A stretch of 64,000 nucleotides of DNA. It comes from Pseudomonadales bacterium. Its GTDB lineage: Bacteria; Pseudomonadota; Gammaproteobacteria; Pseudomonadales; Pseudohongiellaceae. The notes below the pieces were generated by a model. That model worked only from the letters and a program-made list of their open reading frames with translations, searched no databases and was not told the DNA's origin. Positions within the stretch are counted from its first letter, which is position 1. The number at the start of each line of letters is the position of its first letter. The DNA lies in the NCBI GenBank assembly GCA_022819645.1, contig JAJEGU010000006.1, positions 6,620 through 70,619 on the forward strand, written 5' to 3'. A program made the translations under genes and the position numbers. Positions 1 through 64,000 of this stretch are shown here, piece by piece.

Positions 1-290
1 TGCTGGCCGGGTGCGCCGCCGCCCCTGCCGACATTCCTCCGGCGATGGTGGACACAACCCCGTATCAGGGAATGACCTGCGAAGGATTGCTTCTGGCCGC
101 ACAGAACGAAGGTGTGAATCTCGAACTTGTCAGCAGGGACCAGCGAATCTCCCGGAACTGGGACATCGCACTGAACTGGTTATTGCTTCCCGGCGTGGGA
201 GCCTTGACGGGTGACTCGGAACGCGAGGTGGCCGAGGCGAAGGGCCGAGTACTCGCCATTCAGAACGAGTACAGTTCTCGCTGCGAATAG
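1..290 (+). CDS. small lipoprotein-like protein, 5' end off-window, unknown function
   Basis: Frame 3 is open from the window edge. It reads LAGCAAAPADIPPAMVDTTPYQ... (LAGC lipobox-like) through to TAG at 288-290. The track ORF 45..290 is the internal-Met version. No family recognised. Confidence 0.35.
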   Translation, partial: LAGCAAAPADIPPAMVDTTPYQGMTCEGLLLAAQNEGVNLELVSRDQRISRNWDIALNWLLLPGVGALTGDSEREVAEAKGRVLAIQNEYSSRCE

Positions 291-302
291 GGGAACGATG
301 CC

Positions 303-599
303 ATGAAGAAAGCGGCACTGATAGTAGTAATGGCGGCAGTGTTCATTTCCTGTGGAACTGTTGTGGGCTGGAATGACCCGGATAACATCGACCCGAAAAT
401 TGGAATGTCCGTCGCCGAACTTCGCGAGCATTTGCGGGAGAGCGGATGGGCACCCCTTGCTGTGGATTCGTGGGAGACCATCACAGCGCAAGGCACCATG
501 AGAACGCTTGTCTATTGCGTTTCCAATTTTGGCGGCTGTACCGACAGGATGTATTTCCGGTTCGTCAACGACAGACTTTCATCTATCTCAAGAATCTGA
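303..599 (+). CDS. small lipoprotein, unknown function
   Basis: The N-terminus MKKAALIVVMAAVFISCGT looks like a signal peptide plus a lipobox Cys. The gene starts 13 nt after the previous stop. No family recognised. Confidence 0.5.
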   Translation: MKKAALIVVMAAVFISCGTVVGWNDPDNIDPKIGMSVAELREHLRESGWAPLAVDSWETITAQGTMRTLVYCVSNFGGCTDRMYFRFVNDRLSSISRI

Positions 600-666
600 T
601 TTTCAATCGCAACAGGAGAAATCATGAACGAAAATCCAGCAGAATCGCAGTCCCTTGAAATCGCGC

Positions 667-972
667 CTAGCGATTGGAAATTGAAGTCAATGGCTCTTCG
701 AGACGAAGCTTACCGTCTGGAGCTAAGTACACCAGCGGGAGACCTGCAAATCGTTGAAGTTCCTGGACCGGAACTGCACGTCTAACTAGCCGAAGTTCAT
801 AGCAAAGCGCTAGCCACTCTCGAGACAACAGAAGCCGGGTCTTTTGTTCAACGGCTTCTAGGTATTCAGGAGATGCTGTCTTATGTGTCGGGGCAGTTGG
901 CCGAGTTATGGCCTTACGCCTGCGCCGGGAAATTGCCGACTCAAAGAGAATAACGTTGTCGTCGTTCGACAT
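667..972 (-). CDS. hypothetical protein (doubtful)
   Basis: A 101-aa ORF with no recognisable motif. Its start codon sits 2 nt from a perfect 20-bp hairpin that would bury any RBS. A 53-aa ORF on the + strand (624-785) overlaps it. Confidence 0.25.
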   Translation of the reverse strand: MSNDDNVILFESAISRRRRKAITRPTAPTHKTASPEYLEAVEQKTRLLLSREWLALCYELRLVRRAVPVQELQRFAGLPLVYLAPDGKLRLEEPLTSISNR

Positions 973-973
973 A

Positions 974-1018
974 GGACAAACCCTTCCGATACCATTGCGG
1001 TATCGGAAGGGTTTGTCC
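974..1018. repeat. perfect 20-bp inverted repeat with 5-nt loop
   Basis: GGACAAACCCTTCCGATACC (974-993), loop ATTGC, then GGTATCGGAAGGGTTTGTCC (999-1018). The right arm is the exact reverse complement of the left. There is no U-tract on either strand. Confidence 0.9.
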
Positions 1019-1117
1019 CGCTTCGGCTGCCACTTTGCGGAAGATTACCTCATGAGACCGATGCTTGTTCCAGAGCGCGACCTCAAAGGCGCGACACCGG
1101 AAAAGCTGGCGCTGGCC

Positions 1118-2106
1118 CTACTCAGACCGCGCCGCGCTCGAAAGCCCGTTGTCGGCGATAAGGCGGCTGTACAAGAGCCGTCTGCCGACAAACCGGGCCA
1201 CCGTCTCCCGCATCTGCTCGACCGTTCCTGATTCGCGCATGTTGTGACGTGCGACGAATTCCTGAACGTATCGGTTCAGGTGTTTCGGACTCATCTTGTG
1301 AAACGTGCCCTTGTGGGCGCGTTTCAGCATCGACCAGAACGATTCCACGCCGTTAGTATGCACCGGTCCGCGCACATATTCCATCAGTGAGTGAACGACG
1401 GTCTCGTGATCGTAGCCGTTGATCAGGTTGGCGAGCGACTGATAGGCACCTGATTCGTCGGTGTAGACGCGGGCGCCGTTCGCGGTGTGTTCCTCGACGA
1501 AGGGGATCAGCGTATCGGAATCCACGTTGCTGACGACTTCCGCCCGGACCTGATTCGTGTCGTGGTCCTGGATGCCGGCGACGGCTGTCTTGCCGACCGC
1601 GCCCCGGCCAGTTCTTTCCGCCTGGCGTTGCTCATGTTGGCCCGCTTGCCGCCAACGTAGGTCTCATCGACTTCAACCGGCCCGCCAAAATCGTCGCTCC
1701 CGCCGTCGCCTAGCCAGGCTTCCCGGATGCGGTGAATCATGAACCAGGCCGTTTTCTGCGTTACGCCGATGTCGCGATGAAGCTTCATGCTGGACACGCC
1801 TTTCAGATTCGTCAGGCACAGATAGATCGCGATGGCCCACTTGCGGAGCGGGATGCGAGAAGATTCAAGCAGCGTTCCGGTGCGGACGCTGAAGTACTTG
1901 CGGCAGTCGCGGCAGCGATAGGGCTGCGGCTTGCGGTTGGGGGTCTCGTGCGTGTTCGTGCCGCCACAATGACCGCAGCATCGCTTGCCGTCCCAGAAGA
2001 TTGACTCGAACCATTCGGCGGCGGCGGCTTCGGTGCTGAACTTGTCCATCAGTTGCATCAGCGTCATGCCGACTCGATGGGACTTTCCCGGGGCTGTCTG
2101 TGACAT
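1118..2106 (-). mobile_element. IS1595-family (ISXO2-like) transposase gene, split by a 1-nt frameshift; IS termini not determined
   Basis: ORF 1507..2106 has the N-terminal zinc-ribbon region (CCGHCGGTNTHE...YRCRDCRKYFSVRTGT) and ...VEVDETYVGGKRANMS. ORF 1118..1525 continues with DSDTLIPFVEEHT...VYTDESGAYQSL...HETVVHS..YVRGPVHTNGVESFWSMLKR. Reading one frame over from about 1600-1607 (a C/G run) gives GAVGKTAVAGIQDHDTNQVRAEVVSNVDSDTL, which joins the two halves. Confidence 0.85.
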
Positions 2107-2190
2107 GGGATTAACCTCTCGACGCTGGAGATATTGTCCGCTATTTCCCGCCGCTTGTCAAACTAAATATATAATCGCCTAAATTACGCA

Positions 2191-2425
2191 ATCGGGATTT
2201 CTGAAGATGCCGGCAGGGCGTAACTGGGGGTCGTCGAGTACGGTTGACCTGCATCCCGACGGCGAGAGCATCTGGGTGGCGAGCGGTGCGGCGCCAATAT
2301 CAATGCCTGCGTGCAGAACCCCGATGTCAATCCCGTGATGCTTTTTGACAAGGACGGCAACATCATGCGCAGTTTCGGCGTCGGCTATATTTCCTGACCT
2401 CATGGCATTCACGTGGACCACGACG
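2191..2425 (+). pseudogene. fragment of an NHL-repeat beta-propeller gene (paralog of the CDS at 16022..17107)
   Basis: The fragment translates as LKMPAGRNWGSSSTVDLHPDGESIWVA, then after a 1-nt shift near 2279-2281 as ERCGANINACVQNPDVNPVMLFDKDGNIMRSFGVGYIS*PHGIHVDHD. The intact gene reads PLPDGREWGSTSAVDIDIDGESIWVAERCGSNSCALSDVDPVIKYDPEGNILTSFGGGMIIWPHGIHIDIDG. An in-frame TGA (2395-2397) replaces the Trp codon. The fragment is truncated at both ends. Confidence 0.7.
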
Positions 2426-2432
2426 CCAAGCT

Positions 2433-2768
2433 ATGCTTGGCGGCTGGACCGTACTCGACTTTGGCTGTGGTTGCACACGAGTGCTCGCGCACTTCTTCTG
2501 CGAAGATACGAAATGGAAGTTCACAGGTACTGATATTGACAGCGACGCGATAGTTTGGGTCCGGAAAAACTTTCCTGGTAAGGCTAGTTGGGACATCAAC
2601 GATAAACGACCTCCGCTCCCCTACGCCTCGCGGAGATTTGATGTTGTTTTTGCAATTTCTTTGTTCACTCACTTTGACGAGGATATGCAGTTTGATTGGT
2701 TGCAAGACCTCACGGAAAAGAACGCGCTTGTAATGCGCTATGGGCGTCCTGGGCCTGTACACTGGTAA
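2433..2768 (+). pseudogene. class I SAM-dependent methyltransferase fragment
   Basis: Motif I (VLDFGCGC) lies at the extreme N-terminus, followed by GTDIDSDAI and FDVVFAISLFTHF. The usual residues upstream of motif I and a full C-terminal half are missing. It abuts the NHL fragment. Confidence 0.45.
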
Positions 2769-3151
2769 TTCCGATCAAACCTCCAACGACTGCAAGCTTG
2801 TACAGGTTCATAATCTATGCAGTTACTTACTCCCTGAAGAGAATCGTATTCCCAAGCCGCACAACTGTTGTAGCTGTAAGAATTCACGCATTCGCTTGAT
2901 ATGAGGTTGAAAGCTTCGAAGCCTGTGAAGTTCCATGCCTGGCAACGTTCTAGCACAATGTGTTCGGATGCTGTCCAGTCAATTTCTGGACTCGATAGTG
3001 AGCTTGTCGCGCTCATGATTATCACGCCATTGCTACCGCCGCTAGCCACCGGAACCAGTAATTCTGAAGAGCCGCAATTGGCCAGACAGGCAGATGACCA
3101 AATAAGGGAAATCCTTAACACAGAGTGAAGGTGGATTATCTTGCCAGTCAT
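2738..3151 (-). CDS. hypothetical Cys-rich secreted protein
   Basis: A 137-aa ORF in a low-GC stretch with a hydrophobic N-terminus (LRISLIWSSACLANC) and several Cys. Its start overlaps the stop of the upstream ORF (ATGA at 3148-3151). Confidence 0.4.
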   Translation of the reverse strand: MTGKIIHLHSVLRISLIWSSACLANCGSSELLVPVASGGSNGVIIMSATSSLSSPEIDWTASEHIVLERCQAWNFTGFEAFNLISSECVNSYSYNSCAAWEYDSLQGVSNCIDYEPVQACSRWRFDRNYQCTGPGRP

Positions 3152-3531
3152 ATCGTGACACCCTTTGTGGCATTTAAGGCATTGATGATGTTCCTTTTGA
3201 AGTCTTCAAGAGGTTTTCGCTCCTCGCAACAGAGTTTGCGGTAGCTCATTGTGTCGGAACGATCCAAATGCCTCGCATTCTCAGTAACATGATGGATCGT
3301 CAGAGCATTCTCCATTTGTTTGAAACAGGGTATCGGCCCGTTGTCTCTCCGATAATTATTCATGACATATCCATCTGGATTGTCACGAAGCCAAAGTCGA
3401 TATTCTTCGTCTTTTTTGTAGAACTCAATGCAACATGGCGGTAGTTCAAATTGCCGGAGCATGGAATTCCCAAGTTTGATGGACTTAGGCTCGAATCCGC
3501 CCGGGGGCAAGGGAATTTTCATTGCGGTCAT
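3148..3531 (-). CDS. hypothetical protein
   Basis: A 127-aa ORF in low-GC sequence, translationally coupled to the ORF 2738..3151. No family recognised. Confidence 0.45.
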   Translation of the reverse strand: MTAMKIPLPPGGFEPKSIKLGNSMLRQFELPPCCIEFYKKDEEYRLWLRDNPDGYVMNNYRRDNGPIPCFKQMENALTIHHVTENARHLDRSDTMSYRKLCCEERKPLEDFKRNIINALNATKGVTI

Positions 3532-3703
3532 CGGTTTGTTGCCTCTCGCGCGAATCCGTCGGCAAGTATAGCAATTTGCCGCGAGACATGTTCAATGAGG
3601 ATGTCAAGCAGTAAAGGCGAACCGTACATAGAATTGAGTATTTACGGCGTCATCCACACGCCCCGCCAGCAGACGGAGACGCATCGAAGCCACAAACCCA
3701 CCT

Positions 3704-4660
3704 TCAAATGCAGTCAGTGGTAAAGGCAAGCACATCGCCGATGGTATCCGCCCCACCAAGCAGCATCAGCAGGCGGTCCACACCGAAAGCGACACCGCTG
3801 CATTCGGGCAGGCCGTGTTCCATTGCCGCCAGCAGTTTTTCATCGATTTCGGGAACGGGGCGGCCAAGTTCGGCGCGCCTTTGCCGTTCGCGCTCGAATC
3901 TGGCGCGCAGCTTCTCCGCATCGGTTTCCTCGTCGTAGCCGTTGGCGAGTTCCATGCCCCGACAGAACAACTCGAAGCGCCGGGCCACCGGCTCGCCTTC
4001 CCGACCCGGCCCGATTCGGGCAAGTGCCGCCTGGGCCGCCGGGTAGTCGTAAACGAAGCAATACTCGGGAAATTGCGGTTCAATCACCTGGCCGAGCAAC
4101 AATTGCAGACAGTCCGTGGCGTCGAGTCCGGAGACGTCCACCGGCAGTCTTTGCCGGGTAAGCCCCCGCAATACTTCGAGTTCGACCCGGTGCGGGTCGA
4201 AGCCGAGATGCTCCAGGAAAACCTCGCGATAGCGCAGGCGCGGAATCGTGGCTTGCGGCAGAAACTCCCGCAGCAGGTCTGCGACTTCGTCCATGAGCTG
4301 TTCCAGGCGGAACCCGGGGCGATACCATTCGAGCAGCGTGAATTCCGGATTGTGCCGAGCGCCGGCGTCGCCCTGGCGGAAAGCCTTGCCCATCTGGTAA
4401 CAGGCGCCGCTGCCCGCGGCGAGCAGGCGTTTCATGGCGTATTCGGGCGAGGTTTGCAGGTAGAAGACTTGTGGCTGTCCCGCAAGTTCCACGCTGGCGG
4501 GAATTGAGTCGATATGGACATCGGTAACCGTGGTCGGGGCGAACAGCGGGGTTTCCACTTCGAGCACATCCCGCCCGGCGAAAAATCGGCGAATTCCTGC
4601 GAGGGTTTCGGCCCGCAGTCTCAGTATTTCCGGCCTTGCGCCGGGGCGCCATTCTGTCAC
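3704..4660 (-). CDS. epmA: elongation factor P--(R)-beta-lysine ligase (class II LysRS-like, PoxA/GenX)
   Basis: Class II aaRS core motifs are present: LEVETPLF, YLQTSPEYAMKRLL, FRQGDAGARHNPEFTLLEWY, ELANGY, GVAFGVDRLLML. I place the start at GTG 4660, just after the efp stop (4672). The longer track ORF would run through efp. Confidence 0.9.
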   Translation of the reverse strand: MTEWRPGARPEILRLRAETLAGIRRFFAGRDVLEVETPLFAPTTVTDVHIDSIPASVELAGQPQVFYLQTSPEYAMKRLLAAGSGACYQMGKAFRQGDAGARHNPEFTLLEWYRPGFRLEQLMDEVADLLREFLPQATIPRLRYREVFLEHLGFDPHRVELEVLRGLTRQRLPVDVSGLDATDCLQLLLGQVIEPQFPEYCFVYDYPAAQAALARIGPGREGEPVARRFELFCRGMELANGYDEETDAEKLRARFERERQRRAELGRPVPEIDEKLLAAMEHGLPECSGVAFGVDRLLMLLGGADTIGDVLAFTTDCI

Positions 4661-4671
4661 GGTGGCGAAGC

Positions 4672-5244
4672 CTAGCGGCTGACCCGGTTCTGGTACTCCC
4701 CGGTTCGGGTATCCACCCGCAGCACGTCGCCTTCGTTGACGAACAGGGGCACCTTGACCACGGCGCCGGAACTCAGGGTGGCGGGCTTGGATCCGCCCTG
4801 GGCGGTGTCGCCCTTGAGGCCGGGGTCGGTTTCGGTGACTTCGAGTTCGACGAAATTGGGTGGAATCACCGAGATGGGATTGTCGTTCCACAGCACGACC
4901 TGATACGCCTCCTGGGGTTTCAGCCAGTTTTTCGCCTCGCTGATGGCGCTGGCGTCGGCGGCGAGTTGTTCGTAGCTGCCGTCGGTTTTCATGAAATGCC
5001 AGAATTCGCCGTCTTCGTAGAGATACTCCATGTCGATTTCGAGCACGTCGGCGCCGGGCAGCGATTCGCCGGACTTGAAGGTGCGCTCCCAGACGCGGCC
5101 ATTGAGCAGATTGCGGAACTTGACTCGATTGAAAGCCTGGCCCTTGCCGGGCTTGACGAATTCGTTTTCCAGAATCGAGCAGGGTTCGCCGTCCACCAGC
5201 AGTTTCAGACCGCCCTTGAACTCGTTGGTTGAATAGGATGTCAT
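4672..5244 (-). CDS. efp: elongation factor P
   Basis: Starts [49 protein letters not shown] and contains the KPGKGQA loop with the modified Lys. About 190 aa from ATG 5244. The upstream extension in the track ORF is unlikely. Confidence 0.95.
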
Positions 5245-5287
5245 AGCATTTCCCCTGTTTCTCTTTGTTGCCTGGTGCGCTGCCAAC

Positions 5288-6286
5288 ATGCTCCCAGCCA
5301 GTGAGTCAGCCGCGGATTGGCGGCAATCCCTCTCCGATCTGATTACCGATCCCCGGGAGCTTGCCGATTTCCTGCAACTCGACCAGCGGCAAAATCCGGC
5401 CGGTGAACTGGCGCTCAGGCAGTTTCCGCTGAAGGTGCCGCGGGGCTTCGCCGCGCGCATGGAAAAAGGCAACTGGCGGGACCCGCTGCTGCGGCAGGTG
5501 TGGCCCGCCGCCGCCGAAGAGCGCGCCGCGCCGGGCTTTGTGGCCGACCCGCTGCGGGAGCGCCATTATAATCCGCGGCCCGGGCTGCTGCACAAGTATC
5601 GGGGCAGGGCGCTGCTGATCGCCGCGCCGCATTGCGCGATTCACTGCCGCTACTGTTTCCGCCGCGAATTCGATTACCAGGGCAATACGCCGGGCCGACG
5701 CGATTGGCTCGCGGCGCTGGGCTATATCCGGGACGACGCCAGCATCGTGGAAGTGATTCTCAGCGGGGGCGACCCTCTGGCGCTGGCGGACCGGCAACTC
5801 GGCTGGCTTATCGAGGCCATTGCCGACATTTCCCATGTAAGCACCCTGCGCATCCACACCCGTTTGCCCGTGGTGATTCCCGAGCGGGTCACGGCGGAAT
5901 TGCTGGCCATGCTCGCCCAAAGCAGGCCCCGGGTCGTGGTGGTCATTCATTGCAATCATGGCCGGGAAATCGACTCCCGGGTCGCCGCCGCGCTGGGGGC
6001 CCTGCATGGGAACGGAAGCACCCTGCTCAATCAGACGGTGCTGCTCAGGGGAGTCAATGACGAGGCAAGCACACTTTTTTCGCTCTCAATGCGGCTTTTT
6101 TCAGAAAATGTACTACCTTATTACCTGCACCTGCCGGATCGGGTCGCGGGAACCTCACATTTTCAGGTAGACCTAGACTCCGCCCTGGCGATCATGGGGG
6201 AGTTGCAGGCGTCCCTCCCCGGCTATCTGGTGCCCCGCCTCGTGCGGGAAGAACCGGGCCAGCCTGCGAAAACGCGAATGTCATGA
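5288..6286 (+). CDS. epmB: EF-P beta-lysylation radical-SAM lysine 2,3-aminomutase
   Basis: Has the [13 protein letters not shown] radical-SAM cluster motif and lysine 2,3-aminomutase-like sequence. It is divergent from efp-epmA, which is the usual synteny. Confidence 0.9.
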
Positions 6287-6307
6287 ACTGAAGAGGAGAA
6301 TCTGTCC

Positions 6308-7594
6308 ATGGACGGGTCCCTGCAATCTGAAGCGGCGCAATTGCCGAACGAATATCTCGACGCACTCACCGGCCTGCCGAACCGGGCCTTTCTTGAAAAC
6401 GCACTCAGTCAGGCGCTGGCCGATGGTGGGCCGGCCACGCTGGCGCTGTTGCAACTGGAAAACTTCTACGAGATCCGCTCCTGGGTGGGCAAGTCCGATG
6501 CAAGTTTCGTGCTCTGTGATGTGGCAAGGCTGCTGGCGAAGAATCTGCCCCCGGGCATTTCCCTGTGCCGCTGCGAAAACTACGAGTTTGCCCTGCTCCT
6601 GCTCAATGAGGAAAGCGTCCGGGCCCGGCAGATAACCGACCGGATCAAGCAGGCCCTGCAGACTACGGTTTCCGAATCGATTCCGTCCCGGATTGAACTC
6701 AAGTGCGCAGTGGGTCTGGCCGCTGTGGAGCCCGGCGTGAGCGGGCCGGAAGTGATGTTTGCCCGGGCCAGGCACCAGTTGCGCGTCGCCCTGTTCCGCC
6801 GCCACGGCGAAAGCTGCCTTTCCACCATGCACGAAGTCGATGGATTCGACCCCGTGGAGCTTGGCCCCGCGCTGGGGCGCCAGCCGCTGGCGCTGAATTT
6901 CCAGCCCATCGTCAGCCTGCTGCCGGACGGCGTGGAACGCTATGAGGTACGTTGCCGGTTGCCATTGGAAAACCGCCGTCTTGCGCCTCTACGGTTATTT
7001 GAAATCGCGGTGCGGAATGCTCTCGGCGGCATTATCGACCGGCAACTGTGCCGCCGTGGGCTTGGCGTCCTGCGGGAAAGCGGCAAACCCTCGCTATGTC
7101 TTTTTGTCAATCTGACCCTGAACTCGCTGGTGGACCCGGATTTCTACCGCTGGCTCGAGGCCGAGCTCGCCCCGGTGCCGCATCTTGCCCGGCAACTCGT
7201 CTTGCAGGTCAGCGAGATAGACGTGCTGGTGGCCCAGCACCACGTGCAATACTTCTGCGAACACCTGGCCCGGCTCGAAGTTCGCCTTGCCATCAGCCAT
7301 TTCGGCTTCACCGACAACCCTTTCCGCTATCTGCCGCTGCTGAACGTCGATTTCATGAAGATCAACCTGTCCGGGGGAAACCGGGCCGGCGCCGACCGCA
7401 AGCAGGCGCAGGCTCTTCTGCGGGGATTGCAGGATACCGGGCTAGAGGTGATTGCCGCCCTGGTGGAAGACATGGACGACTTGCCCTGGTTGTGGCGCGC
7501 CGGGGCAAGGCTTACCCAGGGTTTTTGCCTTGCCAGGCCCAATGCCGGGTTGACATACGAGTTTCCCCGAGAGATGGCCGTCCGCGCCGCCTGA
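6308..7594 (+). CDS. signalling protein with degenerate GGDEF and degenerate EAL domains
   Basis: The N-terminal half opens LDALTGLPNRAFL but has ENYEF where GGDEF is expected. The C-terminal half has the EAL fold (FQPIVSL...YEVRCR, VNLT, QVSE, MKIN, TQGF). It has SHFGF in place of DDFG and LVED in place of EGVE. Confidence 0.8.
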   Translation: MDGSLQSEAAQLPNEYLDALTGLPNRAFLENALSQALADGGPATLALLQLENFYEIRSWVGKSDASFVLCDVARLLAKNLPPGISLCRCENYEFALLLLNEESVRARQITDRIKQALQTTVSESIPSRIELKCAVGLAAVEPGVSGPEVMFARARHQLRVALFRRHGESCLSTMHEVDGFDPVELGPALGRQPLALNFQPIVSLLPDGVERYEVRCRLPLENRRLAPLRLFEIAVRNALGGIIDRQLCRRGLGVLRESGKPSLCLFVNLTLNSLVDPDFYRWLEAELAPVPHLARQLVLQVSEIDVLVAQHHVQYFCEHLARLEVRLAISHFGFTDNPFRYLPLLNVDFMKINLSGGNRAGADRKQAQALLRGLQDTGLEVIAALVEDMDDLPWLWRAGARLTQGFCLARPNAGLTYEFPREMAVRAA

Positions 7595-7638
7595 GGCTTT
7601 CGATTGCCAACATTGGCAGCGGCAATTATGCTCGCGCT

Positions 7639-8964
7639 ATGAAGTCCACCCGCATTGGTTCGCGCATTTCCCTGATTGCCTGTATCGCCTTGTTGCTGGC
7701 CATGAGCCTGTTCTGGCTGATCAGCAGCTACCATACGCGGCAGGTGCTCCAGGCCCAGGCGGACCAGCTTGGCCCCACCATTGCGCGGCAGGCGGCGGAA
7801 TTGCTCGCCGAGCACGTCGAGGCCGATGACCTCATCAGTATCAATGTCATTCTGGAAGAATTGGCGGCGGACCCGGCGGTCATCGAAGCCAGCCTGCTCG
7901 ATGAACAGGGGCAAAGCGTGGCGGTGGCGGGCAACCCCAATACCGTATCCTCCATTGCCTTGCTCACGCGACCGATGCTGCGGGAGGAGTATTACACCCG
8001 CAGCATTCAGTTTTTCGGCGCCGATCAGGGTACCGTCAGCGTTGCCCTGGATCTCGGCTATCTGCAGGCAACCCTGAACGACAATCTGCTGCTTGTGGGC
8101 GGCGCCACCCTCGTCATGCTGCTGGTCACCTGGATTTTTCTCGCAATCTATTGCCAGGTCGCGCTTGGTTTTCCGCTCAATCTGCTGGGTTGGTCCCTGG
8201 GCAAGATCAGGCGCGGAGAAATCGCCGAGTGCCCCGAACCCACCGGGCATGATGAAGTGGCCAATCTTACCCGGCAATACAATGCCACGGCGAAGTTTCT
8301 GTCTCGCAACACTTTTCTGGACCCGCTCAACGAGGAATCCCGGGAGCCGGACTTGCCGGAAGGGCAAGCGGTGGATCTCAGCGTACTCGTAATTCGCATG
8401 AGCAACTATTTCTCGCTGTCCACCGCCATGGGCCGGGAACAGGTGCTGCAATTGCTCGATCGTTACTACGTCCTCGCCGGCCAGGTGGGCCGGATCTACA
8501 ATGGCCGCGTCTGTTACTGCCACGAAGAGGAGATTTTCATTGCCTTCGACCGCAGCGCAGCCAGCGAGGAACAAGCCTATTACGCCATCTGCGCGGGGCT
8601 GCTGTTTCTTCGCCTGATTCCCCACCTCAATAAGCTTCCCGGCGTCGCCGGCGCCAGTTTCGGCCTCGTCGCCCACAGCGGCAAGCTGGAGGCAAGACTG
8701 TATTCACCCATCAGCGGCGCCAACGACAGCCTGATCGGCGAGGCTCCCGATCAGGCGCGGCGCATCTGCAACGACTGTCCCGATAACGCCCTGCTGCTCA
8801 GCCCGGAGTGCTACCAGCTCGCCGGCGCCGACTCCCGGATCAACGCTGAAGCCTTCAACGACCCGGACACCGAAGACCCGGCCCTCATCGCCCTCGCCCC
8901 GCCCGAGGAACTCGACGAGCTCCTCAACCTCCAGGCCAGCCGCCTTGCGGCATGCTTAGACTGA
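7639..8964 (+). CDS. membrane signalling protein: N-terminal TM, periplasmic region, second TM, HAMP-like linker, degenerate GGDEF/class III cyclase-like domain
   Basis: The start MKSTRIGSRISLIACIALLLAMSLFWLI is chosen over the Arg/Pro-rich upstream extension of track ORF 7048. There is a HAMP-like segment (GHDEVANLTRQYNATAKFL). The C-terminal LSVLVIRMSNYFSLS...CHEEEIFIAF aligns with the nucleotidyl-cyclase/GGDEF fold but lacks the canonical Asp and GGDEF residues. Confidence 0.65.
   Translation: MKSTRIGSRISLIACIALLLAMSLFWLISSYHTRQVLQAQADQLGPTIARQAAELLAEHVEADDLISINVILEELAADPAVIEASLLDEQGQSVAVAGNPNTVSSIALLTRPMLREEYYTRSIQFFGADQGTVSVALDLGYLQATLNDNLLLVGGATLVMLLVTWIFLAIYCQVALGFPLNLLGWSLGKIRRGEIAECPEPTGHDEVANLTRQYNATAKFLSRNTFLDPLNEESREPDLPEGQAVDLSVLVIRMSNYFSLSTAMGREQVLQLLDRYYVLAGQVGRIYNGRVCYCHEEEIFIAFDRSAASEEQAYYAICAGLLFLRLIPHLNKLPGVAGASFGLVAHSGKLEARLYSPISGANDSLIGEAPDQARRICNDCPDNALLLSPECYQLAGADSRINAEAFNDPDTEDPALIALAPPEELDELLNLQASRLAACLD
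8886..8948 (+). repeat. direct repeat copy A (3' coding end of the CDS 7639..8964)
   Basis: A 63-nt stretch matches 10993..11055 at 53 of 63 positions by my hand alignment. It encodes IALAPPEELDELLNLQASRLA. Confidence 0.85.
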
Positions 8965-8969
8965 TGAAG

Positions 8970-8998
8970 TTGAATACTGTGCATACATACAGTATCTT
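8970..8998 (+). promoter_or_regulatory. sigma70-type promoter with an embedded LexA (SOS) box
   Basis: TTGAAT (8970-8975), a 17-nt spacer, then TATCTT (8993-8998). The spacer and flanks contain TACTGTGCATACATACAGTA (8975-8994). That sequence fits CTGT-N8-ACAG and the gammaproteobacterial consensus TACTGTATATATATACAGTA. It lies about 115 nt upstream of ATG 9110. Confidence 0.6.
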
Positions 8999-9109
8999 TC
9001 AGGGAAATTCGTTATTCACAAGATAATCACAGTGCGCTAACGGATTATCCTTTGACGAAGAGTTGAGTACAGCATAAATTGAATTTACTAATTGAGAGGA
9101 CTGGGTAGC

Positions 9110-9925
9110 ATGGGCGGACCATTGGGAAATGTGGACAGAATACAAGTAGCAACTGCTACGAGGCCAGATCGGAAGCTGAACACCCGCAAGGGAATTGCTG
9201 GGCGTGCATTACTTCGTACTGACCATGGCCCCAAACAAGGGTATCTAAAGCTTTTGGATGTCCAAGGGATAGCCAAGGAATCCCTGTGCTGGGCACTGTC
9301 CCGTTGTTTGGGATTGCCTATACCACAAGCATATTACGTCTATGCAAACCCGAATGACCTTTCAGAATTATCGCCTCGCAACAAATTTTGCTTAGCATTT
9401 GGAACGGAAGAAATGGAATTTTCGCGAGATCGAATTGAGAATAGAAAGGTAATTGAAAGCAAGTTATTTGAATGGGAGTTTTCATTACAATGTGGAGTTT
9501 TTGATGAATGGATTGTTAACGGGGACAGAATTCCTAATAACTTATTGTATTCAAGCCACGGGAAGTTTACTTTGATCGATCATGATGAAGTTTTGCCCAC
9601 GCATGCTTCCGTCGACAGTCATTCAATCTCAGAAGTTCTGAAAAGACTAAGTCAGAACAGCACTGAATCTGCGAAGCATAACTTGTTTGAAAGAACAAAG
9701 CTATTTGTTCTGAGGATTCAAAGAATTGACTGGGAAAGGATTCGCCAAATGATTATAGTAGAAAATGTACCTGAAGTTCAATGGGATATGTTTATGGGCC
9801 ACAAAAATTTCCTTATGCAACGCGCAAAAATTTTACCCGAAGTGCTGCATTTAAGTCTAGGAATTTCACAAACCGAGCTATTAATAGGTGATGATACTCA
9901 ACAAGGGTGGGAGAAAATCCAATGA
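9110..9925 (+). CDS. HipA-like / PI3-4-kinase-fold protein kinase (putative)
   Basis: RBS GAGAGGA (9094-9100) precedes ATG 9110. The motif FDEWIVNGDRIPNNLLYSSHGKFTLIDHDEVL fits the catalytic loop (DRxxxN) and the metal-binding IDH(D/G) of the HipA-like kinase fold. Upstream are QGYLKLL (candidate ATP Lys) and ESLCWALSRCLGLPIPQAYYV. The sequence is AT-rich. Confidence 0.6.
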   Translation: MGGPLGNVDRIQVATATRPDRKLNTRKGIAGRALLRTDHGPKQGYLKLLDVQGIAKESLCWALSRCLGLPIPQAYYVYANPNDLSELSPRNKFCLAFGTEEMEFSRDRIENRKVIESKLFEWEFSLQCGVFDEWIVNGDRIPNNLLYSSHGKFTLIDHDEVLPTHASVDSHSISEVLKRLSQNSTESAKHNLFERTKLFVLRIQRIDWERIRQMIIVENVPEVQWDMFMGHKNFLMQRAKILPEVLHLSLGISQTELLIGDDTQQGWEKIQ

Positions 9926-10782
9926 GGTTTGGTTTTCCTGATCCACCCAATTTTGGGTTCTCTTGGCGAAATTTATTTGTCGAACCTGTACCTTTTTCCG
10001 GAGAAAAAATTTCAGTTGCAGCTATTGTTAAAACTGATGACGGGACTCTTATCGTTCCCAAGTTCGTATCGAGGCATAAATTTCGAAGCTTGTTCGGTGC
10101 TAGATTTAGTGCCCATGTTTCAGATATGCTCGAAATATGTATTGAATGCGCTGAAGAGCATTTCCAGAAAAACCCGATATACCTTGACTGGAAGCCACCG
10201 ATTAGCAGTTTCCATATTGGAGAGACAGAACACTCAATGGCAGTGGACTTGGAAGAAGCAGTATTGATAGTTGGGAAGTGCTGCTCTTCTATTTTTGTTT
10301 CAGAGAAAACTAGCCAAACCGCATTTCCGGGACTGAAAAAGTTACCTCCATTCCATAGGATTTGGGAATCCGAGATTAGATCGAGTGTAGGAATGCATCG
10401 TTCTTCCTTTGAAATCAATTTTGACAAATGTGTATATTTGAAAGAGGGTGGCGTTCGATTAAATTTCGGTTTTCTTTCTGAAAAATATGTTGCACAGTTT
10501 GAAGCAGTATCTAAACCTTCATCACTCCAAAGCGCTCTAGTTCGAGCTCAAGCTAAACTTTGGCAGCTTGATCTTCTAAGAAATGAGAAAGATATTTTCG
10601 GAGTTCCGAATTGCGAGTTGCTTCTTGGGTTGCCACAATCGGAGAAAGCAGGAAGAAACAAGACGATTATGGAGTTCGTGGAAGAACTGAAGTACGAAGC
10701 ATCGAAAAGAGAATTGAAAGTTTACACAGCTAGTTCACCTACTGAAGCGGCAATGCATCTAATTGAAAAAGCTGCGGCTTGA
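9922..10782 (+). CDS. unknown-function partner protein (N-terminus DUF3037-like)
   Basis: ATG 9922 overlaps the kinase stop (ATGA at 9922-9925), with RBS GGTGGGAG 8 nt upstream. The protein is 286 aa. The N-terminus WRNLFVEPVPFSGEKISVAAIVKTDDG recalls the opening pattern of DUF3037. I found no catalytic motif. Confidence 0.55.
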   Translation: MRFGFPDPPNFGFSWRNLFVEPVPFSGEKISVAAIVKTDDGTLIVPKFVSRHKFRSLFGARFSAHVSDMLEICIECAEEHFQKNPIYLDWKPPISSFHIGETEHSMAVDLEEAVLIVGKCCSSIFVSEKTSQTAFPGLKKLPPFHRIWESEIRSSVGMHRSSFEINFDKCVYLKEGGVRLNFGFLSEKYVAQFEAVSKPSSLQSALVRAQAKLWQLDLLRNEKDIFGVPNCELLLGLPQSEKAGRNKTIMEFVEELKYEASKRELKVYTASSPTEAAMHLIEKAAA

Positions 10783-10844
10783 AGAACCTGCGCTAGTAAA
10801 ACAAGGTAATCACATACCTAACCCAAATATTGCACGAGCCCATT

Positions 10845-10869
10845 GATTCGGCCCTGAATCGGTGTTTTT
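10845..10869 (+). terminator. weak intrinsic-terminator-like hairpin after the island operon
   Basis: GATTC (10845-10849), loop GGCCCT, GAATC (10856-10860), then GGTGTTTTT. The stem is only 5 bp, so this is tentative. Confidence 0.25.
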
Positions 10870-10992
10870 CGCGCCTTGCCGAGGCGTGACGGTTTCGGCC
10901 TGACCGAAACGGGACCAGAGTTTCCCTTGTCCGCTTCCTTTCGGGTGGGGCAGCCGCTAATCCCATAATCGATCGTTCCTGCAACGGTGTCC

Positions 10993-11063
10993 CATCGCTC
11001 TCGCCCCACCCGAAGAGCTCGATGAGCTACTCAACCTGCAAGCCACTCGCCTTGCCACCCGGT
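10993..11063 (+). pseudogene. displaced duplicate of the 3' end of the CDS 7639..8964 (direct repeat copy B)
   Basis: Reads IALAPPEELDELLNLQATRLATR* in frame. The matching part, 10993..11055, is 53/63 identical to 8886..8948. Eight of the differences are synonymous third-position changes and one codon is changed (Ser to Thr). No upstream coding continuation exists. Confidence 0.75.
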
Positions 11064-11200
11064 AATCGGACTTCCCGGTGACCCCGCTCCGCCGCCCGCC
11101 TGTCATCCAAATGTGAACCACGGGCCGAACCCCCGGGCACTTGTGAGACTGGTGTAGAATGATCCGCTATTTTCACGGGATTGCTGGAGGAGTTTCATCG

Positions 11201-12655
11201 ATGAAGCGGATTTGCGGATGGATTGGCCAGACAGGGCTGTTACTGGCTCTCGTTTCATTCACTCAGACGGCTCGGGCCGCCGAGGCGGTGGCGGGCCTCG
11301 ATCTTACGGGCAGTGGCCTCGGCATCGCCGCGCTGGTGTTGTTTGTGCTCGCCTATGCCCTGGTGATCAGCGAAGAGAACATTCATCTGCGCAAATCGAA
11401 ACCCGTGGTGGTTGCCGCCGGCGTGATCTGGATTCTGGTGGCGCTGGCCTATTCAGCCGCTGGTGAGTCTGCGCTGGTGGAAGAGCTGGTTTCCCACAAC
11501 CTGCTGGAATTCGTCGAACTGTTCCTCTTTCTGCTCGCGGCGATGACCTATATCAACACCATGGAAGAGCGGGGCATCTTCAACCTGTTGCGGGCAAAGC
11601 TTGTCAGCGCGGGATTTTCCCTGCGCAAGCTGTTCTGGATTACCGGGCTGATTTCCTTCTGCATGTCGCCACTGGCGGACAATCTCACCACCGCCCTGCT
11701 CATGGCCGCCGTGGTGGTTTCCATTGGCGGCGACAATACCCGCTTCGTCGTTCTCGGCTGCATCAATGTGGTGGTGGCGGCCAATGCCGGGGGCGTTTTC
11801 AGCCCCTTCGGAGACATCACCACCCTGATGATCTGGCAGGCGGGATACGTCCAGTTCCAGGAGTTTTTCGTGCTGGTGATTCCATCCATCGTGAACTGGG
11901 TGGTCACCGCCGGGATCATGAGTTTTGCGGTTTCCCATGAAAAACCCGCGGCAATCGAGGAAAAGGCCGAGGTGAAATTCGGCGGCTGGGTGGTGGTGGG
12001 GCTGTTCGGCATGACCATCGCCATGGCGGTGAGCTTCCACAACTTCCTGCACCTGCCGCCGGTGCTCGGCATGATGACCGGTCTTGGCATACTCAAGCTG
12101 TATGGCTACTACCTGCAAATGCGCGACGCCGGCTACATGGGCTCGGCCACATCACTGGTCAGCGGCGACGCCGCCATGTTCGGCGATTCCATGCTGGAAG
12201 ACGAAATCGAGGGTCGCGAGCAGCCCTACAATATTTTCCACAATCTCCAGCGGGCCGAGTGGGACACGCTGATCTTCTTCTACGGGATTATTCTCTGCGT
12301 TGGCGGGCTCGGCGCCTTTGGCTATCTCGCGGTGGTTTCCGAATTCACCTATGAAGGCCTGGGGCCCACGGTGGCCAATGTGCTGGTGGGATTCGCCTCG
12401 GCGCTGATCGACAACATTCCGGTCATGTTCGCCGTACTCGAAATGTCGCCGGAGATGGACCTGTTCCAGTGGCTGCTGATTACCCTGACCGCCGGCGCCG
12501 GCGGCTCCATGCTGTCGATCGGCTCGGCGGCGGGCGTAGCCGTCATGGGGCAGGCGCGGGGCGTGTATACCTTCTTTTCCCACCTGAAATGGAGCTGGGC
12601 GATCATGCTCGGCTACTTCGCCAGCATCGGCGCCCATTTCTTGCTCAATGGCTGA
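11201..12655 (+). CDS. nhaD: NhaD-type Na+/H+ antiporter (ArsB/NhaD permease superfamily)
   Basis: RBS GGAGGA lies 8 nt before ATG 11201. The product is a polytopic membrane protein with an N-terminal signal-like segment. It has an NhaD-like opening (LGIAALVLFVLAYALVISEENIHLRKSKPVVVAAGVIW) and the C-terminal repeat ALIDNIPV. The family call is from memory of NhaD sequences. Confidence 0.75.
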   Translation: MKRICGWIGQTGLLLALVSFTQTARAAEAVAGLDLTGSGLGIAALVLFVLAYALVISEENIHLRKSKPVVVAAGVIWILVALAYSAAGESALVEELVSHNLLEFVELFLFLLAAMTYINTMEERGIFNLLRAKLVSAGFSLRKLFWITGLISFCMSPLADNLTTALLMAAVVVSIGGDNTRFVVLGCINVVVAANAGGVFSPFGDITTLMIWQAGYVQFQEFFVLVIPSIVNWVVTAGIMSFAVSHEKPAAIEEKAEVKFGGWVVVGLFGMTIAMAVSFHNFLHLPPVLGMMTGLGILKLYGYYLQMRDAGYMGSATSLVSGDAAMFGDSMLEDEIEGREQPYNIFHNLQRAEWDTLIFFYGIILCVGGLGAFGYLAVVSEFTYEGLGPTVANVLVGFASALIDNIPVMFAVLEMSPEMDLFQWLLITLTAGAGGSMLSIGSAAGVAVMGQARGVYTFFSHLKWSWAIMLGYFASIGAHFLLNG

Positions 12656-12681
12656 TTGCCCGCGGTTCGCGGTGGCGGGGG

Positions 12682-14151
12682 TCAGTCGGCGCCCGCCACC
12701 TCAAGCAGTACGCGGTAGATCATTTCGGTTCCCTCGGCGAGGGATTGCACCGAAACCCGCTCATCATTGCCATGCATGCGGGAAAGATCATCCTGGTCGA
12801 TGGGGTAGGGATAAATGCCGTACACCGGAACGTCCCGGTTACGCCAGGCGCTGGCGTCGGTGCCGGCCTGAAACAGATAGGAAGTGACCAGGGCTTCGGG
12901 GTATTGCTCCCGGGCGGAGTCCGCCAGTGCCTGGTACAACTCGGTGTCTTCGGGAGACGGCTGCTGCGTGGATCTTTGCTGCAGTCTTGCCAGCGCCTCC
13001 TGCTGGCTTTCGCCGGCGCTGGTGGAAATCTCCACCGAGATGGCCGGATCGGCGGTTACCCGGCGGATTTCCCTGATAAAGGCCGCAACGTCCGTGCCCG
13101 GAATCAGGCGAAAATTGACCAGTACGCTGGCGGTGCCGGGAATGACATTGGTGCGGAAGCCGCCCTCGATTATCACCGGCGCCACGGTATTGCGCATGAA
13201 GGCCCGCAGCAGCGGATCAACGCCGATGGCCCGGTCGGCCTGGGCCACCCGGGCCGCATCGGTTCCCGCAAGCAGGTCTTCAAACCAGGTGCGTTCGGGC
13301 TCCCCGGCGGTCTCGGCCAGAGTCTGGAAGAACTGCCGCGTAATCGGAATCAGTTGTATGCCGGTGTCGTGGCGCGAGAGTTTGTCCAGCGCCCGGGCGA
13401 GGGCGAAGATGGCATTGTCCGGGCGCGGCATGGACGAATGGATGCTGTGCCCGGAGGCGGTGATGCGCAGGGTAAGGAAGAACTTGTCGGCGGTGGAAAT
13501 GCTTACGTAGCGCACCTCGTCGGAATCACGGCGCTTGATGATCCAGCCGCCTTCGTTCAGCGCGAACTCGGCGTCGATCAGGTGCCAGTGGTCCCGGGCC
13601 AGCCAGCCCGTGCCGTAGCTGCCGCCCTCTTCATCGGCTTCCGCCAGAAAGATCACGTCCCGGGCCAGGGGAACCTCATCCCTGGCAAGCCGCATGACGG
13701 CTTCGGCGAATACCGCAAGCCCGCCCTTGAAATCTATCGCTCCCCGGCCATGGACATAGCCATTGACGATATCGCCGGCGAATGGTTCCTGGGTCCACAA
13801 GTCGCGCTCCACTCCCACCACATCGGCATGGGCGGCGAGCAGCAGGGGCCTTTTGGAACCGTCGCCGCGCAGCCTGGCGATGAAATGCGCCTTGCCGGGA
13901 ACGGGCGTCTCGATAATGGATACTTCAAATCCGAGCGTCTCGAACCTGGGCCGTAGCAGTTCGGCCAACTCGCCTTCATTGCCCGGTGGGTTGGAAGTGT
14001 CCACCCAAATGAGCTCCCGCAGCAGTTCCGCCGCGGGATTGGTTTGTGTTTGGGCCTGGGCCTGCAGGGTGAGCACGCTCAGGGCGGCGATTGCAAGGTA
14101 TCCGGTGATTTTCATGATGGGACTCGGCGGAAAAAACTGAATATGTTTCAT
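12682..14151 (-). CDS. secreted M20/M25/M40-family metallopeptidase
   Basis: Motifs LLLAAHADVV, GRGAIDFKGG and LAEADEEGG match the M20 metal-binding pattern (H, D, EE). There is a signal peptide MKITGYLAIAALSVLTLQAQA. The first ATG overlaps the upstream stop (ATGA at 14148-14151). An alternative start is at 14115. Confidence 0.85.
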   Translation of the reverse strand: MKHIQFFPPSPIMKITGYLAIAALSVLTLQAQAQTQTNPAAELLRELIWVDTSNPPGNEGELAELLRPRFETLGFEVSIIETPVPGKAHFIARLRGDGSKRPLLLAAHADVVGVERDLWTQEPFAGDIVNGYVHGRGAIDFKGGLAVFAEAVMRLARDEVPLARDVIFLAEADEEGGSYGTGWLARDHWHLIDAEFALNEGGWIIKRRDSDEVRYVSISTADKFFLTLRITASGHSIHSSMPRPDNAIFALARALDKLSRHDTGIQLIPITRQFFQTLAETAGEPERTWFEDLLAGTDAARVAQADRAIGVDPLLRAFMRNTVAPVIIEGGFRTNVIPGTASVLVNFRLIPGTDVAAFIREIRRVTADPAISVEISTSAGESQQEALARLQQRSTQQPSPEDTELYQALADSAREQYPEALVTSYLFQAGTDASAWRNRDVPVYGIYPYPIDQDDLSRMHGNDERVSVQSLAEGTEMIYRVLLEVAGAD

Positions 14152-14585
14152 TTTGCGGACACGCGGATGCCGAAAGGATCGATTTCGATCAGCACCCGGG
14201 ACATTTCAGTGATGTCCACCGGCGCGGCTTCCGAGGCTTCGTGTTCCGCGAAAACCAGCACCCGGATGGCTTCCCCGGCGCGTTTCGGCAGGGTCGGGCG
14301 GGCTGAATCAAAGCCCTGGGGGATGAAGGTGCTCACCAGATCAAAGGCTTCGCCCAACTCCCGGGTCAGTGACCGGCGATTGGCGTACCAGGCAGATTTG
14401 GTTGCGGGAATTTGCGCGGCGGTAGCCTCGTCATAGAGAAACAGCACATCGATGCCGGTAATTTCGATGGCGTTGGGGTCAAGACGCGAACGAATCAGGA
14501 TGGATTCAACGGCTGCGGCAGCCTGGGCCGAGCAACAGATCAGCAGCAGAACCGTCAGCGCTTTTTGCAGCATTGCCAGCTTCAC
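14148..14585 (-). CDS. secreted hypothetical protein
   Basis: 145 aa with a signal peptide MKLAMLQKALTVLLLICCSAQAAAA. It is coupled to the downstream M20 gene. No family recognised. Confidence 0.55.
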   Translation of the reverse strand: MKLAMLQKALTVLLLICCSAQAAAAVESILIRSRLDPNAIEITGIDVLFLYDEATAAQIPATKSAWYANRRSLTRELGEAFDLVSTFIPQGFDSARPTLPKRAGEAIRVLVFAEHEASEAAPVDITEMSRVLIEIDPFGIRVSAK

Positions 14586-14681
14586 TCGGAGGTTCGCAAT
14601 GGTCCGTCGGAATCCCGCGCCACAGGTTCCGGGAATATGGCGCTGGGCATGCAGAGCAACAGCGCATGGTGTGAACAGGCC

Positions 14682-15692
14682 CTAATCTTCGTCGGTATCG
14701 ACTTCGCCCTGGGTGCCCCGAGGGGAACCGTCGCCATTGAAGCCCATGACTTCATAACGGCGCCAGCCGGCCAGAATGCCGTGCAGGCCATGGTTACCCT
14801 CGTGGCAGGCGTATTCGAATACCGGGTCCGGCGATCGGCGCAAGGGCAGTTTGGCGGACCAGGACTCATCCCAGGACAAGGGGTCGGTAACGGTGAAGTC
14901 GTATTCGATCGTATTCTCGTCCACATGTCGGAAGCGTTCTTCAATCACCGCCTGGTCGGACATGCCGCGCAGGTTGTAGTCGTGATAGAAGTGCCGGGTA
15001 TGCACCACCAGATCGTCGCCGTCCCAGTAGCCGATGGAATCGCCCTCCCACTTGAGTTGCCGGGTATGGTGCTCGCTGTCGAGCCGGATGACCCGGGCGG
15101 AGTGCACCATTTCATTCAGGATCATGATGCTGTCCCGGGTCTGCACGATCTGCATGTTGTTGTTGTAGGAGCCGGGAATCATCGGCGGCCCGCCGACGAA
15201 ACCGGTAATGCAGCGGTCCACGGTGGTGCGGCCCTCGGGCCCGGCGCTGTTGAAGATCATTTCCTGATATTCGGCGCGGCGCTGCCGCCCGGCTTCATTC
15301 AGCGGCGGCATACGGCCATTGGGCGGATCGTAAATCAAGGAAGAGCGACGGTCGTAAATCGCCTCGCTGCCGCGCTCATACCAGAACTCGTTGTAGGAAA
15401 TCACCCCGGGCGGATACCCCGCGCCGCCGACACTGTCGATAATCAGGTCGCGATTCTGGCGGCGATTCTCGTAGGCCTCCCACTCCGCGGCCTGTTCTTC
15501 GGTGAGTACTTCGAGATCTTCGAGCTCGGCGGGACGATTGAGCGGAGTCAGCGTACGGAAGGTATAGGTGCCCTGTAAGTCCGGGTGGCCATATTCAGTG
15601 CGCGGAATCTCGCCGGACTGGGCGAGAGCCAGGCAGGAAAGCAGACCGCCAGCCAGGGCCGCGAGCGTCTTGCCAGTGATATTGCAGGTCAT
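14682..15692 (-). CDS. secreted conserved hypothetical protein
   Basis: The start is placed at MTCNITGKTLAALAGGLLSCLALAQS (ATG 15692). The longer track ORF would read through the MITE-like repeat. No catalytic motif recognised. Confidence 0.65.
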   Translation of the reverse strand: MTCNITGKTLAALAGGLLSCLALAQSGEIPRTEYGHPDLQGTYTFRTLTPLNRPAELEDLEVLTEEQAAEWEAYENRRQNRDLIIDSVGGAGYPPGVISYNEFWYERGSEAIYDRRSSLIYDPPNGRMPPLNEAGRQRRAEYQEMIFNSAGPEGRTTVDRCITGFVGGPPMIPGSYNNNMQIVQTRDSIMILNEMVHSARVIRLDSEHHTRQLKWEGDSIGYWDGDDLVVHTRHFYHDYNLRGMSDQAVIEERFRHVDENTIEYDFTVTDPLSWDESWSAKLPLRRSPDPVFEYACHEGNHGLHGILAGWRRYEVMGFNGDGSPRGTQGEVDTDED

Positions 15693-15733
15693 GGGAACCT
15701 CCAAAAGTGTCTGGTTTTTCGAAATTTGGCGCC

Positions 15734-15886
15734 AGGAGCCTGCGCCACAGGAATTCACGGCTGCAAATCCGCTCTCATCCACGCCCCGGGCCGCTCGATT
15801 TCGTTGCATATTTGCCTCAATCGATCAGCCAGGGGCGCGGCGACAGCGAATTTTCGCTTTCGCGAATTCCTGTGGCGCAGGCTCCT
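15734..15886. repeat. 153-bp MITE/REP-like element with perfect 23-bp terminal inverted repeats (repeat family 2)
   Basis: AGGAGCCTGCGCCACAGGAATTC at 15734-15756 has its exact reverse complement at 15864-15886. It is intergenic, between divergent genes. Confidence 0.8.
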
Positions 15887-16021
15887 AGCCACCGAAAGTA
15901 CGCGGGTTCAGTGTTGAATTCAAGGACGAATTCGCGCTATCAACCAAACGTATGGACAAGCACCGGCGCGGCTTTTATGCTTCGCCCATTCAGAACATGC
16001 AATTTCCCGAGGAGGCCCACC

Positions 16022-17107
16022 ATGATTCGTTCGACTTGCATGAAGCGGATTTCCGTAGCTTTGGCCGCTGGCCTGCTGACGCTGTCCGGCATTGCCAGCG
16101 CCCAGAAAGTCATGACGCCGACCAACAACCACCCCAATCCCTACACCACCATCAACGACTATTTTCCCCTGCCCGACGGTCGTGAGTGGGGATCTACCAG
16201 CGCCGTGGATATCGACATCGACGGTGAATCGATCTGGGTCGCCGAGCGTTGCGGCTCCAACAGTTGCGCCCTGTCCGACGTGGACCCGGTCATCAAGTAC
16301 GACCCGGAGGGCAACATCCTGACTTCCTTCGGCGGCGGCATGATCATCTGGCCGCACGGCATTCATATCGACATCGACGGCAATGTCTGGATCACCGACG
16401 CCCGGGCCGCAACCGCGGCGGAACTGGCCGAGAACCCCGATGCCGCCGGCAAGGGTCATACGGTGTACAAGTTCAGCCCCGAAGGCGAGGTGCTGATGGT
16501 GCTTGGAGAGCCGGGAGTGGCCGGCGACGGCACCGGCCCCTTGCTGAATTCTCCCAATGACGTCATCACCGACCAGGACGGCAACATCTATGTGGGTGAT
16601 GGACACGGCGGCCAGGGCGCCAATGCCGACTTGTCCACCGTGGCGCGCATCGCCAAATTCGATGCGGAAGGCAATTTCATCGAAAGCTGGGGCCATATCG
16701 GCACGGCGCCCGGTGAATTCCGCACGCCCCACAGCCTTGCATTCGATTCCCGGGGCAGGCTGTTCGTCGCCGACCGGGGCAATGTGCGCATCCAGATTTT
16801 CGAGCAGGACGGCACATTCGTCGATGAGTGGTTTCAATTCGGCAGGCTCAGCGGCATTTTCATCGACGCCAACGATATTCTGTACGCGGCCGATTCCGAG
16901 TCCAGCGCCACTTCCAACCCCGGCTGGCGCCGCGGCATCCGCATCGGCAGCGCGGTAACCGGCCATGTGTTCAGTTTCATTCCCGACCCGGACCAGAATC
17001 CCGGCGGCACCAGCGCGGCCGAAGGCGTGGCCGCTGACAGGCACGGCAATGTGTACGGGGCGGAAGTGGGGCCGCGGCAACTCGTGAAATACGTAAGGGA
17101 AGACTGA
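16022..17107 (+). CDS. secreted NHL-repeat six-bladed beta-propeller protein
   Basis: A strong RBS (GAGGAGG) precedes ATG 16022, and there is a signal peptide MIRSTCMKRISVALAAGLLTLSGIASA. NHL-like blades repeat through the protein: PHGIHIDIDGNVWITD, PNDVITDQDGNIYVGD, PHSLAFDSRGRLFVADRGNVRIQIF, GVAADRHGNVYGAE. Confidence 0.8.
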   Translation: MIRSTCMKRISVALAAGLLTLSGIASAQKVMTPTNNHPNPYTTINDYFPLPDGREWGSTSAVDIDIDGESIWVAERCGSNSCALSDVDPVIKYDPEGNILTSFGGGMIIWPHGIHIDIDGNVWITDARAATAAELAENPDAAGKGHTVYKFSPEGEVLMVLGEPGVAGDGTGPLLNSPNDVITDQDGNIYVGDGHGGQGANADLSTVARIAKFDAEGNFIESWGHIGTAPGEFRTPHSLAFDSRGRLFVADRGNVRIQIFEQDGTFVDEWFQFGRLSGIFIDANDILYAADSESSATSNPGWRRGIRIGSAVTGHVFSFIPDPDQNPGGTSAAEGVAADRHGNVYGAEVGPRQLVKYVRED

Positions 17108-17148
17108 TTCGTCCGGCGCCGCTGTCGCGCCGCGAACGCCTTGCCTGA

Positions 17149-18558
17149 ATGGGGAGAAAACCGATGGTTCGAATCAGCCTGCTGTCGCTGTTGTTCTTTT
17201 GCGGGGCCGCCCTGGCCCAGACCGGAGAACCGGATTGGGACATGGTGGAAGAGGAGACTCTCCGACACTTCCGCGCCTTGCTGCAATTCGATACCAGCGA
17301 CCCGCCGGGCAGGGAACTGCCGGCGGCGGAATATCTGTACGAGATGCTGGCGGCGGAAGACATTCCCGTGGAACTGCTCTGGAACGATCCCGAGCGCCCC
17401 AATGTCCTCGCCCGCCTCGAAGGCGACGGCAGCGAGGAGCCGCTGCTGATCATGGCCCATACCGATGTGGTCAATGTGGATCCGGAGAAGTGGACCTTCC
17501 CTCCTTTCAGCGCCACGGTTGACGGCGGCTATGTCTATGGCCGGGGCGCGGTGGACGACAAGGACAATGTCGCCGCCGGCCTGATGATCATGCTGCTGCT
17601 CAAGCGGTTTGATGTGCCGCTGGCCAGGGACGTGATCTACCTGGCGGAGTCGGGGGAAGAAGGCGCCACCGAATACGGTATCGAGTTCATGGTCAATGAG
17701 CATTTCGACAGGATCAATGCCGAATTCTGTCTGGCCGAGGGCGGCTCGGTGGCCCGGGTGAATCGCGAGGTGCAGTATTCCGGCGTGCAGACCATGGAGA
17801 AGATTCCCTACCGCGTCGAACTGGTCGCCACCGGCCCGGCGGGCCATGGCTCGGTGCCGCTGCAGAACAATTCAGTGACGCGGCTGGCCCGGGCGGTGGC
17901 TGCCATTGCCGACTGGCGCACGCCGATTCACCTAAATGAAACCACCGCCGCCTATTTCGAGCGGCTGGCGTCGATCTCCCCGAGCGACGCCGCCGAGCGA
18001 TATCTGAATGTGCTTGACCCGGGCCTTGCCAGCGAGTCGGATGAGTACTTCCTTGCCAACGAACCGCGCCACGCCTCCATGCTGCGGTCTTCGCTGTCGC
18101 CCAATATCTTTGACGCGGGCTACCGCATCAATGTCATCCCTTCGGAATCACGCGCCAGCGTGGATTTCCGCGCCTTGCCCGATGAGGACGTCATCAGCTT
18201 TCTCGATGAGATCCGGCGTGTGGTGGACGACCCGGCGGTGGAAGTCAGCCTTGGCGCCCGCAATACCCGGCCCAGGGGCGAAAGCAGCCTCGATACCGAC
18301 GCCTTCCGCGCCATCGAGAGCCAGACCCGGGAACATTACGGCGTCATTACCCTGCCCACCATGAGCACCGGCGCCACCGACATGGCCTATCTGCGGGCGG
18401 CGGGAATCCAGTGCTATGGCATCGGCCCCGCCATCGACCGGGAAGACGCGGCCCTCGGATTCGGCGCCCACAGCGACCAGGAACGGATCCTGGTCAGCGA
18501 GCTGCACCGCTTCGTGCGTTTCCACTACGACGTGGTGATTGAGTTGGCGGCGCAATAA
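17149..18558 (+). CDS. secreted M20/M25/M40-family metallopeptidase (paralog of 12682..14151)
   Basis: Motifs LLIMAHTDVV, GRGAVDDKD and LAESGEEGA, plus a signal-like N-terminus. It is clearly alignable by eye to the other M20 gene in the window. Confidence 0.85.
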   Translation: MGRKPMVRISLLSLLFFCGAALAQTGEPDWDMVEEETLRHFRALLQFDTSDPPGRELPAAEYLYEMLAAEDIPVELLWNDPERPNVLARLEGDGSEEPLLIMAHTDVVNVDPEKWTFPPFSATVDGGYVYGRGAVDDKDNVAAGLMIMLLLKRFDVPLARDVIYLAESGEEGATEYGIEFMVNEHFDRINAEFCLAEGGSVARVNREVQYSGVQTMEKIPYRVELVATGPAGHGSVPLQNNSVTRLARAVAAIADWRTPIHLNETTAAYFERLASISPSDAAERYLNVLDPGLASESDEYFLANEPRHASMLRSSLSPNIFDAGYRINVIPSESRASVDFRALPDEDVISFLDEIRRVVDDPAVEVSLGARNTRPRGESSLDTDAFRAIESQTREHYGVITLPTMSTGATDMAYLRAAGIQCYGIGPAIDREDAALGFGAHSDQERILVSELHRFVRFHYDVVIELAAQ

Positions 18559-18629
18559 AATCAGTGCAAAATTTGGCAATTCGCGAAAAACTGGACTAGA
18601 CCTTTCATACGACGCAATAATGCACCGGT

Positions 18630-18902
18630 ATGGAGGTATCCATCGTGGAATTGACAGACATCATCACCCTGGCGGGCGTCGCCGGGACCATCGGCATATT
18701 GCTGAACTTGCAGTACCGGCTGCAAAGGGATATCAGTTCTTTGCGGCAGGACATTAACCGGGACATTTCCGCGCTGAAAAAAGACATGAACAAGGAAACC
18801 GGCAAACTGCGGGAACGCATGGTCAAGATTGAAGACCTGTTCGAGGGTTTCGTCAAACGGGAGTCGCCACAGCCCGGGATATCTCTTCCAGCAACTCCCT
18901 GA
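18630..18902 (+). CDS. small membrane/coiled-coil hypothetical protein (doubtful)
   Basis: 90 aa with one hydrophobic helix (IITLAGVAGTIGILL) followed by heptad-like charged sequence. The RBS is poor. The 3' end overlaps the convergent gene by about 50 nt. Confidence 0.35.
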   Translation: MEVSIVELTDIITLAGVAGTIGILLNLQYRLQRDISSLRQDINRDISALKKDMNKETGKLRERMVKIEDLFEGFVKRESPQPGISLPATP

Positions 18903-19344
18903 TTTCATCAGTGAGCGCAATGCCATGGCGCTGCAATAACGCCTCGGCGTTGCGCCGTGCTGCCGCCGCCGGTTCCGATTGCCGCCCCGGCGAAGAATCT
19001 TCCGCCGCCCGCTGCATCCATTTCTGCTGCAACAACTCCGCGGCGAGTTCATCTTCCTTGATTCGCTCGCGCAGCCGAAGCCGATCCTCTTCCGGCTCGA
19101 ACACCGGCCCCTTCAACCAGCGCCGCGCTTCACGCAGTGGCCGAACCAGCCGATTCCGGCATTGCTCCGAAATTTCCTCGATGCGCCGCCAAAGCGCGTC
19201 GTCCATCACTCCACCGCAGGCGCCGTACCAGTGACAGAACAACACCACATTCACATCGAGGCCATACTCGTCCTGCAGGCGCAGGCAGCACGCCTCCACT
19301 TGCGGCCTTGCATACAGGGCCATCGACCAGGCGGTGAAGTCCAT
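18853..19344 (-). CDS. TIGR02444/DUF2390-family protein
   Basis: The N-terminus FTAWSMALYARPQVEACCLRLQDEYGLDVNVVLFCHWYG matches my recollection of the conserved opening of this family. Function unknown. Confidence 0.65.
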   Translation of the reverse strand: MDFTAWSMALYARPQVEACCLRLQDEYGLDVNVVLFCHWYGACGGVMDDALWRRIEEISEQCRNRLVRPLREARRWLKGPVFEPEEDRLRLRERIKEDELAAELLQQKWMQRAAEDSSPGRQSEPAAAARRNAEALLQRHGIALTDEIRELLEEISRAVATPV

Positions 19345-19416
19345 GGGCGGCGCCGTTTCGGATTTGTGCTATAAGACAGGCCACGGCGTGGCGAGTCAAC
19401 CGGCGAGTCCTCCTTC

Positions 19417-20829
19417 ATGCATCTCCACATCATCGGCATCTGCGGCGCCTTCATGGGCAGTCTCGCCCTGCTTGCCAGGCAGCTCGGCCAACGGGTGAGC
19501 GGCTGCGACGCCAATACCTATCCCCCCATGAGCACCCAACTGGAAGACTGTGGCATCGAAGTGCTGGAAGGCTATCTGCCCGAACATCTGGACCAAACGC
19601 CTGCACTCGTCGTGGTGGGCAATACCATTTCCCGGGGAAACCCGGTGCTCGAGCGGGTGCTTGACGAAGGTATGCCCTACATTTCCGGGCCGCAGTGGCT
19701 TGCCCAGTTCGTGCTCCGGGACAAGTGGGTACTCGGCGTCGCCGGCACCCACGGCAAGACGAGCACCAGCGCCATGCTTGCCTGGATTCTGGAATATGCG
19801 GGGCTCAAGCCGGGATTCCTGATCGGCGGCGTCACCAACAATTTCCCGGTATCGGCCCGGCTTGGCGAATCGGAATTCTTCGTGGTGGAAGCCGACGAGT
19901 ACGACAGCGCCTTCTGCGACAAGCGTTCCAAGTTCATTCACTACGCGCCGCGCACCGCGATTCTCAACAATCTCGAATTCGATCACGCGGACATTTTCGA
20001 CGATCTGGCGGCGATCCAGCGCCAGTTTCATCATCTGCTGCGCATCCTGCCGGGCAACGGGCGCGTCATCCTGCCCGCAGGCGAGCCGGCGCTTGATGCG
20101 GTGATCGAGCAGGGCTGCTGGACTCCGGCGCAGCGCATCGGCATGGCGCTTGATGCGGAAGAATGCAGCCGCATGGCCGAAGAGAACGAGGTGTTCTGGA
20201 ATATCCGGCCAGGCGCCGATGACGGCAGCGCGTTCGAACTCGAACAGTACCGGGCAGGGACTGGAGAGCCCTCGGTGGCGGCTGTCGCCTGGAATCAGGC
20301 CGGATTGCATAACGCCAGGAACGCCGCGGCTGCGATCATCGCCGCCGAACATGCGGGAGTGCTCGCGGCGACCGCGGCGGAAGCGCTGGGCCGATTCAGC
20401 GGCGTCAAGCGCAGGCTCGAATTGCGCGGCCTTGCCGGCGGCATTTCGGTGTACGACGATTTCGCCCACCATCCCACGGCCATCGCCTCAACCTTGCGGG
20501 GCCTTGCGGCCAAGCTCGGCGGCGAGGGCAGAATCATCGCCGTCATCGAACCCCGCTCCAATACCATGAAGGCCGGCGTGCATCAGCAGACGCTGAACGA
20601 ATCCGTGGCGGCGGCCGATCAGGCGGTCTGGTTCCAGCCGCGGGATTGCGACCTGGACTGCGGCGCCCTGGCGGCCGCTGCAAAAACCCCTTCCCGCGCA
20701 TTCCACAGCGTGGACGCCATCATCGACTTCCTCTCCGCAACCGCCAGGGCGGGCGATCACATCGTCATCATGAGCAACGGCGGCTTCGGCGGCATTCACG
20801 AAAGACTGCTGCAGAAATTGCGCGGCTGA
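19417..20829 (+). CDS. mpl: UDP-N-acetylmuramate:L-alanyl-gamma-D-glutamyl-meso-diaminopimelate ligase
   Basis: Starts MHLHIIGICGAFMGSLALLARQLGQRVSGCDANTYPPMSTQLE. Mur-ligase motifs GVAGTHGKTSTSAM and DEYDSAF are present. The length is typical, about 470 aa. Confidence 0.9.
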   Translation: MHLHIIGICGAFMGSLALLARQLGQRVSGCDANTYPPMSTQLEDCGIEVLEGYLPEHLDQTPALVVVGNTISRGNPVLERVLDEGMPYISGPQWLAQFVLRDKWVLGVAGTHGKTSTSAMLAWILEYAGLKPGFLIGGVTNNFPVSARLGESEFFVVEADEYDSAFCDKRSKFIHYAPRTAILNNLEFDHADIFDDLAAIQRQFHHLLRILPGNGRVILPAGEPALDAVIEQGCWTPAQRIGMALDAEECSRMAEENEVFWNIRPGADDGSAFELEQYRAGTGEPSVAAVAWNQAGLHNARNAAAAIIAAEHAGVLAATAAEALGRFSGVKRRLELRGLAGGISVYDDFAHHPTAIASTLRGLAAKLGGEGRIIAVIEPRSNTMKAGVHQQTLNESVAAADQAVWFQPRDCDLDCGALAAAAKTPSRAFHSVDAIIDFLSATARAGDHIVIMSNGGFGGIHERLLQKLRG

Positions 20830-20858
20830 GGCAAATCATCCTGGCGTTGTCTTGCCAC

Positions 20859-20881
20859 ATGTCATTCTGCGCGCAGGATGA
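20859..20881. repeat. minimal palindromic unit of repeat family 1
   Basis: GTCATTCTGCGCGCAGGATGAC is a near-perfect palindrome that shares the GTCATTCTGCGCG core. It lies 30 nt after the mpl stop. Confidence 0.6.
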
Positions 20882-21993
20882 CGGGTAAAGTGTCGCGCAG
20901 GGTCATGGGTTAGCCGGGTGCGGGGCAACCGGACCTTTGCAACCAGTCTTGTTGCCGGAATGTGGCAAGTGTCGGATACTGTGGGGGATTTGCTCGGGAG
21001 TCGTCGATATGACCAGGGTGACTTCGCTTGACATCGCGGACTTGGCCGGGGTTTCCCAGTCGACGGTTTCGCGGGCGCTGCGCGAGAGCCCGCTGGTCAA
21101 CCCCCAGACCCGGCGCAAGATCCAGCTCATCGCCCGGCAGCAGAATTACAAGGTGGACAGCAGCGCCAGCAATTTGCGCTCGCAGCACAGTCGGACCATT
21201 GCCATGCTGGTGCATCAGGAGTCCGAAATGGACTCCGACATCAATCCCTTCTTCGTGTCGATGCTGGCGAGCATTACCCGGGCGGCGGCTGCGCGAAACT
21301 ACGACGTGCTGCTTTCCTTCCAGCAACTGAGCGAGAACTGGATCGTCGATTACCAGAACAGCAACAAGGCGGAGGGGATCATCCTGCTGGGATATGGCGG
21401 CTACACCGACTACATCCGCAAGGTCGAATTGCTGGATGACGATCACATCCTGACCTGGGGGCCCGTGATCGAAGGCCAGCCCGGACACTTCATCGGCTGT
21501 GACAATCGGCAGGGCGGATACATCGCCACGCGCCACCTGCTCGAACTCGGCCACCGCGAGATCGCCTTCCTGGGAGATATTTCCGACGATTGCCCCGAGA
21601 TGCAGGACCGCTATCTCGGTTATTGCCGGGCCTTGCGCAAGGCCGGAATTCGCGAGGACCCGGCCTTGCAGGCAACGGCGGCGCCCGCGGAGCGCAGCGG
21701 CTATCTGGCGGCCCGGGAATTGTTGCGCCGCGCCGCGGCCTTCAGCGGGGTGTTCTGCAGCAGCGACCTGGGCGCCCTCGGCGCGGTCAATGCCCTGCGG
21801 GAAGGTGGATTGTCAGTTCCCGGGGATGTTTCGGTGGTCGGTTTTGACGATATTCCCGCGGCTTCCTACGCCACGCCCGCATTGACCACGGTTCGCCAGG
21901 ATACCGCCAGGGCGGGGCAGATCATGGTGGATGCGCTGTTGCAACTCGTGGCCGGAGAGGCGATCCGCTCGCAGCTCATCGAGCCGGAACTGA

Positions 21994-23745
<1,752 letters not shown>

Positions 23746-23808
23746 GTTGTACGGATTCCCAGCGCATCCGGCCCGAGTATACTGCCAAAGCCGGTGGCCA
23801 TTATGAAC

Positions 23809-23822
23809 TGCAATCGTATTCA
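23809..23822. promoter_or_regulatory. candidate LacI-family operator (site 1)
   Basis: TGCAATCGTATTCA fits TGnAAnCGnTTnCA at 9 of 10 constrained positions. It sits in the divergent region between the alpha-glucosidase and GH13 genes. It is nearly identical to the sites at 38016 and 45429. Confidence 0.45.
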
Positions 23823-23871
23823 TTGCGCCGGTTTTTGAATCAGGCTGCGGCTTGTGCTATCTCCATCCCTC

Positions 23872-26541
23872 ATGAGAAAAATTCTGCTGCCCGGCCTGTG
23901 GGCCGCCCTGGCCGCATGCTCGGGGGAGGAGCCGGCGGGCGGGATTGGCGCCGCAACCCCGGCGGCGGTTTCCGCCACTCCGGAACCACTGCCCGCGGCC
24001 GGACCCGAAGCCTGCGCGGCAAACCCCGGGCAACTGCTCCATGTCGCCTCTCCCGACTGGCGCGAGCAGGTCATCTACATGCTGATGATCGACCGTTTCA
24101 ACGACGGCGATCCCGCCAACAACGACCAGGGCCATGGCGAATACGACCCCTCCCGGGCCACCCATTTCAGCGGCGGCGACCTGCGGGGCGTGATCGACCG
24201 GCTGGACTATCTTGAGGCGCTGGGGGTGACTGCCGCCTGGATCACGCCGCCGGTATACAACCAGTGGTGGAGCACGCCCTACCAGGCCGCCGGTTGGCAT
24301 GGCTATTGGGCGGTGCATTTCCAGCAGGTGGACCCGCACTTCGGAACTCTCGAAGACTACCGGCGCCTGTCACACGAATTGCACTGCCGGGGGATGTACC
24401 TGATCCAGGATATTGTCGCCAATCACGTGGGCAACTTTTTCGCCTTCGAGGGCGAGTACGATCCCGATGACACCGCAGGCAATTTCTATCTGCTCGAGCC
24501 GGATTCGCAGCAGCCGACGCCGGCGCAGCATCCCTTCAACCTGATCGACCGGCGCAACCCGGAACATTTTGCTGCCGACATCTACCACTGGACGCCGACG
24601 ATCCAGGATTTTTCCGACCCCTACCAGGAGCACTACTACTCGCTCGGCATGGTCAGCGACATCAACACCGAGAATCCCGAGGTGATCGCGAAGTTCAAGG
24701 AGATCTACAAGTACTGGATCGACGAGGCGGGAGTGGACGCGTTCCGGATGGACACCGTCATGCTCGTGCCACTGCCTTTCTGGAATCGCTTCCTGCATGA
24801 CGACGATGGCATCCATGCCCATGCCAGGGAGCGCGGCAAGGCGGATTTCCTCACCTTTGGCGAAGTGACCGGGGCCTCCGACCCATACGACGACGCCATG
24901 GAGCGCAAGGTGATCGCCTACCAGGAGACCGGCGCCATGCGGGGGCCCAACGCCATGCTCGGCTACCCGCTCTACCATGAAATCAGCCGGGTGCTCGCCC
25001 GGGGCGCGGAACCAGCCTCGCTTGCCTACCGCCTCGGACGCTTCATGGAACTGTATCCGGACCCTTTCACCATTCCCAATTTCATCGACAATCACGACAC
25101 CGCGCGATTCCTGGCGGCGGGGCATCCGGCGGCTTTCCGCCAGGCGCTGGCCCTGCTGTTCACGATTCCGGGAATACCCATCGTCTACCAGGGCACCGAG
25201 CAGGGCTTGCCGGAGTCGCGAATGGCCATGTTCGCCGGCGGCTTGCGCAATCCCGGAGGCTCCTTCGATGAAGACACGGCGTATTACCGCTATCTCCAGC
25301 GGCTGACCACGCTGCGGGCTGAGAATGCCGCGCTGACCCGCGGCGGACTTGGGTTGCTGGCCTCCGAATCCAGCGGCCCCGGCTTGCTCGCCTACCGGCG
25401 GGAACACGAGGGCGAAAGCGTGATCGTGCTGCTGAACACCGCCGATCACAGCATATTCGCCCATCGGCTCGAGGTGGGCGCGGCGCCGCTGCAGCGCCTG
25501 GAAGTGTTGTTTGCGGAATCTGCTCCGGAAGCCGCGGTCACCGATTCCGCCGGGCGCTTGAGTCTGCGGCTTCCGCCGCGGGCGGTCATGGTGCTGCGTG
25601 TTGCCGGAGAAACCGTATCCACCACGGCGCCGCCGGAGTATCTTGACATCGTGATCGAATCGGCCGGAATCGAAGGGCGGGTTTTCAGCGAGGATTTTGA
25701 ACTCAGTGGCCGGGTCAGCCAGGGCAATGCGGCTTTGCAGTGGATTCCCAACGGCAACTTGGACCGCGCCACCGAATTCACCGCGGACGAACAGGGCGAG
25801 TGGCGGATCAATGTGCCGGTTCGCGACCTCGGCGAGGCGTCGCGGTTTCTGCAGGTGTATTCGGCGGATTTCGATCAGTTGTCCGAGCGCGTCAACTTTT
25901 CGACCCGGGTGACCGAAGCGGCATTGACTGTGAGGGTCGAGGACGACCCGGACGATGCCCATGGCCCCACCGGGCGCTACATCAGTCCGCGGCATTCCCA
26001 GAGCGGGCGTCAGCGCGAAATCGAATCGGTCGGCGCCCGCGCTGCCGGAGCCAATCTGGAACTCACCGTGACCATGGCGGAAGTCACCACTCCTTGGCTG
26101 CCGCCCTATGGTTTCGACAATGTGCTTCTGACACTGTTTTTCGACCTCCCGGACCGGCGGGGCGCCACCGAGCTGCCGTTGCTCGACGCCAGCGCGCCGG
26201 AGGGCATGGATTGGGACCTCGCGCACTTCGCCCGCGGCTGGGACAGTTATACCTATCTCGCTTCGGGCAGCGACGCGAACCGCCAGGGGGACAAGCTCGG
26301 CGTCTCGCCCCGGCTGAGCACCGATCAGGACAGCCGCACCATCACGCTGTTCTACGAAGGAGCCGCGCTTGGAGTCGATGACTGGACGGGAAGCCGCATC
26401 TACGTGACCACGTGGGAGTCGACGGCGGAGGGCGATTACATCGACATCAGGCCCGAGCCCAACGACTGGTTTTTCAGCGGCGGAGAGCCCGGCGACCCGA
26501 AGATCATGGACGACGTATTGCTTGAACTGGCGCCCGAATGA
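23872..26541 (+). CDS. GH13 alpha-amylase-family lipoprotein with a long C-terminal extension
   Basis: Lipoprotein signal MRKILLPGLWAALAAC. GH13 regions DRFNDGDPANN, GGDLRGVIDRLDYLEALGVTAAWITP, DIVANHVG, DAFRMDTV, FGEV and FIDNHD are present. About 350 further residues of unknown domains follow. Confidence 0.8.
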   Translation: MRKILLPGLWAALAACSGEEPAGGIGAATPAAVSATPEPLPAAGPEACAANPGQLLHVASPDWREQVIYMLMIDRFNDGDPANNDQGHGEYDPSRATHFSGGDLRGVIDRLDYLEALGVTAAWITPPVYNQWWSTPYQAAGWHGYWAVHFQQVDPHFGTLEDYRRLSHELHCRGMYLIQDIVANHVGNFFAFEGEYDPDDTAGNFYLLEPDSQQPTPAQHPFNLIDRRNPEHFAADIYHWTPTIQDFSDPYQEHYYSLGMVSDINTENPEVIAKFKEIYKYWIDEAGVDAFRMDTVMLVPLPFWNRFLHDDDGIHAHARERGKADFLTFGEVTGASDPYDDAMERKVIAYQETGAMRGPNAMLGYPLYHEISRVLARGAEPASLAYRLGRFMELYPDPFTIPNFIDNHDTARFLAAGHPAAFRQALALLFTIPGIPIVYQGTEQGLPESRMAMFAGGLRNPGGSFDEDTAYYRYLQRLTTLRAENAALTRGGLGLLASESSGPGLLAYRREHEGESVIVLLNTADHSIFAHRLEVGAAPLQRLEVLFAESAPEAAVTDSAGRLSLRLPPRAVMVLRVAGETVSTTAPPEYLDIVIESAGIEGRVFSEDFELSGRVSQGNAALQWIPNGNLDRATEFTADEQGEWRINVPVRDLGEASRFLQVYSADFDQLSERVNFSTRVTEAALTVRVEDDPDDAHGPTGRYISPRHSQSGRQREIESVGARAAGANLELTVTMAEVTTPWLPPYGFDNVLLTLFFDLPDRRGATELPLLDASAPEGMDWDLAHFARGWDSYTYLASGSDANRQGDKLGVSPRLSTDQDSRTITLFYEGAALGVDDWTGSRIYVTTWESTAEGDYIDIRPEPNDWFFSGGEPGDPKIMDDVLLELAPE

Positions 26542-26547
26542 ACTTTC

Positions 26548-26598
26548 GCAATTCTGTCATTCTGCGCGAAGCGAAGCGTAGTCGCAGAATCCGCTTCG
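26548..26598. repeat. repeat family 1 unit (hairpin)
   Basis: GTCATTCTGCGCGAAGCGAAGCGTAGTCGCAGAATC, with an ATTCTGCG / CGCAGAAT 8-bp stem. It is intergenic, between GH13 and the sulfatase. Confidence 0.8.
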
Positions 26599-26608
26599 GA
26601 GGACCGAT

Positions 26609-28027
26609 ATGAACCGCATGCGCCCGATCCACTGGTTTGCCGCCGTCATGATTCTGTTTGCCGGCAGCGCCCCGGCGGCCGAGCGGCCGCCGAACATCGT
26701 GTTGCTCGTGGGCGACGATCACGGCTACCCCTACTTCGGCTTCATGGGCGACGACAATGTCGTGACGCCCGCGATGGACGCCCTCGCCGCGGGCGGAACG
26801 ACGTTCTCCCACGCCCACGTCACGGCGACCTATTGCCGCCCGTCGCTGCGCACGCTGATCACCGGCCTGCATCCGGTGCAATACGTCCAGCGCGAAAACG
26901 AGATTGTGCAGCGGCGCCGAAGCGAAGAACCCGGCTACGCCACGCTCGGCGACAGGGAGAGAGGCCTCTGGGAGCAGGTCGAAAAGGCCGCGGCCATGCG
27001 TGAATTCGAAACGCTGCCGCTGCTGCTCGGCGAAGCCGGCTATGTGAGCTGGCAGGGTGGCAAATGGTGGGAGAACAACTATCGCAACGGCCATTTCACC
27101 GAAGGCATGAGCGAAGGCTGGGACATGTCGGCCTACGGCGGCGACTCGTTCTTCGCGCAACTGATGGGCGCCGACGGCAACGATCTGGTGCGCGAGACGA
27201 TGGAGCCGGTGTTCGATTTCATCGACCGCAACCGGGAGCAGCCGTTCTTCATCTGGTTCGCGCCTTCGCTGCCGCACGTGCCGTTCGACGCGCCCTACAC
27301 CTATAGCAAGTACTACCAGGACATGGACATCTCGGAATCGGCCAAGCTCTACTATTCCAACGTGACCTGGTGGGACGATGGCGTGGGCCGGCTCATGGAC
27401 CACATCGAAAGCCGCGGTCTGATGGACGATACGCTGTTCGTCTACATCAGCGACAACGGCTGGGAGCAGGAGCCGGACGTCGAATACAAGGTGGAGGAAG
27501 CCGCGACGATCGCGGACGACCTGCTGCTCGGCAACGGCGGTCACCTGGGCAAGAACGGACTCTACGACATGTCCTTTCGCTCGCCGCTGGTGTTTCATTG
27601 GCAGGGCCGCATCCGCCACTCGTTCAACACTTCGAGCCTGGTCTCGTCCCTGGACATCTTCCCCACGATTCTCGATCTTGCCGGAGCCGAAATTCCCGAG
27701 GGCCTGCCGGGCAACTCACTACTCCCCCTGATCGAGGGCCGCTCGATGCCGGAGCGGACGCATATCGTCGGCTATACCGACAATCGGCGTTCGTTTACCA
27801 CGCCCATGGGGGAACGCGCGGAAGGCTACTCGGTGCGCACGCACCGCTGGCAATTCCTCTGGTACGCGGACACTGACGAGAAGGTGCTTTACGACGTTAC
27901 CGTGGACCGTCTGGCTGAGAACAATCTGGCGGACGACTACCCGCAACTCGTGGCCGATTTCCAGCGCGTCATCGAAGACTGGAAGGAGGAAGTCGGGATG
28001 TCCGAGGCGATTGCGATCTATGAGTGA
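26609..28027 (+). CDS. formylglycine-type sulfatase
   Basis: Has a signal peptide, PNIVLLVGDDHG, and a CRPSLRTLITG sulfatase signature region (C-x-P-S-x-R-like). Confidence 0.85.
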   Translation: MNRMRPIHWFAAVMILFAGSAPAAERPPNIVLLVGDDHGYPYFGFMGDDNVVTPAMDALAAGGTTFSHAHVTATYCRPSLRTLITGLHPVQYVQRENEIVQRRRSEEPGYATLGDRERGLWEQVEKAAAMREFETLPLLLGEAGYVSWQGGKWWENNYRNGHFTEGMSEGWDMSAYGGDSFFAQLMGADGNDLVRETMEPVFDFIDRNREQPFFIWFAPSLPHVPFDAPYTYSKYYQDMDISESAKLYYSNVTWWDDGVGRLMDHIESRGLMDDTLFVYISDNGWEQEPDVEYKVEEAATIADDLLLGNGGHLGKNGLYDMSFRSPLVFHWQGRIRHSFNTSSLVSSLDIFPTILDLAGAEIPEGLPGNSLLPLIEGRSMPERTHIVGYTDNRRSFTTPMGERAEGYSVRTHRWQFLWYADTDEKVLYDVTVDRLAENNLADDYPQLVADFQRVIEDWKEEVGMSEAIAIYE

Positions 28028-28038
28028 GGCCCGGCTGC

Positions 28039-28833
28039 CTATCTGCCGTCGATGATTCTGCCGATTCCGCCGAGCACCGAACCCTCTCCCTTGCTAGCGC
28101 CGCCGTGGCTTGGCGCGCTGCCGATGATGCGGTCGGCGAGGCGGGAAAAGGGCAGGCTCTGCAGCCAGACCGTGCCCGTGCCGCGCAGGGTCGCCAGAAA
28201 CAGGCCTTCGCCGCCAAACAGCATCGACTTGAGGTTACCCGCCTGCGCGATGTCGTAGTCTATCCCGTTCGAGAACGCCACCAGACAGCCGGTATCCACT
28301 CGCAGGGTCTCGTTCCTCAGGCGCTTGCGGATGAGCGTGCCTCCCGCGTGGACGAAAGCCATCCCGTCGCCTTCGATTTTCTGCAGCAGGAAGCCCTCGC
28401 CACCGAAGAATCCCGCGCCGAGCTTGCGCTGCAGGACGATGCTGATCCGGGTGCCGAGCGCCGCCGCGAGAAAGGCGTCCTTCTGGCAGATCAGCTCGCC
28501 GCCGAGTTCGGCCATGTCGAGCGGTACGATCGTTCCCGGATACGGCGCCGAAAACGCCACCCGCCGCTTGCCGGCGCGGGTATTGGTGAAGTGGGTGGTG
28601 AAAATCGATTCACCGGTGAGCACTCTCTTGCCCGCGCTGAAAAGCTTGCCCATGATTCCCTGGTCCGGGTCGGAACCGTCGCCCATCTTGGTCTGGAAGT
28701 CGATGTTCTCCTCCATGTAGGTCATGGCGCCGGCTTCGGCGACGACGGTCTCGTTGTAGTCCAGCTCGACTTCGACGATCTGAATGTCGCCGCCGATGAT
28801 TTCAAAATCCACTTCGTGGCAATTTCGTGGCAT
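28039..28833 (-). CDS. AIM24/TIGR00266-family protein
   Basis: [39 protein letters not shown]... is typical of this family as I recall it. Function unknown. Confidence 0.75.
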
Positions 28834-28956
28834 GGGGTGGTCTCCTGATTTGGGGGTAAATTCCCTAAATTCCGGTCGAACTGTTGCGCTGATGTTACCG
28901 TAATCGGGATGGTCAGGTGGCCTCGACCCGACGGCGACCCATGCTGTGCGGACCGG

Positions 28957-30264
28957 TTAACGCCGCAGGATTCGGTTCATTTCCTCGTTGGCGGCTTGCA
29001 GGGCCGTGTGTGCGTCCATTTGTCCCGTTGAAGTCAGTTCCAGGGCGGTTTCGAGTTGTTCGAAGACCATGAAAGTGGCGCGCGTTGTTGGTACCTCGGC
29101 GCCGAATTCGGCTTGCTGCAGGTAGATGTTTAGTGTGGTGTCGGCGGCGATATCGGGGTCGGTCGCGAGGGCGCCAAGCGCCGGAATCATGTAGGTTTCC
29201 AGTGCGAACTCCTTTTGTACGTCGTAGGAGGAGAGCCATTGGGCGAGCTTGACGGCTTCCACCTTGCTTGCGCTCTGTTTGGACACGGCCCAGCCGAATA
29301 CGCTGAACATGGGGCCCATGCGGAGGCCTGTTTCGGACACGACGGGCATGACGGCCACGCCCAGGTCGAGTCCGGCCGCCAGATAGGCGTTCCAGTTCCA
29401 GGAACCGTCGAGCACCATTGCGGCCCTCGATAGCTGGAACTGCGTCGACATGTTCTCGATGCCGGCGCTCGATGCGGCCACGCCATGGATGCGCTCGAGA
29501 TCCAGGAACCATTCGAGCGCCCGCTCGGAGCCCGGCGAGTCGAGGGTGGGATTGTCTTCGGAGTCGAACAGTGTCGCGCCGAAGCCTGTCAGGAAAGGGA
29601 TGAACCAGTAGGACCACTTGAGCGGCACCGCGAAGCCGAGGGCGTCGCCGCCGGTCAGCGTTTTTGCCGCGGCGATCAGATCGTCCGTGGTCCAGTCGTC
29701 GCGCGGATAGTCCACGCCGGCGGCATCGAACAGGGCCTTGTTGTAGATCAGCGCCAGCGTCCCCTGACTGACCGGAATCGCGTACAGGGAAGTCCCGTAG
29801 CGCATCGCATTCAGCGCGCGCGGTTCGAAGCGCGACCACTGAACCGGCGTCAGATGGGGCCGGAGATCCTCAAGCAGGGGCAATCCCTCCACCGAGATGT
29901 GGCCGATCCTGCCGAGTTCCGTATCCGAAAGCCGCACCAGATCCGGCGCCTCCCCGCCTTGCGAGGAATTGATGAACTGCTGGAGATTCTGCAGGTAGGG
30001 GATGCGCACGGGCTCGACGGCGATTTCGGGGTGCGCAGCCTCAAAAGCCGCCACCGCATCCAGAAAAATCCGCTCATCGACGCTGTTGGCCCCAAAGGTG
30101 TGCCAAACCTCGATACTGGCCGCTTCGCTCCTCTCAAAACCGCCGCCCTGACCCGGAGGCGACCAGAACAGTATCGTGGCCAGCAAAGTTATCGCAAGAA
30201 ATGCCGGCCTCCCGCCGGCCATGCAACTACAAGACATTTTCCAGGCAATGCGGTGTCCGCTCAT
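28957..30264 (-). CDS. sugar ABC transporter substrate-binding protein (family 1 SBP)
   Basis: IEVWHTFGANSVDERIFLDAVAAFEAAHPEI...APDLVRLSD...YAIPVSQGTLALIYNKALFDAAGV is typical of maltose/oligosaccharide-type SBPs. The start is uncertain. ATG 30264 overlaps the stop of the upstream PIN-like gene (ATGA); alternatives are 30237 and 30222. Confidence 0.75.
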   Translation of the reverse strand: MSGHRIAWKMSCSCMAGGRPAFLAITLLATILFWSPPGQGGGFERSEAASIEVWHTFGANSVDERIFLDAVAAFEAAHPEIAVEPVRIPYLQNLQQFINSSQGGEAPDLVRLSDTELGRIGHISVEGLPLLEDLRPHLTPVQWSRFEPRALNAMRYGTSLYAIPVSQGTLALIYNKALFDAAGVDYPRDDWTTDDLIAAAKTLTGGDALGFAVPLKWSYWFIPFLTGFGATLFDSEDNPTLDSPGSERALEWFLDLERIHGVAASSAGIENMSTQFQLSRAAMVLDGSWNWNAYLAAGLDLGVAVMPVVSETGLRMGPMFSVFGWAVSKQSASKVEAVKLAQWLSSYDVQKEFALETYMIPALGALATDPDIAADTTLNIYLQQAEFGAEVPTTRATFMVFEQLETALELTSTGQMDAHTALQAANEEMNRILRR

Positions 30265-30782
30265 TGGACAATACCCTCCGCGAGCACCAATTCCGTGACC
30301 GTCTGATTTAACCAAAGGGTCGTGTAATGTGGCTTCAGCGCAATCTTCTTTCTATGCCCCAACCGTTCGAGCAACTCCTGGAGCGATATCAGCCGATCCC
30401 GGAAACCCAGCCGGACTCCGCATCGCAGGCTGGCCTTGTCGGGTCCGCACAGGAGCCACGCATCGGCTCTTCCCAGAGCGTGGGCCCAAAGCGATTCTTC
30501 GCCCCGGTCCAGTGCGATTCCCTGCATTCTCACCGCCAATTCGGCTCGCTCCCGGTCGTCGACCGCGTGTTCCGCCCGCAGTGATTTCCGAAGTCCATCA
30601 ATCCCGATCAACTCTTCCTGTCGACGGCGCTGGAATCCGGTTTGCGTTTCGGTCACGCAATCCTCGACTGTCTCTACCCAATGGCCACTTGTCAGTGCTT
30701 TCCAGGCGCCGGTCCGATACGACTCTATGATCACATTGGCATCCACGAGCACGGGCGCCCGATCCTCAATCGCCCCGTTCAC
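30261..30782 (-). CDS. PIN-like domain protein (DUF4411-like), putative toxin
   Basis: GTG 30782 overlaps the upstream stop (GTGA). VLVDANVII supplies the first acidic residue. ETVEDCVTE and LDRGEESLWAHALGRADAWLLCGPDKA supply later acidic residues in PIN-like spacing. About 173 aa. Confidence 0.6.
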   Translation of the reverse strand: MNGAIEDRAPVLVDANVIIESYRTGAWKALTSGHWVETVEDCVTETQTGFQRRRQEELIGIDGLRKSLRAEHAVDDRERAELAVRMQGIALDRGEESLWAHALGRADAWLLCGPDKASLRCGVRLGFRDRLISLQELLERLGHRKKIALKPHYTTLWLNQTVTELVLAEGIVQ

Positions 30783-31882
30783 TGTTCAATCGCAAACTCA
30801 AGACCGTGAGCCTCGAACAGATTCTGAAGGTCCTCAATGGCCAGCCCGGTCAACACCGCTGCACGTCGAACCGACAAGTAGCCTTGGTCAATCGCGTTCG
30901 CGACAACCTCCATGAACGGCAACGAGAAGAGCGGAGGCGCCTCTAACTCATCGCTCACCCCACCATTGTTGCGTAAGGCCGATTCCGGGACCGCTCGCGC
31001 CATCGCCCTAGTCAATTGACCCGTCGCAACCAGCCGCCACCGCAGGGCCGATGAACTTACTTCCAATTCGCTAGCGACCGCATTCAACCGCGCGATCAAC
31101 TCTCTGGTCTCCAACTTGTCCCATGTCCCATAAGGCTCAAGCACTTCCCGTGGCATGAGAATCGCGGCCGCGAAGTTATTGGCGAGTTGCTCCACCCGGT
31201 TCCCGCCGAAGTCCCCGGCATCCTCGATGTGCTCCGGCGGCATCGCATCCCACGTCAGGATATGGAACAACTCGTGCGCCAGATCGAAGTTGCGCCGACC
31301 CCGCACCTCGTTTCGCGCAATCAGCACAGCATCCAGTTCCGGCAGTCTGCACGCCGCCCCCGAAATACCCCGGTAGGCATCCACCAGCAGGACAAGGATT
31401 CCAAGATCCTCTTGCATCGTAGCTATCAACTGTCGCGCCGGAACTTCTCCCAACCCAAATTCTTTGGCGAAACGCTCTCCCGCGCTTATTGCATCCTCGA
31501 ATCTTGAGGTTTTGGTCAGGCCAAGTGTACGCCGCATGAGCGGCGCGGGTCGTCCTGTCTGCGCCGCCAACGCGCGGTAGGAACCCAACCATTGAGAGGC
31601 CTTGCGCTCATATTCGGCAAGTTCCCGGTTCCCAATGCCGCTTTGCCTCCAGGAGAAGCGCGCCTCGCCGTCCAAATTAAAAGGATCCGTGAAATACTCG
31701 AGGGGTTCGTCGAGTTTCTCTGCGGCAAGCAACAACTCTGTGGCCGACACGCCTCGCGTACCCGTTTCTATCGCCGACACGGTCTGCCTATCCTTAAACC
31801 CGAACAGTTGCGCCAATTCGTCCTGCGACAGACCTCGCCGTTTTCTTGACGCCTTTATGCGAGCGCCGATGATTTCGCTCAT
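30779..31882 (-). CDS. XRE-family HTH fused to an ImmA/IrrE (COG2856) zinc metallopeptidase
   Basis: N-terminal HTH IKASRKRRGLSQDELAQLFGFKDRQTVSAIETG, with a central HEXXH (AHELFHILTWD) in the ImmA/IrrE context. RBS AAGGAG lies 8 nt upstream of ATG 31882. Confidence 0.85.
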   Translation of the reverse strand: MSEIIGARIKASRKRRGLSQDELAQLFGFKDRQTVSAIETGTRGVSATELLLAAEKLDEPLEYFTDPFNLDGEARFSWRQSGIGNRELAEYERKASQWLGSYRALAAQTGRPAPLMRRTLGLTKTSRFEDAISAGERFAKEFGLGEVPARQLIATMQEDLGILVLLVDAYRGISGAACRLPELDAVLIARNEVRGRRNFDLAHELFHILTWDAMPPEHIEDAGDFGGNRVEQLANNFAAAILMPREVLEPYGTWDKLETRELIARLNAVASELEVSSSALRWRLVATGQLTRAMARAVPESALRNNGGVSDELEAPPLFSLPFMEVVANAIDQGYLSVRRAAVLTGLAIEDLQNLFEAHGLEFAIEQ

Positions 31883-31898
31883 CGTCGATTCTCCTTCA

Positions 31899-31956
31899 AT
31901 AATTCTTGCATTTCATAAAACGCAAGAATTATATGCAAATTGATCTATGTATACAA
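31899..31956 (-). promoter_or_regulatory. sigma70 promoter plus an 11-bp perfect inverted-repeat operator for the XRE-ImmA/PIN operon
   Basis: On the minus strand: -35 TTGTAT (31956-31951), a 17-nt spacer, -10 TATAAT (31933-31928). The inverted repeat is ATAATTCTTGC (31899-31909) and GCAAGAATTAT (31922-31932) with a 12-nt spacer. The right arm overlaps the -10. Confidence 0.6.
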
Positions 31957-31999
31957 CTCCTCATCTGCACAGGCACGACCGACGATACTCCGTTGCGAA

Positions 32000-33166
32000 T
32001 CAGCGGCCGAAAGACATGTGGAGAGACTCGTAGCCCGTCTGGCGCCGGTAGACGTCTCCTCCTTCATAGCGGGGCTCGCTTTCGATCACTTCCATTTTCA
32101 GGCCCTTGCTCCCGATCAACCCGATCAGCGTCCTGAGCAGCAAGCGCGCGTGGGTCGCGCCGAGGCATCGATGCGGCCCGGCGCCATAGGCCAGATGCGG
32201 GTTGCTCTTGCGATCGACGATGAATTTTTCGGGCGATTCGAAGACGGTTTCGTCACGATTCGCCGAGGCCCAGCACAATGCGGCGCGGCCATCCGCCGCC
32301 ACATCGATTCCGTGGACATCCGTATTGCGCGGACAGACCCGGGCGATCAGGGTCAGCGGCGAGGCGACGCGGACGATTTCCTCGGCGGCCATGCGCGCCA
32401 GCAGCGGATCGCCCCGCAACTTGCGCAAGTCTTCGGCATGCGTGGCGAAGTGCGCGAGCGTCATCGACACCGCGGCGATGACCGTATCCCGGCCGCCGGC
32501 GAAAACCAGATTGGCGAATCCGACCATCTCCTCGCGGGTCAGCGGCCGGCCGCGAAACTTCGCCCGGCTCAGTGTGCTGAAAAAATCGTCGCCGGAGGCG
32601 CTTTCGGCTTCGGCCCGGTCGAACTGACGATGCAGATAGCGGTCCAGGACGTTGCCCTTTTCCTCGCTGTGCCCGTCGGGGCCGGCGAAGACGTGCAGAC
32701 CCCAGCCGATCCACTCGTCCGCGGCTTCCCGCGGCATGCGCAGCAGCAGCGCGAGCGCCCGCGATTGCAGCGGCAACGCGAATTCCCGCACCACCTCCAC
32801 GGCGCCGCCGGCCGCGGCCGCGTCGAGCATTTCGGCGATGAGGACACCCACGTCTTCGGTCAAGCGCGGCCGGGCGGAAACGTTGAAGAACGGCTGCACG
32901 ATCGCCCGGTAATCGGTGTGCTCGGGCGGGTCGGTCTCGATGGGCAACTGCCTGACCGCGCGCACGCGCTCTTCCGATGGAATGGGAATGCGGAACGGCG
33001 CGTCGGAACTGTAGGTGCCGTAGTCCTGCGCCGCGGCGAGCACGTCCCGGTAGCGGAGAATCATGGGAATCTTCTCGCCCATGAACTCTGCGTCCAGCAC
33101 GCCCGTGCGGCGGCGCTCTTCGGCGAAGGGGTCGGTCGTGTCCCAATCGGCCGGCACGCGCGTCAT
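32000..33166 (-). CDS. cytochrome P450
   Basis: Heme-binding loop YGAGPHRCLGATHA, I-helix AGGRDT and EEIVR (ExxR). The ATG overlaps the stop of the upstream ABC ATPase (ATGA at 33163-33166). Confidence 0.85.
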   Translation of the reverse strand: MTRVPADWDTTDPFAEERRRTGVLDAEFMGEKIPMILRYRDVLAAAQDYGTYSSDAPFRIPIPSEERVRAVRQLPIETDPPEHTDYRAIVQPFFNVSARPRLTEDVGVLIAEMLDAAAAGGAVEVVREFALPLQSRALALLLRMPREAADEWIGWGLHVFAGPDGHSEEKGNVLDRYLHRQFDRAEAESASGDDFFSTLSRAKFRGRPLTREEMVGFANLVFAGGRDTVIAAVSMTLAHFATHAEDLRKLRGDPLLARMAAEEIVRVASPLTLIARVCPRNTDVHGIDVAADGRAALCWASANRDETVFESPEKFIVDRKSNPHLAYGAGPHRCLGATHARLLLRTLIGLIGSKGLKMEVIESEPRYEGGDVYRRQTGYESLHMSFGR

Positions 33167-34248
33167 TCCTCGAAAATGAGCGCCGCGGGAACGGCCAGAC
33201 TCACCCGGACTTCGCGGTCTTGCCCGCCGGCGGTTCCCTGCGCCTGGTCGGCGGTCCGGCGGCGCAGCGCCCGGATCCAGTTACCGCCGGCTTCGAGGTG
33301 GTACACCGTGTCGCTGCCGAGGTGTTCCACGCCACCGACGCGGCAAGGCACGTCGCCGGGACTCCCGCCGCTGTCCCCGTTGTCCAGGATGCGCACATCC
33401 TCCGGACGAATACCGAAGATGCCGGGGCCGTCCCGGCCGGCCAGGTGCTCCGGAAGCGCGAAGCTGAGTTCGCCGGCCGTGAATATTCCCCCTTTCGCGG
33501 CGCCCTCGATGAGGTTCATGGCCGGCGTACCCAGGAAGGAAGCCACAAAGGAATTCGCCGGCCGGTGATAGGCTTCGAGCGGCTTCGAACTTTGCTGCAG
33601 CCTGCCTTCGGAGAGGATCGCGACGCGGTCGGCCAGGGTCATCGCCTCGACCTGGTCGTGGGTGACGTAGAGCGTGGTCGTGCCGTGGGCTTCGTGCAGG
33701 CGGCGCAGTTCGAAGCGCATGCGGTTGCGCAGCTTCGCGTCGAGGTTGGACAGCGGCTCGTCCATGAGCAGGACCTTCGGACGGCGCACGAGCGCGCGGC
33801 CGATGGCGACCCGCTGCTGCTGGCCGCCGGAGAGTTCCCGCGGTTTCTTTTCGAGCCACTTGTGCAAGTCGAGCAATTCGGCGGCTTCTTCGACCCTGGC
33901 GGAAATTTCTTCGGCGTCGACCCGCGCGTCGCCCCGGCCGCGGCGCAGTCCGAAAGCGAGGTTCGCGCGCACGGTCATATGAGGGTAGAGGGCATAGGAC
34001 TGGAACACCATGCCGAGCCCCCGGGCGCCGGGGGGCAGGTCGTTGACTCGTGACCCGCCGATCCGGATTTCCCCGCGGGTGATGTCTTCGAGACCCGCGA
34101 GCAGCCGTAGCGCGGTCGACTTGCCGCAACCGGACGGACCGAGCAGCACCAGGAACTCGCCTTCCCGGACCGTGAGATCCAGCGCGTCGAGCGCCACGGT
34201 GCCGTCGTCGTAGACCTTGGTCGTACCAATGAACTCAACGTCGGACAT
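33163..34248 (-). CDS. sugar ABC transporter ATP-binding protein (MalK/UgpC/MsmX type)
   Basis: Walker A GPSGCGKST, the Q-loop, signature LSGGQQQRVAIGRAL and Walker B LLMDEPLSNLD, plus a C-terminal regulatory-type domain. Confidence 0.9.
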   Translation of the reverse strand: MSDVEFIGTTKVYDDGTVALDALDLTVREGEFLVLLGPSGCGKSTALRLLAGLEDITRGEIRIGGSRVNDLPPGARGLGMVFQSYALYPHMTVRANLAFGLRRGRGDARVDAEEISARVEEAAELLDLHKWLEKKPRELSGGQQQRVAIGRALVRRPKVLLMDEPLSNLDAKLRNRMRFELRRLHEAHGTTTLYVTHDQVEAMTLADRVAILSEGRLQQSSKPLEAYHRPANSFVASFLGTPAMNLIEGAAKGGIFTAGELSFALPEHLAGRDGPGIFGIRPEDVRILDNGDSGGSPGDVPCRVGGVEHLGSDTVYHLEAGGNWIRALRRRTADQAQGTAGGQDREVRVSLAVPAALIFEE

Positions 34249-34252
34249 AGAC

Positions 34253-35536
34253 CTATCCTTTGACCGCTCCGGAACTCATCCCCTGGATCAGCGATTGCTG
34301 GAACAGCACGAACAGTATGACCACGGGGATGCTCACGACGATGCTCGCCGCGGCGAAATCGCCCCAGAGCTGGCCGGTGGCCGGAATCATCGACGCCAGT
34401 CCCACCGGCAGCGTATAGGCGTCATTGGAGGTGTTGAACACCAGCGCCAGCAGGAACTCGTTCCATGCCGTAAGAAACGAGAACAGCGCCGTAATGGCGA
34501 CCGCCGGCAGCGACAGCGGCAGCACCACGAAGAAAAACACTTCGACCCGGTTGCATCCGTCGAGCAGCGCGGCCTCTTCCAGCGCGCGCGGCACGGCGTC
34601 GAAAAAGCCCTTGAGCATCCACACGCAGAGCGGCAGGGCCGTTACCGAATAGGCGACGATCAGGCCGAGGCTCGTATTGAGCAGGCCGAGAGTTTTCATG
34701 ACCATGAAGTACGGCACCAGGATGATGATGCCCGGAAACATCTGGATGAGCATGAAGACGAACATCGCCCCCTTGCGGCCGGCGAACTGGTAACGGCTGA
34801 ACGCGTATCCCGCGGGGATCGCGAGCAACAGGCCGACCAGGGTCGTGCCAAGCGCCACGACAAGCGAGTTGCGGGTCCACAGCCAGAAGGCTTCGCCGCC
34901 CAGCACGGCGCGAAAATGTTCGAGCGTGAATGCGTCGAAGATGGCGCCGCCGAGGATGTTTCCCGGCGAAATGGAAACATCGACGATCCAGATCACCGGC
35001 GCCACGACCAGCGCCACCGCGTGTATCAGGAAGGTATGCAGGGCGAATGCCTCGAACCGGGGCGCAAGGCTGCGGTTTCGGGCCAGTCCCAGTTCCGCCG
35101 CGCCGGCGTCCTGCGCGCCTGCGCACCAGGATCCGCTGAGCCCCGCGGACATCCAGTAAAGCGCCAGGGCCGAGGGGGCAAAGAGCCAGGAAGTCGCCCA
35201 CAGATCGTAGAAGGTGGCGTCCCGCCGCAGCAGGGAAAGCAGGCCGAGCACGAGAATGGCGGCGGCGAGACCCTGGCCTGCGTAGCGCCGCCACCGCTGC
35301 CGGCCGTCCGGTAGCGAAGCGCGCAGAATCAGCAACAGCACGATCGCGCCAAGAACGCCCAACTGCTCTGCGCCATTGCCGCGTAGCGCTTCGCCCGCGA
35401 GGATGAGCAGGTTGACCAGCGCCGCGAACGGGAGCCACACGCGCAAGGCGCGAATCTCGACCGGAACGTACCATCGCTCGGCGAGCGTTGCGGAGCCCTG
35501 GCCGCCGTCCGTGGAATTGTGCGTGTTCCCGTTCAC
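34253..35536 (-). CDS. sugar ABC transporter permease (MalG-like) with an N-terminal extension of roughly 140 aa
   Basis: The C-terminal part shows the EAA loop region (ALEEAALLDGCNRVEVFFFVVLP). GTG 35536 overlaps the upstream stop (GTGA). The extension contains extra hydrophobic segments. The 912-aa track ORF is an artefact. Confidence 0.75.
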   Translation of the reverse strand: MNGNTHNSTDGGQGSATLAERWYVPVEIRALRVWLPFAALVNLLILAGEALRGNGAEQLGVLGAIVLLLILRASLPDGRQRWRRYAGQGLAAAILVLGLLSLLRRDATFYDLWATSWLFAPSALALYWMSAGLSGSWCAGAQDAGAAELGLARNRSLAPRFEAFALHTFLIHAVALVVAPVIWIVDVSISPGNILGGAIFDAFTLEHFRAVLGGEAFWLWTRNSLVVALGTTLVGLLLAIPAGYAFSRYQFAGRKGAMFVFMLIQMFPGIIILVPYFMVMKTLGLLNTSLGLIVAYSVTALPLCVWMLKGFFDAVPRALEEAALLDGCNRVEVFFFVVLPLSLPAVAITALFSFLTAWNEFLLALVFNTSNDAYTLPVGLASMIPATGQLWGDFAAASIVVSIPVVILFVLFQQSLIQGMSSGAVKG

Positions 35537-37035
35537 GCCACCGCCTCCATGGCGCGGGTACGTTTCAGATACGCCCAGGAAAATCCGATCAGCACCAGGA
35601 AAATCAGCACCGACCACGCGGCGGCGACCCCGTATTGTCCGTACTCGAACGCGACGGCGAACACATGGGTTATCAGCGTGTCGGTCGCGCCCGGCTCGCC
35701 GAAACCGCTGTAGGGATTGCCCCGGGTCAACAGATAGATCGTATTGAACGAGTTGAAGGTCCAGATGAAGCCCAGCAGGCTTACCGGCACCAGGGTGCCC
35801 TTCAGGTTCGGCAGGGTCAGGTGGCGAAACTGGTTCCAGCGGCTGACGCCGTCGATCTCCGCCACTTCGTACATGCTCGAGGGCAGGGCCTGCAACGCGC
35901 CGCTGAAGACCATCATCATGAATGGCACGCCTAGCCAGATGTTCACGAGGATCACGACGGTGCGGGCCGAACCCGCCCCATCGAAGAAATCGATGGCGGT
36001 GCCGAGCAGTCCGTTGACGAGACCGTCCGGTTGCAGCATCCCGTTCCAGGCGAGTACCGAGATGTATCCCGGAATCGCCCACGGCAACAGCAGGATCGTG
36101 CGATACACCATCCTGCCCCGCAGTCCGCGGCGATCGAGCGCAACGGCCAGAGCGAGGCCGAGGGCGACATGGGCAAGCACATTGCTGACGGCCCAGACGA
36201 AAGTGAACAAGGTCACGCGCCAGACTCCCGGACCGGCGAAGACCGTCGCGAAGTTCGCCAGTCCGATCCAGGCCTCGTCGCCGAGCCGGCTCTGATCGGC
36301 GTTGGTGAACGCCAGCCATATGCCATAGAGGATCGGGTAGAAGGTCAGCGTGGCCAGCGCAATCAGGGCCGGCGCGACGTAGACGTGGGCCAGCCGGGAC
36401 TTTGAGCGGCCCTGGCGCGCGTCCTGCCGGCGCAGGAACAACAGCAGGGCGACGGTCGACAGCACGACCAGGCTGAGCGCGTACAGGACGGGCCGCGTAT
36501 CCGGCGGAGGCGTCCGCTCGTCGGGAACTTCCGTGCGGCCAACCACGGGTTGCAGGCTTTCCGTATCCACGAGCGGCGCGCCGTCGGCGCCGACGGGCAC
36601 CACGGCGATCCATTGTTCGGCGCCGGGCGTCATGCCGCTCAGCGCGCAGGACCAGTTCGAGGCGTCCGGGTCCGCAACGGGGCTGCCCGCCGAGTCCCGG
36701 TGAATCGGCAAGCCGTCGCTCCAGCAGCGGTCGAAGAGGACGTCCTCCGGTCCGCGCGCAAGGGCGGACGTGTCGGCCACGCGGATCGTGGAATGCAACT
36801 CGGCCTCGCCCGTGCTTTCGAAAGCCTGGCCCGCATACCAGATTTCGAAGCCCGCTATCGTCTCCGCCGGCGCGTAATCGACCTCGATGCGAATCTGCCG
36901 GTACGCCTGCGCCGCGTCGTCCACCGAGACCTGCTGTGCCTTTGCATGCGGGACGCCGGCTCCGGCGGCGCACAGCAACAGCGCCGCGCATATCCAGGCG
37001 GTCAAGCCGGCATCAGGACGATGGGGCGTCACCAT
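35533..37035 (-). CDS. sugar ABC transporter permease (MalF-like) with an N-terminal periplasmic domain of roughly 200 aa
   Basis: The start MVTPHRPDAGLTAWICAALLLCAAGAGVPHAKA is signal-anchor-like. About 200 soluble-looking residues follow, then a typical 6-TM permease with the EAA loop EVAEIDGVSRWNQFRHLTLP. Confidence 0.7.
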   Translation of the reverse strand: MVTPHRPDAGLTAWICAALLLCAAGAGVPHAKAQQVSVDDAAQAYRQIRIEVDYAPAETIAGFEIWYAGQAFESTGEAELHSTIRVADTSALARGPEDVLFDRCWSDGLPIHRDSAGSPVADPDASNWSCALSGMTPGAEQWIAVVPVGADGAPLVDTESLQPVVGRTEVPDERTPPPDTRPVLYALSLVVLSTVALLLFLRRQDARQGRSKSRLAHVYVAPALIALATLTFYPILYGIWLAFTNADQSRLGDEAWIGLANFATVFAGPGVWRVTLFTFVWAVSNVLAHVALGLALAVALDRRGLRGRMVYRTILLLPWAIPGYISVLAWNGMLQPDGLVNGLLGTAIDFFDGAGSARTVVILVNIWLGVPFMMMVFSGALQALPSSMYEVAEIDGVSRWNQFRHLTLPNLKGTLVPVSLLGFIWTFNSFNTIYLLTRGNPYSGFGEPGATDTLITHVFAVAFEYGQYGVAAAWSVLIFLVLIGFSWAYLKRTRAMEAVA

Positions 37036-37945
37036 GTTCCTCGTATTCGCGCAGGTAGACCGGATTAGCCGGCGTCTTGTAGCCGAGCCGGGCATGGGGA
37101 TCCTCGCCGCAGACGACGTGGACGCTACGATTGTCCGAACCGTGCCTGCTGCCATCGGCGAGTTCCTCGTCGAGGCGCCAGTGCAACTGGCTTTGCGTGC
37201 TCATGTAGTGGTTCACGAGCGCGCGCCGATAGCGGCCGCTGGTATTCTTCCTGCTGCGATGCAGCAGGTAGCCGTTGAAGAACAATACCGATCCGGCGCG
37301 CAATTCGACGGCGATTTCGTTGTCGTCGTCGAACCCGTGGCTTTCCGGGGCGGGATCGAACTCATCGGTTTGGCTGTGCTCTCGGAACGGGTACAGCGTG
37401 CCGGCAAGATGGCTGCCGGGAATCACCCGCAGGCAGCCGTTTTCGAGAGTCGCGTCGTCGATGGCGATCCAGGCGGCGCAAAGGCTGCGGTCCCGGGTAG
37501 GAATGAAGCACTCGTCCTGGTGCCAGGCCTGGCCCGGCTTGCCGGGCGGCTTGGCGAAGAACATCGACTGCATGCACTTGACGCCGCCGTTCCAGTGGCC
37601 GGGCCGCAAGTGGGCGCCGACGATTCGTCCGAGCACCTCCGTGATGCCGGGATGGGCCGTGAAGCGCCGAACGACCGGCGAAACGAAATGGGGCATGTGA
37701 ATGCAGAGGATGCGCTCCAGGGTTTCAGTAACGCTTTCAGTAACGCTTTCGGCGTCGCCGACGCCGGCGGAAACGGGTTTGATGCCGGGTGCGTCGTACC
37801 CTCCCCGGGCAAGCTTGACGAGATCGGCTTCCAGTTCGGCAAGTTCGGCGCCGTTCAGGAGGTCCTCGACGATCAGGTAACCTTGCTCCGCATAGAAATC
37901 GGCCTGACCGGCAGGCCGGGGAAGCGCCGCGTGGTCGTCGCGCAT
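37013..37945 (-). CDS. phytanoyl-CoA dioxygenase (PhyH)-family Fe(II)/2-oxoglutarate oxygenase
   Basis: WHQDE (HxD) and LLHRS (distal His) in a PhyH-like context. It is the first gene of the minus-strand operon that continues into the ABC permeases. Confidence 0.8.
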   Translation of the reverse strand: MRDDHAALPRPAGQADFYAEQGYLIVEDLLNGAELAELEADLVKLARGGYDAPGIKPVSAGVGDAESVTESVTETLERILCIHMPHFVSPVVRRFTAHPGITEVLGRIVGAHLRPGHWNGGVKCMQSMFFAKPPGKPGQAWHQDECFIPTRDRSLCAAWIAIDDATLENGCLRVIPGSHLAGTLYPFREHSQTDEFDPAPESHGFDDDNEIAVELRAGSVLFFNGYLLHRSRKNTSGRYRRALVNHYMSTQSQLHWRLDEELADGSRHGSDNRSVHVVCGEDPHARLGYKTPANPVYLREYEEHGDAPSS

Positions 37946-38015
37946 CGTGTTGCTCTCCCGGAAAATGAAAGATTGTACATAATGTTCGTTACTTCAAAAC
38001 GAGAATTGCCGCAAT

Positions 38016-38029
38016 TGAATTCGATTGCA
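38016..38029. promoter_or_regulatory. candidate LacI-family operator (site 2)
   Basis: The reverse complement reads TGCAATCGAATTCA, which matches site 1 at 13 of 14 positions. It is embedded in an 18-nt near-palindrome, GCAATTGAATTCGATTGC. It sits in the divergent region between the two PhyH-led operons. Confidence 0.45.
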
Positions 38030-38105
38030 AAAGCCGCGGCGTTGACGAACGTCCGGGCTTCAGGTAAACGGGGAAAACCATTGGCCGATCGCGGAGACGC
38101 AAGTC

Positions 38106-38963
38106 ATGTCGAAGCTGGATGCGGGAACGGACCCGGGACTGGTTTCCGCGGCAAACCGCCGACTCTACGCCGAAGAGGGCTACATGGTTCTCGAAGGCGT
38201 CATAGCCGGCGATATGCTGCAGATGCTGCGCGAGGAATGTTCCTACTTCCTCGGCTACATGGATGCGCGCTTCGACGCCGGTCTCGTCGCGGACGGCGCG
38301 CTGTCCTTTCGCGGCAAGCGATATTTCGTCAACAACCTCTATCGCTACAGCTCACGGACGTGGCAATTCATCTTCGGCGACCTCATGGCCGAGGTCTGCC
38401 GCGCCACGCTTGGAGACGAAGCTTACCTGTTCAACGAACAGTGGGTCGTCAAGGGCAGTGAACAGGGCATGGACTTTTCCTGGCACCAGGATTCGGGTTA
38501 CGTGAAGTTCATGGATTCCGGCACCACGCACAGGCCATACGTCACGTGCTGGTGCACCCTAGACGCCGTCAACGAAGCCAACGGCACCGTGTACCTGATG
38601 CCGCATTCCCGGGGCGGAACGGCGAACAGGATCATCGATCATGACCGGGATCCGGAAACCAACGATCTCGTCGGCTACGCCGGCGACGATCCGGGTATCG
38701 CCATCGAGGCGCCCGCGGGCAGCGTGGTCGCGTTCTCGAGCTACAATCTTCACAGCAGCGGCGCCAACAGCACGGACCGCATGCGGCGCGTCTACCTGCC
38801 GCAATACGCTCCCGCCCCTGTCCGCCACTCGCAGTCGGGCGAGCGCTTCAATCTGGCCGTGCCGTTCCTCAAGGAAGGGCGCAACGTCTACGATCACGCA
38901 ACGGATACCCCGGAACGCTGGGGCGGCGCGGCGTCTCCGGGACAGGCCGCCGACTCTTCGTGA
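38106..38963 (+). CDS. phytanoyl-CoA dioxygenase (PhyH)-family Fe(II)/2-oxoglutarate oxygenase
   Basis: WHQDSGY (HxD) and YNLHSSGAN (distal His), in a PhyH-like context. Confidence 0.8.
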   Translation: MSKLDAGTDPGLVSAANRRLYAEEGYMVLEGVIAGDMLQMLREECSYFLGYMDARFDAGLVADGALSFRGKRYFVNNLYRYSSRTWQFIFGDLMAEVCRATLGDEAYLFNEQWVVKGSEQGMDFSWHQDSGYVKFMDSGTTHRPYVTCWCTLDAVNEANGTVYLMPHSRGGTANRIIDHDRDPETNDLVGYAGDDPGIAIEAPAGSVVAFSSYNLHSSGANSTDRMRRVYLPQYAPAPVRHSQSGERFNLAVPFLKEGRNVYDHATDTPERWGGAASPGQAADSS

Positions 38964-40477
38964 AAACTCCGGAGCACGCGCCAGTTCAGCAAGTCGTCAT
39001 CGCCGGAGGCGGCACGGCCGGCTGGATGGCGGCGGCGCTGCTCGCAAAGACCATGGGGCCCACGGTCCGCATCCGCCTGGTGGAATCCGAGCAGATCGGC
39101 ACGGTGGGGGTAGGCGAGGCCACGATTCCTCCCATCCGGGAATTCAATCGGGTGCTCGGCCTGGACGAAAACGATTTCCTGCGCCGAACCCAGGGCACCT
39201 TCAAGCTGGGCATTCAGTTCCGCGACTGGGGCCGCGCTGGCGATTGTTACATGCACGCTTTCGGCGAGATCGGGCGCAATCTGGGCCAGGGCAATTTTCA
39301 CCAGTATTGGCTGCGAGCCGTCCGCGAAGGCCACGCCGGCAGGTTCTGGGACTATTCGGTCAACGAGACCGCCGCCCTGGCGAATCGTTTCAGTCAGGTC
39401 GACAAGCTGCCCGGAAGTCCGCTGCAAGGCATCATCCATGCCTACCATTTCGACGCGGCGCTGTACGCGCTCTATCTCAGGGAATTCAGCGAACGACTGG
39501 GCGTGACCCGCATCGAAGGCAAGATCGCGCATGTGGAGCGGAACGCGGACAGCGGTTTCATCGAAGCGCTGGCGCTGGAAGACGGCCAGCGCGTAGCCGG
39601 CGAGTTTTTCGTCGATTGCACCGGTTTCCGCGGACTGCTGATCGGACAGGCGCTCGGCGTGGACTACGAAGACTGGTCGCACTGGCTGCCATGCGACCGG
39701 GCGGTTGCCGTGCCGAGCGAGCGGGTGGACCCTCTCGGTTCCTATACCTGTGCGACCGCCCGAGAAGCCGGCTGGCAATGGCGGATTCCCCTGCAGCATC
39801 GCATCGGCAACGGCCATGTCTATTGCAGCCGCTACATGAGCGACGACGAAGCGGTTTCCACCCTGCTCGACAATCTCGACGGCGCCGCGCTGGACGAACC
39901 CCGGCTGCTGAAATTCACCACCGGCAGGCGCAAGCAGTTCTGGAGCCGGAACTGCGTCGCCCTGGGACTGGCCGGCGGTTTCATGGAACCGCTTGAGTCG
40001 ACCAGTATCCATCTCATTCAAACCGGCGTAAGCTGGCTCATGCGGCTGTTTCCGGACCGTCGCTTCGAACAGGCGAACATCGACGAGTTCAACCGCCGCA
40101 GCCTGTGGGATTTCGACCGCATCCGCGACTTCCTGGTGCTGCATTACATATTGAACGGGAAAGACGATCTGCCCTTCTGGCGCGATTGCCGGAATTCGAC
40201 CCCGCCGGAAGGGCTCAAGCATCGGATGGAGTTGTTCGAGGCCGGCGGCGCGGTGTATCGCGAATTGGGAGAACTGTTCACGGAGTCGGCGTGGCTGCAG
40301 GTGATGCTCGGCCAGAATATGGCGCCGCGGAGTTACCATTCGATAGTGGACGGCATATCATCGCAACAGTTGCGGGATTATCTGAACAACCTGAAAACCA
40401 TTATTCAGGGCGCGGTGCGGCAATTCCCGACGCATGAGGAATTCATCAACCAGCATTGCGCCGCGCCGTCGCCCTGA
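38960..40477 (+). CDS. flavin-dependent (tryptophan-type) halogenase family protein
   Basis: VVIAGGGTAGWMAAALLAK (GxGxxG), GTFKLGIQF (conserved Lys) and GWQWRIPL (WxWxIP). Its start overlaps the previous stop. Confidence 0.85.
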   Translation: MKTPEHAPVQQVVIAGGGTAGWMAAALLAKTMGPTVRIRLVESEQIGTVGVGEATIPPIREFNRVLGLDENDFLRRTQGTFKLGIQFRDWGRAGDCYMHAFGEIGRNLGQGNFHQYWLRAVREGHAGRFWDYSVNETAALANRFSQVDKLPGSPLQGIIHAYHFDAALYALYLREFSERLGVTRIEGKIAHVERNADSGFIEALALEDGQRVAGEFFVDCTGFRGLLIGQALGVDYEDWSHWLPCDRAVAVPSERVDPLGSYTCATAREAGWQWRIPLQHRIGNGHVYCSRYMSDDEAVSTLLDNLDGAALDEPRLLKFTTGRRKQFWSRNCVALGLAGGFMEPLESTSIHLIQTGVSWLMRLFPDRRFEQANIDEFNRRSLWDFDRIRDFLVLHYILNGKDDLPFWRDCRNSTPPEGLKHRMELFEAGGAVYRELGELFTESAWLQVMLGQNMAPRSYHSIVDGISSQQLRDYLNNLKTIIQGAVRQFPTHEEFINQHCAAPSP

Positions 40478-40509
40478 TCGGGGCGGAAATCCGGAGGAGG
40501 CGAGACGAT

Positions 40510-42033
40510 ATGCGAATCAGGCAAAAGCCCGAGCTGGGTTTTTGGCAAATCTGGAACATGTGCTTTGGTTTTCTCGGCATCCAGTTCGGGTTCGCCCTGC
40601 AAAACGCGAATGCAAGCCGGATTTTCCAGACCCTGGGCGCGGACATGGAGACGCTGCCCCTGCTGTGGGTCGCGGCGCCGCTCACCGGGCTGGTGGTGCA
40701 GCCCATTGTCGGCTACCTGAGCGACCGGACCTGGAACCCGCTTGGCCGGCGCAGGCCCTATTTTCTCGTCGGCGCCGTGTTCACCACCCTGGCCCTGGTG
40801 GCCATGCCCAACTCGCCCGCACTGTGGATCGCCGCCGGCGCGCTGTGGATTCTCGATGCCTCGATCAATATCACCATGGAGCCCTTCCGGGCCTTTGTCG
40901 GCGATATGCTGCCCAAACGCCAGCGTTCCAGCGGCTATGTCATGCAGAGTTTTTTCATCGCCCTGGGCGCTGTGGTGGCCTCGGCGCTACCCTGGATGAT
41001 GAGCAACTGGCTGGGAGTCGCCAATACCGCGCCGGAAGGCGAAATTCCCGAATCGGTCCGCTATTCGTTCTACATCGGCGCCGCGGTGCTGTTCGGCGCG
41101 GTGATGTGGACCATCGCCCGCACCCGGGAGTACAGCCCCGGGGAGATGGCGAGTTTCGACGAGAATGTGGAAGAAAGCGGGAGTGGCGCGCCCGCGGATG
41201 CGCCGGTCTTTCGCCTCCGCAACGCCCTGGCGTGGCTGGCCGCGGGCGGCCTGGGCCTGGCGGTGGCACTGCTGTTCCGCGCCGAGTACAGCCTCTATCT
41301 GCTCGGCGCGGGCATCATGGTCTTCGGTTTGCTGCAATGCGCCGCCATCGCCATGCAGCACCGCAATCGAATCGACAACGCCTACTTCGACATGTGCCGC
41401 AATCTGGTGGAAATGCCGGAAACCATGAAGCGGCTCGCCTGGGTGCAGTTCTTCACCTGGTTCGCCCTGTTCGCCATGTGGATCTACACCACCCCGGCGG
41501 TGACGAGCTTTCACTACGGCGCCAGCGATACCACCTCGGCGCAATACAATGAGGGCGCCGACTGGGTTGCGGTGCTGTTCGCCGGCTACAACGTGGCCGC
41601 GGTATTCGCCGCCATGCTGATTCCCCTGCTGATTCGCCGTTTTGGCCTGTTCCGCTCGCACCAGTGCTGCCTGCTGCTCGGCGCGGCGGGTCTGGCTTCC
41701 TTCGCATTGTTGCGCGACCCGGCCTGGCTGCTCGCCTCCGAGATTGGCATCGGCTTCGCCTGGGCGTCCATCGTATCGATTCCCTACGCCATCCTCGCCA
41801 ATGCGATTCCCGCGGCGAGGATGGGAATTTTCATGGGAATCTTCAATTTCTTCATCGTCATTCCCCAGTTGCTGGCGGCTGCGGTACTCGGCATCATCAT
41901 CGAGTACCTGTTCGGCGGCGAACCGATCCACGCCCTGACCCTGGCCGCGGCGTCCATGGCGGCGGCTGCCCTGGCGGTTATCCGCGTCGAACGGCACGCA
42001 GCCGCCACGATCACCGCACCAGCGCATTCCTGA
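40510..42033 (+). CDS. MFS transporter, GPH / SLC45 sucrose-H+ symporter-like
   Basis: GYLSDRTWNPLGRRRPYFLVGA is the characteristic loop of this subfamily. The protein has 12-TM-like hydrophobicity. RBS GGAGGA lies upstream of ATG 40510. Confidence 0.8.
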   Translation: MRIRQKPELGFWQIWNMCFGFLGIQFGFALQNANASRIFQTLGADMETLPLLWVAAPLTGLVVQPIVGYLSDRTWNPLGRRRPYFLVGAVFTTLALVAMPNSPALWIAAGALWILDASINITMEPFRAFVGDMLPKRQRSSGYVMQSFFIALGAVVASALPWMMSNWLGVANTAPEGEIPESVRYSFYIGAAVLFGAVMWTIARTREYSPGEMASFDENVEESGSGAPADAPVFRLRNALAWLAAGGLGLAVALLFRAEYSLYLLGAGIMVFGLLQCAAIAMQHRNRIDNAYFDMCRNLVEMPETMKRLAWVQFFTWFALFAMWIYTTPAVTSFHYGASDTTSAQYNEGADWVAVLFAGYNVAAVFAAMLIPLLIRRFGLFRSHQCCLLLGAAGLASFALLRDPAWLLASEIGIGFAWASIVSIPYAILANAIPAARMGIFMGIFNFFIVIPQLLAAAVLGIIIEYLFGGEPIHALTLAAASMAAAALAVIRVERHAAATITAPAHS

Positions 42034-42046
42034 GTCAAACGCACAG

Positions 42047-43804
42047 GTGAGACCCATGATTCGAGATTCCCATACCGCAAGATACTTCGTGCAATGGCTG
42101 TCCTGCCTTGGCGCTGCGCGAGTACTTTCCTGCTGGAGCGCTGTCCTTTGTCTCGCGCTGTTCCTGTCCTCAGCCTTGGCGCAATCGGAAACTTTCCGCA
42201 ATCCGATCCTGCGCGGTGGCTATCCCGACCCGTCGATCACCCGGGTCGGGGACGACTACTACATCGTCAATTCCACCTTTGAGTACTTTCCCGGGCTGCC
42301 CATCCACCACAGCAGGGATCTGGTCAACTGGACCCTGGTGGGCCATGGCATCCACGACCCGGAGCTGTACCGCGACGCGGTCAATCTGGTGGACGTGCAG
42401 TCCGACGGCGGCATACACGCGCCGTCCATACGCTGGCACGACGGCCTGTTCTATATCATCACCACCAATGTCTACAACCCCGGCGGCGGTCGGCCGACGG
42501 AAATGGTCAACTTCATCGTTACCGCGGAAGACGTGGCCGGGCCGTGGTCCGAGCCCCATGTGATCGAAGGCGCCCCGGGCATCGATCCCGATATCTTCTT
42601 CGACGACGACGGGAAAGCCTGGTACGTCGGCAATCACGGCCCCGCGGATCCGGAATTTCCCGGCCAGGGCGAGATCTGGCTGCAGGAACTCGACCTCGAA
42701 AACTGGCGGCTCACCGGCGACAGGCACTTCCTCTGGCGCGGCGCCTGCGACGGCACCTGGGCGGAAGGTCCGCATATCTACAAGCGCGACGGCAGGTACT
42801 ACCTGCTCATTGCCGAAGGCGGCACGAGTTACAACCACGCGGTGATGATCGCGGTCAGCGACGAAATCACCGGCCCCTACATATCCAACGACAGGAACCC
42901 GATTCTCACCTCGCGCAATCTGTCCTACAGCAACTGGGTGCATAGTACCGGCCACGCGGACATGGTGGAACTGGCGGACGGACGCTGGTACATGGTGGCG
43001 CTCGGCAAGCGCAACGACGAACAGGGCGATTCCAATATGGGGCGCGAATCGCATCTGGTGCCGGTCGAATGGGAACGGGAGCCGTTCGAGTGGAAGGATC
43101 CCAGATACGAATGGCCTGTCGTCGCGCCGGCCACGGGGAGAGTCGAAAGATCCACGCCATTGCCTTTCGAAGACGCTCCGCAATACCGGAACGATACCTT
43201 CATCGACGATTTCGACAGCGAAAGCCTGGGTCTGCAATGGAATTTCAGGAGAGTGCCGCTGCCCGGCATCTATTCCCTGGACAGCCGGGAGGGATATCTG
43301 CGGCTTTACGCCCATGAAAACGTGATCGCCGAGCGCGGGCGCGCCGCGCTGATGGGCGTGCGGCAGCAGGAAAGCGATTTCCGGTACAGCGTCAGGATGG
43401 AGTTCGAACCGGAACAGGAAAACGTCGAGGCCGGAGTCAGCCTGTTTCAGAAAGACAATAATTTTCTGAACTTCACGGTGGCGAGAAGCGGCGGGGAAAA
43501 CCTGTTGCAACTGACGCTGGCGGAAAGAGACCGGGCGCCGGTCACGCTTGAACAACAGGCGCTCGACGATTACACCGGCGAAATCGTGCTGCGGGTCGTA
43601 TCGCGTGACCACCAGTACCGCTACGAGTATTCGCTCGACCAGGGCGACAGCTTCACCGTATTCGCCGAAACCGACGCCGCGAGGTTGTTGAGCCGCGGCT
43701 ACACCGGCGCCTACCTGGGCGTCTACAGTTCCGGCAACGGCAACGCATCGGACGAATACGCCGACTTCGATTGGGTGCGCTATGAAGGCTACGAGAGAAT
43801 CTGA
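42047..43804 (+). CDS. GH43 glycoside hydrolase (beta-xylosidase/alpha-L-arabinofuranosidase type) with a C-terminal lectin-like domain
   Basis: NPILRGGYPDPSITRVGDDYYIVNSTFEYFPGLPIHHSRDLVNW and the EGPHIYKRDGRYYL motifs are characteristic of GH43. The N-terminus is signal-like. Confidence 0.85.
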   Translation: MRPMIRDSHTARYFVQWLSCLGAARVLSCWSAVLCLALFLSSALAQSETFRNPILRGGYPDPSITRVGDDYYIVNSTFEYFPGLPIHHSRDLVNWTLVGHGIHDPELYRDAVNLVDVQSDGGIHAPSIRWHDGLFYIITTNVYNPGGGRPTEMVNFIVTAEDVAGPWSEPHVIEGAPGIDPDIFFDDDGKAWYVGNHGPADPEFPGQGEIWLQELDLENWRLTGDRHFLWRGACDGTWAEGPHIYKRDGRYYLLIAEGGTSYNHAVMIAVSDEITGPYISNDRNPILTSRNLSYSNWVHSTGHADMVELADGRWYMVALGKRNDEQGDSNMGRESHLVPVEWEREPFEWKDPRYEWPVVAPATGRVERSTPLPFEDAPQYRNDTFIDDFDSESLGLQWNFRRVPLPGIYSLDSREGYLRLYAHENVIAERGRAALMGVRQQESDFRYSVRMEFEPEQENVEAGVSLFQKDNNFLNFTVARSGGENLLQLTLAERDRAPVTLEQQALDDYTGEIVLRVVSRDHQYRYEYSLDQGDSFTVFAETDAARLLSRGYTGAYLGVYSSGNGNASDEYADFDWVRYEGYERI

Positions 43805-45416
43805 TCCATGCTTGCGTAAATCGGCGCTGCTGCTGGCGCTGTACGCGCTCTTGTCCGGCGGATGTTCGCCGGTGCCGCAGGAACCGGCCACAAACACGAC
43901 AGCACCGCCGAACATCGTGTTCATCATCGCCGATGACCTGAGTTGGGCGCACCTGGGCGCCTATGGTAGTGACGAGGTGCGCACGCCCAATCTCGACCGG
44001 CTGGCGCGTGAAGGCGTCGTGTTTGAAAACGCTTTTGTCAGCACGCCGTCCTGCACGCCTTCCAGGGCGTCCATTCTCACAGGCAGGAACGGTTTTGAAC
44101 TGGAAGAGGGCGCAACGCTCTGGGGTTATCTGCCGGCCCGGTTCGCGACCTGGACCGAATCGCTGGCACAAAACGGCTACCGGGTCGGCGCTACGGGAAA
44201 GGGCTGGGCGCCCGGATTCCTGATCGACAGGGACGTCAATCCGGCGGGCCAGCCCTGGAACGGAATTCGAAACCGGCCTTACGGGGACCGGTTCGAAGAA
44301 TTGCAGATGTCGGACATCGACTACGCGGCGAATTTCGAGGCATTCCTGGACGCCGCCGATGAGACCCGGCTGTTTTCGTTCTGGATGGGAACTTTCGAGC
44401 CGCATCGCGGCTATACCGAGGGCGTGGCGGCTGCGCTCGGCATAGATTCCGCCGCCGTAACGGTGCCGCCGTTCATGCCCGACGCCGGCGAAGTACGCGA
44501 CGACATCGCGGAATATTACGCCGAAATCGAATACATCGACGCCCAGGTGGGCCGGATAATGGAAGCGCTGGACCGGCGCGGGCTGCAGGACGATACCATC
44601 GTCGTATTCACCTCGGACAACGGCATGCCCTTCCCGCGGGCCAAGGCGACTCTCTACGACTACGGCACGAGAATGCCGTTGCTGTTCTGGTGGGGCGACA
44701 ACTTCGCCGGCGGCCGCAGGATCGAAAACCTGGTCAGTCTGACGGACATCGCGCCTACTTTCCTGGAGTTCGCCGGCGTGGAAGCGCAAGCGGAAATGAG
44801 CGGACAGAGCCTGGCGCCCCTGCTGATCCCCGGCACGCCCGGCCAGGCGGCGCGGGAAGCGGTTTACATGTACCGCGAGCGGCACGGGTTCTATCCGGAT
44901 TCGGGCGGAATGTCCTTTCCGTCGCGGGCAATCAGGACGCACGATCATCTGTTGATCTGGAACGCGAGGCCGGACGCGATTCCGCTCGACGTGGACGGTG
45001 GCCCGGCGAAATCGTTCATGGAAGAAAACGCCGGGGAATACCCTGCCTTGCATGCGCTGAGTTTCGGGCCGAGAAGCGAGTTCGAACTGTACGACGTTCG
45101 CGCCGACGCCTGGCAGATGCGCAATCTCGCCGCGGACGGAAGCCACGCGGAATTGCTGGACCGTCTTGGCGAACGGTTGTTCTCCTATCTCGAATCGCGG
45201 CAGGATCCGCGCATGCTCGGCAGAGCGGAAGAATTTCGCTATGCGCCCTATTTCGGCGTGGTTTTCGGGGACGGACTGCTGCGATGGACGCCGGAACAGC
45301 AAGGCCAGGAAATGAGCTTCGACGAGCGGCGCGAGCTATTGCGCCGGGCGTACGAGACGATCGGCGAAGAGGCGTTTTTTCGCCGCATGATTTCTGAGCA
45401 GGACGGAGGGCTTTGA
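43782..45416 (+). CDS. formylglycine-type sulfatase (lipoprotein)
   Basis: Lipobox LLSGGC, PNIVFIIADDLSW and the canonical signature CTPSRASILTGR. Confidence 0.85.
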   Translation: MKATRESDPCLRKSALLLALYALLSGGCSPVPQEPATNTTAPPNIVFIIADDLSWAHLGAYGSDEVRTPNLDRLAREGVVFENAFVSTPSCTPSRASILTGRNGFELEEGATLWGYLPARFATWTESLAQNGYRVGATGKGWAPGFLIDRDVNPAGQPWNGIRNRPYGDRFEELQMSDIDYAANFEAFLDAADETRLFSFWMGTFEPHRGYTEGVAAALGIDSAAVTVPPFMPDAGEVRDDIAEYYAEIEYIDAQVGRIMEALDRRGLQDDTIVVFTSDNGMPFPRAKATLYDYGTRMPLLFWWGDNFAGGRRIENLVSLTDIAPTFLEFAGVEAQAEMSGQSLAPLLIPGTPGQAAREAVYMYRERHGFYPDSGGMSFPSRAIRTHDHLLIWNARPDAIPLDVDGGPAKSFMEENAGEYPALHALSFGPRSEFELYDVRADAWQMRNLAADGSHAELLDRLGERLFSYLESRQDPRMLGRAEEFRYAPYFGVVFGDGLLRWTPEQQGQEMSFDERRELLRRAYETIGEEAFFRRMISEQDGGL

Positions 45417-45428
45417 GCCGCTCCGATA

Positions 45429-45442
45429 TGAATACGTATGCA
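45429..45442. promoter_or_regulatory. candidate LacI-family operator (site 3)
   Basis: TGAATACGTATGCA matches the reverse complement of site 1 (TGAATACGATTGCA) at 12 of 14 positions. It is itself a near-palindrome and lies about 90 nt upstream of the TonB-dependent receptor start. Confidence 0.4.
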
Positions 45443-45531
45443 TTTTATTGCTAAACCGGGCGCATAAGCCTATAAGTTCAGGATAGCTGAATTCCAGACA
45501 TCGCCGGATCGGTGAAACTGAGAGGAATACC

Positions 45532-48303
45532 ATGACGCGAAGCGTTTCAACAAGTGAGCCGCGAGGAACAAATTTTCGCCGGAAAGGCGATTTTTCAAAG
45601 AATCTGAAGCCGCTTTCCCTGGCCGTCGCCGCGGCGCTGGCTCCGCTCGCCGGGACGGCCGTGGCCCAGGAAGGCGCGACGATCGAGCAAATCGTCGTTA
45701 CCGGTTTCCGCCAGAGCCTGTTGAATTCCATGGCGACGAAACGGAATTCGGAGTTGATCGTGGAAGCGATATCCGCCGAGGATATCGGCAAGCTGCCCGA
45801 CAACAGCATCGCCGAAGCCCTGACGCGGCTGACGGGACTCGCCGGCCAGCGCCTCAACGGCCGCCAGCAGGTGATCAGCATCCGCGGCCTGGCGCCTGAT
45901 TTCTCCACCGCCTTGCTGAACGGGCGCCAGCAGGTCAGCGCCGGCGACAATCGCGGCGTCGAATTCGACCAGTACCCCTCCGAACTGCTGCAAGGCGTCG
46001 TCGTCTACAAGACGCCGGACGCTTCGCTGACCGGGCAGGGACTCGCCGGCACGGTGGACATGCGCACCGTAAGCCCGCTGGATTACGATGAGCGCGTCGT
46101 CGTGGTCAATGCCCGCTACGAGATGAACGAGTACGGCGCGCTCAATCCCGAACTTGACGACGCCGGCTGGCGCTACACCGGCTCGTATATCGACCAGAAC
46201 GCCGACGGCACCGTCGGCGTGGCGCTGGGCTTTTCCCATATCGGCTCTCCCAGCCAGCGCGAAGTGATCGACATCTGGGATTACAACGATTACAACGGCG
46301 CCCAGGGGATAACCGGCATCAATCCGAAGGCGCAGTCCGGCGAGCTGACCCGCGACAGCTTCATGGCCGTACTCGAATTTCAGCCCAACGAGCGCGTCAC
46401 TTCCACGATCGACGTCTACCGGTCGAGCTTCGAGGAATCCTCGCTGTCCAGGCAATACGAGTTGCCCCTCTATCCTGCCTGGTTCTCCTGGAACACCGGG
46501 GTTAATCTGGCAAACGAACAGGTCAACAACGGGCTGATAACCAGCGGCACGTTCAATAGCGCCAAGGCGGTCATCAGCAACAATCTCGAATCGCGCGACG
46601 CGGATCTGTGGGCCGCCGGCTGGAACCTCGAGTTCGATGTCAACGACGACTGGGACGTAACCGCCGACATCAGCCATTCCGCCGTCGACCGCCAGGACGT
46701 CATCCTCTCACTCAACACGGGAACCGGCCCCAGCGGCCAGGGCGCGACGGACACGATCGGATTCGTCATCGGCAATCATGCGCCGCGCTTCACGTCCTCG
46801 GCCGATGTCCTCTCGCCGGGCGCGACGGTGCTGACCAGCCCGATGGGTTGGGGCAACCCCGCCATTCCCGGCGGCCAGGTGGGTTACGACAACCGACCGT
46901 CGATCGAAGACGAGTTGACCCAGATCAAGCTCAGCGCCGAGCGCTATCTCGGCGGCGCAATCAGCAGCGTCGATTTCGGCGTGCAGTTCGATAGCCGAAC
47001 GAAATCGAGAAACGCCAGCAACCAGGGCTTCCTCGGGCTGACGAGCGGCGAACTCACGCAGGATTTCACGCCCACCGGCGCGGTCACCGTTCCCTTCGGC
47101 CTGGCGACCATCGCCACTTTCGATCCGGTCGCCTTGTACGACAGCGGAATCTACTACCGCGCGGATCACTTCGGCGGCGGCGTGCTTTCCAACGACTGGA
47201 CGGTGGACGAAGACGTGACCGTCGCCTACGTCAAGTTCAATATCGAATCCTCGCTCGGCGATGTGCCGGTGACCGGCAATTTCGGCGTGCAGGCGGTGCG
47301 CACCGACCAGAGTTCGTCGGGGTCGAGCGCCGCCAACGGCGGCTGGCCGCCGCCTTCGAGCGCAGCGGAAGCGACCACCTTGCAAACGGTCACCGGAGGC
47401 GCCGACTACACCGAATACCTGCCGAGCCTGAACCTGAATTTCGAGATCGCCGACGCGCAATACATCCGTCTGGGCATCGCGCGCACTCTCGCCCGGGCGC
47501 GGATGGACGAGATGCGCGCCGGCCGGGAAGTAAATTTCAACGCCAGCCTGGCCGATTCCACGGATATCAACCAGGCGCCCTGGGGCGGCAGCGGCGGCAG
47601 CCCGGATCTGCGGCCCTGGATGGCGGATTCGATCGACTTGTCCTATGAATTGTATTTCCCCGACGCCACGGGCTACTTCGCGCTCGCGACTTTCTACAAG
47701 GATCTCACAACCTACATCTACGAGCAGCCCAGACTCGTTGACTTTGCCGGATTTCCCACCGGCGGCGTCACTCCGGCGCTGACGACGGGCATCGTAAGCC
47801 GGCCTTCCAACGGCGATGGCGGCAACATCTCGGGCTACGAACTGTCGCTGCAAGTCGCCGGCGAAGCGCTGAATCCGGCCCTGGAAGGATTCGGCGCGGT
47901 ATTCAACGGTTCCTGGACCGACAGCGAAATCGAGCGCGGCACCGGCGACCCGTCGACGCCCTTGCCGGGTCTGTCCGATACCGTCATGAACCTGACTTTC
48001 TATTATGAAAGAGGCGGTTTTTCGGCCCGGATAAGCGGCAATCACCGCTCGGATTTCCTCGGCGAGGTGCAGGGATTCGGCGCGGGCCGGACCTTGCGCT
48101 CGATCAGCGAGGAACAACTGGTTGACGCCCAGCTCAGCTACAGCTTCGAAGGCGGCCAGTTGGACGGCCTGACGCTGTACCTGCAAGGCACCAATCTGAC
48201 CGACGAACCTTTCGTCGGATTCCTCAACAACGATCATCGGATGGTCAAGGACTGGCAGTCCTACGGCGCGACCTACTTCGTCGGCGCGTCGTACCGGTTC
48301 TGA
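45532..48303 (+). CDS. TonB-dependent outer-membrane receptor (large carbohydrate-type, about 920 aa)
   Basis: TonB box-like IEQIVVTG, plug-domain motifs (EAISAEDIGKLPDNSIAEALTRLTGL, ISIRGL) and a terminal ...SYRF. The size and sequence style match the sugar-scavenging TBDR subfamily of Alteromonas, Xanthomonas and Caulobacter, as I recall it. Confidence 0.9.
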   Translation: MTRSVSTSEPRGTNFRRKGDFSKNLKPLSLAVAAALAPLAGTAVAQEGATIEQIVVTGFRQSLLNSMATKRNSELIVEAISAEDIGKLPDNSIAEALTRLTGLAGQRLNGRQQVISIRGLAPDFSTALLNGRQQVSAGDNRGVEFDQYPSELLQGVVVYKTPDASLTGQGLAGTVDMRTVSPLDYDERVVVVNARYEMNEYGALNPELDDAGWRYTGSYIDQNADGTVGVALGFSHIGSPSQREVIDIWDYNDYNGAQGITGINPKAQSGELTRDSFMAVLEFQPNERVTSTIDVYRSSFEESSLSRQYELPLYPAWFSWNTGVNLANEQVNNGLITSGTFNSAKAVISNNLESRDADLWAAGWNLEFDVNDDWDVTADISHSAVDRQDVILSLNTGTGPSGQGATDTIGFVIGNHAPRFTSSADVLSPGATVLTSPMGWGNPAIPGGQVGYDNRPSIEDELTQIKLSAERYLGGAISSVDFGVQFDSRTKSRNASNQGFLGLTSGELTQDFTPTGAVTVPFGLATIATFDPVALYDSGIYYRADHFGGGVLSNDWTVDEDVTVAYVKFNIESSLGDVPVTGNFGVQAVRTDQSSSGSSAANGGWPPPSSAAEATTLQTVTGGADYTEYLPSLNLNFEIADAQYIRLGIARTLARARMDEMRAGREVNFNASLADSTDINQAPWGGSGGSPDLRPWMADSIDLSYELYFPDATGYFALATFYKDLTTYIYEQPRLVDFAGFPTGGVTPALTTGIVSRPSNGDGGNISGYELSLQVAGEALNPALEGFGAVFNGSWTDSEIERGTGDPSTPLPGLSDTVMNLTFYYERGGFSARISGNHRSDFLGEVQGFGAGRTLRSISEEQLVDAQLSYSFEGGQLDGLTLYLQGTNLTDEPFVGFLNNDHRMVKDWQSYGATYFVGASYRF

Positions 48304-48318
48304 CGCCGGCCACGGCCG

Positions 48319-49617
48319 ATGATCCGCTCGGCGTTGACATCACCGGCGGGCGTCCTGGCGTCCGCCCTGGTGTTGATTTCCTGGGTAAATTTCGCCCAGG
48401 CGCAGATCGAAGTTCCCGACCCGGACGCCCTCGACGCGGTCCTCGACCGCTTCGTCGAAGAGGGCCACTATCCCTTCCTCTACGCCCGGCTAGAAGACCG
48501 CGACGGCAATGTCGCATACGAGCACAGTGTCGTGAATCGGGACTTGCTGCCGGACGCGCAGATCGACGGGCAGTCGTGGATTCGAATCTGGTCCATGAGC
48601 AAGATCGTCACCATTTCGGTGGTTCTCGACCTGGTGGAAGACGGCGTTCTGAGCCTGGAAGATCCGGTCGCGAGCTACATTCCGGAACTTTCCGACATGC
48701 AGGTCGCGGTCACTTCCGATGGCAGGAGTCTGGCTGAACTCGACTTCGGGCAAGCGGACCCGGCCTGTCCGTTTGAACTCGTTCCCGCGGACACCGTGAT
48801 GACGGTGCGGCACCTGATCAACCACGAAGCCGGTTTCTATTACGCCACCACGGGAATGCCGTGCATCGACTCCGCGCTCGCCGACAGCAACGTGGTGACG
48901 GCGGCGGATTCCGACGAATTTATCGCCCGCCTCGCGGACCTGCCGCTGATCCAGCATCCGGGAACCACCTATTACTACGGGACCAATACCACGATCCTGG
49001 GAATGGTGGCCGAACGCGCAACGGGCTTGAGTCTCAAGCAACTGGTGGAAGAGCGCCTGACCGGACCGCTGGGTATCGAAGGATTGCAATACGATTTGCC
49101 ACCGGACGCCGAATTGCCGCCGAGAATCAGCGGCCAGGGCGGCACGTTGCGACCGGCGTATCCCGGCGAACTCGATATCTTCGGGCCGGACGTGCCCGAC
49201 TACGACCCGGAGCACGAACTTTATCTCGGCGGCGAGGGCATGGTGGCCACCGCCGACGGCTACGCGGATTTCCTGAGAATGCTGCTCAATCACGGAACGC
49301 TCAACGGAACGAGATTGCTGGAGACTGCGACGGTCGAGGACATTTACGCCCCGCATACCCAACTCGACAATCCCGAAGGGCACAACGGCTTCAACCTGTG
49401 GGTGACCGGCGAGCCGACCAGGACCCGCGAACAGGGCGAAGAGGGCTTGTGGGTCGGCGGCGGATACGAGGGAACCCATTTCTGGGTCGATCCGAAGCGG
49501 GATTTCGTCGGCATAATCATGTCGCAGATTTTCTGGATCAACGAAGATGGCTACGGCAGGGACGAGGCGTTTCGCGGCGAACTCTACCGGCAATTCTGGG
49601 CGGCGGAATCCCGATGA
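48319..49617 (+). CDS. serine hydrolase, beta-lactamase/esterase (class C-like) family
   Basis: A signal-like N-terminus, an S-x-x-K motif (WSMSKIVT) and a beta-lactamase-fold-like sequence (HLINHEAGFYY). Confidence 0.8.
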   Translation: MIRSALTSPAGVLASALVLISWVNFAQAQIEVPDPDALDAVLDRFVEEGHYPFLYARLEDRDGNVAYEHSVVNRDLLPDAQIDGQSWIRIWSMSKIVTISVVLDLVEDGVLSLEDPVASYIPELSDMQVAVTSDGRSLAELDFGQADPACPFELVPADTVMTVRHLINHEAGFYYATTGMPCIDSALADSNVVTAADSDEFIARLADLPLIQHPGTTYYYGTNTTILGMVAERATGLSLKQLVEERLTGPLGIEGLQYDLPPDAELPPRISGQGGTLRPAYPGELDIFGPDVPDYDPEHELYLGGEGMVATADGYADFLRMLLNHGTLNGTRLLETATVEDIYAPHTQLDNPEGHNGFNLWVTGEPTRTREQGEEGLWVGGGYEGTHFWVDPKRDFVGIIMSQIFWINEDGYGRDEAFRGELYRQFWAAESR

Positions 49618-51485
49618 TCGCGTCGCCCGTCAAGCTGTTTCGTTGCCAGATTGCCGCCTTGGCGTTCTGTCTGGGAATACCGCTTTCGGCCGTCTTCGCC
49701 GCGGAAATCGAGCGCGTCGAACCGCCCAACTGGTGGACCGGCTTCAGCGAACCCGACCTGCGGCTGCTCGTTTACGGCGACGGCGTCGGCGAACTGCGGC
49801 CTGCGGTGGACTATCCGGGCGTCACGGTGCTCGATACGCTCGCGACGGAAAATCCCAATTACCTGTTCGTGCGCTTGCGCATCGACGCCGATGCCGAGCC
49901 CGGCGAGTTCGATATCGTATTCGGCGGCGCCAATAATGGTGGCGGCGAAATCGCGCATCCATATCGCCTGGAGGCGCGCAACTCCGATCCCGGACATACG
50001 CGCGGATTTTCCTCGGCAGACGCGATCTACCTGATCACTCCGGACCGGTTCGCCAACGGCGACCCCGGCAACGACGAAATCGACGGCCTCGGCGATATCG
50101 TCGACCGTACTCAGCCGGGAGCCCGGCACGGCGGCGATCTCAAGGGCATCATCGATCGACTCGATTACATCGCCGGGCTCGGATTCACCGCCGTATGGCT
50201 CAATCCCGTGCTCGAAAACGCGATGCCGGCGTTTTCCTATCACGGCTACGCGACCACCGACTTCTATCGGGTCGACCCGCGCATGGGCAGCAACGCGGAT
50301 CTCGCGGAACTGGCCCGCGCCGGACGCGAAAGGGGAGTGGGACTGATCATGGACATGATCGTCAACCATAGCGGGCTGCATCACTGGTGGATGGACGACC
50401 CGCCCATGGACGACTGGGTGCATCGATGGGACGGCTATGTCGAGACCAATCACGCCAAGACGCTCAGCGTGGACCCCTATGGCGCCGAAATCGACCGGCG
50501 CGAACTTTACGACGGCTGGTTCGTGCCCGACATGCCCGACCTGGACCAGGACAATCCCCTCATGGCCGAGTACCTGATTCAGAACGCCATCTGGTGGATC
50601 GAGTATCTGGGTCTGGCCGGAGTGCGCATGGATACCTATCCGTATTCCGGCGGCGAGTTCATGGCCGAATGGACGCGGCGGGTGATGGAAGAATTCCCCG
50701 ATTTCAACGTGGTCGGCGAGGAATGGACCGAAAACCCCCTGATCGTCGCGTATTGGCAGGGCGGGGCGGACAAGCACGACGGGTATCGCTCCTGGCTGCC
50801 GAGCGTCATGGACTTTCCCCTGAACTCGGTGCTCGCCCCGGCGCTGCGCGAGCCGGAATCCTTCGCCGACGGCTTCATCGAACTGTATTCGATGCTGGCG
50901 AACGATGTGCTGTATCCGGACCCCAACGCCCTGGTGATCTTCGGCGACAATCACGACATGATGCGAATCTGGTCGCAACTCGGCGAGGACTACGGCCTGT
51001 TCGAATTGGCCATGACTTATCTGGCGACCATGCGCGGTGCGCCCCAGGTCTATTACGGCACCGAATTACTTACCGCCAGCAGCGGCGACCATGGCGTCAT
51101 CCGCAGCGACTTTCCCGGCGGCTGGGCGGGGGACGCCGCCGACGCGGTTTCTGGAATGGGACTGACCGAACAGCAAATCCAGGCCCAGGCGCTGGTCGCC
51201 ACGCTGTTCAACTGGCGCAAGGCCTCCGCGCCGGTGCATGAAGGGAAACTTACCCACTTCCTCCCGAAAGACGGCGTTTACGTGTATTTCCGCTATCTGG
51301 AAGACGAGCGCGTCATGGTGGTGCTCAACAAGAACGAGGAAGCCTACGCCCTCGATACCGCGCGATTCCAAGAAGTCCTCGGCGACACCCGCAGCGGCGT
51401 GGACGTCATCCGCGGCGAAACCTGGGACCTCACCTCCCCCATCGACCTCAGCCCGCGAACCGCCCTGGTGCTGGAAATCGATTGA
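49614..51485 (+). CDS. GH13 alpha-amylase-family enzyme (cyclomaltodextrinase/SusG-like N-terminal domain)
   Basis: ATG 49614 overlaps the previous stop (ATGA). There is a signal peptide, and PPNWWTG marks the N-terminal domain. GH13 regions PDRFANGDP, GGDLKGIIDRLDYIAGLGFTAVWLNP, DMIVNHSG, GVRMDTY, GEEW and FGDNHD are present. The 874-aa track ORF N-extension is rejected. Confidence 0.85.
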   Translation: MIASPVKLFRCQIAALAFCLGIPLSAVFAAEIERVEPPNWWTGFSEPDLRLLVYGDGVGELRPAVDYPGVTVLDTLATENPNYLFVRLRIDADAEPGEFDIVFGGANNGGGEIAHPYRLEARNSDPGHTRGFSSADAIYLITPDRFANGDPGNDEIDGLGDIVDRTQPGARHGGDLKGIIDRLDYIAGLGFTAVWLNPVLENAMPAFSYHGYATTDFYRVDPRMGSNADLAELARAGRERGVGLIMDMIVNHSGLHHWWMDDPPMDDWVHRWDGYVETNHAKTLSVDPYGAEIDRRELYDGWFVPDMPDLDQDNPLMAEYLIQNAIWWIEYLGLAGVRMDTYPYSGGEFMAEWTRRVMEEFPDFNVVGEEWTENPLIVAYWQGGADKHDGYRSWLPSVMDFPLNSVLAPALREPESFADGFIELYSMLANDVLYPDPNALVIFGDNHDMMRIWSQLGEDYGLFELAMTYLATMRGAPQVYYGTELLTASSGDHGVIRSDFPGGWAGDAADAVSGMGLTEQQIQAQALVATLFNWRKASAPVHEGKLTHFLPKDGVYVYFRYLEDERVMVVLNKNEEAYALDTARFQEVLGDTRSGVDVIRGETWDLTSPIDLSPRTALVLEID

Positions 51486-51524
51486 TCCGTCACCCGGGAC
51501 CCCCAATTCCGTCATCTCCTTCCC

Positions 51525-51610
51525 CGTCATTCTGCGCGGAGCGAAGCGCAGTCGCAGAATCTCATGCAGTGGCCTCCCACAGAGATTCTGCGACTTCGCG
51601 CAGAATGATG
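51525..51610. repeat. repeat family 1, full bipartite palindromic element
   Basis: The left arm is CGTCATTCTGCGCGGAGCGAAGCGCAGTCGCAGAATCTC. The right arm, GAGATTCTGCGACTTCGCGCAGAATGATG, is its imperfect reverse complement. Confidence 0.8.
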
Positions 51611-51681
51611 AGAGGATGTTTGGCAATGTGCGTCGCCAAAGTCCATAATCCGGAACTCCCCACCCATCTCGCCAGACAAGC

Positions 51682-51909
51682 ATGCTCAATGACCTGATCG
51701 AAGCCAGCGGCTGGAGCAACGAGCAGTTTCTCGCCATCAGCATCATGGCCTTTGTTGTGCTGGCCCTGATGGCGGTAGTGTTCCGCATGCTCAGGATTTT
51801 CCGCATGGCGAGCCGCAAGCCGCGCTACCAGCCCAATCTGCGGCCATTGCGACGGTTGCGGACTTCACACGAGCAGGGTGGGCGCAACGACGCGGGTGAC
51901 AAGGAATGA
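51682..51909 (+). CDS. small single-pass membrane protein, unknown function
   Basis: 75 aa with one TM segment (FLAISIMAFVVLALMAVVF) and a basic tail. Its stop overlaps the next start (ATGA at 51906-51909), which argues for real translation. Confidence 0.4.
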   Translation: MLNDLIEASGWSNEQFLAISIMAFVVLALMAVVFRMLRIFRMASRKPRYQPNLRPLRRLRTSHEQGGRNDAGDKE

Positions 51910-52724
51910 GCGGAGTGCGGCAAAAACCGGTCTGGCTTGCCGCCTGCCTTGCCATGATCGTCTGGCTGCCCGATACCTCCGCCATCATCATCCGCCACGA
52001 TGTCAATTCCCGCGATCACGAGGTCCGCGGCAGCGACTTCCCGGCGGTGTTCTTTCTCGAACAGCGGGGCGGCGACCGCATTTGCGCGGCTACGATGATC
52101 CACCCCCGTTGGGCCATTACCGCGGCGCATTGCGCCCACGAGACCACGCTGCTGCGAACCCTGGATGATGGCGAAGCTTTCCCGGTCCGGGTCGCCGGAA
52201 GGGACCGGCTGATCGAATCCGTCACCCTGCACCCGGATTACGACGCCAATCTCACCGCAAGAACCGACCTCGCCCTGCTACGTTTCGCCGAGGCACAGCA
52301 CGGACCAGTGATTCCGCTACAAACCGGCAGCGATGAATCCGAACAGATCGTCACCCTGGTGGGCTGGGGCTTTTCCGGCTGGGGAACCACGGGCCGCGAA
52401 TTCTCCGACGGCAGAATCCGCATGGCGGTCAATCGCATCGAGGCAGCCGGCGAGCGTCTGCAAATGCGCTTTGACGATCCCCGCCTGCCGGATTCCAGCG
52501 CACTTCCCATGGAAGGCACCCCCGGCCTCTGGGACAGCGGCGGCCCCGCCCTGCTCGGCAACCCCGGCGCCTACCGCCTCGCCGGCGTCGCCGTCGGCGA
52601 AATCGAAGGCGAACGCTTCACCGAGGAAACCCAGGGCCAATACGGCGCGATAGCCGTCTACGAGCGCATCTCCCGCCACATCGCCTGGATTGAAGGCGAG
52701 ATCCCGGGACTTCGCGCAGAATGA
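51906..52724 (+). CDS. secreted trypsin-like (S1 family) serine protease
   Basis: Catalytic triad contexts AITAAHCA (His), TDLALLRF (Asp) and LWDSGGPALL (Ser), plus a signal-like N-terminus. The last codons and the stop lie inside a family-1 repeat half-unit. Confidence 0.75.
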   Translation: MSGVRQKPVWLAACLAMIVWLPDTSAIIIRHDVNSRDHEVRGSDFPAVFFLEQRGGDRICAATMIHPRWAITAAHCAHETTLLRTLDDGEAFPVRVAGRDRLIESVTLHPDYDANLTARTDLALLRFAEAQHGPVIPLQTGSDESEQIVTLVGWGFSGWGTTGREFSDGRIRMAVNRIEAAGERLQMRFDDPRLPDSSALPMEGTPGLWDSGGPALLGNPGAYRLAGVAVGEIEGERFTEETQGQYGAIAVYERISRHIAWIEGEIPGLRAE

Positions 52725-52725
52725 C
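52708..52725. repeat. repeat family 1 half-unit
   Basis: GACTTCGCGCAGAATGAC matches the right arm of the element at 51525..51610. It overlaps the last codons (GLRAE) and the TGA of the protease gene. Confidence 0.6.
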
Positions 52726-52861
52726 ATGTTGGCTTTGGCGGCTGTAACCGAATTAGCAACCCGCGGCAAATCTGCTACCATGCGGGCGATTCCGGTATTG
52801 GACATTGTCAGCCTCGGCCGGTGGCTTTTCCTTTCAGGCAACAGATCAGGAGCGGACTCAG

Positions 52862-53341
52862 ATGACGATAGCGGCAGGCGACCGGGTTCCGGCGGCGACT
52901 TTCCGGGTGATGACCGACGATGGCCCCGAACCGCTGGGAAGCCATGAGGTTTTCGGGGGTAAGAAAGTGGTGATGTTTATTGTTCCGGGGGCATTCACGC
53001 CGGGCTGCTCCATGGCGCATTTGCCGGGTTATGTGGTCAATGCCGACGCCATCAAGGCGAAGGGCGTTGACACCATAGCCTGCATGGCGGTGAACGACGC
53101 CTTCGTCATGGGCGCCTGGGGCAAGGCCCAGAATGCCGGGGAGCTGCTCATGCTTGCGGATGGCAATGGCGAATTCGCCGCGGCGGCCGGGCTGAATGTG
53201 GATTTCAGCGGCTATGGCATGGGCAGCCGGGCCAAGCGCTGCGCCATGATTGTGGACGACGGCGTGATCAGCCATTTGGCCATCGAGCCCGCGGGAGAAA
53301 TCAGCGTCAGTTCGGCGGAGTCGATTCTGGAGCATCTCTGA
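52862..53341 (+). CDS. peroxiredoxin, Prx5-like
   Basis: VPGAFTPGCS active-site motif. 159 aa from ATG 52862, with an AGGAG RBS. Confidence 0.85.
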   Translation: MTIAAGDRVPAATFRVMTDDGPEPLGSHEVFGGKKVVMFIVPGAFTPGCSMAHLPGYVVNADAIKAKGVDTIACMAVNDAFVMGAWGKAQNAGELLMLADGNGEFAAAAGLNVDFSGYGMGSRAKRCAMIVDDGVISHLAIEPAGEISVSSAESILEHL

Positions 53342-53366
53342 GCGGCGAATCCAGGAGAGCCGGGGC

Positions 53367-54089
53367 ATGATTACCGAACTGATTGAATACAACGATGGCG
53401 ATACTGTCCTTGAAGGCTATGCCGCTTATGAGGAATCCGCCACCCAGAAACCGCTGGTGCTGGTGGGCCACGACTGGAGCGGACGCGGCGAGTTCGCCTG
53501 CAAGGCCGCCGAGCGGGTCGCCGGGCTGGGCTATGTGGGCTTCGCCCTGGATATGTATGGCAAGGGCATTGTCGGCGGCGCGAGCGATGCCGAACGCAAT
53601 GCCGCCCTGATGGGGCCTTTTGCGACGGACCGCGCGATGCTGCGCCGCCGGGTTCGCGCCGCGCTGGTGGCGGGCCGCAATATTCCCCAGGTAAAGGCGA
53701 CCCAGGTTGCCGCCATGGGCTATTGTTTCGGTGGCATGTGCGCCCTGGAGCTTGCCCGCTCCGGGGCCGACGTGCTTGGCGTGGTAAGCATCCACGGCAT
53801 TTTCACACCGGGGGATGTGGCCAACGAGGAAATTCGCGCCCGGGTGCTTTGCCTGCATGGTCACGACGATCCCATGGTGCCGCCCGAACAGGTGCTGGCC
53901 CTGCAGCGGGAAATGACGGAAGCCGGCGTGGACTGGCAAGTACACAGCTACGGCGGCACGATGCACGCATTCACCCATCCCCTGGCCAACGACCCCGGTT
54001 TCGGCGCGGTGTACAGCGCCACCGCGGAACGCCGCGCCTACCAGTCCCTGGAAAATTTTCTCGCGGAAGTCTTTGCCCGGGGGACATGA
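53367..54089 (+). CDS. dienelactone hydrolase family protein
   Basis: Nucleophile-elbow context MGYCFGG and the later HGHDDP (acid/His region), in an alpha/beta-hydrolase pattern typical of DLH. Confidence 0.8.
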   Translation: MITELIEYNDGDTVLEGYAAYEESATQKPLVLVGHDWSGRGEFACKAAERVAGLGYVGFALDMYGKGIVGGASDAERNAALMGPFATDRAMLRRRVRAALVAGRNIPQVKATQVAAMGYCFGGMCALELARSGADVLGVVSIHGIFTPGDVANEEIRARVLCLHGHDDPMVPPEQVLALQREMTEAGVDWQVHSYGGTMHAFTHPLANDPGFGAVYSATAERRAYQSLENFLAEVFARGT

Positions 54090-55774
54090 GCGAAGCCGCC
54101 GCCAGCGAGCCAGCGCCGGAGCCGGGCAAGGCCATTCCCCTGCACAGCCGCGTCGGGCTCTGGCTGGGACCGGCGGTATTCCTTCCCACCCTGCTATTTG
54201 TCGATCTCGACCCCGGCAATCCAGCCGCAACCCGGATGTTCGCCATCATTCTGCTGATGGCGATCTGGTGGATTACCGAGGCGATACCGCTGGCGGCGAC
54301 CGCGCTATTGCCCATCGTGCTGTTCCCCCTGCTCGGCATCATGCGCGGCCGCGAAGTGCCCGCTGGCGGCCTGGTGGAGTATGGCGAAGGCGTGCTTCCC
54401 GGCGACATCGACGTCATCTTTCCCAATGTCGCCGACCAATACATGGATTGGGTCATCCTGCTGTTCATGGGCGGCTTCATGATCGCCGTGGCGGTGGAGA
54501 AATGGAGCCTGCACCGGCGCATCGCCCTGCATGTGCTGCGAATCATCGGCGGCCAACCCCACCGGCTCGTGCTTGGCTTCATGGTGGCGACGGGCTTTCT
54601 GTCGATGTGGCTGTCGAATACCGCCACCGCCATGATGATGATGCCCATGGGCCTGTCGCTGATACTGCTGTACGAGGACCTCAACCGGCAGGCACTGGCC
54701 AGCGGCGGCGAAGTTCCCGCCAATGCCGGCAATTTCGCCCTGAACCTGCTGCTGGGCATCGCCTATTCCGCCTCCATCGGCGGCTTCGCCACCCTGATCG
54801 GCACACCGCCCAATGGCGTGCTCGTCACCCAGCTCGGGCAGTTGTTTCCCGACGCGCCGGACATCACCTTCTCCGCCTGGCTGCTGTTCGCCTTTCCCCT
54901 CACCGTGGTCTACATGCTCATCGCCTGGGTGTTGCTGACGCGCATCGTGTTTCCGCTGCCGAAGGAAACGCCTTTCAGCGGCGAAGGTTTCATCGACCGG
55001 GAAATCGGCAAGCTCGGGCCCATGAGCATCGAGGAGAGGCGCGTCGGCTGGGTGTTCTTCACCGTGGCGCTGCTGTGGATGACCCGCAAGGAGCGCCTGC
55101 TCGGGGAAGAGATCGACCTGTTCGGCTGGAGTTACTATCTCGATTCGCTGCTCACCAGCTTCGGCGGTTCTCCCGTGGGCTACATGATCGACGACGGCAC
55201 CGTATCCATCGCCATGGCGCTAACCCTGTTCATTATCCCGGCGGGCAAGCAGACAGGCGGCAGGCTGCTCGACTGGGACGATGCGAAAAAGATTCCCTGG
55301 GGGATTCTGCTGTTGTTCGGCGGCGGCCTCGCCATCGCCAAGGGTTTTACCACTTCGGGATTGTCGGACTATGTCGCCATGCAACTCGGCGAACTGCTCG
55401 GCGACGCCAGCCCGCTGGTGATCGTGACGAGCACGGTGGCCTTCATTACCGCCCTGACCGAAGTTTCGTCGAACACCGCCACGATTTCCCTGTCGCTGCC
55501 GATCATGGCGAGCCTGTCCCAGGCCATCGAAGCGCACCCCCTGCTGCTGCTGATTCCCACCACGCTGGCGGCCTCCTGCGCCTTCATGCTGCCGGTTTCC
55601 ACGCCGCCCAATGCCATCATCTACGGCTCGGGGCGGGTCCCCATCGTCAAGATGGTGGTCGCCGGCGTCTGGCTCGACCTGCTCTCGGTGCTGCTGCTGA
55701 CGCTGTTCGTCTACACCGCTGGCCACCTCACCTTCGGCGTCCTTGGCGACCTCCCCGCCTGGGCGCTGCCCTGA
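54086..55774 (+). CDS. SLC13/DASS-family anion:Na+ symporter
   Basis: ATG 54086 overlaps the previous stop (ATGA). MAIWWITEAIPLAATALLPIVLFPLLGI and the repeated SNTAT / PPNAI hairpin motifs are typical of DASS transporters. Confidence 0.85.
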   Translation: MSEAAASEPAPEPGKAIPLHSRVGLWLGPAVFLPTLLFVDLDPGNPAATRMFAIILLMAIWWITEAIPLAATALLPIVLFPLLGIMRGREVPAGGLVEYGEGVLPGDIDVIFPNVADQYMDWVILLFMGGFMIAVAVEKWSLHRRIALHVLRIIGGQPHRLVLGFMVATGFLSMWLSNTATAMMMMPMGLSLILLYEDLNRQALASGGEVPANAGNFALNLLLGIAYSASIGGFATLIGTPPNGVLVTQLGQLFPDAPDITFSAWLLFAFPLTVVYMLIAWVLLTRIVFPLPKETPFSGEGFIDREIGKLGPMSIEERRVGWVFFTVALLWMTRKERLLGEEIDLFGWSYYLDSLLTSFGGSPVGYMIDDGTVSIAMALTLFIIPAGKQTGGRLLDWDDAKKIPWGILLLFGGGLAIAKGFTTSGLSDYVAMQLGELLGDASPLVIVTSTVAFITALTEVSSNTATISLSLPIMASLSQAIEAHPLLLLIPTTLAASCAFMLPVSTPPNAIIYGSGRVPIVKMVVAGVWLDLLSVLLLTLFVYTAGHLTFGVLGDLPAWALP

Positions 55775-55789
55775 TCGGTTTACCCTGGC

Positions 55790-56048
55790 CCCATCCCGTG
55801 ATTCTGCGTACCCCCCCTCGTCATTCTGCGCGTTGCGAAGCGGAGTCGTGGGTGAGACCCGGTCGCCGCAGCCGACGAAAAGCACCGCTTTTGGAGGGTC
55901 GAATGGTTCGACAGGATGTCGAAACCGGGGCTAATCGAATTCAGTGAATTCGCGCCATGGACGGCATGAACAACCCCACAGAATCCCCGATAAGATTCTG
56001 CGACTGCGCGCAGAATGACGGGATGGGGGTACAGAATGACGGGATGGG
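55790..56048. repeat. composite 259-bp MITE-like element built from family-1 repeat arms
   Basis: The left terminus is CCCATCCCGTGATTCTGCGTACCCCCCCTCGTCATTCTGCGCG (55790-55832). The right terminus is CGCGCAGAATGACGGGATGGGGGTACAGAATGACGGGATGGG (56007-56048). They are imperfect inverted repeats of about 42 nt. There is no plausible ORF inside. Confidence 0.75.
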
Positions 56049-56160
56049 CAACGGATGGCATCTCCGGAATTCTTCCGTTCCCTGATTACTATGTGCTAAC
56101 TTCCATTCGTCGGGAACTGAATGTTGCAAGCGACTTGCCCGCAGCCCCGGGAGTGGCGCG

Positions 56161-56769
56161 ATGCAGGACCGAGAAAACCAGCCGCCGGCGCAGGAAACCT
56201 TGTCCGATTTGGAATCACTGCGTCGGCAAGTGGAATACCTGCGCGCCCTCGTCCATACCGACGAGCTCACCGGCCTGTCGAACCTGCGCCATTTCAACCA
56301 CACCCTCAGCCTCGAACTCGAGCGCACCCGGCGCAGCGGCCAGCCTACCTGCCTGATCCTGATGGATATCGACCAATTCAAGACCGTAAACGACAGCTAT
56401 GGCCACGAAGTCGGTAATTCGGTGCTTTGTCATCTCGCCCAACTCATCCAGGGCGCGATCCGCCGCCTCGACACCCCCTGCCGCCTCGGTGGCGACGAAT
56501 TCGCCATCATCCTGCCCTCCACCAATCTCGAACAGGGAATCCGGCTATCCCGGCGGTTGCAAACCCAATTCGGGCGCTCGCCCTTTCAAATGGGCGACAT
56601 CCACTGGAAAATCCAGGCCAGCACCGGAGTCGGCGTCTACGAGGCCGAAGACGGCGAACTCGCCGAAAGGGATTTCGTAGAAGCCGTGGATCAGTTGCTG
56701 TACCTGTCCAAACGCGACGACCGCAACCGCGTCGGTCATTCACTCGCTATGCAGCCACATCAAGAGTGA
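56161..56769 (+). CDS. diguanylate cyclase (stand-alone GGDEF with an N-terminal coiled coil)
   Basis: DELTGLSNLRHF, MDIDQFKTVNDSYGHEVGNSVL and an intact RLGGDEFAIIL. Confidence 0.85.
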   Translation: MQDRENQPPAQETLSDLESLRRQVEYLRALVHTDELTGLSNLRHFNHTLSLELERTRRSGQPTCLILMDIDQFKTVNDSYGHEVGNSVLCHLAQLIQGAIRRLDTPCRLGGDEFAIILPSTNLEQGIRLSRRLQTQFGRSPFQMGDIHWKIQASTGVGVYEAEDGELAERDFVEAVDQLLYLSKRDDRNRVGHSLAMQPHQE

Positions 56770-56977
56770 CGTGCATTTTTAGATTTTCCACACGAACGGG
56801 ATCATCTTCCAGCGTGGCCCATACATGTCGAATCGATTTCCAGTATTCATTTTTTGAGCCTCTTCAGTATTGTCAAAGCTGCTTCAATGCGTGAGTATGC
56901 GTAGTCTGGAACTGCGAAATAGCACACATGAAATCACTGAAACAGCGCCTGAATTGCTCTCTGGAAGGCGGACTCTC

Positions 56978-58261
56978 ATGAGGCGCCCGGCCGTACTGGA
57001 CGTATTCGCCGGCGTCGGAGGACTGAGCCTTGGTTTTGAACAGGCCGGATTCGACATCACGGCGGCTATCGAGATCGATCCGGTTCACGCGGCCACCCAC
57101 GAGTACAATTTTCCGTTGTGTCGGATGCACTGCGCCGACGCGACCGAGATATCCGGAACCGCCATCAGGCAAGAGCTATCGGGGCAGATCGACGTAATCG
57201 TCGGGGGTGCGCCTTGCCAGGGCTTTTCCATGATTGGCAAACGTGCTCTGGAAGATCCGCGGAACCAGCTCATCAAGCATTTTCTCCGTCTGGTAGTCGA
57301 ACTCGAACCGCCCGTATTCGTACTTGAGAACGTTCGTGGACTTACCGTCGGGGGGCATCGCCAACTCCTTGACGAATTGACCGTTGAGTTCGAGGCAGCG
57401 GGATACTCGGTGACGCTCCCTTGGCAGGTATTGAATGCACGTCATTTTGGAGTTCCCCAAGACCGGCAACGTCTCTTTCTGATGGGCGCCAAGGACGCAG
57501 TCGCTCCACGATACCCGATCGCTGAGATTCTCGTGCCTACGCCGACATGCCAAGACGCTCTGGACGATCTGCCAGACGCTGAGCAATATGACGAACTGAT
57601 TTGTTCCGACAGCGTGTTTGTTGGAGAGCCGACATCAAGTTTAAGCGCATACGCCAAGGAGATGAGGTGCCTCGGCAGCGAAGCCTGGCACAACGGGTAT
57701 GTACGCGAGTGGGACCCGAGACTCATGACGGCGAGTTTGCGAACGGCTCACACCGAAATCTCGCGAAGAAGATTTCGTAAAACAAAGCCCGCCGCCGTCG
57801 AACCCATCTCGCGGTTTTACAAGTTGGCCACGGGAGGAGTGTCGAATACGTTGCGCGCCGGAACTGACTCCGCTCGTGGCGCTTTCACGAGCCCCAGGCC
57901 GATTCACTATCGCTATGACCGTTGTGTCACGGTTAGGGAAATGGCACGGCTCCACGGGTTTCCCGACTGGTTCCGCTTTCACGTCACCAAGTGGCACGGT
58001 GGGCGGCAGATCGGAAATTCGGTGCCTCCGCCCTTGGCGAGAGCGGTTGCGGTTTCCGTGCGCGAGGCGCTGGGCGTAAAACCGATCCCCCCTGAGCGGT
58101 CTATCCCGCTAGGCTCTCCGGGATTGCTGGAAATGGACATGACAGAAGCCGCCGCCTATTGGAGCGTGGACGTTCCCATCGCAAGACGAGACCGGAAGAG
58201 CGGTGCCACCAAGCGTAAGCAGCAGGATATCGAGCGAGAACTCGCTCGCGCCAGCGCATGA
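56978..58261 (+). CDS. DNA (cytosine-5)-methyltransferase
   Basis: Motif I VLDVFAGVGGLSLGF, motif IV GGAPCQGFS, motif VI ENV, motif VIII QDRQRLF and motif X GNSVPPPLA. I prefer the start at ATG 56978 (RBS GGAAGG). In-frame alternatives are at 56870 and 56897. Confidence 0.9.
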   Translation: MRRPAVLDVFAGVGGLSLGFEQAGFDITAAIEIDPVHAATHEYNFPLCRMHCADATEISGTAIRQELSGQIDVIVGGAPCQGFSMIGKRALEDPRNQLIKHFLRLVVELEPPVFVLENVRGLTVGGHRQLLDELTVEFEAAGYSVTLPWQVLNARHFGVPQDRQRLFLMGAKDAVAPRYPIAEILVPTPTCQDALDDLPDAEQYDELICSDSVFVGEPTSSLSAYAKEMRCLGSEAWHNGYVREWDPRLMTASLRTAHTEISRRRFRKTKPAAVEPISRFYKLATGGVSNTLRAGTDSARGAFTSPRPIHYRYDRCVTVREMARLHGFPDWFRFHVTKWHGGRQIGNSVPPPLARAVAVSVREALGVKPIPPERSIPLGSPGLLEMDMTEAAAYWSVDVPIARRDRKSGATKRKQQDIERELARASA

Positions 58262-59037
58262 GTTACGATGCAATAATCGAGCGCGTTTTCTTTGACCGGT
58301 ACCAAGCCGGTTATGTCGAAGTCGAATTCGTTAGAGACGATCTTATTGGCGCGGCGAAGGTTCTCGGTGTATCCGTTCCCAAAAACCTGGGAGACATTAT
58401 TTACACCTTTCGTTATCGCCGCCCTCTGCCCAAAGCCATCCTGGAGACCGCGCCTTCCGATAGAGAGTGGACGATTCGCGGGTCAGGATTGGCTGCCTAC
58501 AAATTCCGTCTGGTTGGCGTTAATCGAATCGTTCCGACTACCATGCGGATGACGATCAAGATTCCGGATGCAACACCGGAAATCGTCGCAGCCCATTCCA
58601 TGTCGGACGAGCAAGCGCTCCTGGCGAGGATTCGATACAACCGTCTGATCGATGTATTTCTGGGTGTGTCGGCATACTCGCTTCAAAATCACCTGCGCAC
58701 CACAGTCCAGCAGATTGGTCAGATTGAAGTGGACGAAATTTACGTTGCGGTCGACAGCACGGGAAGGCAATTCATTCTTCCTGTCCAGGCAAAGGGTGGA
58801 AGCGACCAACTGTCGGTTATTCAATCGGAACAGGATTTCCTGTGGTGTCAAGAAAGACTACCCGACTTGATTTGTCGCCCGATCCTCACCCAATTCGCCG
58901 AAAACAACCTGATCGCGATGTTCGAAGTCACGATGGAGAACGAAGAAATCAGGGTCGTGCAGGAGAGGCACTATCGACTAGTGCCAGCATCCGAAGTGAC
59001 GTCGGACGACCTTATTCGCTACCGCAACTCCGCATAG
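58258..59037 (+). CDS. putative type II restriction endonuclease partner (PD-(D/E)xK-like)
   Basis: Its start overlaps the methyltransferase stop (ATGA at 58258-58261). IEVDEIYVAVDSTGRQFILPVQAKGG fits a D...(E/Q)xK nuclease core. No specific enzyme family recognised. Confidence 0.5.
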   Translation: MSYDAIIERVFFDRYQAGYVEVEFVRDDLIGAAKVLGVSVPKNLGDIIYTFRYRRPLPKAILETAPSDREWTIRGSGLAAYKFRLVGVNRIVPTTMRMTIKIPDATPEIVAAHSMSDEQALLARIRYNRLIDVFLGVSAYSLQNHLRTTVQQIGQIEVDEIYVAVDSTGRQFILPVQAKGGSDQLSVIQSEQDFLWCQERLPDLICRPILTQFAENNLIAMFEVTMENEEIRVVQERHYRLVPASEVTSDDLIRYRNSA

Positions 59038-59125
59038 AGTATCGAATTCGATCAAAGAGTACATCGAATGGATAGGTGACCGAGGTCTCGATGGCGAGAA
59101 GCAGATAGAGGTCGGTAAGGGTGTT

Positions 59126-60172
59126 GTGTTGCTTACTTTCGTGCGAACGTTCGTGAACCCTGTTAGATTGTACTTTCACGGAATTGCTACACGATACCGC
59201 AGTTTTCGGCGCGCCCGCCAATCAGACGAGCGCTGGTACGTGGCTGGCGCAATTCGCCAGACGGACATCCATCCTCTGGAACTCGATATGATGCTGTTGT
59301 CCATTCTGAGAGGCGCAAGATCATTGCTTTCATCAAGAGATGTTCAACGCGATCTGAACAGTAACAGTTCATTTTGGGCAGTCCTTCAGCCTGTGCAGGA
59401 ATCTTTCAGGAATCAGATTTTTGTCGATGAAGCTACAGACTTTTCCCCGGTTCAGCTTGCTTGCATGTCGGCCCTATCACTACCGGCTATGCCCTCATTC
59501 TTTGCATGTGGTGATTTTAATCAACGGCTGTCTTCTTGGGGTACGCGCTCGGTCACAGAGGTCGAATGGGCTGATTCAAGAATAGGCATAGAGAGAGTCA
59601 CGGTTGGCTATAGACAAAGCCGAGAACTTAATGAGTTTGCCCGCGAGATTGTACGCATCGGGGGAGGAGCGGACTACGACGTGGTTCTTCCTGAACATGC
59701 GATTCGAGATGGATTCCCTCCCGTTCTGGCTGAGAACATGTGCAACGACCCAGATGTTGGCATCTGGCTCGCGGATCGCGTGACCGAAATCGAGAGATCT
59801 GTCGGTCAATTACCGTCAATAGCAATATTGGTTCCCGAAGAGGAACAGGTAAGATCAGTTGCTAAAGCGCTTCAGGAAACGCTAGCGGAACAAAACATCA
59901 ACGTGGTGGCATGTCCCGATGGCCAAGTTATCGGGCAAGACAACGACATACGCGTATTCGATGTGCAACACATAAAAGGACTTGAGTTCGAGGCAGTCTT
60001 CTTTAAGGATGTTGACCACTTGGCGGAAGTCTATCCAGATCTGTTCGACAAGTTTCTCTACGTAGGCGCAACTCGGGCGGCGACCTACCTGGGCCTGACG
60101 TGCTCAGGCTCGCTCCCCCCTGCGATCTCGAAACTGCGGCCGATGTTCTCAAAAGAATGGAGTGGAAAATGA
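59126..60172 (+). CDS. UvrD/Rep-type SF1 helicase C-terminal portion, lacking the Walker A half (possible pseudogene)
   Basis: VDEATDFSP (motif II-like), CGDFNQ (motif III-like), then KGLEFEAVFF and YVGATRAATYL (motifs V/VI-like). No P-loop exists in this ORF or in the 88 nt upstream. The first ATG is at 59288; the track start 59126 is GTG. Confidence 0.55.
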   Translation: MLLTFVRTFVNPVRLYFHGIATRYRSFRRARQSDERWYVAGAIRQTDIHPLELDMMLLSILRGARSLLSSRDVQRDLNSNSSFWAVLQPVQESFRNQIFVDEATDFSPVQLACMSALSLPAMPSFFACGDFNQRLSSWGTRSVTEVEWADSRIGIERVTVGYRQSRELNEFAREIVRIGGGADYDVVLPEHAIRDGFPPVLAENMCNDPDVGIWLADRVTEIERSVGQLPSIAILVPEEEQVRSVAKALQETLAEQNINVVACPDGQVIGQDNDIRVFDVQHIKGLEFEAVFFKDVDHLAEVYPDLFDKFLYVGATRAATYLGLTCSGSLPPAISKLRPMFSKEWSGK

Positions 60173-60210
60173 TCAGTACGGATTAAATCTGTCTTTTGGT
60201 GCTGTCCATG

Positions 60211-60813
60211 TCAGTCTGTCGTAGCGGGGTCATCTGCGCCAGCGCATAGCGCCGCCAGTCTGTGCAGTATGGCAGCCGTGGCGCCCCAGATTCGGTAGTC
60301 TTGCCAGGGGAGTTCCAGTGTGCCGCGGGTTTTGCCGGCGTGGAAGTAGCTGCTGCGGGCGTAGGCTTGTGGGTCGAGGATGAGCGCCAGGGGGGGCTGG
60401 AATATCTCGGCGACTTCCCGGGAGCAGGGAGTGAATTCGAGGCCCGGGGGTATCAGGCCGACCACCGGCGTTACGCGGAATCCCGAAGGCAGGTCCATGG
60501 GGCCGAGCCGGCCGATGACTTCCACCTGCTCCGGCGGCAGGCCGATCTCTTCTTCGGCTTCGCGCAGGGCCGTGGCGGCGGGGTTCCGGTCTCCCGCTTC
60601 CCTGGAGCCGCCGGGCAGGCTGATCTGGCCCGCATGGCTTTTGAGGTTTTCCGAGCGCACCGTCAGCACCACCTGGCTCGGCAATTGCGCCCGTTTTATG
60701 CCTGCAGCCGGATCGCCGCGATCTTCCGGCGAGCCGCCGCGCTTTTCGCCCACGCCAGAGGGCCGGGTAACCGGAATCAGCACCGCGGCTTCGCGCAGGG
60801 AATCCGGCTCCAC
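60211..60813 (-). CDS. NUDIX hydrolase, CoA pyrophosphatase-like
   Basis: Nudix box LPGGSREAGDRNPAATALREAEEEIGL, in a CoA-pyrophosphatase-type context (AAVLIPV...). Confidence 0.8.
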   Translation of the reverse strand: MEPDSLREAAVLIPVTRPSGVGEKRGGSPEDRGDPAAGIKRAQLPSQVVLTVRSENLKSHAGQISLPGGSREAGDRNPAATALREAEEEIGLPPEQVEVIGRLGPMDLPSGFRVTPVVGLIPPGLEFTPCSREVAEIFQPPLALILDPQAYARSSYFHAGKTRGTLELPWQDYRIWGATAAILHRLAALCAGADDPATTD

Positions 60814-60902
60814 GCCAAAACCCGTTGGATGGCTGATGGGTTTCAGCCTCCGCCTCGCCGGCGCCGCGAACAGCGCCAGCAGGGACTGAAGAGCGGGATC
60901 GT

Positions 60903-62972
60903 TTATCGGAAATTCCAGGTTGCCGCGATATGGACCCGGGCCGGCTGGCCGACGAAATAGCGGTCACCGGTGAAGGTGGTCCAGTCGGCGCGCTCGGCGT
61001 AGAAGTCGTCGAACACGTTGAGCACGGCGAAAGTCCACAACAGGTCTTCGTTCATCTGGTACTGGGCCCGGAGATTGAAGATGTCGTGGCCTTCGTAGGA
61101 AGCGGTGTTTTCCGGGTTGGTGAAGTATTCGCCCATGTTGACCCACTCGAATTCCGCCCGCAGCCTGTCGCTGGCCTGCCAGCTCAAGCGGTAATTGCCC
61201 CAGAGGTTTGGCGCGGTGTCGACTTCCTTGCCCTGGATGTCGATGCCGCCGGATAGCTGGGAATGTTCATAGCTGTGTTTGGCGTAGTTGCTCACCGCAT
61301 GCAGGGTAAGGGTATCGCTGAGGTCGTAGGCCAGCGCGAGTTCCAGACCCCGGTGGCTGGTGGCGGCGCCATTGAGATTTTCCCGGGAGCTGTTGGTGAT
61401 GATCTCGTTGTCCTTGTCCATGGCGTAGATGCTGGCGGAATAGCTCAGGGCGTCCACGCCGCCATTGAAGGCGACTTCGATACTGTCCAACTCCACCGAG
61501 TCGAGGTCGGCCACGGTCTGGGCATTCTGCAGGCGATACAACTCGGTTGCCTGGGGCGCCCGGAAACCGCGCTGGAGGCGGAAATCCACCCGGTTGTTGT
61601 CGTCGAGCCGGTAGCTCAGGGCGAGTTTGGGGGAAACATTGCTGAAGTCGTCGCCGCGGTCGGCGGGGCGGCTGTAGCGGCAGCCGCCGAAGCCGCAGGC
61701 GACGCCCTGGTCATTGGTGCGGCCGTCGAGCATCAGGTTGTCGTATTCATAATCGACTTTCTCGATGCGCAGGCCCAGGGAGAGGGTCCAGTCCTCCGCC
61801 AGCGGCTGGTCGTAGCTGAGGAAGCCGCCGATCATGCCGGCGTCCACGGTGAAGTCGTAGTGTTTGCCCTCGGGGATGGTATTGCGGAGAAAAGCCGAAC
61901 CCACCGTGGGATTGGCCTGGAACTGCAGCAGCTTGCCCGTGGTGGATTCACCGTCGATGCCTATGGCGAGGCGGCCGCCGTTTGCCACGTTCCGGTAGGC
62001 GCCGGACTGGAATCCCGCGCTGCGGTGGTAGAAATCCTCCACCGGGTCGCCCGGGAGAAAGTGTTGCATGAAGGTCATGTTCACTTCCCGGGCGTAGGGG
62101 GTGAATACCAGATCCCAGTCGCCGGATTCCCAGTTGAAGGAGGTCCACAGGCGCCCGTTGCGGCTGTCGCGGAAGGCTTCCGGGTTGGGGTTGGTCTTGC
62201 GCCGCTCGGCGTCCTCGTAGGCGTTTGCGCCGGTGACATAGCCCGCGGTTTCCTGATTCAGGTTGATCATGGTAAAGCCGCCGTCGAGCCGGACCCGGCC
62301 AAAGTCAAGCTCATACAGCCAGGTGAATTTCTGCTGATCGACGCCGCTGTCGGCCTGGTAGCCTTCTTCCTCCACGCCGTTGATGAGGAACAGGCTGGCG
62401 ACGCCTTCGTCTTCGGTGCCGAACTGCGCCTGATAGCGCTGGCTGCCCCGGGGGCCGGCCTCCAGGGTCAGCGAGCCCGCCTCGCCGGGTTCCGGCAGCA
62501 CCACGTTAATCAGCCCGTGCATGGCGTTCGATCCCCACAACGCACTGCTCGGGCCCCGCACCACTTCGATGCGCTCGGCGTTCTCGGTGTGGGCGTCGAA
62601 CATCTGATTGACGTTGCAGAAGGCGTTGGAGCGCAGGGGAATGCCATTCTCCGCCATGAGGAAGGCGCCGCAGGCGCCGGCGCCAGTGAGCACCGGAGAG
62701 CGAATCGAGGCCAGGCTTTCCTGGCCGTTATTGCGGTTCACATTGACCCCGGGAACGCGATTGAGCGCTTCCTGGTAATGGGTCAGGCGCAGCAGGGACA
62801 ATTCTTCCCGGCCGATCACCGAAACCGCCGCATTGACATCGGAAAGCCCTTCGGTCCTGCGGATATTCGATACGACCTGGATTTCCTCGATTGTCCGCTC
62901 CTGAGCCAGGGATTCGGTGGAAAGCGGCGTCAGGGCGCAGAAGATGGCGGCGGGAAGCAAACTTCGATTCAT
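60903..62972 (-). CDS. TonB-dependent outer-membrane receptor (about 690 aa), substrate unknown
   Basis: The start is placed at MNRSLLPAAIFCALTPLSTESLAQ (ATG 62972). There is a TonB-box-like IEEIQVVS and plug motifs (SVIGREEL, YQEALNRVPGVNV, SIRSP). The beta-barrel repeat character continues to the C-terminus. Confidence 0.85.
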   Translation of the reverse strand: MNRSLLPAAIFCALTPLSTESLAQERTIEEIQVVSNIRRTEGLSDVNAAVSVIGREELSLLRLTHYQEALNRVPGVNVNRNNGQESLASIRSPVLTGAGACGAFLMAENGIPLRSNAFCNVNQMFDAHTENAERIEVVRGPSSALWGSNAMHGLINVVLPEPGEAGSLTLEAGPRGSQRYQAQFGTEDEGVASLFLINGVEEEGYQADSGVDQQKFTWLYELDFGRVRLDGGFTMINLNQETAGYVTGANAYEDAERRKTNPNPEAFRDSRNGRLWTSFNWESGDWDLVFTPYAREVNMTFMQHFLPGDPVEDFYHRSAGFQSGAYRNVANGGRLAIGIDGESTTGKLLQFQANPTVGSAFLRNTIPEGKHYDFTVDAGMIGGFLSYDQPLAEDWTLSLGLRIEKVDYEYDNLMLDGRTNDQGVACGFGGCRYSRPADRGDDFSNVSPKLALSYRLDDNNRVDFRLQRGFRAPQATELYRLQNAQTVADLDSVELDSIEVAFNGGVDALSYSASIYAMDKDNEIITNSSRENLNGAATSHRGLELALAYDLSDTLTLHAVSNYAKHSYEHSQLSGGIDIQGKEVDTAPNLWGNYRLSWQASDRLRAEFEWVNMGEYFTNPENTASYEGHDIFNLRAQYQMNEDLLWTFAVLNVFDDFYAERADWTTFTGDRYFVGQPARVHIAATWNFR

Positions 62973-63143
62973 GATTCTCTCCAAGGCAGAATGCAGCCGA
63001 CGCTGCGAAATCGCCGCGCAAATATAACATGCCCCCGCTGCTTCCCCGGCGTAATTGATTGTTACGCCGGAATTTCTCATTTCGTGGCTCCGCAGATTCT
63101 TTCCGCCCTGTGCTATCTTTGCGCCCCGGGGAATTTTTCAGCC

Positions 63144-64000
63144 ATGTCCGCAGTCAGCACCGCCCGGGAGCGCCGTGTCATTGTCGCCATGGTGATCCTC
63201 AACTCGTTCACCACGCCGGTGAGCCTGTCGGCCACCAATGTGGCCCTGCCCGCAATCGCCGAACATTTCGCCCTCAGCGCCGCAGTGCTGAGTTGGGTGC
63301 CCATGGCCTACCTCATGGCGAGCGCCATGTTCATCCTGATCTTCGGGTGTCTGGCGGACCAGTTCGGGCGCGGGCGTCTGTTTCTTCTGGGCACATGCGC
63401 GATGGTCCTGTCCTCCTCTTATACCGGGCTGTCCGCCAACAGCTTCATGCTGTTCAGCGGCCGCTTTCTCCAGGGCGTCAGCGCCGCCATGCTCTATGCC
63501 ACGCATCTGGCGATCATCGCCTCGGCCTATCCGCCAAAACAGCGCGGCAAGGCCATTGGCATGGTGATTTCCTCGGTCTATGTGGGGCTCATGGCCGGCC
63601 CGGTGCTGGGTGGCCTCGTGACGGACGAGTTCGGCTGGCGGGGCAATTTCTTTCTGCATGTTCCCCTGTCCCTGGTGGTGCTGGTCATTGGTTACGGCCG
63701 GATTCGCGAAGCGACGCCGGCGGCCAGGCCCGCCTTCGACTATACCGGCGCCGCGCTGTACTGCCTTGCCATTCTGTTTCTTTGCCTGGGCGTCAGCGTA
63801 CTGCCAAGCGCCGCCAGCGCGCTGCTGTTGCTGCTTTTTGTCGCCGGGCTGGCGGTTTATGTCCGCTACGCCGCCTCCGCGCCGAACCCCATCTGGGATG
63901 TGCGGCTGTTCTTCGGCAATGCGATTTTCACCCGTTCCTGCGGTGCGGCGCTGATCATGTATACCGCCACCTACGCCAACATCGTCCTGCTCAGCCTCTA
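63144..64000 (+). CDS. MFS transporter (drug:H+ antiporter-like), 3' end off-window
   Basis: The frame is open from ATG 63144 to the window end, so it is absent from the track (no stop). It reads MSAVSTARERRVIVAMVILNSF...LADQFGRGRLFLLG...GRFLQGVSAAMLYA..., i.e. MFS motif A and DHA-type features. Confidence 0.8.
   Translation, partial: MSAVSTARERRVIVAMVILNSFTTPVSLSATNVALPAIAEHFALSAAVLSWVPMAYLMASAMFILIFGCLADQFGRGRLFLLGTCAMVLSSSYTGLSANSFMLFSGRFLQGVSAAMLYATHLAIIASAYPPKQRGKAIGMVISSVYVGLMAGPVLGGLVTDEFGWRGNFFLHVPLSLVVLVIGYGRIREATPAARPAFDYTGAALYCLAILFLCLGVSVLPSAASALLLLLFVAGLAVYVRYAASAPNPIWDVRLFFGNAIFTRSCGAALIMYTATYANIVLLSL

What the first reader, a model, noticed from the sequence alone, without database searches (positions are those of the whole stretch)
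8886..11063. A 2-kb AT-rich insertion in a gene's 3' end, bracketed by a diverged direct repeat that re-encodes the C-terminus, with no integrase
The last 63 nt of conserved coding sequence of the signalling gene (8886-8948, IALAPPEELDELLNLQASRLA) recur at 10993-11055 (IALAPPEELDELLNLQATRLA, then TR*).

By hand alignment, 53 of 63 nt are identical. Eight of the differences are synonymous third-position changes, and one codon differs (AGC Ser versus ACT Thr). That pattern suggests both copies evolved as coding sequence in different lineages. This is what happens when an integrative element carries its own replacement for the target gene's end.

The sequence between the copies is strongly AT-rich. 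Line 9361-9420 has 22 G+C of 60, against 43 of 60 for 8881-8940. Yet the insert carries only the two-gene operon. I see no integrase, transposase or terminal inverted repeats, so the mobilisation mechanism is unexplained.
Basis: seen in the sequence. Interest (0 to 1): 0.7.

Follow-up and report, generated by a model that had tools for sequence, protein, structure and literature searches.

The report
Recombination scar beside a kinase operon
A 2.1-kb AT-rich two-gene module (a HipA-like kinase and its partner, behind an SOS box) is present in some strains of a marine Pseudohongiella and absent in others, and the duplicated gene end next to it looks like a leftover of ordinary strain-to-strain recombination, not the footprint of a new kind of mobile element.

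Summary
The 63-nt repeat is 8886-8948 / 10993-11055, with 53/63 identical and 9 of 10 differences at third codon positions. The DNA between the copies is 42% GC against 61% for the window.

Empty sites exist, including a near-isogenic one (L024, 97-100% identical on both flanks).

The integrative-element reading does not hold:
- The gene end, its last five codons, a LexA box and the HipA_2-kinase/partner operon lie in the same order in relatives whose flanking protein is only 64-68% identical. Those relatives have no repeat, so the left "junction" is old synteny.
- The right copy plus its stop codon and downstream spacer is simply the gene end of operon-less strains.
- Only one joint is novel, at 10992/10993.
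- No integrase, transposase, terminal inverted repeats or recurrent att-like repeats were found, here or in any other copy of the module.

Best explanation: recombination between an operon-bearing and an operon-less haplotype, with one homologous and one illegitimate crossover (HFIR-like). A Campbell-type circle insertion remains possible.

The cargo resembles HipA-kinase toxin/defence pairs and also occurs in a phage immunity operon. It is an ordinary kind of event in a moderately interesting variable locus.

The parts
7639..8964 (+). Intact flanking gene G: a 441-aa YtjB/AhpA (SMP_2) family membrane protein, ending ...RLAACLD*
   Evidence: Pfam SMP_2 E 1.7e-8. NCBIfam YtjB E 5e-7, below its cut-off. 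One source names a homologue 'AhpA/YtjB family protein'. The exact product P0234 is in the public collection.
8886..8948 (+). Repeat copy 1 (E1): part of the functional gene, and the common local allele
   Evidence: Differs at 1/63 from L001 and L022 and at 2/63 from L024.
8949..8964 (+). Tail A: the last five codons plus stop (gca tgc tta gac tga). It is collinear with the ...AAYPDR* tail of distant relatives that carry the operon
   Evidence: Alignment A3. C-termini of 30 homologues.
8975..8994 (+). LexA (SOS) box TACTGTGCATACATACAGTA, overlapping a TTGAAT-N17-TATCTT promoter-like site
   Evidence: It is the only match in the 64 kb, with 0 expected by chance. The box is conserved at the same place in L007, L008 and L010-12, has one mismatch in L023, and is degenerate in L009.
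9052..9080 (+). Second promoter-like site (TTGACG-17-TAAATT). Its CTTTGAC motif is invariant in all aligned relatives
9110..9925 (+). ORF-A: a 271-aa HipA-like kinase (Pfam HipA_2)
   Evidence: HipA_2 E 8.4e-10, above the cut-off. Invariant motifs DRxPNNLL and LIDHD. phrog_3162 E 1.5e-12.
9922..10782 (+). ORF-B: a 286-aa partner protein of an undescribed family. Its start overlaps the ORF-A stop (ATGA)
   Evidence: No Pfam, NCBIfam or PADLOC hit. phrog_21150 E 4.9e-26. 578 representative clusters at E<=1e-3. AF2 model pLDDT 85.6.
10783..10992 (+). Segment X: 54% GC, non-coding, with a terminator-like hairpin at 10841-10864 followed by TTTTT. 10808-10944 is about 75% identical to an inverted segment of the related locus L006
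10992..10993 (.). The only novel (non-homologous) joint: segment X meets the start of repeat copy 2
   Evidence: Similarity to the flanking gene starts abruptly at 10993, and the upstream reading frame is closed at 10958-10960. BLAST of copy 2 against empty-site loci starts at 10993.
10993..11065 (+). Repeat copy 2 (E2, 10993-11055) plus tail B (acc cgg taa). This is an orphan 3' end of an operon-less allele of gene G and is not part of any ORF
   Evidence: 93% identical to the L003 gene end over 75 nt. The ATR* tail and the 57-nt spacer match L024 with 2 differences. Homology to L002 runs on to 11108.
11201..12655 (+). Downstream flanking gene: a CitMHS/NhaD-type transporter, syntenic in all relatives
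   Evidence: Pfam CitMHS E 6e-33. Synteny.

Best explanation
The window carries a hybrid of two haplotypes that coexist in a recombining Pseudohongiella population.

- **Operon-bearing haplotype (old):** gene G with tail A, then a LexA box, then the HipA_2 kinase, then the partner ORF-B, then segment X.
- **Operon-less haplotype:** gene G ending in tail B (..A(A/T)R*), followed directly by the spacer and the transporter gene.

A DNA exchange between the two was resolved by ordinary homologous recombination in one long flank. On the other side it was resolved by an illegitimate (non-homologous or microhomology) join between segment X and a point 70 nt before the stop codon of the operon-less gene. 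This is homology-facilitated illegitimate recombination (HFIR).

The result keeps one complete gene (with E1 and tail A). The last 23 codons of the other allele (E2 and tail B) remain as a non-functional scar. No integrase is needed.

- **Shown:** the polymorphism, the single novel joint, the allelic and coding origin of both copies, and the old synteny on the left.
- **Inferred:** the HFIR topology, and which side was imported.

The cargo is probably a LexA-repressed HipA-type kinase toxin or defence pair. That is inferred from domain, motif and context evidence only.
For: 1. **Empty sites exist.** L002, L003, L004, L022 and L024 are collinear on both sides. L024 is 97-100% identical on both flanks.
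2. **The left side is old synteny.** L007-L012 and L009 have efp, epmB, GGDEF/EAL, G, (kinase), ORF-B, transporter in the same order, with G only 64-68% identical and no repeat. Gene end, tail A, LexA box and promoter region align base by base.
3. **E2, tail B and the spacer are the native end of operon-less alleles.** Intact genes carry the ATR* tail (P0243 = L024) and the QATRLA variant (P0237 = L003). E2 positions 30-63 are identical to L003. The tail and spacer differ from L024 at 2 of 57 nt.
4. **Both copies evolved as coding sequence.** 9 of 10 E1/E2 differences are at third positions, P = 3.6e-4. The divergence (10/63) lies within the allelic range of this gene end, which is 1-12 of 63.
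5. **Recombination at this locus is pervasive.**
   - L003 carries an L004-like patch over gene G inside window-like flanks.
   - L007 and L010 have 99.1% and 99.5% identical flanks, but their operons match only in short patches of 66-75% identity.
   - L001 is an L006-type operon reduced to 169 nt. One of its deletion ends shows GCA(A) microhomology by eye.
6. **No mobility genes or signatures were found.** The flanks are collinear core genes. No terminal inverted repeats appeared among the listed inverted-repeat pairs. No flanking repeats were found around other copies of the module.
7. **Precedent in the literature.** HFIR has been shown experimentally, as summarised in PMC3240628. It has been proposed for T6SS immunity arrays and Rhs orphan ends (PMC5361080).
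Against: - No sampled operon-less genome has the complete E2 sequence. Only its 3' 34 nt and its tail are seen in intact genes.
- The nearest empty-site genome, L024, has an E1-like repeat. Relative to L024 the divergent copy therefore sits at the right end of the extra DNA. E2 plus tail A in circular permutation would rebuild a complete operon-linked gene end. This fits a Campbell-type insertion of a circle equally well.
- E2 (84% to E1) and the operon (88% to L006) are similarly divergent, which could mean they came from one donor.
- Microhomology at the joint cannot be checked, because the parental sequence beyond X is unknown.
- Natural competence of the host is unknown.
Confidence: 0.5

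Rival explanations
1. Campbell-type insertion. A donor segment (last ~70 nt of G with the E2 allele, tail A, the operon and X) was circularised by an illegitimate join, or transferred as a fragment of a tandem duplication. It then integrated into an L024-like operon-less chromosome by a single crossover near the 3' end of the 63-nt homology. RecA or a slippage-type event would do this, still without a dedicated integrase.
For: - Relative to near-isogenic L024, E1 is the resident-like copy (2/63 differences) and E2 the divergent one (10/63). E2 lies at the right end of the extra 2107 nt.
- E2 followed by tail A would rebuild a complete gene end of the operon-linked type.
- E2 (84%) and the operon (88% to L006) show similar divergence from local counterparts.
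Against: - It needs two rare steps.
- The homology is only 63 nt at 84% identity, and the longest perfect run is 8 nt. That is far below what RecA normally uses (general knowledge).
- Every part of E2 and its tail is seen in intact operon-less genes, not in operon-bearing ones.
- No circles or tandem forms were seen in the assemblies.
Confidence: 0.2
2. A true site-specific integrative element. The 2.1-kb unit would be a satellite-like cassette whose attP mimics the end of gene G. It would be integrated and excised by a recombinase encoded elsewhere (for example a Xer-type or prophage integrase), or by ORF-B itself.
For: - Empty sites are precise.
- The repeat contains a 21-nt near-palindrome, GAGGAACTCGACGAGCTCCTC (I8).
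- ORF-B has weak Foldseek similarity to XPF/Mus81/Hef nuclease domains, E 0.014-0.1.
- The module family also occurs on a phage and a plasmid.
Against: - There is no integrase or transposase in or next to the unit. The flanks are collinear core genes.
- There is no identical core longer than 8 nt.
- The left boundary is ancestral synteny shared with distant relatives that have no repeat.
- Other contexts of the module show no flanking repeats.
- Allele exchange between L007 and L010 has boundaries elsewhere: after the LexA box and about 95 nt past ORF-B.
- No relative was found in IMG/VR viral contigs.
- The nuclease-fold hits are below significance.
Confidence: 0.08
3. An in-situ duplication of the gene end within one lineage, followed by divergence or gene conversion. 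Operon-less strains would then arise by deletion between the two copies.
For: - Direct repeats can mediate precise deletion.
- The L024 tail equals the E2 tail.
- The L003 gene end equals E1[1-29] plus E2[30-63].
Against: - A non-coding copy should collect changes at all codon positions, yet 9 of 10 differences are at third positions.
- Operon-less alleles are diverse (8-10% apart), and related clades at 72-77% protein identity also lack the operon. Not all of these can descend from this structure.
- The intergenic region of L003 is L004-like on both sides of its E2-like stretch, so that stretch is a natural allele variant, not a crossover product.
- L024 and L022 carry E1-type sequence right up to the last 9 nt.
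Confidence: 0.05
4. An assembly chimera of two co-occurring strains.
For: The sequences come from metagenomes in which operon-bearing and operon-less strains coexist: samples of the KELL22-1 series, loci L016, L022 and L024.
Against: - The X|E2 joint shares no k-mer with the sequence that precedes the repeat in the intact gene.
- The same joint is present at 100% identity in an ENA scaffold and a Logan contig built by different pipelines.
Confidence: 0.03

Closest known systems
Homology-facilitated illegitimate recombination (HFIR). Described for Acinetobacter, Streptococcus pneumoniae and Pseudomonas stutzeri, and at low frequency in E. coli conjugation (PMC3240628; references in PMC5361080)
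   Same: Foreign or allelic DNA is fixed by one homologous crossover in a long anchor plus one non-homologous join. No element-encoded recombinase is involved. It leaves a single novel joint and can leave part of the resident sequence behind.
   Different: Here it is inferred from comparative genomics only. The direction of transfer, the microhomology at the joint and the competence of the host are all unknown.
C-terminal displacement with orphan remnants at Rhs/CDI loci, and sequential displacement of T6SS effector-immunity modules in Vibrio cholerae (PMC5361080)
   Same: An incoming allele with its linked cargo displaces the resident gene end downstream. The displaced end persists as an orphan fragment that resembles the functional end. 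Allelic cassettes are exchanged at a fixed chromosomal site.
   Different: The flanking gene here is a YtjB-like membrane protein, not a polymorphic toxin. The orphan is only 23 codons and has no linked immunity gene. Only one displacement is seen, not an array.
Genomic islands and satellites that integrate into the 3' end of tRNA, tmRNA or protein genes and carry a replacement 3' end
   Same: A low-GC insert lies at a gene's 3' end, bracketed by a direct repeat of that end, and precise empty sites exist in relatives.
   Different: There is no integrase and no identical core. The left junction is ancestral synteny. The functional gene keeps the resident-type repeat and takes only its last five codons from the operon-linked side. 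The repeat is absent from every other copy of the module.
HipA-family kinase two-gene systems: HipBA toxin-antitoxin, and the anti-phage system DS-6/HipAD (HipA-like kinase plus a DUF3037/DUF1829 protein; PMC13092281)
   Same: A HipA-type kinase with an intact catalytic motif is translationally coupled to a partner of about 285 aa that is not HipB-like. The pair has a patchy distribution and low GC. It sits next to RM, ParE, HicAB and transposase genes in other genomes, and inside a phage immunity operon.
   Different: The partner gives no DUF3037 or DUF1829 hit, in the window protein or in 14 relatives tested. There is no PADLOC hit. Control by a LexA box has not, to my knowledge, been described for those systems. 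No phenotype has been tested.

Membership tests
Site-specific integrative element / genomic island | Encodes, or lies next to, an integrase or other recombinase | tested here: not met
   The only two ORFs are a HipA_2 kinase and an unannotated partner. The flanks are collinear core genes in empty-site genomes.
Site-specific integrative element / genomic island | attL and attR share an identical core where strand exchange occurs | tested here: not met
   The longest identical run between the copies is 8 nt, and 10 mismatches are spread over the 63 nt.
Site-specific integrative element / genomic island | Both boundaries are novel joints relative to the empty site, and the element recurs with the same ends elsewhere | tested here: not met
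   The left boundary is synteny shared with L007-L012 and L009, without a repeat. Other contexts (L013, L014, L023, L010) lack flanking repeats.
Site-specific integrative element / genomic island | A precise empty site exists in close relatives | tested here: met
   L002, L003, L004, L022 and L024.
Transposon / IS / MITE | Terminal inverted repeats, a short target-site duplication, and a transposase or related copies elsewhere | tested here: not met
   None of the listed inverted-repeat pairs lies at the ends of the insert. Segment X and the repeat have no other copies in the window.
HFIR-type recombination scar | Exactly one non-homologous joint, with the other side continuous with homologous flanks | tested here: met
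   Only 10992/10993 is novel. E1|tail A and E2|tail B both occur as native joints in other genomes.
HFIR-type recombination scar | The retained fragment is an allele of the resident or partner gene that evolved as coding sequence | tested here: met
   Third-position bias P = 3.6e-4. The variants are seen in intact genes of L003 and L024.
HFIR-type recombination scar | Short microhomology at the illegitimate joint between the two parental sequences | not testable with these tools
   The parental sequence beyond X is not available. L006 matches X only up to 10944, and in inverted orientation.
HFIR-type recombination scar | The host takes up DNA and recombines (competence, transduction or conjugation) | not tested
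   There is only indirect evidence: pervasive mosaicism among the genomes.
HipA-family kinase toxin/defence pair (HipBA, DS-6/HipAD) | A HipA-type kinase domain with catalytic-loop and metal-binding residues | tested here: met
   HipA_2 E 8.4e-10, above the gathering cut-off. DRxPNNLL and LIDHD are invariant in six homologues.
HipA-family kinase toxin/defence pair (HipBA, DS-6/HipAD) | The partner is HipB (HTH) or a DUF3037/DUF1829 protein | tested here: not met
   No Pfam hit to these families for ORF-B or for 14 relatives, even at permissive E-values. The profile finds nothing in PDB sequences.
HipA-family kinase toxin/defence pair (HipBA, DS-6/HipAD) | Kinase-dependent toxicity or phage protection | not testable with these tools
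   This needs experiments. Context is suggestive only: RM, ParE, HicAB and transposase neighbours, and a phage cI-like operon.
LexA (SOS) regulon member | A CTGT-N8-ACAG box in the promoter region, conserved in orthologous loci | tested here: met
   A perfect TACTGT-N8-ACAGTA, unique in 64 kb with 0 expected. It is conserved in L007, L008 and L010-12 and nearly so in L023.
LexA (SOS) regulon member | LexA binding and induction by DNA damage | not testable with these tools
   This needs EMSA or expression data.

The most novel reading that the evidence does not exclude
The repeat-bracketed 2.1-kb unit could be a self-contained, integrase-free mobile cassette. On SOS induction it would loop out as a circle through the gene-end repeats and re-enter the same gene end in other cells. 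ORF-B, whose model weakly resembles XPF/Mus81-type nuclease domains, would supply the DNA-cutting or recombination activity. That would be a new class of SOS-triggered, gene-end-targeting element.
Probability: 0.04. Interest if true: 0.75.

Novelty: new member of a known kind. Interest (0 to 1): 0.3.

Why it matters
As a mobility puzzle it largely dissolves. A low-GC insert bracketed by a diverged copy of a gene end, with no integrase, can arise from ordinary recombination between strains that do and do not carry an accessory operon. Annotators of genomic islands should keep this pattern in mind before proposing new elements.

What remains of interest is the locus itself:
- A LexA-box-controlled HipA_2 kinase with a partner from an undescribed family sits at a fixed chromosomal site in Pseudohongiella-like bacteria.
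- Within one species its alleles are hyper-divergent (flanks 99% identical, operon alleles matching only in short 66-75% patches).
- It decays and is lost repeatedly.
- Relatives sit in the immunity operon of a temperate phage.

This makes it a reasonable candidate for an SOS-linked toxin or defence module that could be tested directly.

Tried and rejected
- **JGI metagenome scan.** A scan with the C-terminal 174 aa of gene G found nothing.
- **IMG/VR scan.** A scan with the ORF-B alignment found nothing.
- **Rfam.** A search of 8700-11400 gave only a spurious sub-threshold snoRNA hit.
- **PADLOC and NCBIfam.** Nothing for ORF-A or ORF-B.
- **DUF3037 idea.** I suspected ORF-B was a DUF3037 protein because of its N-terminal motif. 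This was not borne out for the window protein or 14 relatives.
- **PDB searches.** The sequence profile gave nothing useful. Foldseek gave only weak XPF/Mus81-like hits, with no hit at E <= 0.001.
- **L003 as a deletion product.** I first read the chimeric-looking L003 gene end (E1[1-29] + E2[30-63]) as proof of deletion by E1 x E2 crossover. I rejected this when L003 proved to be L004-like on both sides of that stretch and is itself the recombinant.
- **Window as an L003-like genome with an imported left patch.** I first read it this way. The pairwise matrix shows L003 is the outlier over gene G, so the direction of transfer is left open.
- **L006 437-aa gene.** The extra gene beside the operon in L006 has no family hit and gave no clue to a recombinase.
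- **Literature search for 'HipAD'.** It returned only unrelated papers.

Full report
**1.

The window has a two-copy direct repeat, 8886-8948 and 10993-11055. It is 63 nt long, 53/63 identical, with the copies 2107 nt apart. Copy 1 (E1) is the end of an intact 441-aa gene and reads IALAPPEELDELLNLQASRLAACLD*. Copy 2 (E2) lies in no ORF and reads IALAPPEELDELLNLQATRLATR*.

The ten differences are eight synonymous third-position changes plus AGC/ACT. Nine of ten are therefore at third positions, with P = 3.6e-4 under an even spread. The chance expectation for such a repeat is about 3e-14.

The DNA between the copies is 42% GC, against 61% for the window. The repeat is not dispersed. In the window and 24 related loci it occurs only at the end of this gene.

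The flanking gene is a YtjB/AhpA (SMP_2) family membrane protein, not a recognisable signalling enzyme.

**2. What lies between the copies**

In order, the insert contains:
- five codons and a stop (tail A, 8949-8964);
- a perfect LexA box, TACTGTGCATACATACAGTA (8975-8994). It is the only match in 64 kb, with 0 expected by chance;
- a promoter-like site;
- ORF-A (9110-9925), which matches Pfam HipA_2 at E 8e-10. Its DRxPNNLL and LIDHD motifs are invariant in six homologues;
- ORF-B (9922-10782), whose start overlaps the ORF-A stop. It has no Pfam, NCBIfam or PADLOC hit;
- a 210-nt segment X at 54% GC, with a terminator-like hairpin.

No integrase or transposase is present, and the inverted-repeat list shows no terminal pair.

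**3. Related genomes**

A scan of GTDB species genomes found five relatives. One is annotated as an uncultured Pseudohongiella chromosome. Look-ups of homologous proteins added more loci.

*Empty sites are real.* L002, L003, L004, L022 and L024 are collinear with the window on both sides. In them the gene ends ..RLA(A/T)R*, followed by 'taatc..'. L024 is near-isogenic: 96-99.7% identical in 300-nt windows over 3700-8800, and 96-100% in 150-nt windows over 11143-12492.

*L001 carries a decayed operon.* Only 169 nt remain, and these are 98% identical to the intact operon of L006. The window's operon is only 88% identical to L006.

**4. The left boundary is not an insertion junction**

In L007, L008, L009 and L010-L012 the YtjB-like protein is only 64-68% identical to the window's. 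Yet the same gene order is found there: efp, epmB, GGDEF/EAL, YtjB-like, (kinase), ORF-B, transporter. None of these loci has a duplicated gene end.

An alignment of the gene end and what follows shows base-by-base collinearity. The window's 'gcg gca tgc tta gac tga tga ag TTGAATACTGTG...' lines up with L007's 'gcc gcc tat cct gat cga tga aaa TTGAATACTGTG...'. Collinearity then continues through the LexA box to an invariant CTTTGAC motif.

The deep family consensus C-terminus is ..RLI(A/S)AYP(D/N)R*. The window's ..RLAACLD* is a diverged form of that.

So E1, tail A, the LexA box and the operon form an old, contiguous arrangement.

**5. The right copy is the gene end of operon-less strains**

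E2, its ATR* tail and the following spacer align with the gene end and spacer of the empty-site genomes. Homology begins abruptly at 10993.
- L024 has the same ATR* tail, and its spacer differs at 2 of 57 nt.
- The intact L003 gene has a 3' half identical to E2 positions 30-63, including the Thr codon.
- Among the eleven proteins of the 90% cluster, the tails are AACLD (window), AAR (six), AAN (three, the decayed-operon type) and ATR (L024).
- The E1/E2 distance (10/63) falls within the range among orthologous alleles (1-12 of 63).

The structure therefore has only one joint seen nowhere else: X|E2 at 10992/10993.

**6. Recombination at this locus is pervasive**

- L003 has window-like flanks (97.3% and 98.8%). 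Over the YtjB-like gene, however, it is 91% identical to the window and 97% to L004. L003 is itself a recombinant.
- L007 and L010 have flanks 99.1% and 99.5% identical, while their operons match only in short stretches at 66-75% identity. The boundaries lie just after the LexA box and about 95 nt past ORF-B. This is allelic cassette exchange at a fixed site.
- The operon is low in GC in every genome: 0.38-0.49, against 0.41-0.64 in the flanks.
- Decay is frequent. The kinase is lost in L009 and split in L023, and L001 is reduced to a stub.
- Clades at 72-77% protein identity lack the operon.

**7. Mechanism**

One novel joint together with otherwise native joints is what a single illegitimate crossover between an operon-bearing and an operon-less haplotype would leave. 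The exchange would be completed by homologous recombination in a long flank. This is homology-facilitated illegitimate recombination (HFIR). HFIR has been documented experimentally (PMC3240628). It has also been proposed for orphan gene ends at T6SS and Rhs loci (PMC5361080).

I cannot tell which side was imported.

A Campbell-type insertion of a circularised donor segment (E2, tail A, operon, X) into an L024-like chromosome fits the L024 comparison equally well. It needs two rare steps, however, and a crossover within 63 nt of 84% identity.

A dedicated site-specific element is disfavoured for five reasons:
- there is no recombinase;
- there is no identical core;
- the left side is old synteny;
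- other copies of the module (L013, L014, L023, L010) have no flanking repeats;
- no relative was found in IMG/VR viral contigs.

In-situ duplication is disfavoured by the third-position bias. Misassembly is unlikely because the joint shares no k-mer with the intact gene, and it recurs in an ENA scaffold and a Logan contig.

**8. The cargo**

- ORF-B belongs to a family of about 285-aa proteins with 578 representative clusters at E<=1e-3. It has a PHROG match (phrog_21150, E 5e-26), and ORF-A matches phrog_3162.
- A confident AlphaFold2 model (pLDDT 85.6) gave only weak Foldseek hits to XPF/Mus81/Hef nuclease domains.
- Distant versions of the pair follow a CI-like HTH gene in Alteromonas phage P24. 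They also do so in a phage-like 46.9-kb Marinobacter plasmid, where NCBI names the kinase 'HipA family kinase'.
- Other chromosomal copies sit beside a DDE transposase and AAA_14 genes (L013), a ParE toxin (L014), and an EcoO109I-type restriction-modification system with an IS1595 remnant (L023).
- A HipA-family kinase paired with a DUF3037/DUF1829 protein has been validated as an anti-phage system, DS-6/HipAD (PMC13092281). The partner here shows no such domains. It works like that kind of pair at most, and membership is not shown.
- The conserved LexA box suggests SOS control. This is inferred, not tested.

**9. Verdict**

The feature is a recombination scar at the edge of an old, strain-variable accessory operon, not a new integrase-free mobile element. 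It is a new member of a known kind, and interest is modest. What interest there is attaches mainly to the SOS-box-linked kinase module and its hyper-variable alleles.

Noticed in passing
window 8975-8994; L007 5036-5055; L010 5059-5078; L023 76-95: A perfect LexA/SOS box lies immediately after the stop of the YtjB-like gene and upstream of the kinase operon. It is conserved across distant relatives. In L023, whose downstream neighbours differ, a one-mismatch version still accompanies the module.
   Followed up: partly
L007 5071-6952 versus L010 5094-6956: Two genomes have 99.1% and 99.5% identical flanks but carry operon alleles that match only in short stretches at 66-75% identity. Their ORF-B proteins are 59% and 47% identical to the window's. 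This is a fixed-site allelic cassette replacement.
   Followed up: partly
L025 (Alteromonas phage P24, MK241539) 38-2239; L026 (Marinobacter sp. M3C plasmid NZ_CP092286) 2173-4352: Distant homologues of the pair form a three-gene operon, CI-like HTH, HipA_2 kinase and ORF-B-like, in a phage and in a phage-like plasmid. In the plasmid the operon lies next to YdaS/Cro-like, RusA and HicAB genes. The placement recalls rexAB downstream of lambda cI.
   Followed up: partly
L001 9293-9461: The Pseudohongiella chromosome OZ244788 keeps only 169 nt of an L006-type operon: the end of the kinase gene and the first 114 nt of ORF-B. Its gene tail is AAN*. The left deletion end shows GCA(A) microhomology by eye.
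   Followed up: partly
L006 1799-3501: A close relative has an extra 437-aa gene on the minus strand between ORF-B and the transporter gene. The gene has no family hit. Its upstream region holds an inverted copy (~75% identical) of window 10808-10944.
   Followed up: partly
window 12820-14165: The M20/M28 peptidase gene downstream of the transporter is absent from L003, L004 and L022 but present in L001, L002 and L024. This is a second presence/absence polymorphism 1.7 kb away.
   Followed up: no
window 15731-15888; L001 4832-4996; L003 3696-3859; L004 3680-3849: A ~160-nt element downstream in the window recurs at 86-88% identity upstream of efp in the relatives, in both orientations. It looks like a small dispersed or MITE-like repeat.
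   Followed up: no
L002 9337-9415; L003 9335-9460; L018 6330-6640: Palindromic REP-like units ('gtcatcctgcgc...gcgcagaatgac') fill the spacer of the empty-site genomes but not the window. L018 has three tandem ~95-nt repeats after the gene.
   Followed up: no
L003 ~7720-9500 (window equivalent ~7370-11110): L003 carries an L004-like patch (97% identical) over the YtjB-like gene and the spacer, inside flanks that are 97-99% identical to the window. This is a clear recent recombination tract.
   Followed up: yes
window 9922-10782 (ORF-B model m5f5934d0426c): A confident two-domain model has only weak similarity to XPF/Mus81/Hef nuclease domains. ORF-B relatives form 578 representative clusters at E<=1e-3, and neither ORF-B nor the 14 relatives tested matches any Pfam model for this protein.
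   Followed up: partly

Follow-up and report, generated by a model that had tools for sequence, protein, structure and literature searches.

The question raised by this locus is whether a predicted LexA (SOS) box standing ahead of a two-gene kinase operon is a functional operator and, if so, whether the operon is expressed only in response to DNA damage. The box lies in a 64,000-nt stretch of DNA (hereafter the window, meaning the whole stretch that was analysed), for which an earlier note had described a canonical LexA box in the promoter of the kinase operon and had concluded that the kinase module stays silent as long as no DNA damage occurs. The description of the box and its promoter context stood up in the present analysis; the conclusion about silence did not. 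The features needed at the outset are the following:

7639-8964, plus strand: upstream SMP_2/YtjB-like gene
8975-8994, no strand assigned: LexA (SOS) box TACTGTGCATACATACAGTA, 22.7 bits, found at the same relative position in nine loci
9110-9925, plus strand: HipA-like Ser/Thr kinase gene, 271 aa, Pfam HipA_2 (PF20613)
9922-10782, plus strand: partner gene, 286 aa, not assigned to any known family; start codon and kinase stop codon overlap in ATGA

Both 6-nt arms of the box are perfect (TACTGT-GCATACAT-ACAGTA at 8975-8994), as expected of a canonical site of the gammaproteobacterial type, for which the consensus is TACTG(TA)5CAGTA (PMC8265657), and the genomes containing homologs of the kinase are nearly all from Gammaproteobacteria. 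The box was correctly placed just after the upstream stop codon, with the TGA at 8962-8964 followed by 10 nt and then the box, and the ATG at 9110 comes 115 nt past the end of the box. Scoring with a LexA matrix for the host clade had been proposed as a check; the matrix used here was symmetrised and derived from 23 LexA operators of E. coli. The training sites were only partly verified: the recA site was confirmed in 5300 E. coli genomes, and the dinG site is quoted in PMC8265657. On this E. coli-based matrix, from which the LexA motif of the host may differ, the box scored 22.7 bits, inside the range of the true E. coli operators used for training (13.1-26.7 bits), and the next-best site in the window scored 10.9 bits. 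The loose pattern CTGT-N8-ACAG occurs once in the window, where 0.34 occurrences are expected, and at least one occurrence was present in 28 of 100 shuffled sequences; since this pattern is not significant by itself, the scoring was based on the full 20-mer. The chance of such a score is 3.6e-8 per site at 40% GC, equivalent to approximately 0.002 expected sites per 64 kb. The matrix scan identified no second SOS box in the window, which agrees with the view that this is its only full LexA box. Judged by its letters, the 20-mer at 8975-8994 is a genuine-looking predicted LexA site.

The box was then considered across related loci. Approximately 480 kb of sequence fetched around homologs of the kinase and the partner was scanned, and every site of at least 20 bits sits 135-220 nt upstream of a kinase homolog. 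Nine independent loci contain such a box, compared to at most 0.14 sites expected by chance:

Window: box 22.7 bits
L004: box 28.5 bits; kinase 54% identical to the window kinase
L006: box 25.9 bits; kinase 48% identical to the window kinase
L009: box 24.8 bits
L051: box 26.6 bits
L050: box 23.1 bits; right arm mutated to ACAA
L013: box 23.5 bits; distant homolog (37-39% identity) from another lineage
L015: box 24.3 bits; distant homolog (37-39% identity) from another lineage
L028: box 27.8 bits; distant homolog (37-39% identity) from another lineage

Alignment of these boxes shows almost no variation in the CTGT and ACAG arms, and a central 8-nt stretch that is variable yet AT-rich; fixed arms around a free, AT-rich centre is the pattern expected of a LexA site. 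The 29-nt segment comprising the box and the overlapping promoter-like hexamers described below is 79-93% identical between relatives, compared to 56-76% for their coding DNA. Similarly, L013 and L028 are 91% identical from the box to the proximal promoter, 72-75% in their coding sequences and 47% in the stretch directly preceding the box. A 19.2-bit site in L025 was dismissed as a second SOS site, as it falls inside a 1073-aa ORF. Most members of the kinase family contain no box at all. On a tree of the partner proteins the box is missing in a distant superclade and occurs on either side of the basal split within the superclade containing the window, a distribution that suggests an ancestral operator lost several times later; a decayed copy is seen in L023 (TACTGTACATACATACAAAA, with ACAA for ACAG). 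This cross-locus conservation effectively refutes the idea that the palindrome arose by chance in foreign DNA of high AT content. The island is indeed AT-rich and the loose pattern is expected 0.34 times per window, but the full 20-mer is expected only about 0.002 times per window even at 40% GC, and nine independent loci have a box at the same position.

The position of the box relative to foreign DNA is informative as well. The operon lies in an insertion of about 2.1 kb, bounded as follows:

8886-8948, plus strand: left direct repeat, formed by the SMP_2/YtjB-like gene's native 3' end; the insertion junction follows 8948
8949-10992, plus strand: inserted low-GC cassette, containing the regulatory region, kinase gene, partner gene and terminator
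10841-10874, plus strand: terminator-like hairpin followed by a T-run (scanner), located after the partner gene
10993-11066, plus strand: right direct repeat, the displaced and diverged 3' end of SMP_2, including its stop codon
From about 11201: nhaD

The GC content drops from approximately 61% to approximately 41% between roughly 8950 and 10900, with the box at the break. The repeat pair (8886-8948 and 10993-11055) measures 63 nt and is 84% identical; the same flanking repeats are present in L004 and L009, with repeat lengths ranging from 30 to 63 nt. Between 8850 and 11200, the hairpin at 10841-10874 is the sole terminator-like site on the plus strand. L154, a relative that comes from a sister sample, aligns collinearly with the window (93-95% DNA identity) and does not contain window positions 8952-11113, so that its SMP_2 gene is directly followed by nhaD; the match to the window runs to 8948 and then breaks off. 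Empty sites were also found in L155 and L157, and no LexA-like site is present at the empty locus of any of the three. Independent insertions with unrelated neighbours occur beside an HlyIII gene (L013) and beside a MazG-like gene (L028), where the homology starts 2-4 nt before the LexA box and stops at the stop codon of the partner gene. Since the homology edge falls just before the box and the empty sites are free of it, the box belongs to the transferred unit; on these comparisons, it is the leading edge of a mobile kinase cassette. No integrase was found inside the cassette, and one possibility is that it moves by Campbell-type integration of a circle excised via recombination between the repeats. 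A phage-borne origin was considered and rejected: seven viral contigs contain kinases that are 28-29% identical together with the partner gene, and none of them has a LexA box.

A boundary position could also mean that the palindrome is a recombination site at the cassette edge, or the operator of another protein (e.g., the partner), rather than a LexA site. The palindrome lies within 27 nt of the left junction, independent insertions start just before it, and the cassette has no integrase that would account for its movement. However, a match to the LexA matrix of this quality has a p of about 1e-8, the arms are fixed while the centre is free in the manner of LexA sites, and an identical arrangement of hexamer, box and hexamer drives lexA elsewhere (see below). 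In addition, nothing related to the box was found at the cassette's right end, and it is the target gene's 3' end, not the palindrome, that forms the bounding repeats. We therefore regard this explanation as very improbable, and treat the palindrome in what follows as a predicted LexA operator.

Several other observations concern the insertion site and its surroundings. In L003 (52-3112), NhaD is 99% identical to that of the window and the cassette genes only 88%, and an additional 437-aa minus-strand ORF with no Pfam match lies between the partner gene and nhaD; from this locus, the cassette site looks like a variable hotspot. An M20/M28 peptidase gene located downstream of nhaD (approximately 12821-14681) is missing in L154 and present in L006, L050, L051 and L157. 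In L028 (2093-4668; Pseudohongiella), the cassette lies beside the MazG-like gene and a gene for a 730-aa fusion protein combining a GIY-YIG domain, a Schlafen-type helicase and a LexA-like S24 peptidase domain; the neighbourhood looks like a defence island, and the fusion protein may sense RecA activity. Elsewhere in the window, an IS1595-family transposase at 1118-2106 (minus strand) is divided into two ORFs, with an N-terminal zinc ribbon and a C-terminal DDE domain, and is probably a frameshifted pseudogene. A second low-GC patch (2400-3600; 46-50% GC) contains three small overlapping minus-strand ORFs, of which 2738-3151 encodes a YecR-like lipoprotein; Pfam gave no match for the others.

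The box had been described as occupying the spacer of a promoter, and the two hexamers concerned form a predicted distal promoter, P1:

8970-8975, plus strand: -35-like hexamer TTGAAT of P1, read from the sequence; shares one base with the box
8993-8998, plus strand: -10-like hexamer TATCTT of P1; overlaps the last two bases of the box

The positions given for the box and for the 17-nt gap between TTGAAT and TATCTT proved accurate, with the spacer at 8976-8992. Compared with the σ70 consensus, P1 has 8 of 12 matching positions and so falls one short of the threshold of the promoter scanner. TTGAAT occupies the same place relative to the box in L004, L006, L009 and L051, and TTGTAT does so in L015; the -10 hexamer at the matching position in the relatives is TATTCT or TATTAT. 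The geometry is thus identical in six diverged loci including the window: the -35 hexamer begins 5 nt before the box, the spacer is 17 nt, and the -10 hexamer begins at box position 19. L013 and L028 have no P1-like hexamer pair, though a strong box is kept. No terminator-like site was detected by the scanner between P1 and the kinase gene.

The same layout recurs at recognised SOS genes. A metagenome scan with the pattern TTGAATACTG-N10-CAGTATYYT returned 94 matches, of which 37 had the full core and a downstream ORF. Fourteen of the 37 precede lexA (confirmed by LexA_DNA_bind and Peptidase_S24 domains), and these 14 lexA genes have exactly TTGAAT-box-TATTYT; a further eight precede a phage-type integrase, two a SulA/ImuA-like gene and two a radical-SAM gene. 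No further kinase cassettes were found among the 94 matches. The E. coli recA promoter has the same succession of hexamer, box and hexamer (5300 genomes). Because the lexA and recA promoters share its layout, P1 is a credible SOS promoter, and the claim that the box lies between -35-like and -10-like hexamers is upheld by the six loci, the metagenome lexA genes and E. coli recA alike. The upstream gene is co-directional and stops short of the box, so the box can serve no gene set other than the kinase operon. Service to a divergent neighbour was rejected, given that the upstream genes vary (HlyIII, MazG-like, ankyrin, SMP_2) and the homology starts at the box. As a separate observation, TTGAAT-LexA box-TATTTT precedes a tyrosine integrase gene (Int_N and Phage_integrase domains) in L139, L063, L079, L084, L087, L099, L101 and L108, which suggests that SOS-controlled integrases occur in environmental bacteria.

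A second predicted promoter, P2, lies between the box and the kinase gene:

9012-9051, plus strand: operator-like repeat array with TTATTCACA, ATAATCACAG and the inverted GGATTATC beside the P2 -35 hexamer
9052-9080, plus strand: P2 promoter, with -35 TTGACG (9052-9057), a 17-nt spacer and -10 TAAATT (9075-9080)
9094-9100, plus strand: ribosome-binding site GAGAGGA, 9 nt before the ATG at 9110, read from the sequence

P2 starts approximately 60 nt downstream of the box and is a scanner match, with 9 of 12 consensus positions compared to 8 of 12 for P1. It scores 8-10 of 12 in every box-bearing locus, and it is also present in relatives that have no LexA box (L017, L022, L024, L026 and L030). 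Across 13 aligned leaders, box-free ones included, TTGAC is invariant (13 of 13), followed by a 16-17-nt spacer and a TAnAnT -10 hexamer. The leaders share a conserved block, TTATCCACAG...CACAGG...TTGTGC, in which TTATCCACAG and CACAGG are direct repeats about 11 nt apart ahead of P2 and the inverted TTGTGC adjoins the -35 hexamer; repeats and P2 are seen together in the window and in L013, L015, L017, L022, L023, L024, L026, L028 and L030. The unit TTATTCACA at 9012-9020 fits the DnaA-box consensus TTATNCACA, of which it is the sole match in the window, and the perfect DnaA-box 9-mer TTATCCACA occurs in seven relatives. RNAalifold predicted no conserved structure for the 13 leaders (0 pairs), and Rfam produced no match to the leader; the leader signals are therefore likely to act at the DNA level. 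No tRNA genes were found, and a sub-threshold Rfam snoRNA match inside the kinase gene was taken as chance.

The existence of P2 changes how the box is to be read. Since it lies approximately 100 nt upstream of the predicted P2 start, LexA bound at 8975-8994 cannot occlude P2. The statement that the box lies within the promoter of the kinase operon is therefore only partly borne out: the box overlaps the predicted P1 but is outside the stronger and more widely conserved P2. The further claim that the kinase module is silent until damage is unsupported, because P2 is nearer to the gene, is the better match to the σ70 consensus and is not overlapped by LexA. With P2 outside LexA control, the SOS response would raise expression rather than switch it on from silence. 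It is probable that damage boosts expression of the cassette, and unlikely that damage is its only on-switch. The connection with prophage induction or phage infection drawn in the earlier note is speculative.

It is also conceivable that LexA on the box acts upon P2, together with a protein bound to the repeat array in co-repression or a higher-order complex, rather than by occluding P1. The distance from box to P2 is fixed within each clade, with the -35 hexamer starting at +76/77 or +65/67, two values about one helical turn apart, and the box is kept in L013 and L028 in the absence of a P1-like pair. Joint control by LexA and an element's own regulator is common on mobile elements (Fornelos et al. 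2016, as cited in PMC8265657). The 11-nt difference between the two distances is, however, equally well accounted for by one extra repeat unit, and the box centre precedes the predicted start site of P2 by approximately 90-102 nt, beyond the normal range of a repressor. The agreement of P1 with real lexA and recA promoters also argues against this explanation, which we consider unlikely.

A related consideration is that, with P2 the better conserved promoter and the box outside it, LexA may be of little weight for total expression. In its strongest form, this would make the box a relic without present regulatory effect, bound by LexA now or only in the past, and leave P2 as the sole working promoter. 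The wider conservation of P2 fits such a relic, as do the losses of the box in several lineages and its decay to ACAA in L023 and L050. Against it, the box segment exceeds coding DNA in conservation among relatives whose proteins are 48-54% identical, and the decayed box of L050 accompanies a deleted kinase gene, as expected if the box persists only as long as the kinase works. On balance, a relic appears quite unlikely, and P1 under LexA control alongside P2 is the interpretation retained here.

The proteins encoded by the cassette belong to a rare family. The kinase matches PF20613 (E = 8.4e-10, 38.7 bits with a cut-off of 27), its homologs have precomputed PF20613 assignments, and a search of 5.8 billion proteins returned 18 homologs. 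The catalytic residues K47, D139-R-x3-N144 and D157, corresponding to the ATP-binding lysine, the catalytic loop D-x4-N and the Mg-binding aspartate, are invariant in all 17 aligned kinase sequences. Sequence searches of the PDB identified no solved relative. The structural model (pLDDT 77.6) matches CtkA (E = 3e-5) and HipA 3tpt (E = 9e-4), both with a probability of 1.00 and with moderate TM-scores of 0.41-0.47. The kinase gene is directly followed by the partner gene in 45 of the 49 fetched loci; in the other four, the contig ends or no partner is detectable. For the partner, no match was found in Pfam, NCBIfam or PADLOC, and none of 55 partner homologs has a precomputed Pfam domain. Its model is confident (pLDDT 85.7), and neither fold nor sequence searches gave a significant PDB match; one domain is weakly similar to restriction-endonuclease-like folds. 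In side results of the model searches, the partner matched unnamed viral proteins over the full length (BFVD A0A516KZK0, E = 9.5e-19; A0A516KTX2, E = 3.4e-8) and, weakly, a DUF1828-containing phage protein and XPF/Mus81-type nuclease domains.

The kinase gene has decayed beside an intact partner gene in three loci: it is largely deleted in L050 (2527-3000), where the box arm is also mutated to ACAA; frameshifted in L051 (2498-3004), at 2.6x long-read coverage and thus possibly through sequencing error; and split in L052 (2293-3004). This pattern fits a kinase that is toxic, as would be expected by analogy with toxin-antitoxin modules.

We consider it likely that the operon has tandem promoters, consisting of a distal, SOS-inducible P1 controlled by LexA and a proximal P2 independent of LexA, and that the box is a functional operator carried on a mobile cassette. 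According to this model, LexA bound to the box at 8975-8994, inside the P1 spacer, would block RNA polymerase; after DNA damage, RecA-stimulated self-cleavage of LexA would free P1, and transcripts would run for approximately 105 nt into the kinase-partner operon. P2, uncovered by LexA, probably gives basal expression, and is perhaps controlled by the module's own proteins through the repeat array, as in many toxin-antitoxin operons. DnaA is an alternative candidate for binding the array, because TTATCCACA is found in seven relatives and TTATTCACA in the window. The kinase would act as a toxin restrained by its obligate partner. It is tempting to go further and view the locus as an integrase-free mobile cassette of approximately 2 kb that has its own LexA operator as its 5' boundary and responds to SOS induction with kinase-mediated growth arrest or abortive infection, its uncharacterised HipA-like kinase and novel-fold partner being a remote analogue of the anti-phage system HipAD, and with the second operator (the perfect DnaA-box 9-mer TTATCCACA in seven relatives) perhaps also coupling expression to replication status; this extended scenario is speculative, and we hold it to be doubtful.

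Comparison with known systems helps to place these features. As in the E. coli recA promoter and in lexA promoters, the spacer that separates a TTGA-type -35 hexamer from a TA...T -10 hexamer is filled by the 20-bp TACTGT-N8-ACAGTA, which shares its outer bases with both. The E. coli recA box, too, lies directly past the stop codon of an upstream gene read in the same direction, pncC. In contrast to recA and lexA, the genes served here are a horizontally acquired kinase and its partner instead of DNA-repair genes, and a second promoter not covered by LexA intervenes between box and gene.

SOS toxin-antitoxin modules (yafNO, tisAB/istR, symER and hokE of E. coli, and higBA of Caulobacter and of IncC plasmids) are similar in being small, mobile, two-part modules with a LexA box in the promoter region, and the present module likewise comprises two adjacent genes, joined by the ATGA overlap, with a LexA box 115 nt upstream. 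SOS boxes on toxin-antitoxin modules and mobile elements, often with a co-regulator encoded by the element, are well established, and joint control by LexA and the module's own proteins has been proposed for IncC higBA (PMC8265657). The box of IncC higBA is non-canonical, whereas that of the kinase cassette is canonical and strongly conserved. In addition, a HipA-like kinase takes the place of an RNase or membrane peptide as the putative toxin here, and the kinase gene comes first.

Among kinase systems, HipAD (also DS-6 or PDC-M66; a HipA-like kinase with a DUF3037 protein) is a validated anti-phage system in which deletion of the kinase abolishes defence and deletion of the partner is toxic (PMC12548924; PMC13092281). 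It resembles the present module in being a two-gene operon, where the gene of a HipA-family kinase precedes that of a similarly sized partner. However, assignment of the module to PDC-M66, or of the partner to DUF3037, was rejected for want of any Pfam, NCBIfam or PADLOC match: neither DUF3037 nor DUF1829 was detected in 16 diverse partners at E values up to 1, and neither kinase nor partner matched the PADLOC models at E values up to 0.01. The module may thus work like HipAD at most by analogy, and PMC12548924 and PMC13092281 make no mention of LexA control of HipAD.

The hipBA operon of E. coli is similar in having a kinase with a HipA-like fold and in its autoregulation, with operator repeats close to the promoter, and the kinase-partner module may be autoregulated as well. 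E. coli HipA is approximately 440 aa with an N-terminal domain, whereas the kinase here is a 271-aa core; HipB is a small HTH antitoxin encoded upstream, whereas the partner here is a 286-aa non-HTH protein encoded downstream. E. coli hipBA is not known to have a LexA box. The cassette also resembles mobile elements that borrow LexA (the CTX phage, colicin operons and integron integrases), reportedly reviewed by Fornelos et al. 2016, in placing a host LexA box on horizontally moving DNA, in having a second operator beside it and in the potential of the element to sense host DNA damage. It differs from them as a minimal 2-kb cassette without integrase, replication or structural genes.

The principle is not new, since both SOS-inducible toxin-antitoxin modules and mobile DNA with LexA boxes are already well known. 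What is new is that a rare, unstudied kinase-partner family takes a strongly conserved canonical SOS operator with it between genomes; no paper linking a LexA box to a HipA-type kinase was found in the literature searched. The tandem arrangement of P1 and P2 illustrates that a perfect SOS box near a gene need not mean silence before damage. If the proposed regulation is confirmed, induction with mitomycin C would provide a simple handle on the kinase-partner family, and the family would constitute a kinase-based addition to the modules of dormancy or defence that are triggered by DNA damage.

What the first reader, a model, noticed from the sequence alone, without database searches (positions are those of the whole stretch)
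9110..10782. Two-gene operon: HipA-like kinase plus an unknown 286-aa partner, a candidate undescribed SOS-controlled toxin or defence module
Both ORFs are tightly coupled (ATGA overlap at 9922-9925), AT-rich, and sit alone on a 2-kb insertion.

ORF1 carries FDEWIVNGDRIPNNLLYSSHGKFTLIDHDEVL. I read this as the catalytic loop (D-R-x-x-x-N) and the metal-binding I-D-H-D of the HipA / PI3-4-kinase fold. A candidate ATP-binding Lys (QGYLKLL) and an LGLPIP segment typical of HipA-like kinases precede it.

ORF2 has no motif I can name. Its N-terminus (LFVEPVPFSGEKISVAAIVKTDDG) resembles the opening of DUF3037. From memory, DUF3037 is a frequent genomic neighbour of one HipA-like kinase clade, but ORF2 is about twice the usual DUF3037 length.

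There is no HipB-like HTH antitoxin. Instead, the operon appears to be under LexA control (separate finding). I know of no characterised toxin-antitoxin or anti-phage system with this kinase-plus-partner composition and this SOS wiring.
Basis: partly seen in the sequence, partly recalled or inferred. Interest (0 to 1): 0.85.

Follow-up and report, generated by a model that had tools for sequence, protein, structure and literature searches.

The report
SOS-wired HipA-like kinase defence cassette
This 2-kb AT-rich insert carries a HipA-like kinase gene and a partner gene that together look like a divergent, SOS-box-bearing version of the recently validated HipAD (DS-6 / PDC-M66) kinase toxin–antitoxin anti-phage system, so it is a new variant of a known kind.

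Summary
Two translationally coupled ORFs (9110-9925 and 9922-10782, with an ATGA overlap) lie on a 41% GC islet in a 61% GC Pseudohongiella-like chromosome.

- **ORF1** is a Pfam HipA_2 kinase (E 8.4e-10). Its Lys, catalytic Asp/Asn and Mg-binding Asp are invariant in its family. Its D139 aligns with D139 of DS-6A, the residue whose mutation abolishes defence.
- **ORF2** belongs to an unannotated ~285-aa family of about 580 clusters at 50% identity. In every intact locus examined it follows a HipA_2 kinase gene.
- **No existing model detects ORF2.** None of 137 family members hits Pfam DUF3037 or PADLOC PDC-M66B.
- **ORF2 nevertheless resembles DS-6B.** It shares size, gene order, 4-bp overlap, predicted two-domain fold and top structural neighbours. 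A weak collinear profile match also exists (E 1.7e-4).

The kinase-plus-partner composition is therefore already known and validated as HipAD/DS-6/PDC-M66.

What appears new is the undetected partner family and a perfect LexA box (8975-8994) that travels with the module. Six of 24 related loci carry it, against 0.03 expected. A conserved promoter/operator block also accompanies the module.

Toxicity, neutralisation, defence and SOS induction are all inferred, not shown.

The parts
8886..8948 (+). Left direct repeat. It forms the 3' end of the intact SMP_2 (PF10144) gene, whose stop is at 8962-8964.
   Evidence: It matches 10993-11055 over 63 bp at 84% identity. L032's SMP_2 3' end is 97.6% identical to this copy and 82.6% identical to the right copy.
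8970..8998 (+). Putative distal promoter P1: TTGAAT, 17-nt spacer, TATCTT. The LexA box fills the spacer.
   Evidence: Read from the sequence. It scores 8 of 12 matches, below the scan's threshold of 9. The same TTGAnT-17-TAnnnT layout surrounds the box in L004, L007, L005 and L014. Promoter function is inferred.
8975..8994 (.). LexA (SOS) box TACTGTGCATACATACAGTA, matching the gammaproteobacterial consensus CTGT-N8-ACAG.
   Evidence: It is the only match in 64 kb even when 2 mismatches are allowed. A strict box lies at the same aligned position in 6 of 24 non-redundant related loci, against 0.03 expected (Poisson P about 1e-12). The arms are conserved while the spacers differ.
9016..9057 (+). 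Conserved upstream block and operator-like inverted repeat. The arms are 9016-9028 and 9043-9055, and the repeat overlaps the -35 element.
   Evidence: Inverted repeat of 13 nt, 85% complementary. About 20 loci share the block CACAAnTTATCCACAG...AACAGGGTTGTGC-TTGAC. L021 has a 15-nt palindrome at the same place. An operator role is inferred.
9052..9080 (+). Proximal sigma-70 promoter P2: TTGACG, 17-nt spacer, TAAATT.
   Evidence: Promoter scan gives 9 of 12 matches. The -35 TTGAC and the -10 TAnAnT with a 17-nt spacer are conserved across related loci.
9094..9100 (+). Ribosome-binding site GAGAGGA for ORF1.
   Evidence: Read from the sequence; it lies 9 nt upstream of ATG 9110.
9110..9925 (+). 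ORF1: a 271-aa HipA_2-family Ser/Thr kinase and the presumed toxin or effector. Key residues are K47, D139, N144 and D157.
   Evidence: Pfam PF20613 at E 8.4e-10, 38.7 bits against a cutoff of 27. It also hits phrog_3162. All 17 full-length homologues are PF20613, and the invariant residues are listed. hhalign against DS-6A gives probability 96.4 and E 1.3e-9, with D139 aligned to DS-6A D139.
9922..10782 (+). ORF2: a 286-aa partner and the presumed neutraliser. It has an N-terminal DUF3037-like domain (about residues 1-132) and a C-terminal domain with a restriction-endonuclease-like fold (about residues 144-285).
   Evidence: No hit in Pfam, NCBIfam or PADLOC. It matches phrog_21150 over its full length at E 4.9e-26. 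The family has 580 representatives. The AF2 model has pLDDT 86 and pTM 0.84. XPF/Mus81/ERCC4-like hits cover the C-terminal domain.
10841..10872 (+). Intrinsic-terminator-like hairpin followed by a T-run.
   Evidence: Terminator scan: 10-pair stem at 10841-10864, then TTTTT. It is not conserved in other loci.
10993..11055 (+). Right direct repeat: an orphan copy of the SMP_2 3' end displaced by the insertion.
   Evidence: 84% identical to 8886-8948. It is not part of any long ORF.

Best explanation
The islet is a self-contained two-gene cassette of the HipAD (DS-6 / PDC-M66) type.

Proposed mechanism:
- ORF1 is a small HipA_2-family serine/threonine kinase. When free, it arrests the cell by phosphorylating an essential target.
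- ORF2 is translationally coupled to ORF1 and acts as its cognate neutraliser. It is a very divergent structural counterpart of DS-6B/'HipD', with a DUF3037-like N-terminal domain and a probably non-catalytic, possibly DNA-binding, nuclease-fold C-terminal domain.
- Basal transcription comes from a conserved proximal promoter (P2). An inverted repeat over its -35 element is a candidate autoregulatory operator.
- In this lineage a distal promoter (P1) lies under a LexA box, so DNA damage should raise expression.
- Phage infection, or prophage induction signalled through SOS, is proposed to release the kinase and abort infection or stop growth.

Shown here: family assignments, catalytic-residue conservation, strict gene pairing and order, fold correspondence to DS-6B, phage and prophage contexts, LexA-box conservation, and the island's boundaries and decay.

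Inferred: kinase toxicity, neutralisation by ORF2, anti-phage activity, operator function and SOS inducibility.
For: Kinase:
- ORF1 hits Pfam HipA_2 above the cutoff, and the catalytic K/D/N/D residues are invariant.
- The ORF1 profile matches DS-6A with probability 96.4 and E 1.3e-9, and D139 aligns to the DS-6A residue whose D139A mutation abolishes defence.
- Five ORF1-family members hit PADLOC PDC-M66A at E 1e-5 to 5e-8.

Pairing:
- The kinase gene lies directly upstream of the ORF2 homologue in 26 of 29 genome loci.
- The same holds for distant family members P0110, P0163 and P0221.
- The 4-bp overlap and gene order match DS-6 and other canonical pairs.

Partner fold:
- The ORF2 and DS-6B-like AF2 models have the same order of secondary-structure elements.
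- The two models share their top two BFVD hits. A0A516KZK0 scores 2.9e-18 for ORF2 and 1.7e-8 for DS-6B. A0A516KTX2 scores 8.4e-8 and 9.4e-9.
- Profile-profile comparison gives E 1.7e-4 over 237 collinear columns. It aligns W15/P22/E28 of ORF2 with Y7/P14/E20 of DS-6B. The score exceeds all 22 reversed or shuffled controls.

Function of the known relatives:
- In HipAD/DS-6 and Retron-Sda1, the kinase is needed for defence and deletion of the partner is toxic.

Context:
- In Alteromonas phage P24, Acinetobacter phage qsb1 and a Marinobacter plasmid, the kinase/ORF2-family pair follows the repressor gene.
- A canonical HipA_2/DUF3037 pair occupies the same position in a Klebsiella prophage.

Decay asymmetry:
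- The kinase gene is truncated while the partner is intact in L005, L006 and L009, and possibly L019. The reverse never occurs.
- This matches the toxin-first pseudogenisation reported for TA systems (PMC13617665).

Regulation:
- The LexA box is enriched at a fixed position in different chromosomal contexts.
Against: - ORF2 fails both sequence definitions of the partner. No family member out of 137 hits Pfam DUF3037 or PADLOC PDC-M66B at E<=1.
- The window's own ORF1 hits no PADLOC model.
- The profile-profile match to DS-6B homologues is weak. Probability is 49.5% with 39 sequences, falling to 6.8% (P 0.005) with 118 sequences.
- The structural link is indirect. It rests on element order and shared neighbours, with TM-scores of only about 0.43 because the domain orientation differs.
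- The LexA box lies about 68 nt upstream of the best promoter's -35. P1 matches only 8 of 12 consensus positions.
- Eighteen of 24 related loci lack a strict box. None was found upstream of the canonical HipAD pairs or the distant family members sampled.
- Raising transcription of a co-transcribed toxin/antitoxin pair does not by itself free a toxin.
- ORF1 shows no significant similarity to E. coli HipA (E 0.014) or to any PDB sequence.
- No experiment exists for this clade.
Confidence: 0.65

Rival explanations
1. The pair is a chromosomal SOS-induced kinase toxin-antitoxin or growth-arrest (persistence/addiction) module with no role in phage defence. DNA damage derepresses it, and the kinase slows growth until repair is complete.
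For: - A conserved LexA box travels with the module.
- In this clade the pairs sit alone among housekeeping genes, not in defence islands.
- From general knowledge, LexA-controlled toxin modules exist in E. coli (tisB, symE, dinJ-yafQ). This was not checked here.
- The decay asymmetry fits any toxin-antitoxin pair.
Against: - The closest characterised relatives protect against phage.
- The same gene pair occupies the immunity-region slot next to the repressor in phages. A distant member sits in an integrase island.
- Most related loci lack the LexA box.
Confidence: 0.15
2. ORF2 is not an antitoxin. It is a sensor or co-effector (for example a nuclease-fold DNA or phage-protein sensor) needed to activate the kinase. 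The pair would then be a two-component defence system rather than a toxin-antitoxin pair.
For: - The C-terminal domain has a restriction-endonuclease/ERCC4-like fold.
- ORF2 is larger than typical antitoxins and is highly conserved at its N-terminal hairpin.
- DS-5 in the same study is a two-gene system that is not a toxin-antitoxin pair.
Against: - Deleting the DUF3037 partner of the related Sda1 system was toxic.
- Kinase-only decay with an intact ORF2, and never the reverse, suggests the kinase is harmful without ORF2.
- No acidic or lysine residue in the C-terminal domain is at least 90% conserved across 137 sequences, which argues against catalysis.
Confidence: 0.12
3. The LexA box is a non-functional relic or serves something other than this operon. 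On this view the operon is expressed only from the proximal promoter and is not SOS-controlled.
For: - The box lies about 68 nt upstream of the -35 of the only promoter that passes the scan.
- P1 is weak, matching 8 of 12 positions.
- One strict CTGT-N8-ACAG site per 64 kb is roughly the chance expectation.
- Eighteen of 24 related loci lack a strict box.
Against: - All 12 specified bases match perfectly.
- The position is the same in six loci that lie in different chromosomal contexts, and the spacers vary while the arms stay conserved.
- The enrichment has P about 1e-12.
- Nothing divergent or downstream other than this operon is available for the box to regulate.
Confidence: 0.3
4. The islet is a decayed leftover of a prophage immunity region, a moron pair that outlived its phage, rather than an independently mobile cassette.
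For: - In phages the pair follows the repressor gene.
- Both proteins hit PHROGs.
- GC content is low.
Against: - No other phage gene or att/integrase remnant is present in the 2.1-kb insert.
- The scan of viral contigs for close relatives found none.
- The same compact unit of promoter block plus two genes recurs in many unrelated chromosomal sites. Four of them are bracketed by duplicated host DNA of variable length.
Confidence: 0.1

Closest known systems
HipAD / DS-6 / PADLOC PDC-M66 (HipA_2 kinase + DUF3037-DUF1829 protein; E. coli WP_000389051.1 + WP_000210934.1)
   Same: - The kinase comes first, the partner second, and the genes overlap by 4 bp.
- Sizes are similar: 249+275 aa in DS-6 against 271+286 aa here.
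- Both kinases belong to Pfam HipA_2, and the catalytic Asp139 is equivalent.
- The partner has the same predicted two-domain topology and the same best structural neighbours.
- Both versions occur right after prophage repressor genes.
   Different: - The partner is not detected by the DUF3037 or PDC-M66B models (0 of 137 members), and profile similarity is only borderline.
- The window's kinase falls below PDC-M66A detection.
- This clade carries a LexA box and a conserved promoter/operator block. These were absent from the canonical pairs sampled and are not mentioned in either paper.
- No experimental data exist for this clade.
HipBA (E. coli HipA kinase toxin + HipB HTH antitoxin)
   Same: - Both involve a kinase toxin with a D-x4-N catalytic loop and a downstream Mg-binding Asp.
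- The alignment register places D139/N144/D157 of ORF1 on D309/N314/D332 of HipA.
- Both appear to follow two-gene operon logic with palindromic operators at the promoter. This is inferred for the window.
   Different: - ORF1 is 271 aa against 440 aa for HipA, and it lacks the HipA N-terminal domain.
- It does not hit HipA_C or HipA_N, and the HipA comparison is not significant (E 0.014).
- The gene order is reversed, with the kinase first.
- There is no HTH antitoxin.
Lambda cI-rexA-rexB style prophage immunity-region defence genes
   Same: In phage P24, phage qsb1, the Marinobacter plasmid and a Klebsiella prophage, the kinase pair sits directly downstream of the repressor gene. That is the classic slot for lysogen-expressed exclusion systems.
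   Different: - The proteins are unrelated.
- In the window there is no repressor gene, and a host LexA box occupies the upstream position instead.
LexA-regulated toxin modules of E. coli (tisB/istR, symER, dinJ-yafQ) - recalled from general knowledge, not tested here
   Same: Both place a toxin-type module under an SOS box.
   Different: The toxin chemistry differs, since here it is a kinase. Here the box sits at a distal promoter and is present in only part of the family.

Membership tests
Pfam PF20613 HipA_2 (HipA-like kinase) | Match to the family HMM above the curated gathering score | tested here: met
   ORF1 scores 38.7 bits against a cutoff of 27 (E 8.4e-10, residues 52-182). All 17 full-length homologues are annotated PF20613.
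Pfam PF20613 HipA_2 (HipA-like kinase) | Conserved ATP-binding Lys, catalytic Asp, Asn at +5, and Mg-binding Asp | tested here: met
   K47, D139, N144 and D157 are invariant in 16 sequences. D139 aligns with the experimentally essential D139 of DS-6A.
HipA sensu stricto (HipA_C / HipA_N, HipBA systems) | HMM match to HipA_C or HipA_N, and an upstream HipB-type HTH antitoxin | tested here: not met
   Only HipA_2 and a spurious Stealth hit appear at E<=10. hhalign against E. coli HipA gives E 0.014 and probability 3%. There is no HTH ORF in the islet.
HipAD / DS-6 / PDC-M66 | Kinase component recognised by the PDC-M66A model | tested here: inconclusive
   The window's ORF1 has no PADLOC hit at E<=10. 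Five of six other ORF1-family members tested hit PDC-M66A at 1e-5 to 5e-8, and DS-6A itself hits at 6e-15. The ORF1 profile against DS-6A gives E 1.3e-9.
HipAD / DS-6 / PDC-M66 | Partner carries DUF3037 (PF11236) or matches PDC-M66B | tested here: not met
   No ORF2-family member out of 137 hits PF11236 at E<=1 or PDC-M66B at E<=1. The positive control P0222 hits PDC-M66B at 6.6e-16.
HipAD / DS-6 / PDC-M66 | Partner has the DS-6B two-domain fold (DUF3037-like N-domain plus DUF1829/nuclease-like C-domain) | tested here: met
   The two AF2 models have the same order of secondary-structure elements and the same top two BFVD neighbours at E 1e-8 to 3e-18. hhalign is collinear at E 1.7e-4 and above 22 controls. 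This is indirect, because no direct structure superposition was possible.
HipAD / DS-6 / PDC-M66 | Operon layout: kinase first, partner second, overlapping or abutting genes | tested here: met
   ATGA overlap at 9922-9925. DS-6 coordinates are 2415-3164 and 1591-2418. Canonical pairs L037-L041 show the same layout.
HipAD / DS-6 / PDC-M66 | Kinase toxic without its partner, and kinase-dependent anti-phage protection | not testable with these tools
   There is only indirect support. The kinase gene is truncated while the partner is intact in 3-4 loci, and the reverse never occurs.
LexA (SOS) regulon | Consensus gammaproteobacterial LexA box positioned to occlude a promoter | tested here: inconclusive
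   The 20-mer at 8975-8994 is a perfect match. It fills the spacer of a weak TTGAAT-17-TATCTT promoter, but it lies 68 nt upstream of the stronger P2.
LexA (SOS) regulon | Box conserved in orthologous or related loci | tested here: met
   A strict box is present at the aligned position in 6 of 24 non-redundant loci, against 0.03 expected. Near-boxes occur in L005, L014 and L010. The arms are conserved and the spacers vary.
LexA (SOS) regulon | LexA binding and DNA-damage induction in vivo | not testable with these tools
   No expression or binding data are available.

The most novel reading that the evidence does not exclude
The ORF2 family defines a distinct, currently undetectable branch of kinase-based immunity of about 580 protein clusters. 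In the Pseudohongiella/Cellvibrio clade it is a recombinase-less 2-kb cassette carrying its own LexA-controlled promoter. On this reading the trigger is the SOS signal itself (DNA damage, or prophage induction in the same cell) rather than classical antitoxin decay. Derepression would unleash kinase-mediated arrest. A conserved DnaA-box-like element (TTATCCACA) next to the promoter would add a second, replication-status input.
Probability: 0.2. Interest if true: 0.65.

Novelty: new variant of a known kind. Interest (0 to 1): 0.4.

Why it matters
- **Detection gap.** Current defence-system detectors (PADLOC PDC-M66 and Pfam DUF3037) miss this partner family entirely. Yet it is as consistently paired with HipA_2 kinases as DUF3037 is, and it occurs in chromosomes, plasmids and temperate phages. 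Adding it would enlarge the known HipAD family and give a second, very divergent partner sequence set for working out how these proteins hold the kinase in check.
- **Testable regulation.** The LexA box that moves with the cassette offers a concrete hypothesis linking the SOS response to a kinase toxin. Neither paper describing the system mentions this.
- **No new principle otherwise.** The system type, its toxin-antitoxin-like logic and its anti-phage role have already been shown for relatives.

Tried and rejected
- **PADLOC, NCBIfam and Pfam on ORF2:** no meaningful hits. The Tailspike_C hit (E 0.24) is noise.
- **ORF2 profile against the single DS-6B sequence:** nothing. A signal appeared only with a DS-6B family profile.
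- **Foldseek against the PDB for ORF2:** only weak hits to the nuclease-fold domain (E 0.05-0.3), so no solved homologue exists.
- **ORF1 profile against PDB sequences:** no hit at E<=1.
- **ORF1 profile against E. coli HipA:** not significant.
- **Viral-contig scan for close ORF2 relatives:** none.
- **Rfam scan of 8800-11300:** only a spurious snoRNA hit far below the gathering score.
- **tRNA genes as integration targets:** none found in six related loci.
- **Integrase/att model for the insertion:** rejected as unlikely. No recombinase gene is present, and the flanking repeats vary from 63 to about 800 bp at 84-98% identity.
- **Conserved terminator downstream of ORF2 across loci:** not found.
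- **Brenes & Laub 2025 paper that named HipAD:** not in the library.
Full report
**1. The observation**

ORF1 runs 9110-9925 (271 aa) and ORF2 runs 9922-10782 (286 aa), both on the + strand. They share an ATGA start/stop overlap at 9922-9925.

The mechanical ORF list offers longer versions starting at TTG 9092 and GTG 9907. Alignments with homologues support the ATG starts. So do an RBS at 9094-9100 and a promoter whose -10 ends at 9080.

GC drops to 0.37-0.42 across 9200-10800, against about 0.60-0.63 on both sides. This is the only strong dip in the 64-kb window.

The window matches a metagenome-assembled gammaproteobacterial contig. The islet lies between an SMP_2-family membrane protein gene and a CitMHS transporter gene.

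**2. It is an insertion, and it is dispensable**

The islet is bracketed by a 63-bp direct repeat at 84% identity (8886-8948 and 10993-11055). The repeat is the 3' end of the SMP_2 gene. The left copy completes the gene and the right copy is an orphan.

The same gene neighbourhood (GGDEF/EAL, SMP_2, module, CitMHS, M28 peptidase) holds the module in L004, L005 and L007 (L004's short contig shows only the right-hand flank). Flank proteins there are 65-89% identical to the window's, but module proteins are only 35-62% identical.

In L032, a Pseudohongiella genome, the flanks are 94-98% identical in DNA. Only a 167-bp remnant survives, corresponding to window 9869-10035 at 87% identity.

Three further loci also have the module bracketed by duplicated host DNA:

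| Locus | Repeat length | Identity |
|---|---|---|
| L010 | 178 bp | 90% |
| L016 | at least 115 bp | 98% |
| L050 (= L008) | about 700-800 bp | 86-93% |

No recombinase gene or tRNA is involved. The variable length and the divergence fit Campbell-type homologous integration of a circular fragment from a related donor better than att-site recombination. This is an inference.

**3. ORF1**

- Pfam assigns ORF1 to HipA_2 (PF20613) at E 8.4e-10, 38.7 bits against a cutoff of 27. All full-length homologues carry the same domain.
- K47, E57, D132, E133, W134, N137, D139, R140, N144, D157 and H158 are invariant.
- The family profile matches the validated DS-6A kinase with probability 96.4 and E 1.3e-9. 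ORF1 D139 aligns with DS-6A D139, whose D139A mutant loses defence.
- Five of six other family members tested hit PADLOC PDC-M66A at 1e-5 to 5e-8. The window's own ORF1 does not.
- Similarity to E. coli HipA itself is not significant (E 0.014). The alignment register nevertheless puts D139/N144/D157 on HipA D309/N314/D332.
- No PDB sequence matches.

ORF1 is a HipA_2 kinase, not a HipA sensu stricto.

**4. ORF2**

No Pfam, NCBIfam or PADLOC model matches ORF2. It matches the unannotated phrog_21150 over its full length at E 4.9e-26.

A word-indexed search found 55 clusters. A full HMM search found 580 representatives at E<=1e-3, of which 377 are at E<=1e-10. Nearly all of the 150 best-scoring ones listed are 275-300 aa.

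None of 137 members hits DUF3037 or PDC-M66B. The positive control, a 99%-identical DS-6B homologue, hits PDC-M66B at 6.6e-16.

The AF2 model is confident (pLDDT 86, pTM 0.84) and has two domains joined by a disordered linker at residues 134-139.

- **Fold comparison.** A model of the DS-6B homologue (pLDDT 91.7) has the same succession of strands and helices in both domains.
- **Shared neighbours.** Both models share their two best BFVD neighbours over about 290-300 aligned columns. ORF2 scores 2.9e-18 and 8.4e-8; DS-6B scores 1.7e-8 and 9.4e-9.
- **Profile comparison.** The two families compare at E 1.7e-4 over 237 collinear columns. The alignment places the most conserved ORF2 residues (W15, P22, E28) on Y7, P14 and E20 of DS-6B. 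With 118 DUF3037 sequences the score is 27.8. Reversed or column-shuffled controls scored 11.6-19.0.
- **C-terminal domain.** It resembles XPF/Mus81/ERCC4-type nuclease folds. No acidic or lysine residue is at least 90% conserved there, so it is probably non-catalytic.

My reading is that ORF2 is a remote, structurally equivalent counterpart of DS-6B that current sequence models do not reach. By the sequence definition it is not a DUF3037 protein.

**5. The pairing**

- A kinase homologue lies immediately upstream of the ORF2 homologue in 26 of 29 genome loci, all from Gammaproteobacteria MAGs.
- Three members only about 20-25% identical to ORF2 also follow a HipA_2 gene. One of them sits in an integrase/AlpA/AAA_25 island.
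- In Alteromonas phage P24, Acinetobacter phage qsb1 and a 47-kb Marinobacter plasmid, the order is repressor-like HTH or Arc gene, HipA_2 kinase, then ORF2-family gene.
- Canonical HipA_2/DUF3037 pairs have the same layout. They sit after a cI-type repressor in a Klebsiella prophage, beside an MmeI-type enzyme and a NERD protein, or beside a KAP NTPase.
- The kinase gene is truncated while ORF2 is intact in L005, L006 and L009, and possibly L019. The reverse never occurs, and both genes are lost in L031 and L032.

This asymmetry is what a toxin/neutraliser pair predicts. It matches the toxin-first pseudogenisation reported for TA systems (PMC13617665). MAG assembly errors could account for some of the truncations.

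**6. What is already known**

HipA-like kinase plus DUF3037 protein is PADLOC candidate PDC-M66.

- In the Retron-Sda1 operon, deleting the kinase abolished defence against phage Bas51. Deleting the DUF3037 gene was toxic (PMC12548924).
- DefensePredictor validated the E. coli pair as DS-6, renamed HipAD. It showed loss of defence with a catalytic mutant and predicted A-B and B-DNA contacts (PMC13092281).
- That paper credits Brenes & Laub 2025 for an independent discovery. That paper is not held in the library.

**7. Regulation**

About 20 related loci share an upstream block: CACAAnTTATCCACAG, N8, AACAGGGTTGTGC, TTGAC(-35), N17, TAnAnT(-10).

- In the window this gives promoter P2: TTGACG 9052-9057, a 17-nt spacer, and TAAATT 9075-9080.
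- A 13-nt inverted repeat (9016-9028 and 9043-9055) overlaps the -35. L021 has a 15-nt palindrome at the same place.
- This is a candidate operator. The idea fits the predicted DNA binding of DS-6B but is untested.

The LexA box TACTGTGCATACATACAGTA (8975-8994) is the only match in the window.

- It fills the spacer of a weaker promoter-like pair, TTGAAT-17-TATCTT (8970-8998).
- A strict CTGT-N8-ACAG box occupies the same aligned position in the window, L004, L007, L018, L023/L024 and L027.
- One-mismatch versions occur in L005 and L014, and a degenerate one in L010.
- That makes 6 of 24 non-redundant loci, against 0.03 expected (Poisson P about 1e-12). The loci are related by descent, so this figure overstates independence.
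- The arms are conserved while the spacers differ. Several of these loci lie in unrelated chromosomal contexts, so the box belongs to the cassette and not to a host gene.
- No box was found upstream of the distant family members or canonical HipAD pairs sampled. Neither paper mentions LexA or SOS.

SOS control is therefore a well-supported prediction for part of this clade, but it remains a prediction.

A terminator-like hairpin follows ORF2 at 10841-10864. It is not conserved elsewhere.

**8. Verdict**

The pair is a kinase-plus-partner module and very probably a toxin/neutraliser pair with a defence role. It is a divergent variant of an already validated system, not an undescribed kind.
- Three things appear new: a large partner family invisible to current models, a cassette-borne LexA box, and a conserved promoter/operator block.
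- Confidence in the HipAD-like assignment is about 0.65. Confidence that the LexA box is functional is about 0.6-0.7.
- Interest is 0.4.

Noticed in passing
window 56600-60200: A second, milder low-GC islet (0.49-0.53 against about 0.62). It encodes a C-5 cytosine DNA methyltransferase (56870-58261, PF00145, E 4.6e-67). Next comes an unannotated 259-aa protein overlapping it by 4 bp (58258-59037). A 348-aa protein with a UvrD_C_2 domain follows (59126-60172). This is probably a restriction-modification or defence islet.
   Followed up: partly
window 8886-8948 / 10993-11055; L010 2718-2895 / 4925-5102; L016 1-115 / 2132-2246; L050 4731-5417 / 7849-8647: In four independent loci the kinase cassette is bracketed by direct repeats of host DNA. 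Lengths range from 63 to about 800 bp, and identity is 84-98%. No recombinase gene or tRNA is nearby. This looks like Campbell-type homologous integration of a circular fragment from a related donor.
   Followed up: partly
L032 7948-8114 (sister genome of the window): A near-identical Pseudohongiella genome has lost the cassette. It keeps a 167-bp remnant covering the ORF1 3' end and the first 38 codons of ORF2. The remnant is 87% identical to the window, while the flanks are 94-98% identical.
   Followed up: yes
L010, L013-L016, L018, L023, L027, about 30 nt upstream of the -35; window 9022-9033 (degenerate): A perfect DnaA-box 9-mer (TTATCCACA) is conserved next to the cassette promoter in eight related loci. 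The window's copy reads GATAATCACA. It is unknown whether this is a DnaA site, part of the partner protein's operator, or neither.
   Followed up: no
L005, L006, L009, L019 (kinase gene); L031, L032: Decay is one-sided. The kinase gene is truncated or interrupted while the partner gene stays intact in 3-4 loci, and the reverse never occurs. Some cases may be MAG assembly errors.
   Followed up: partly
window ~1118-2106: Two adjacent ORFs carry IS1595-family transposase domains (DDE_Tnp_IS1595 and Zn_ribbon_IS1595). They are probably a split or degraded IS copy. Coordinates were converted from the gene calls on the identical contig L001.
   Followed up: no
L035 2232-2882: A distant member of the kinase/ORF2-family pair sits in an integrase/AlpA/AAA_25 island, directly downstream of an SRAP (SOS-response-associated peptidase) gene. 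This may be coincidence.
   Followed up: no
L043 (Alteromonas phage P24, 46,945 bp) and L045 (Marinobacter sp. M3C plasmid, 46,935 bp): The two replicons are nearly the same size. They share the same arrangement of repressor, kinase and ORF2-family gene. The 'plasmid' also has RusA, YdaS and HicAB genes, so it may be a phage-plasmid related to P24.
   Followed up: no
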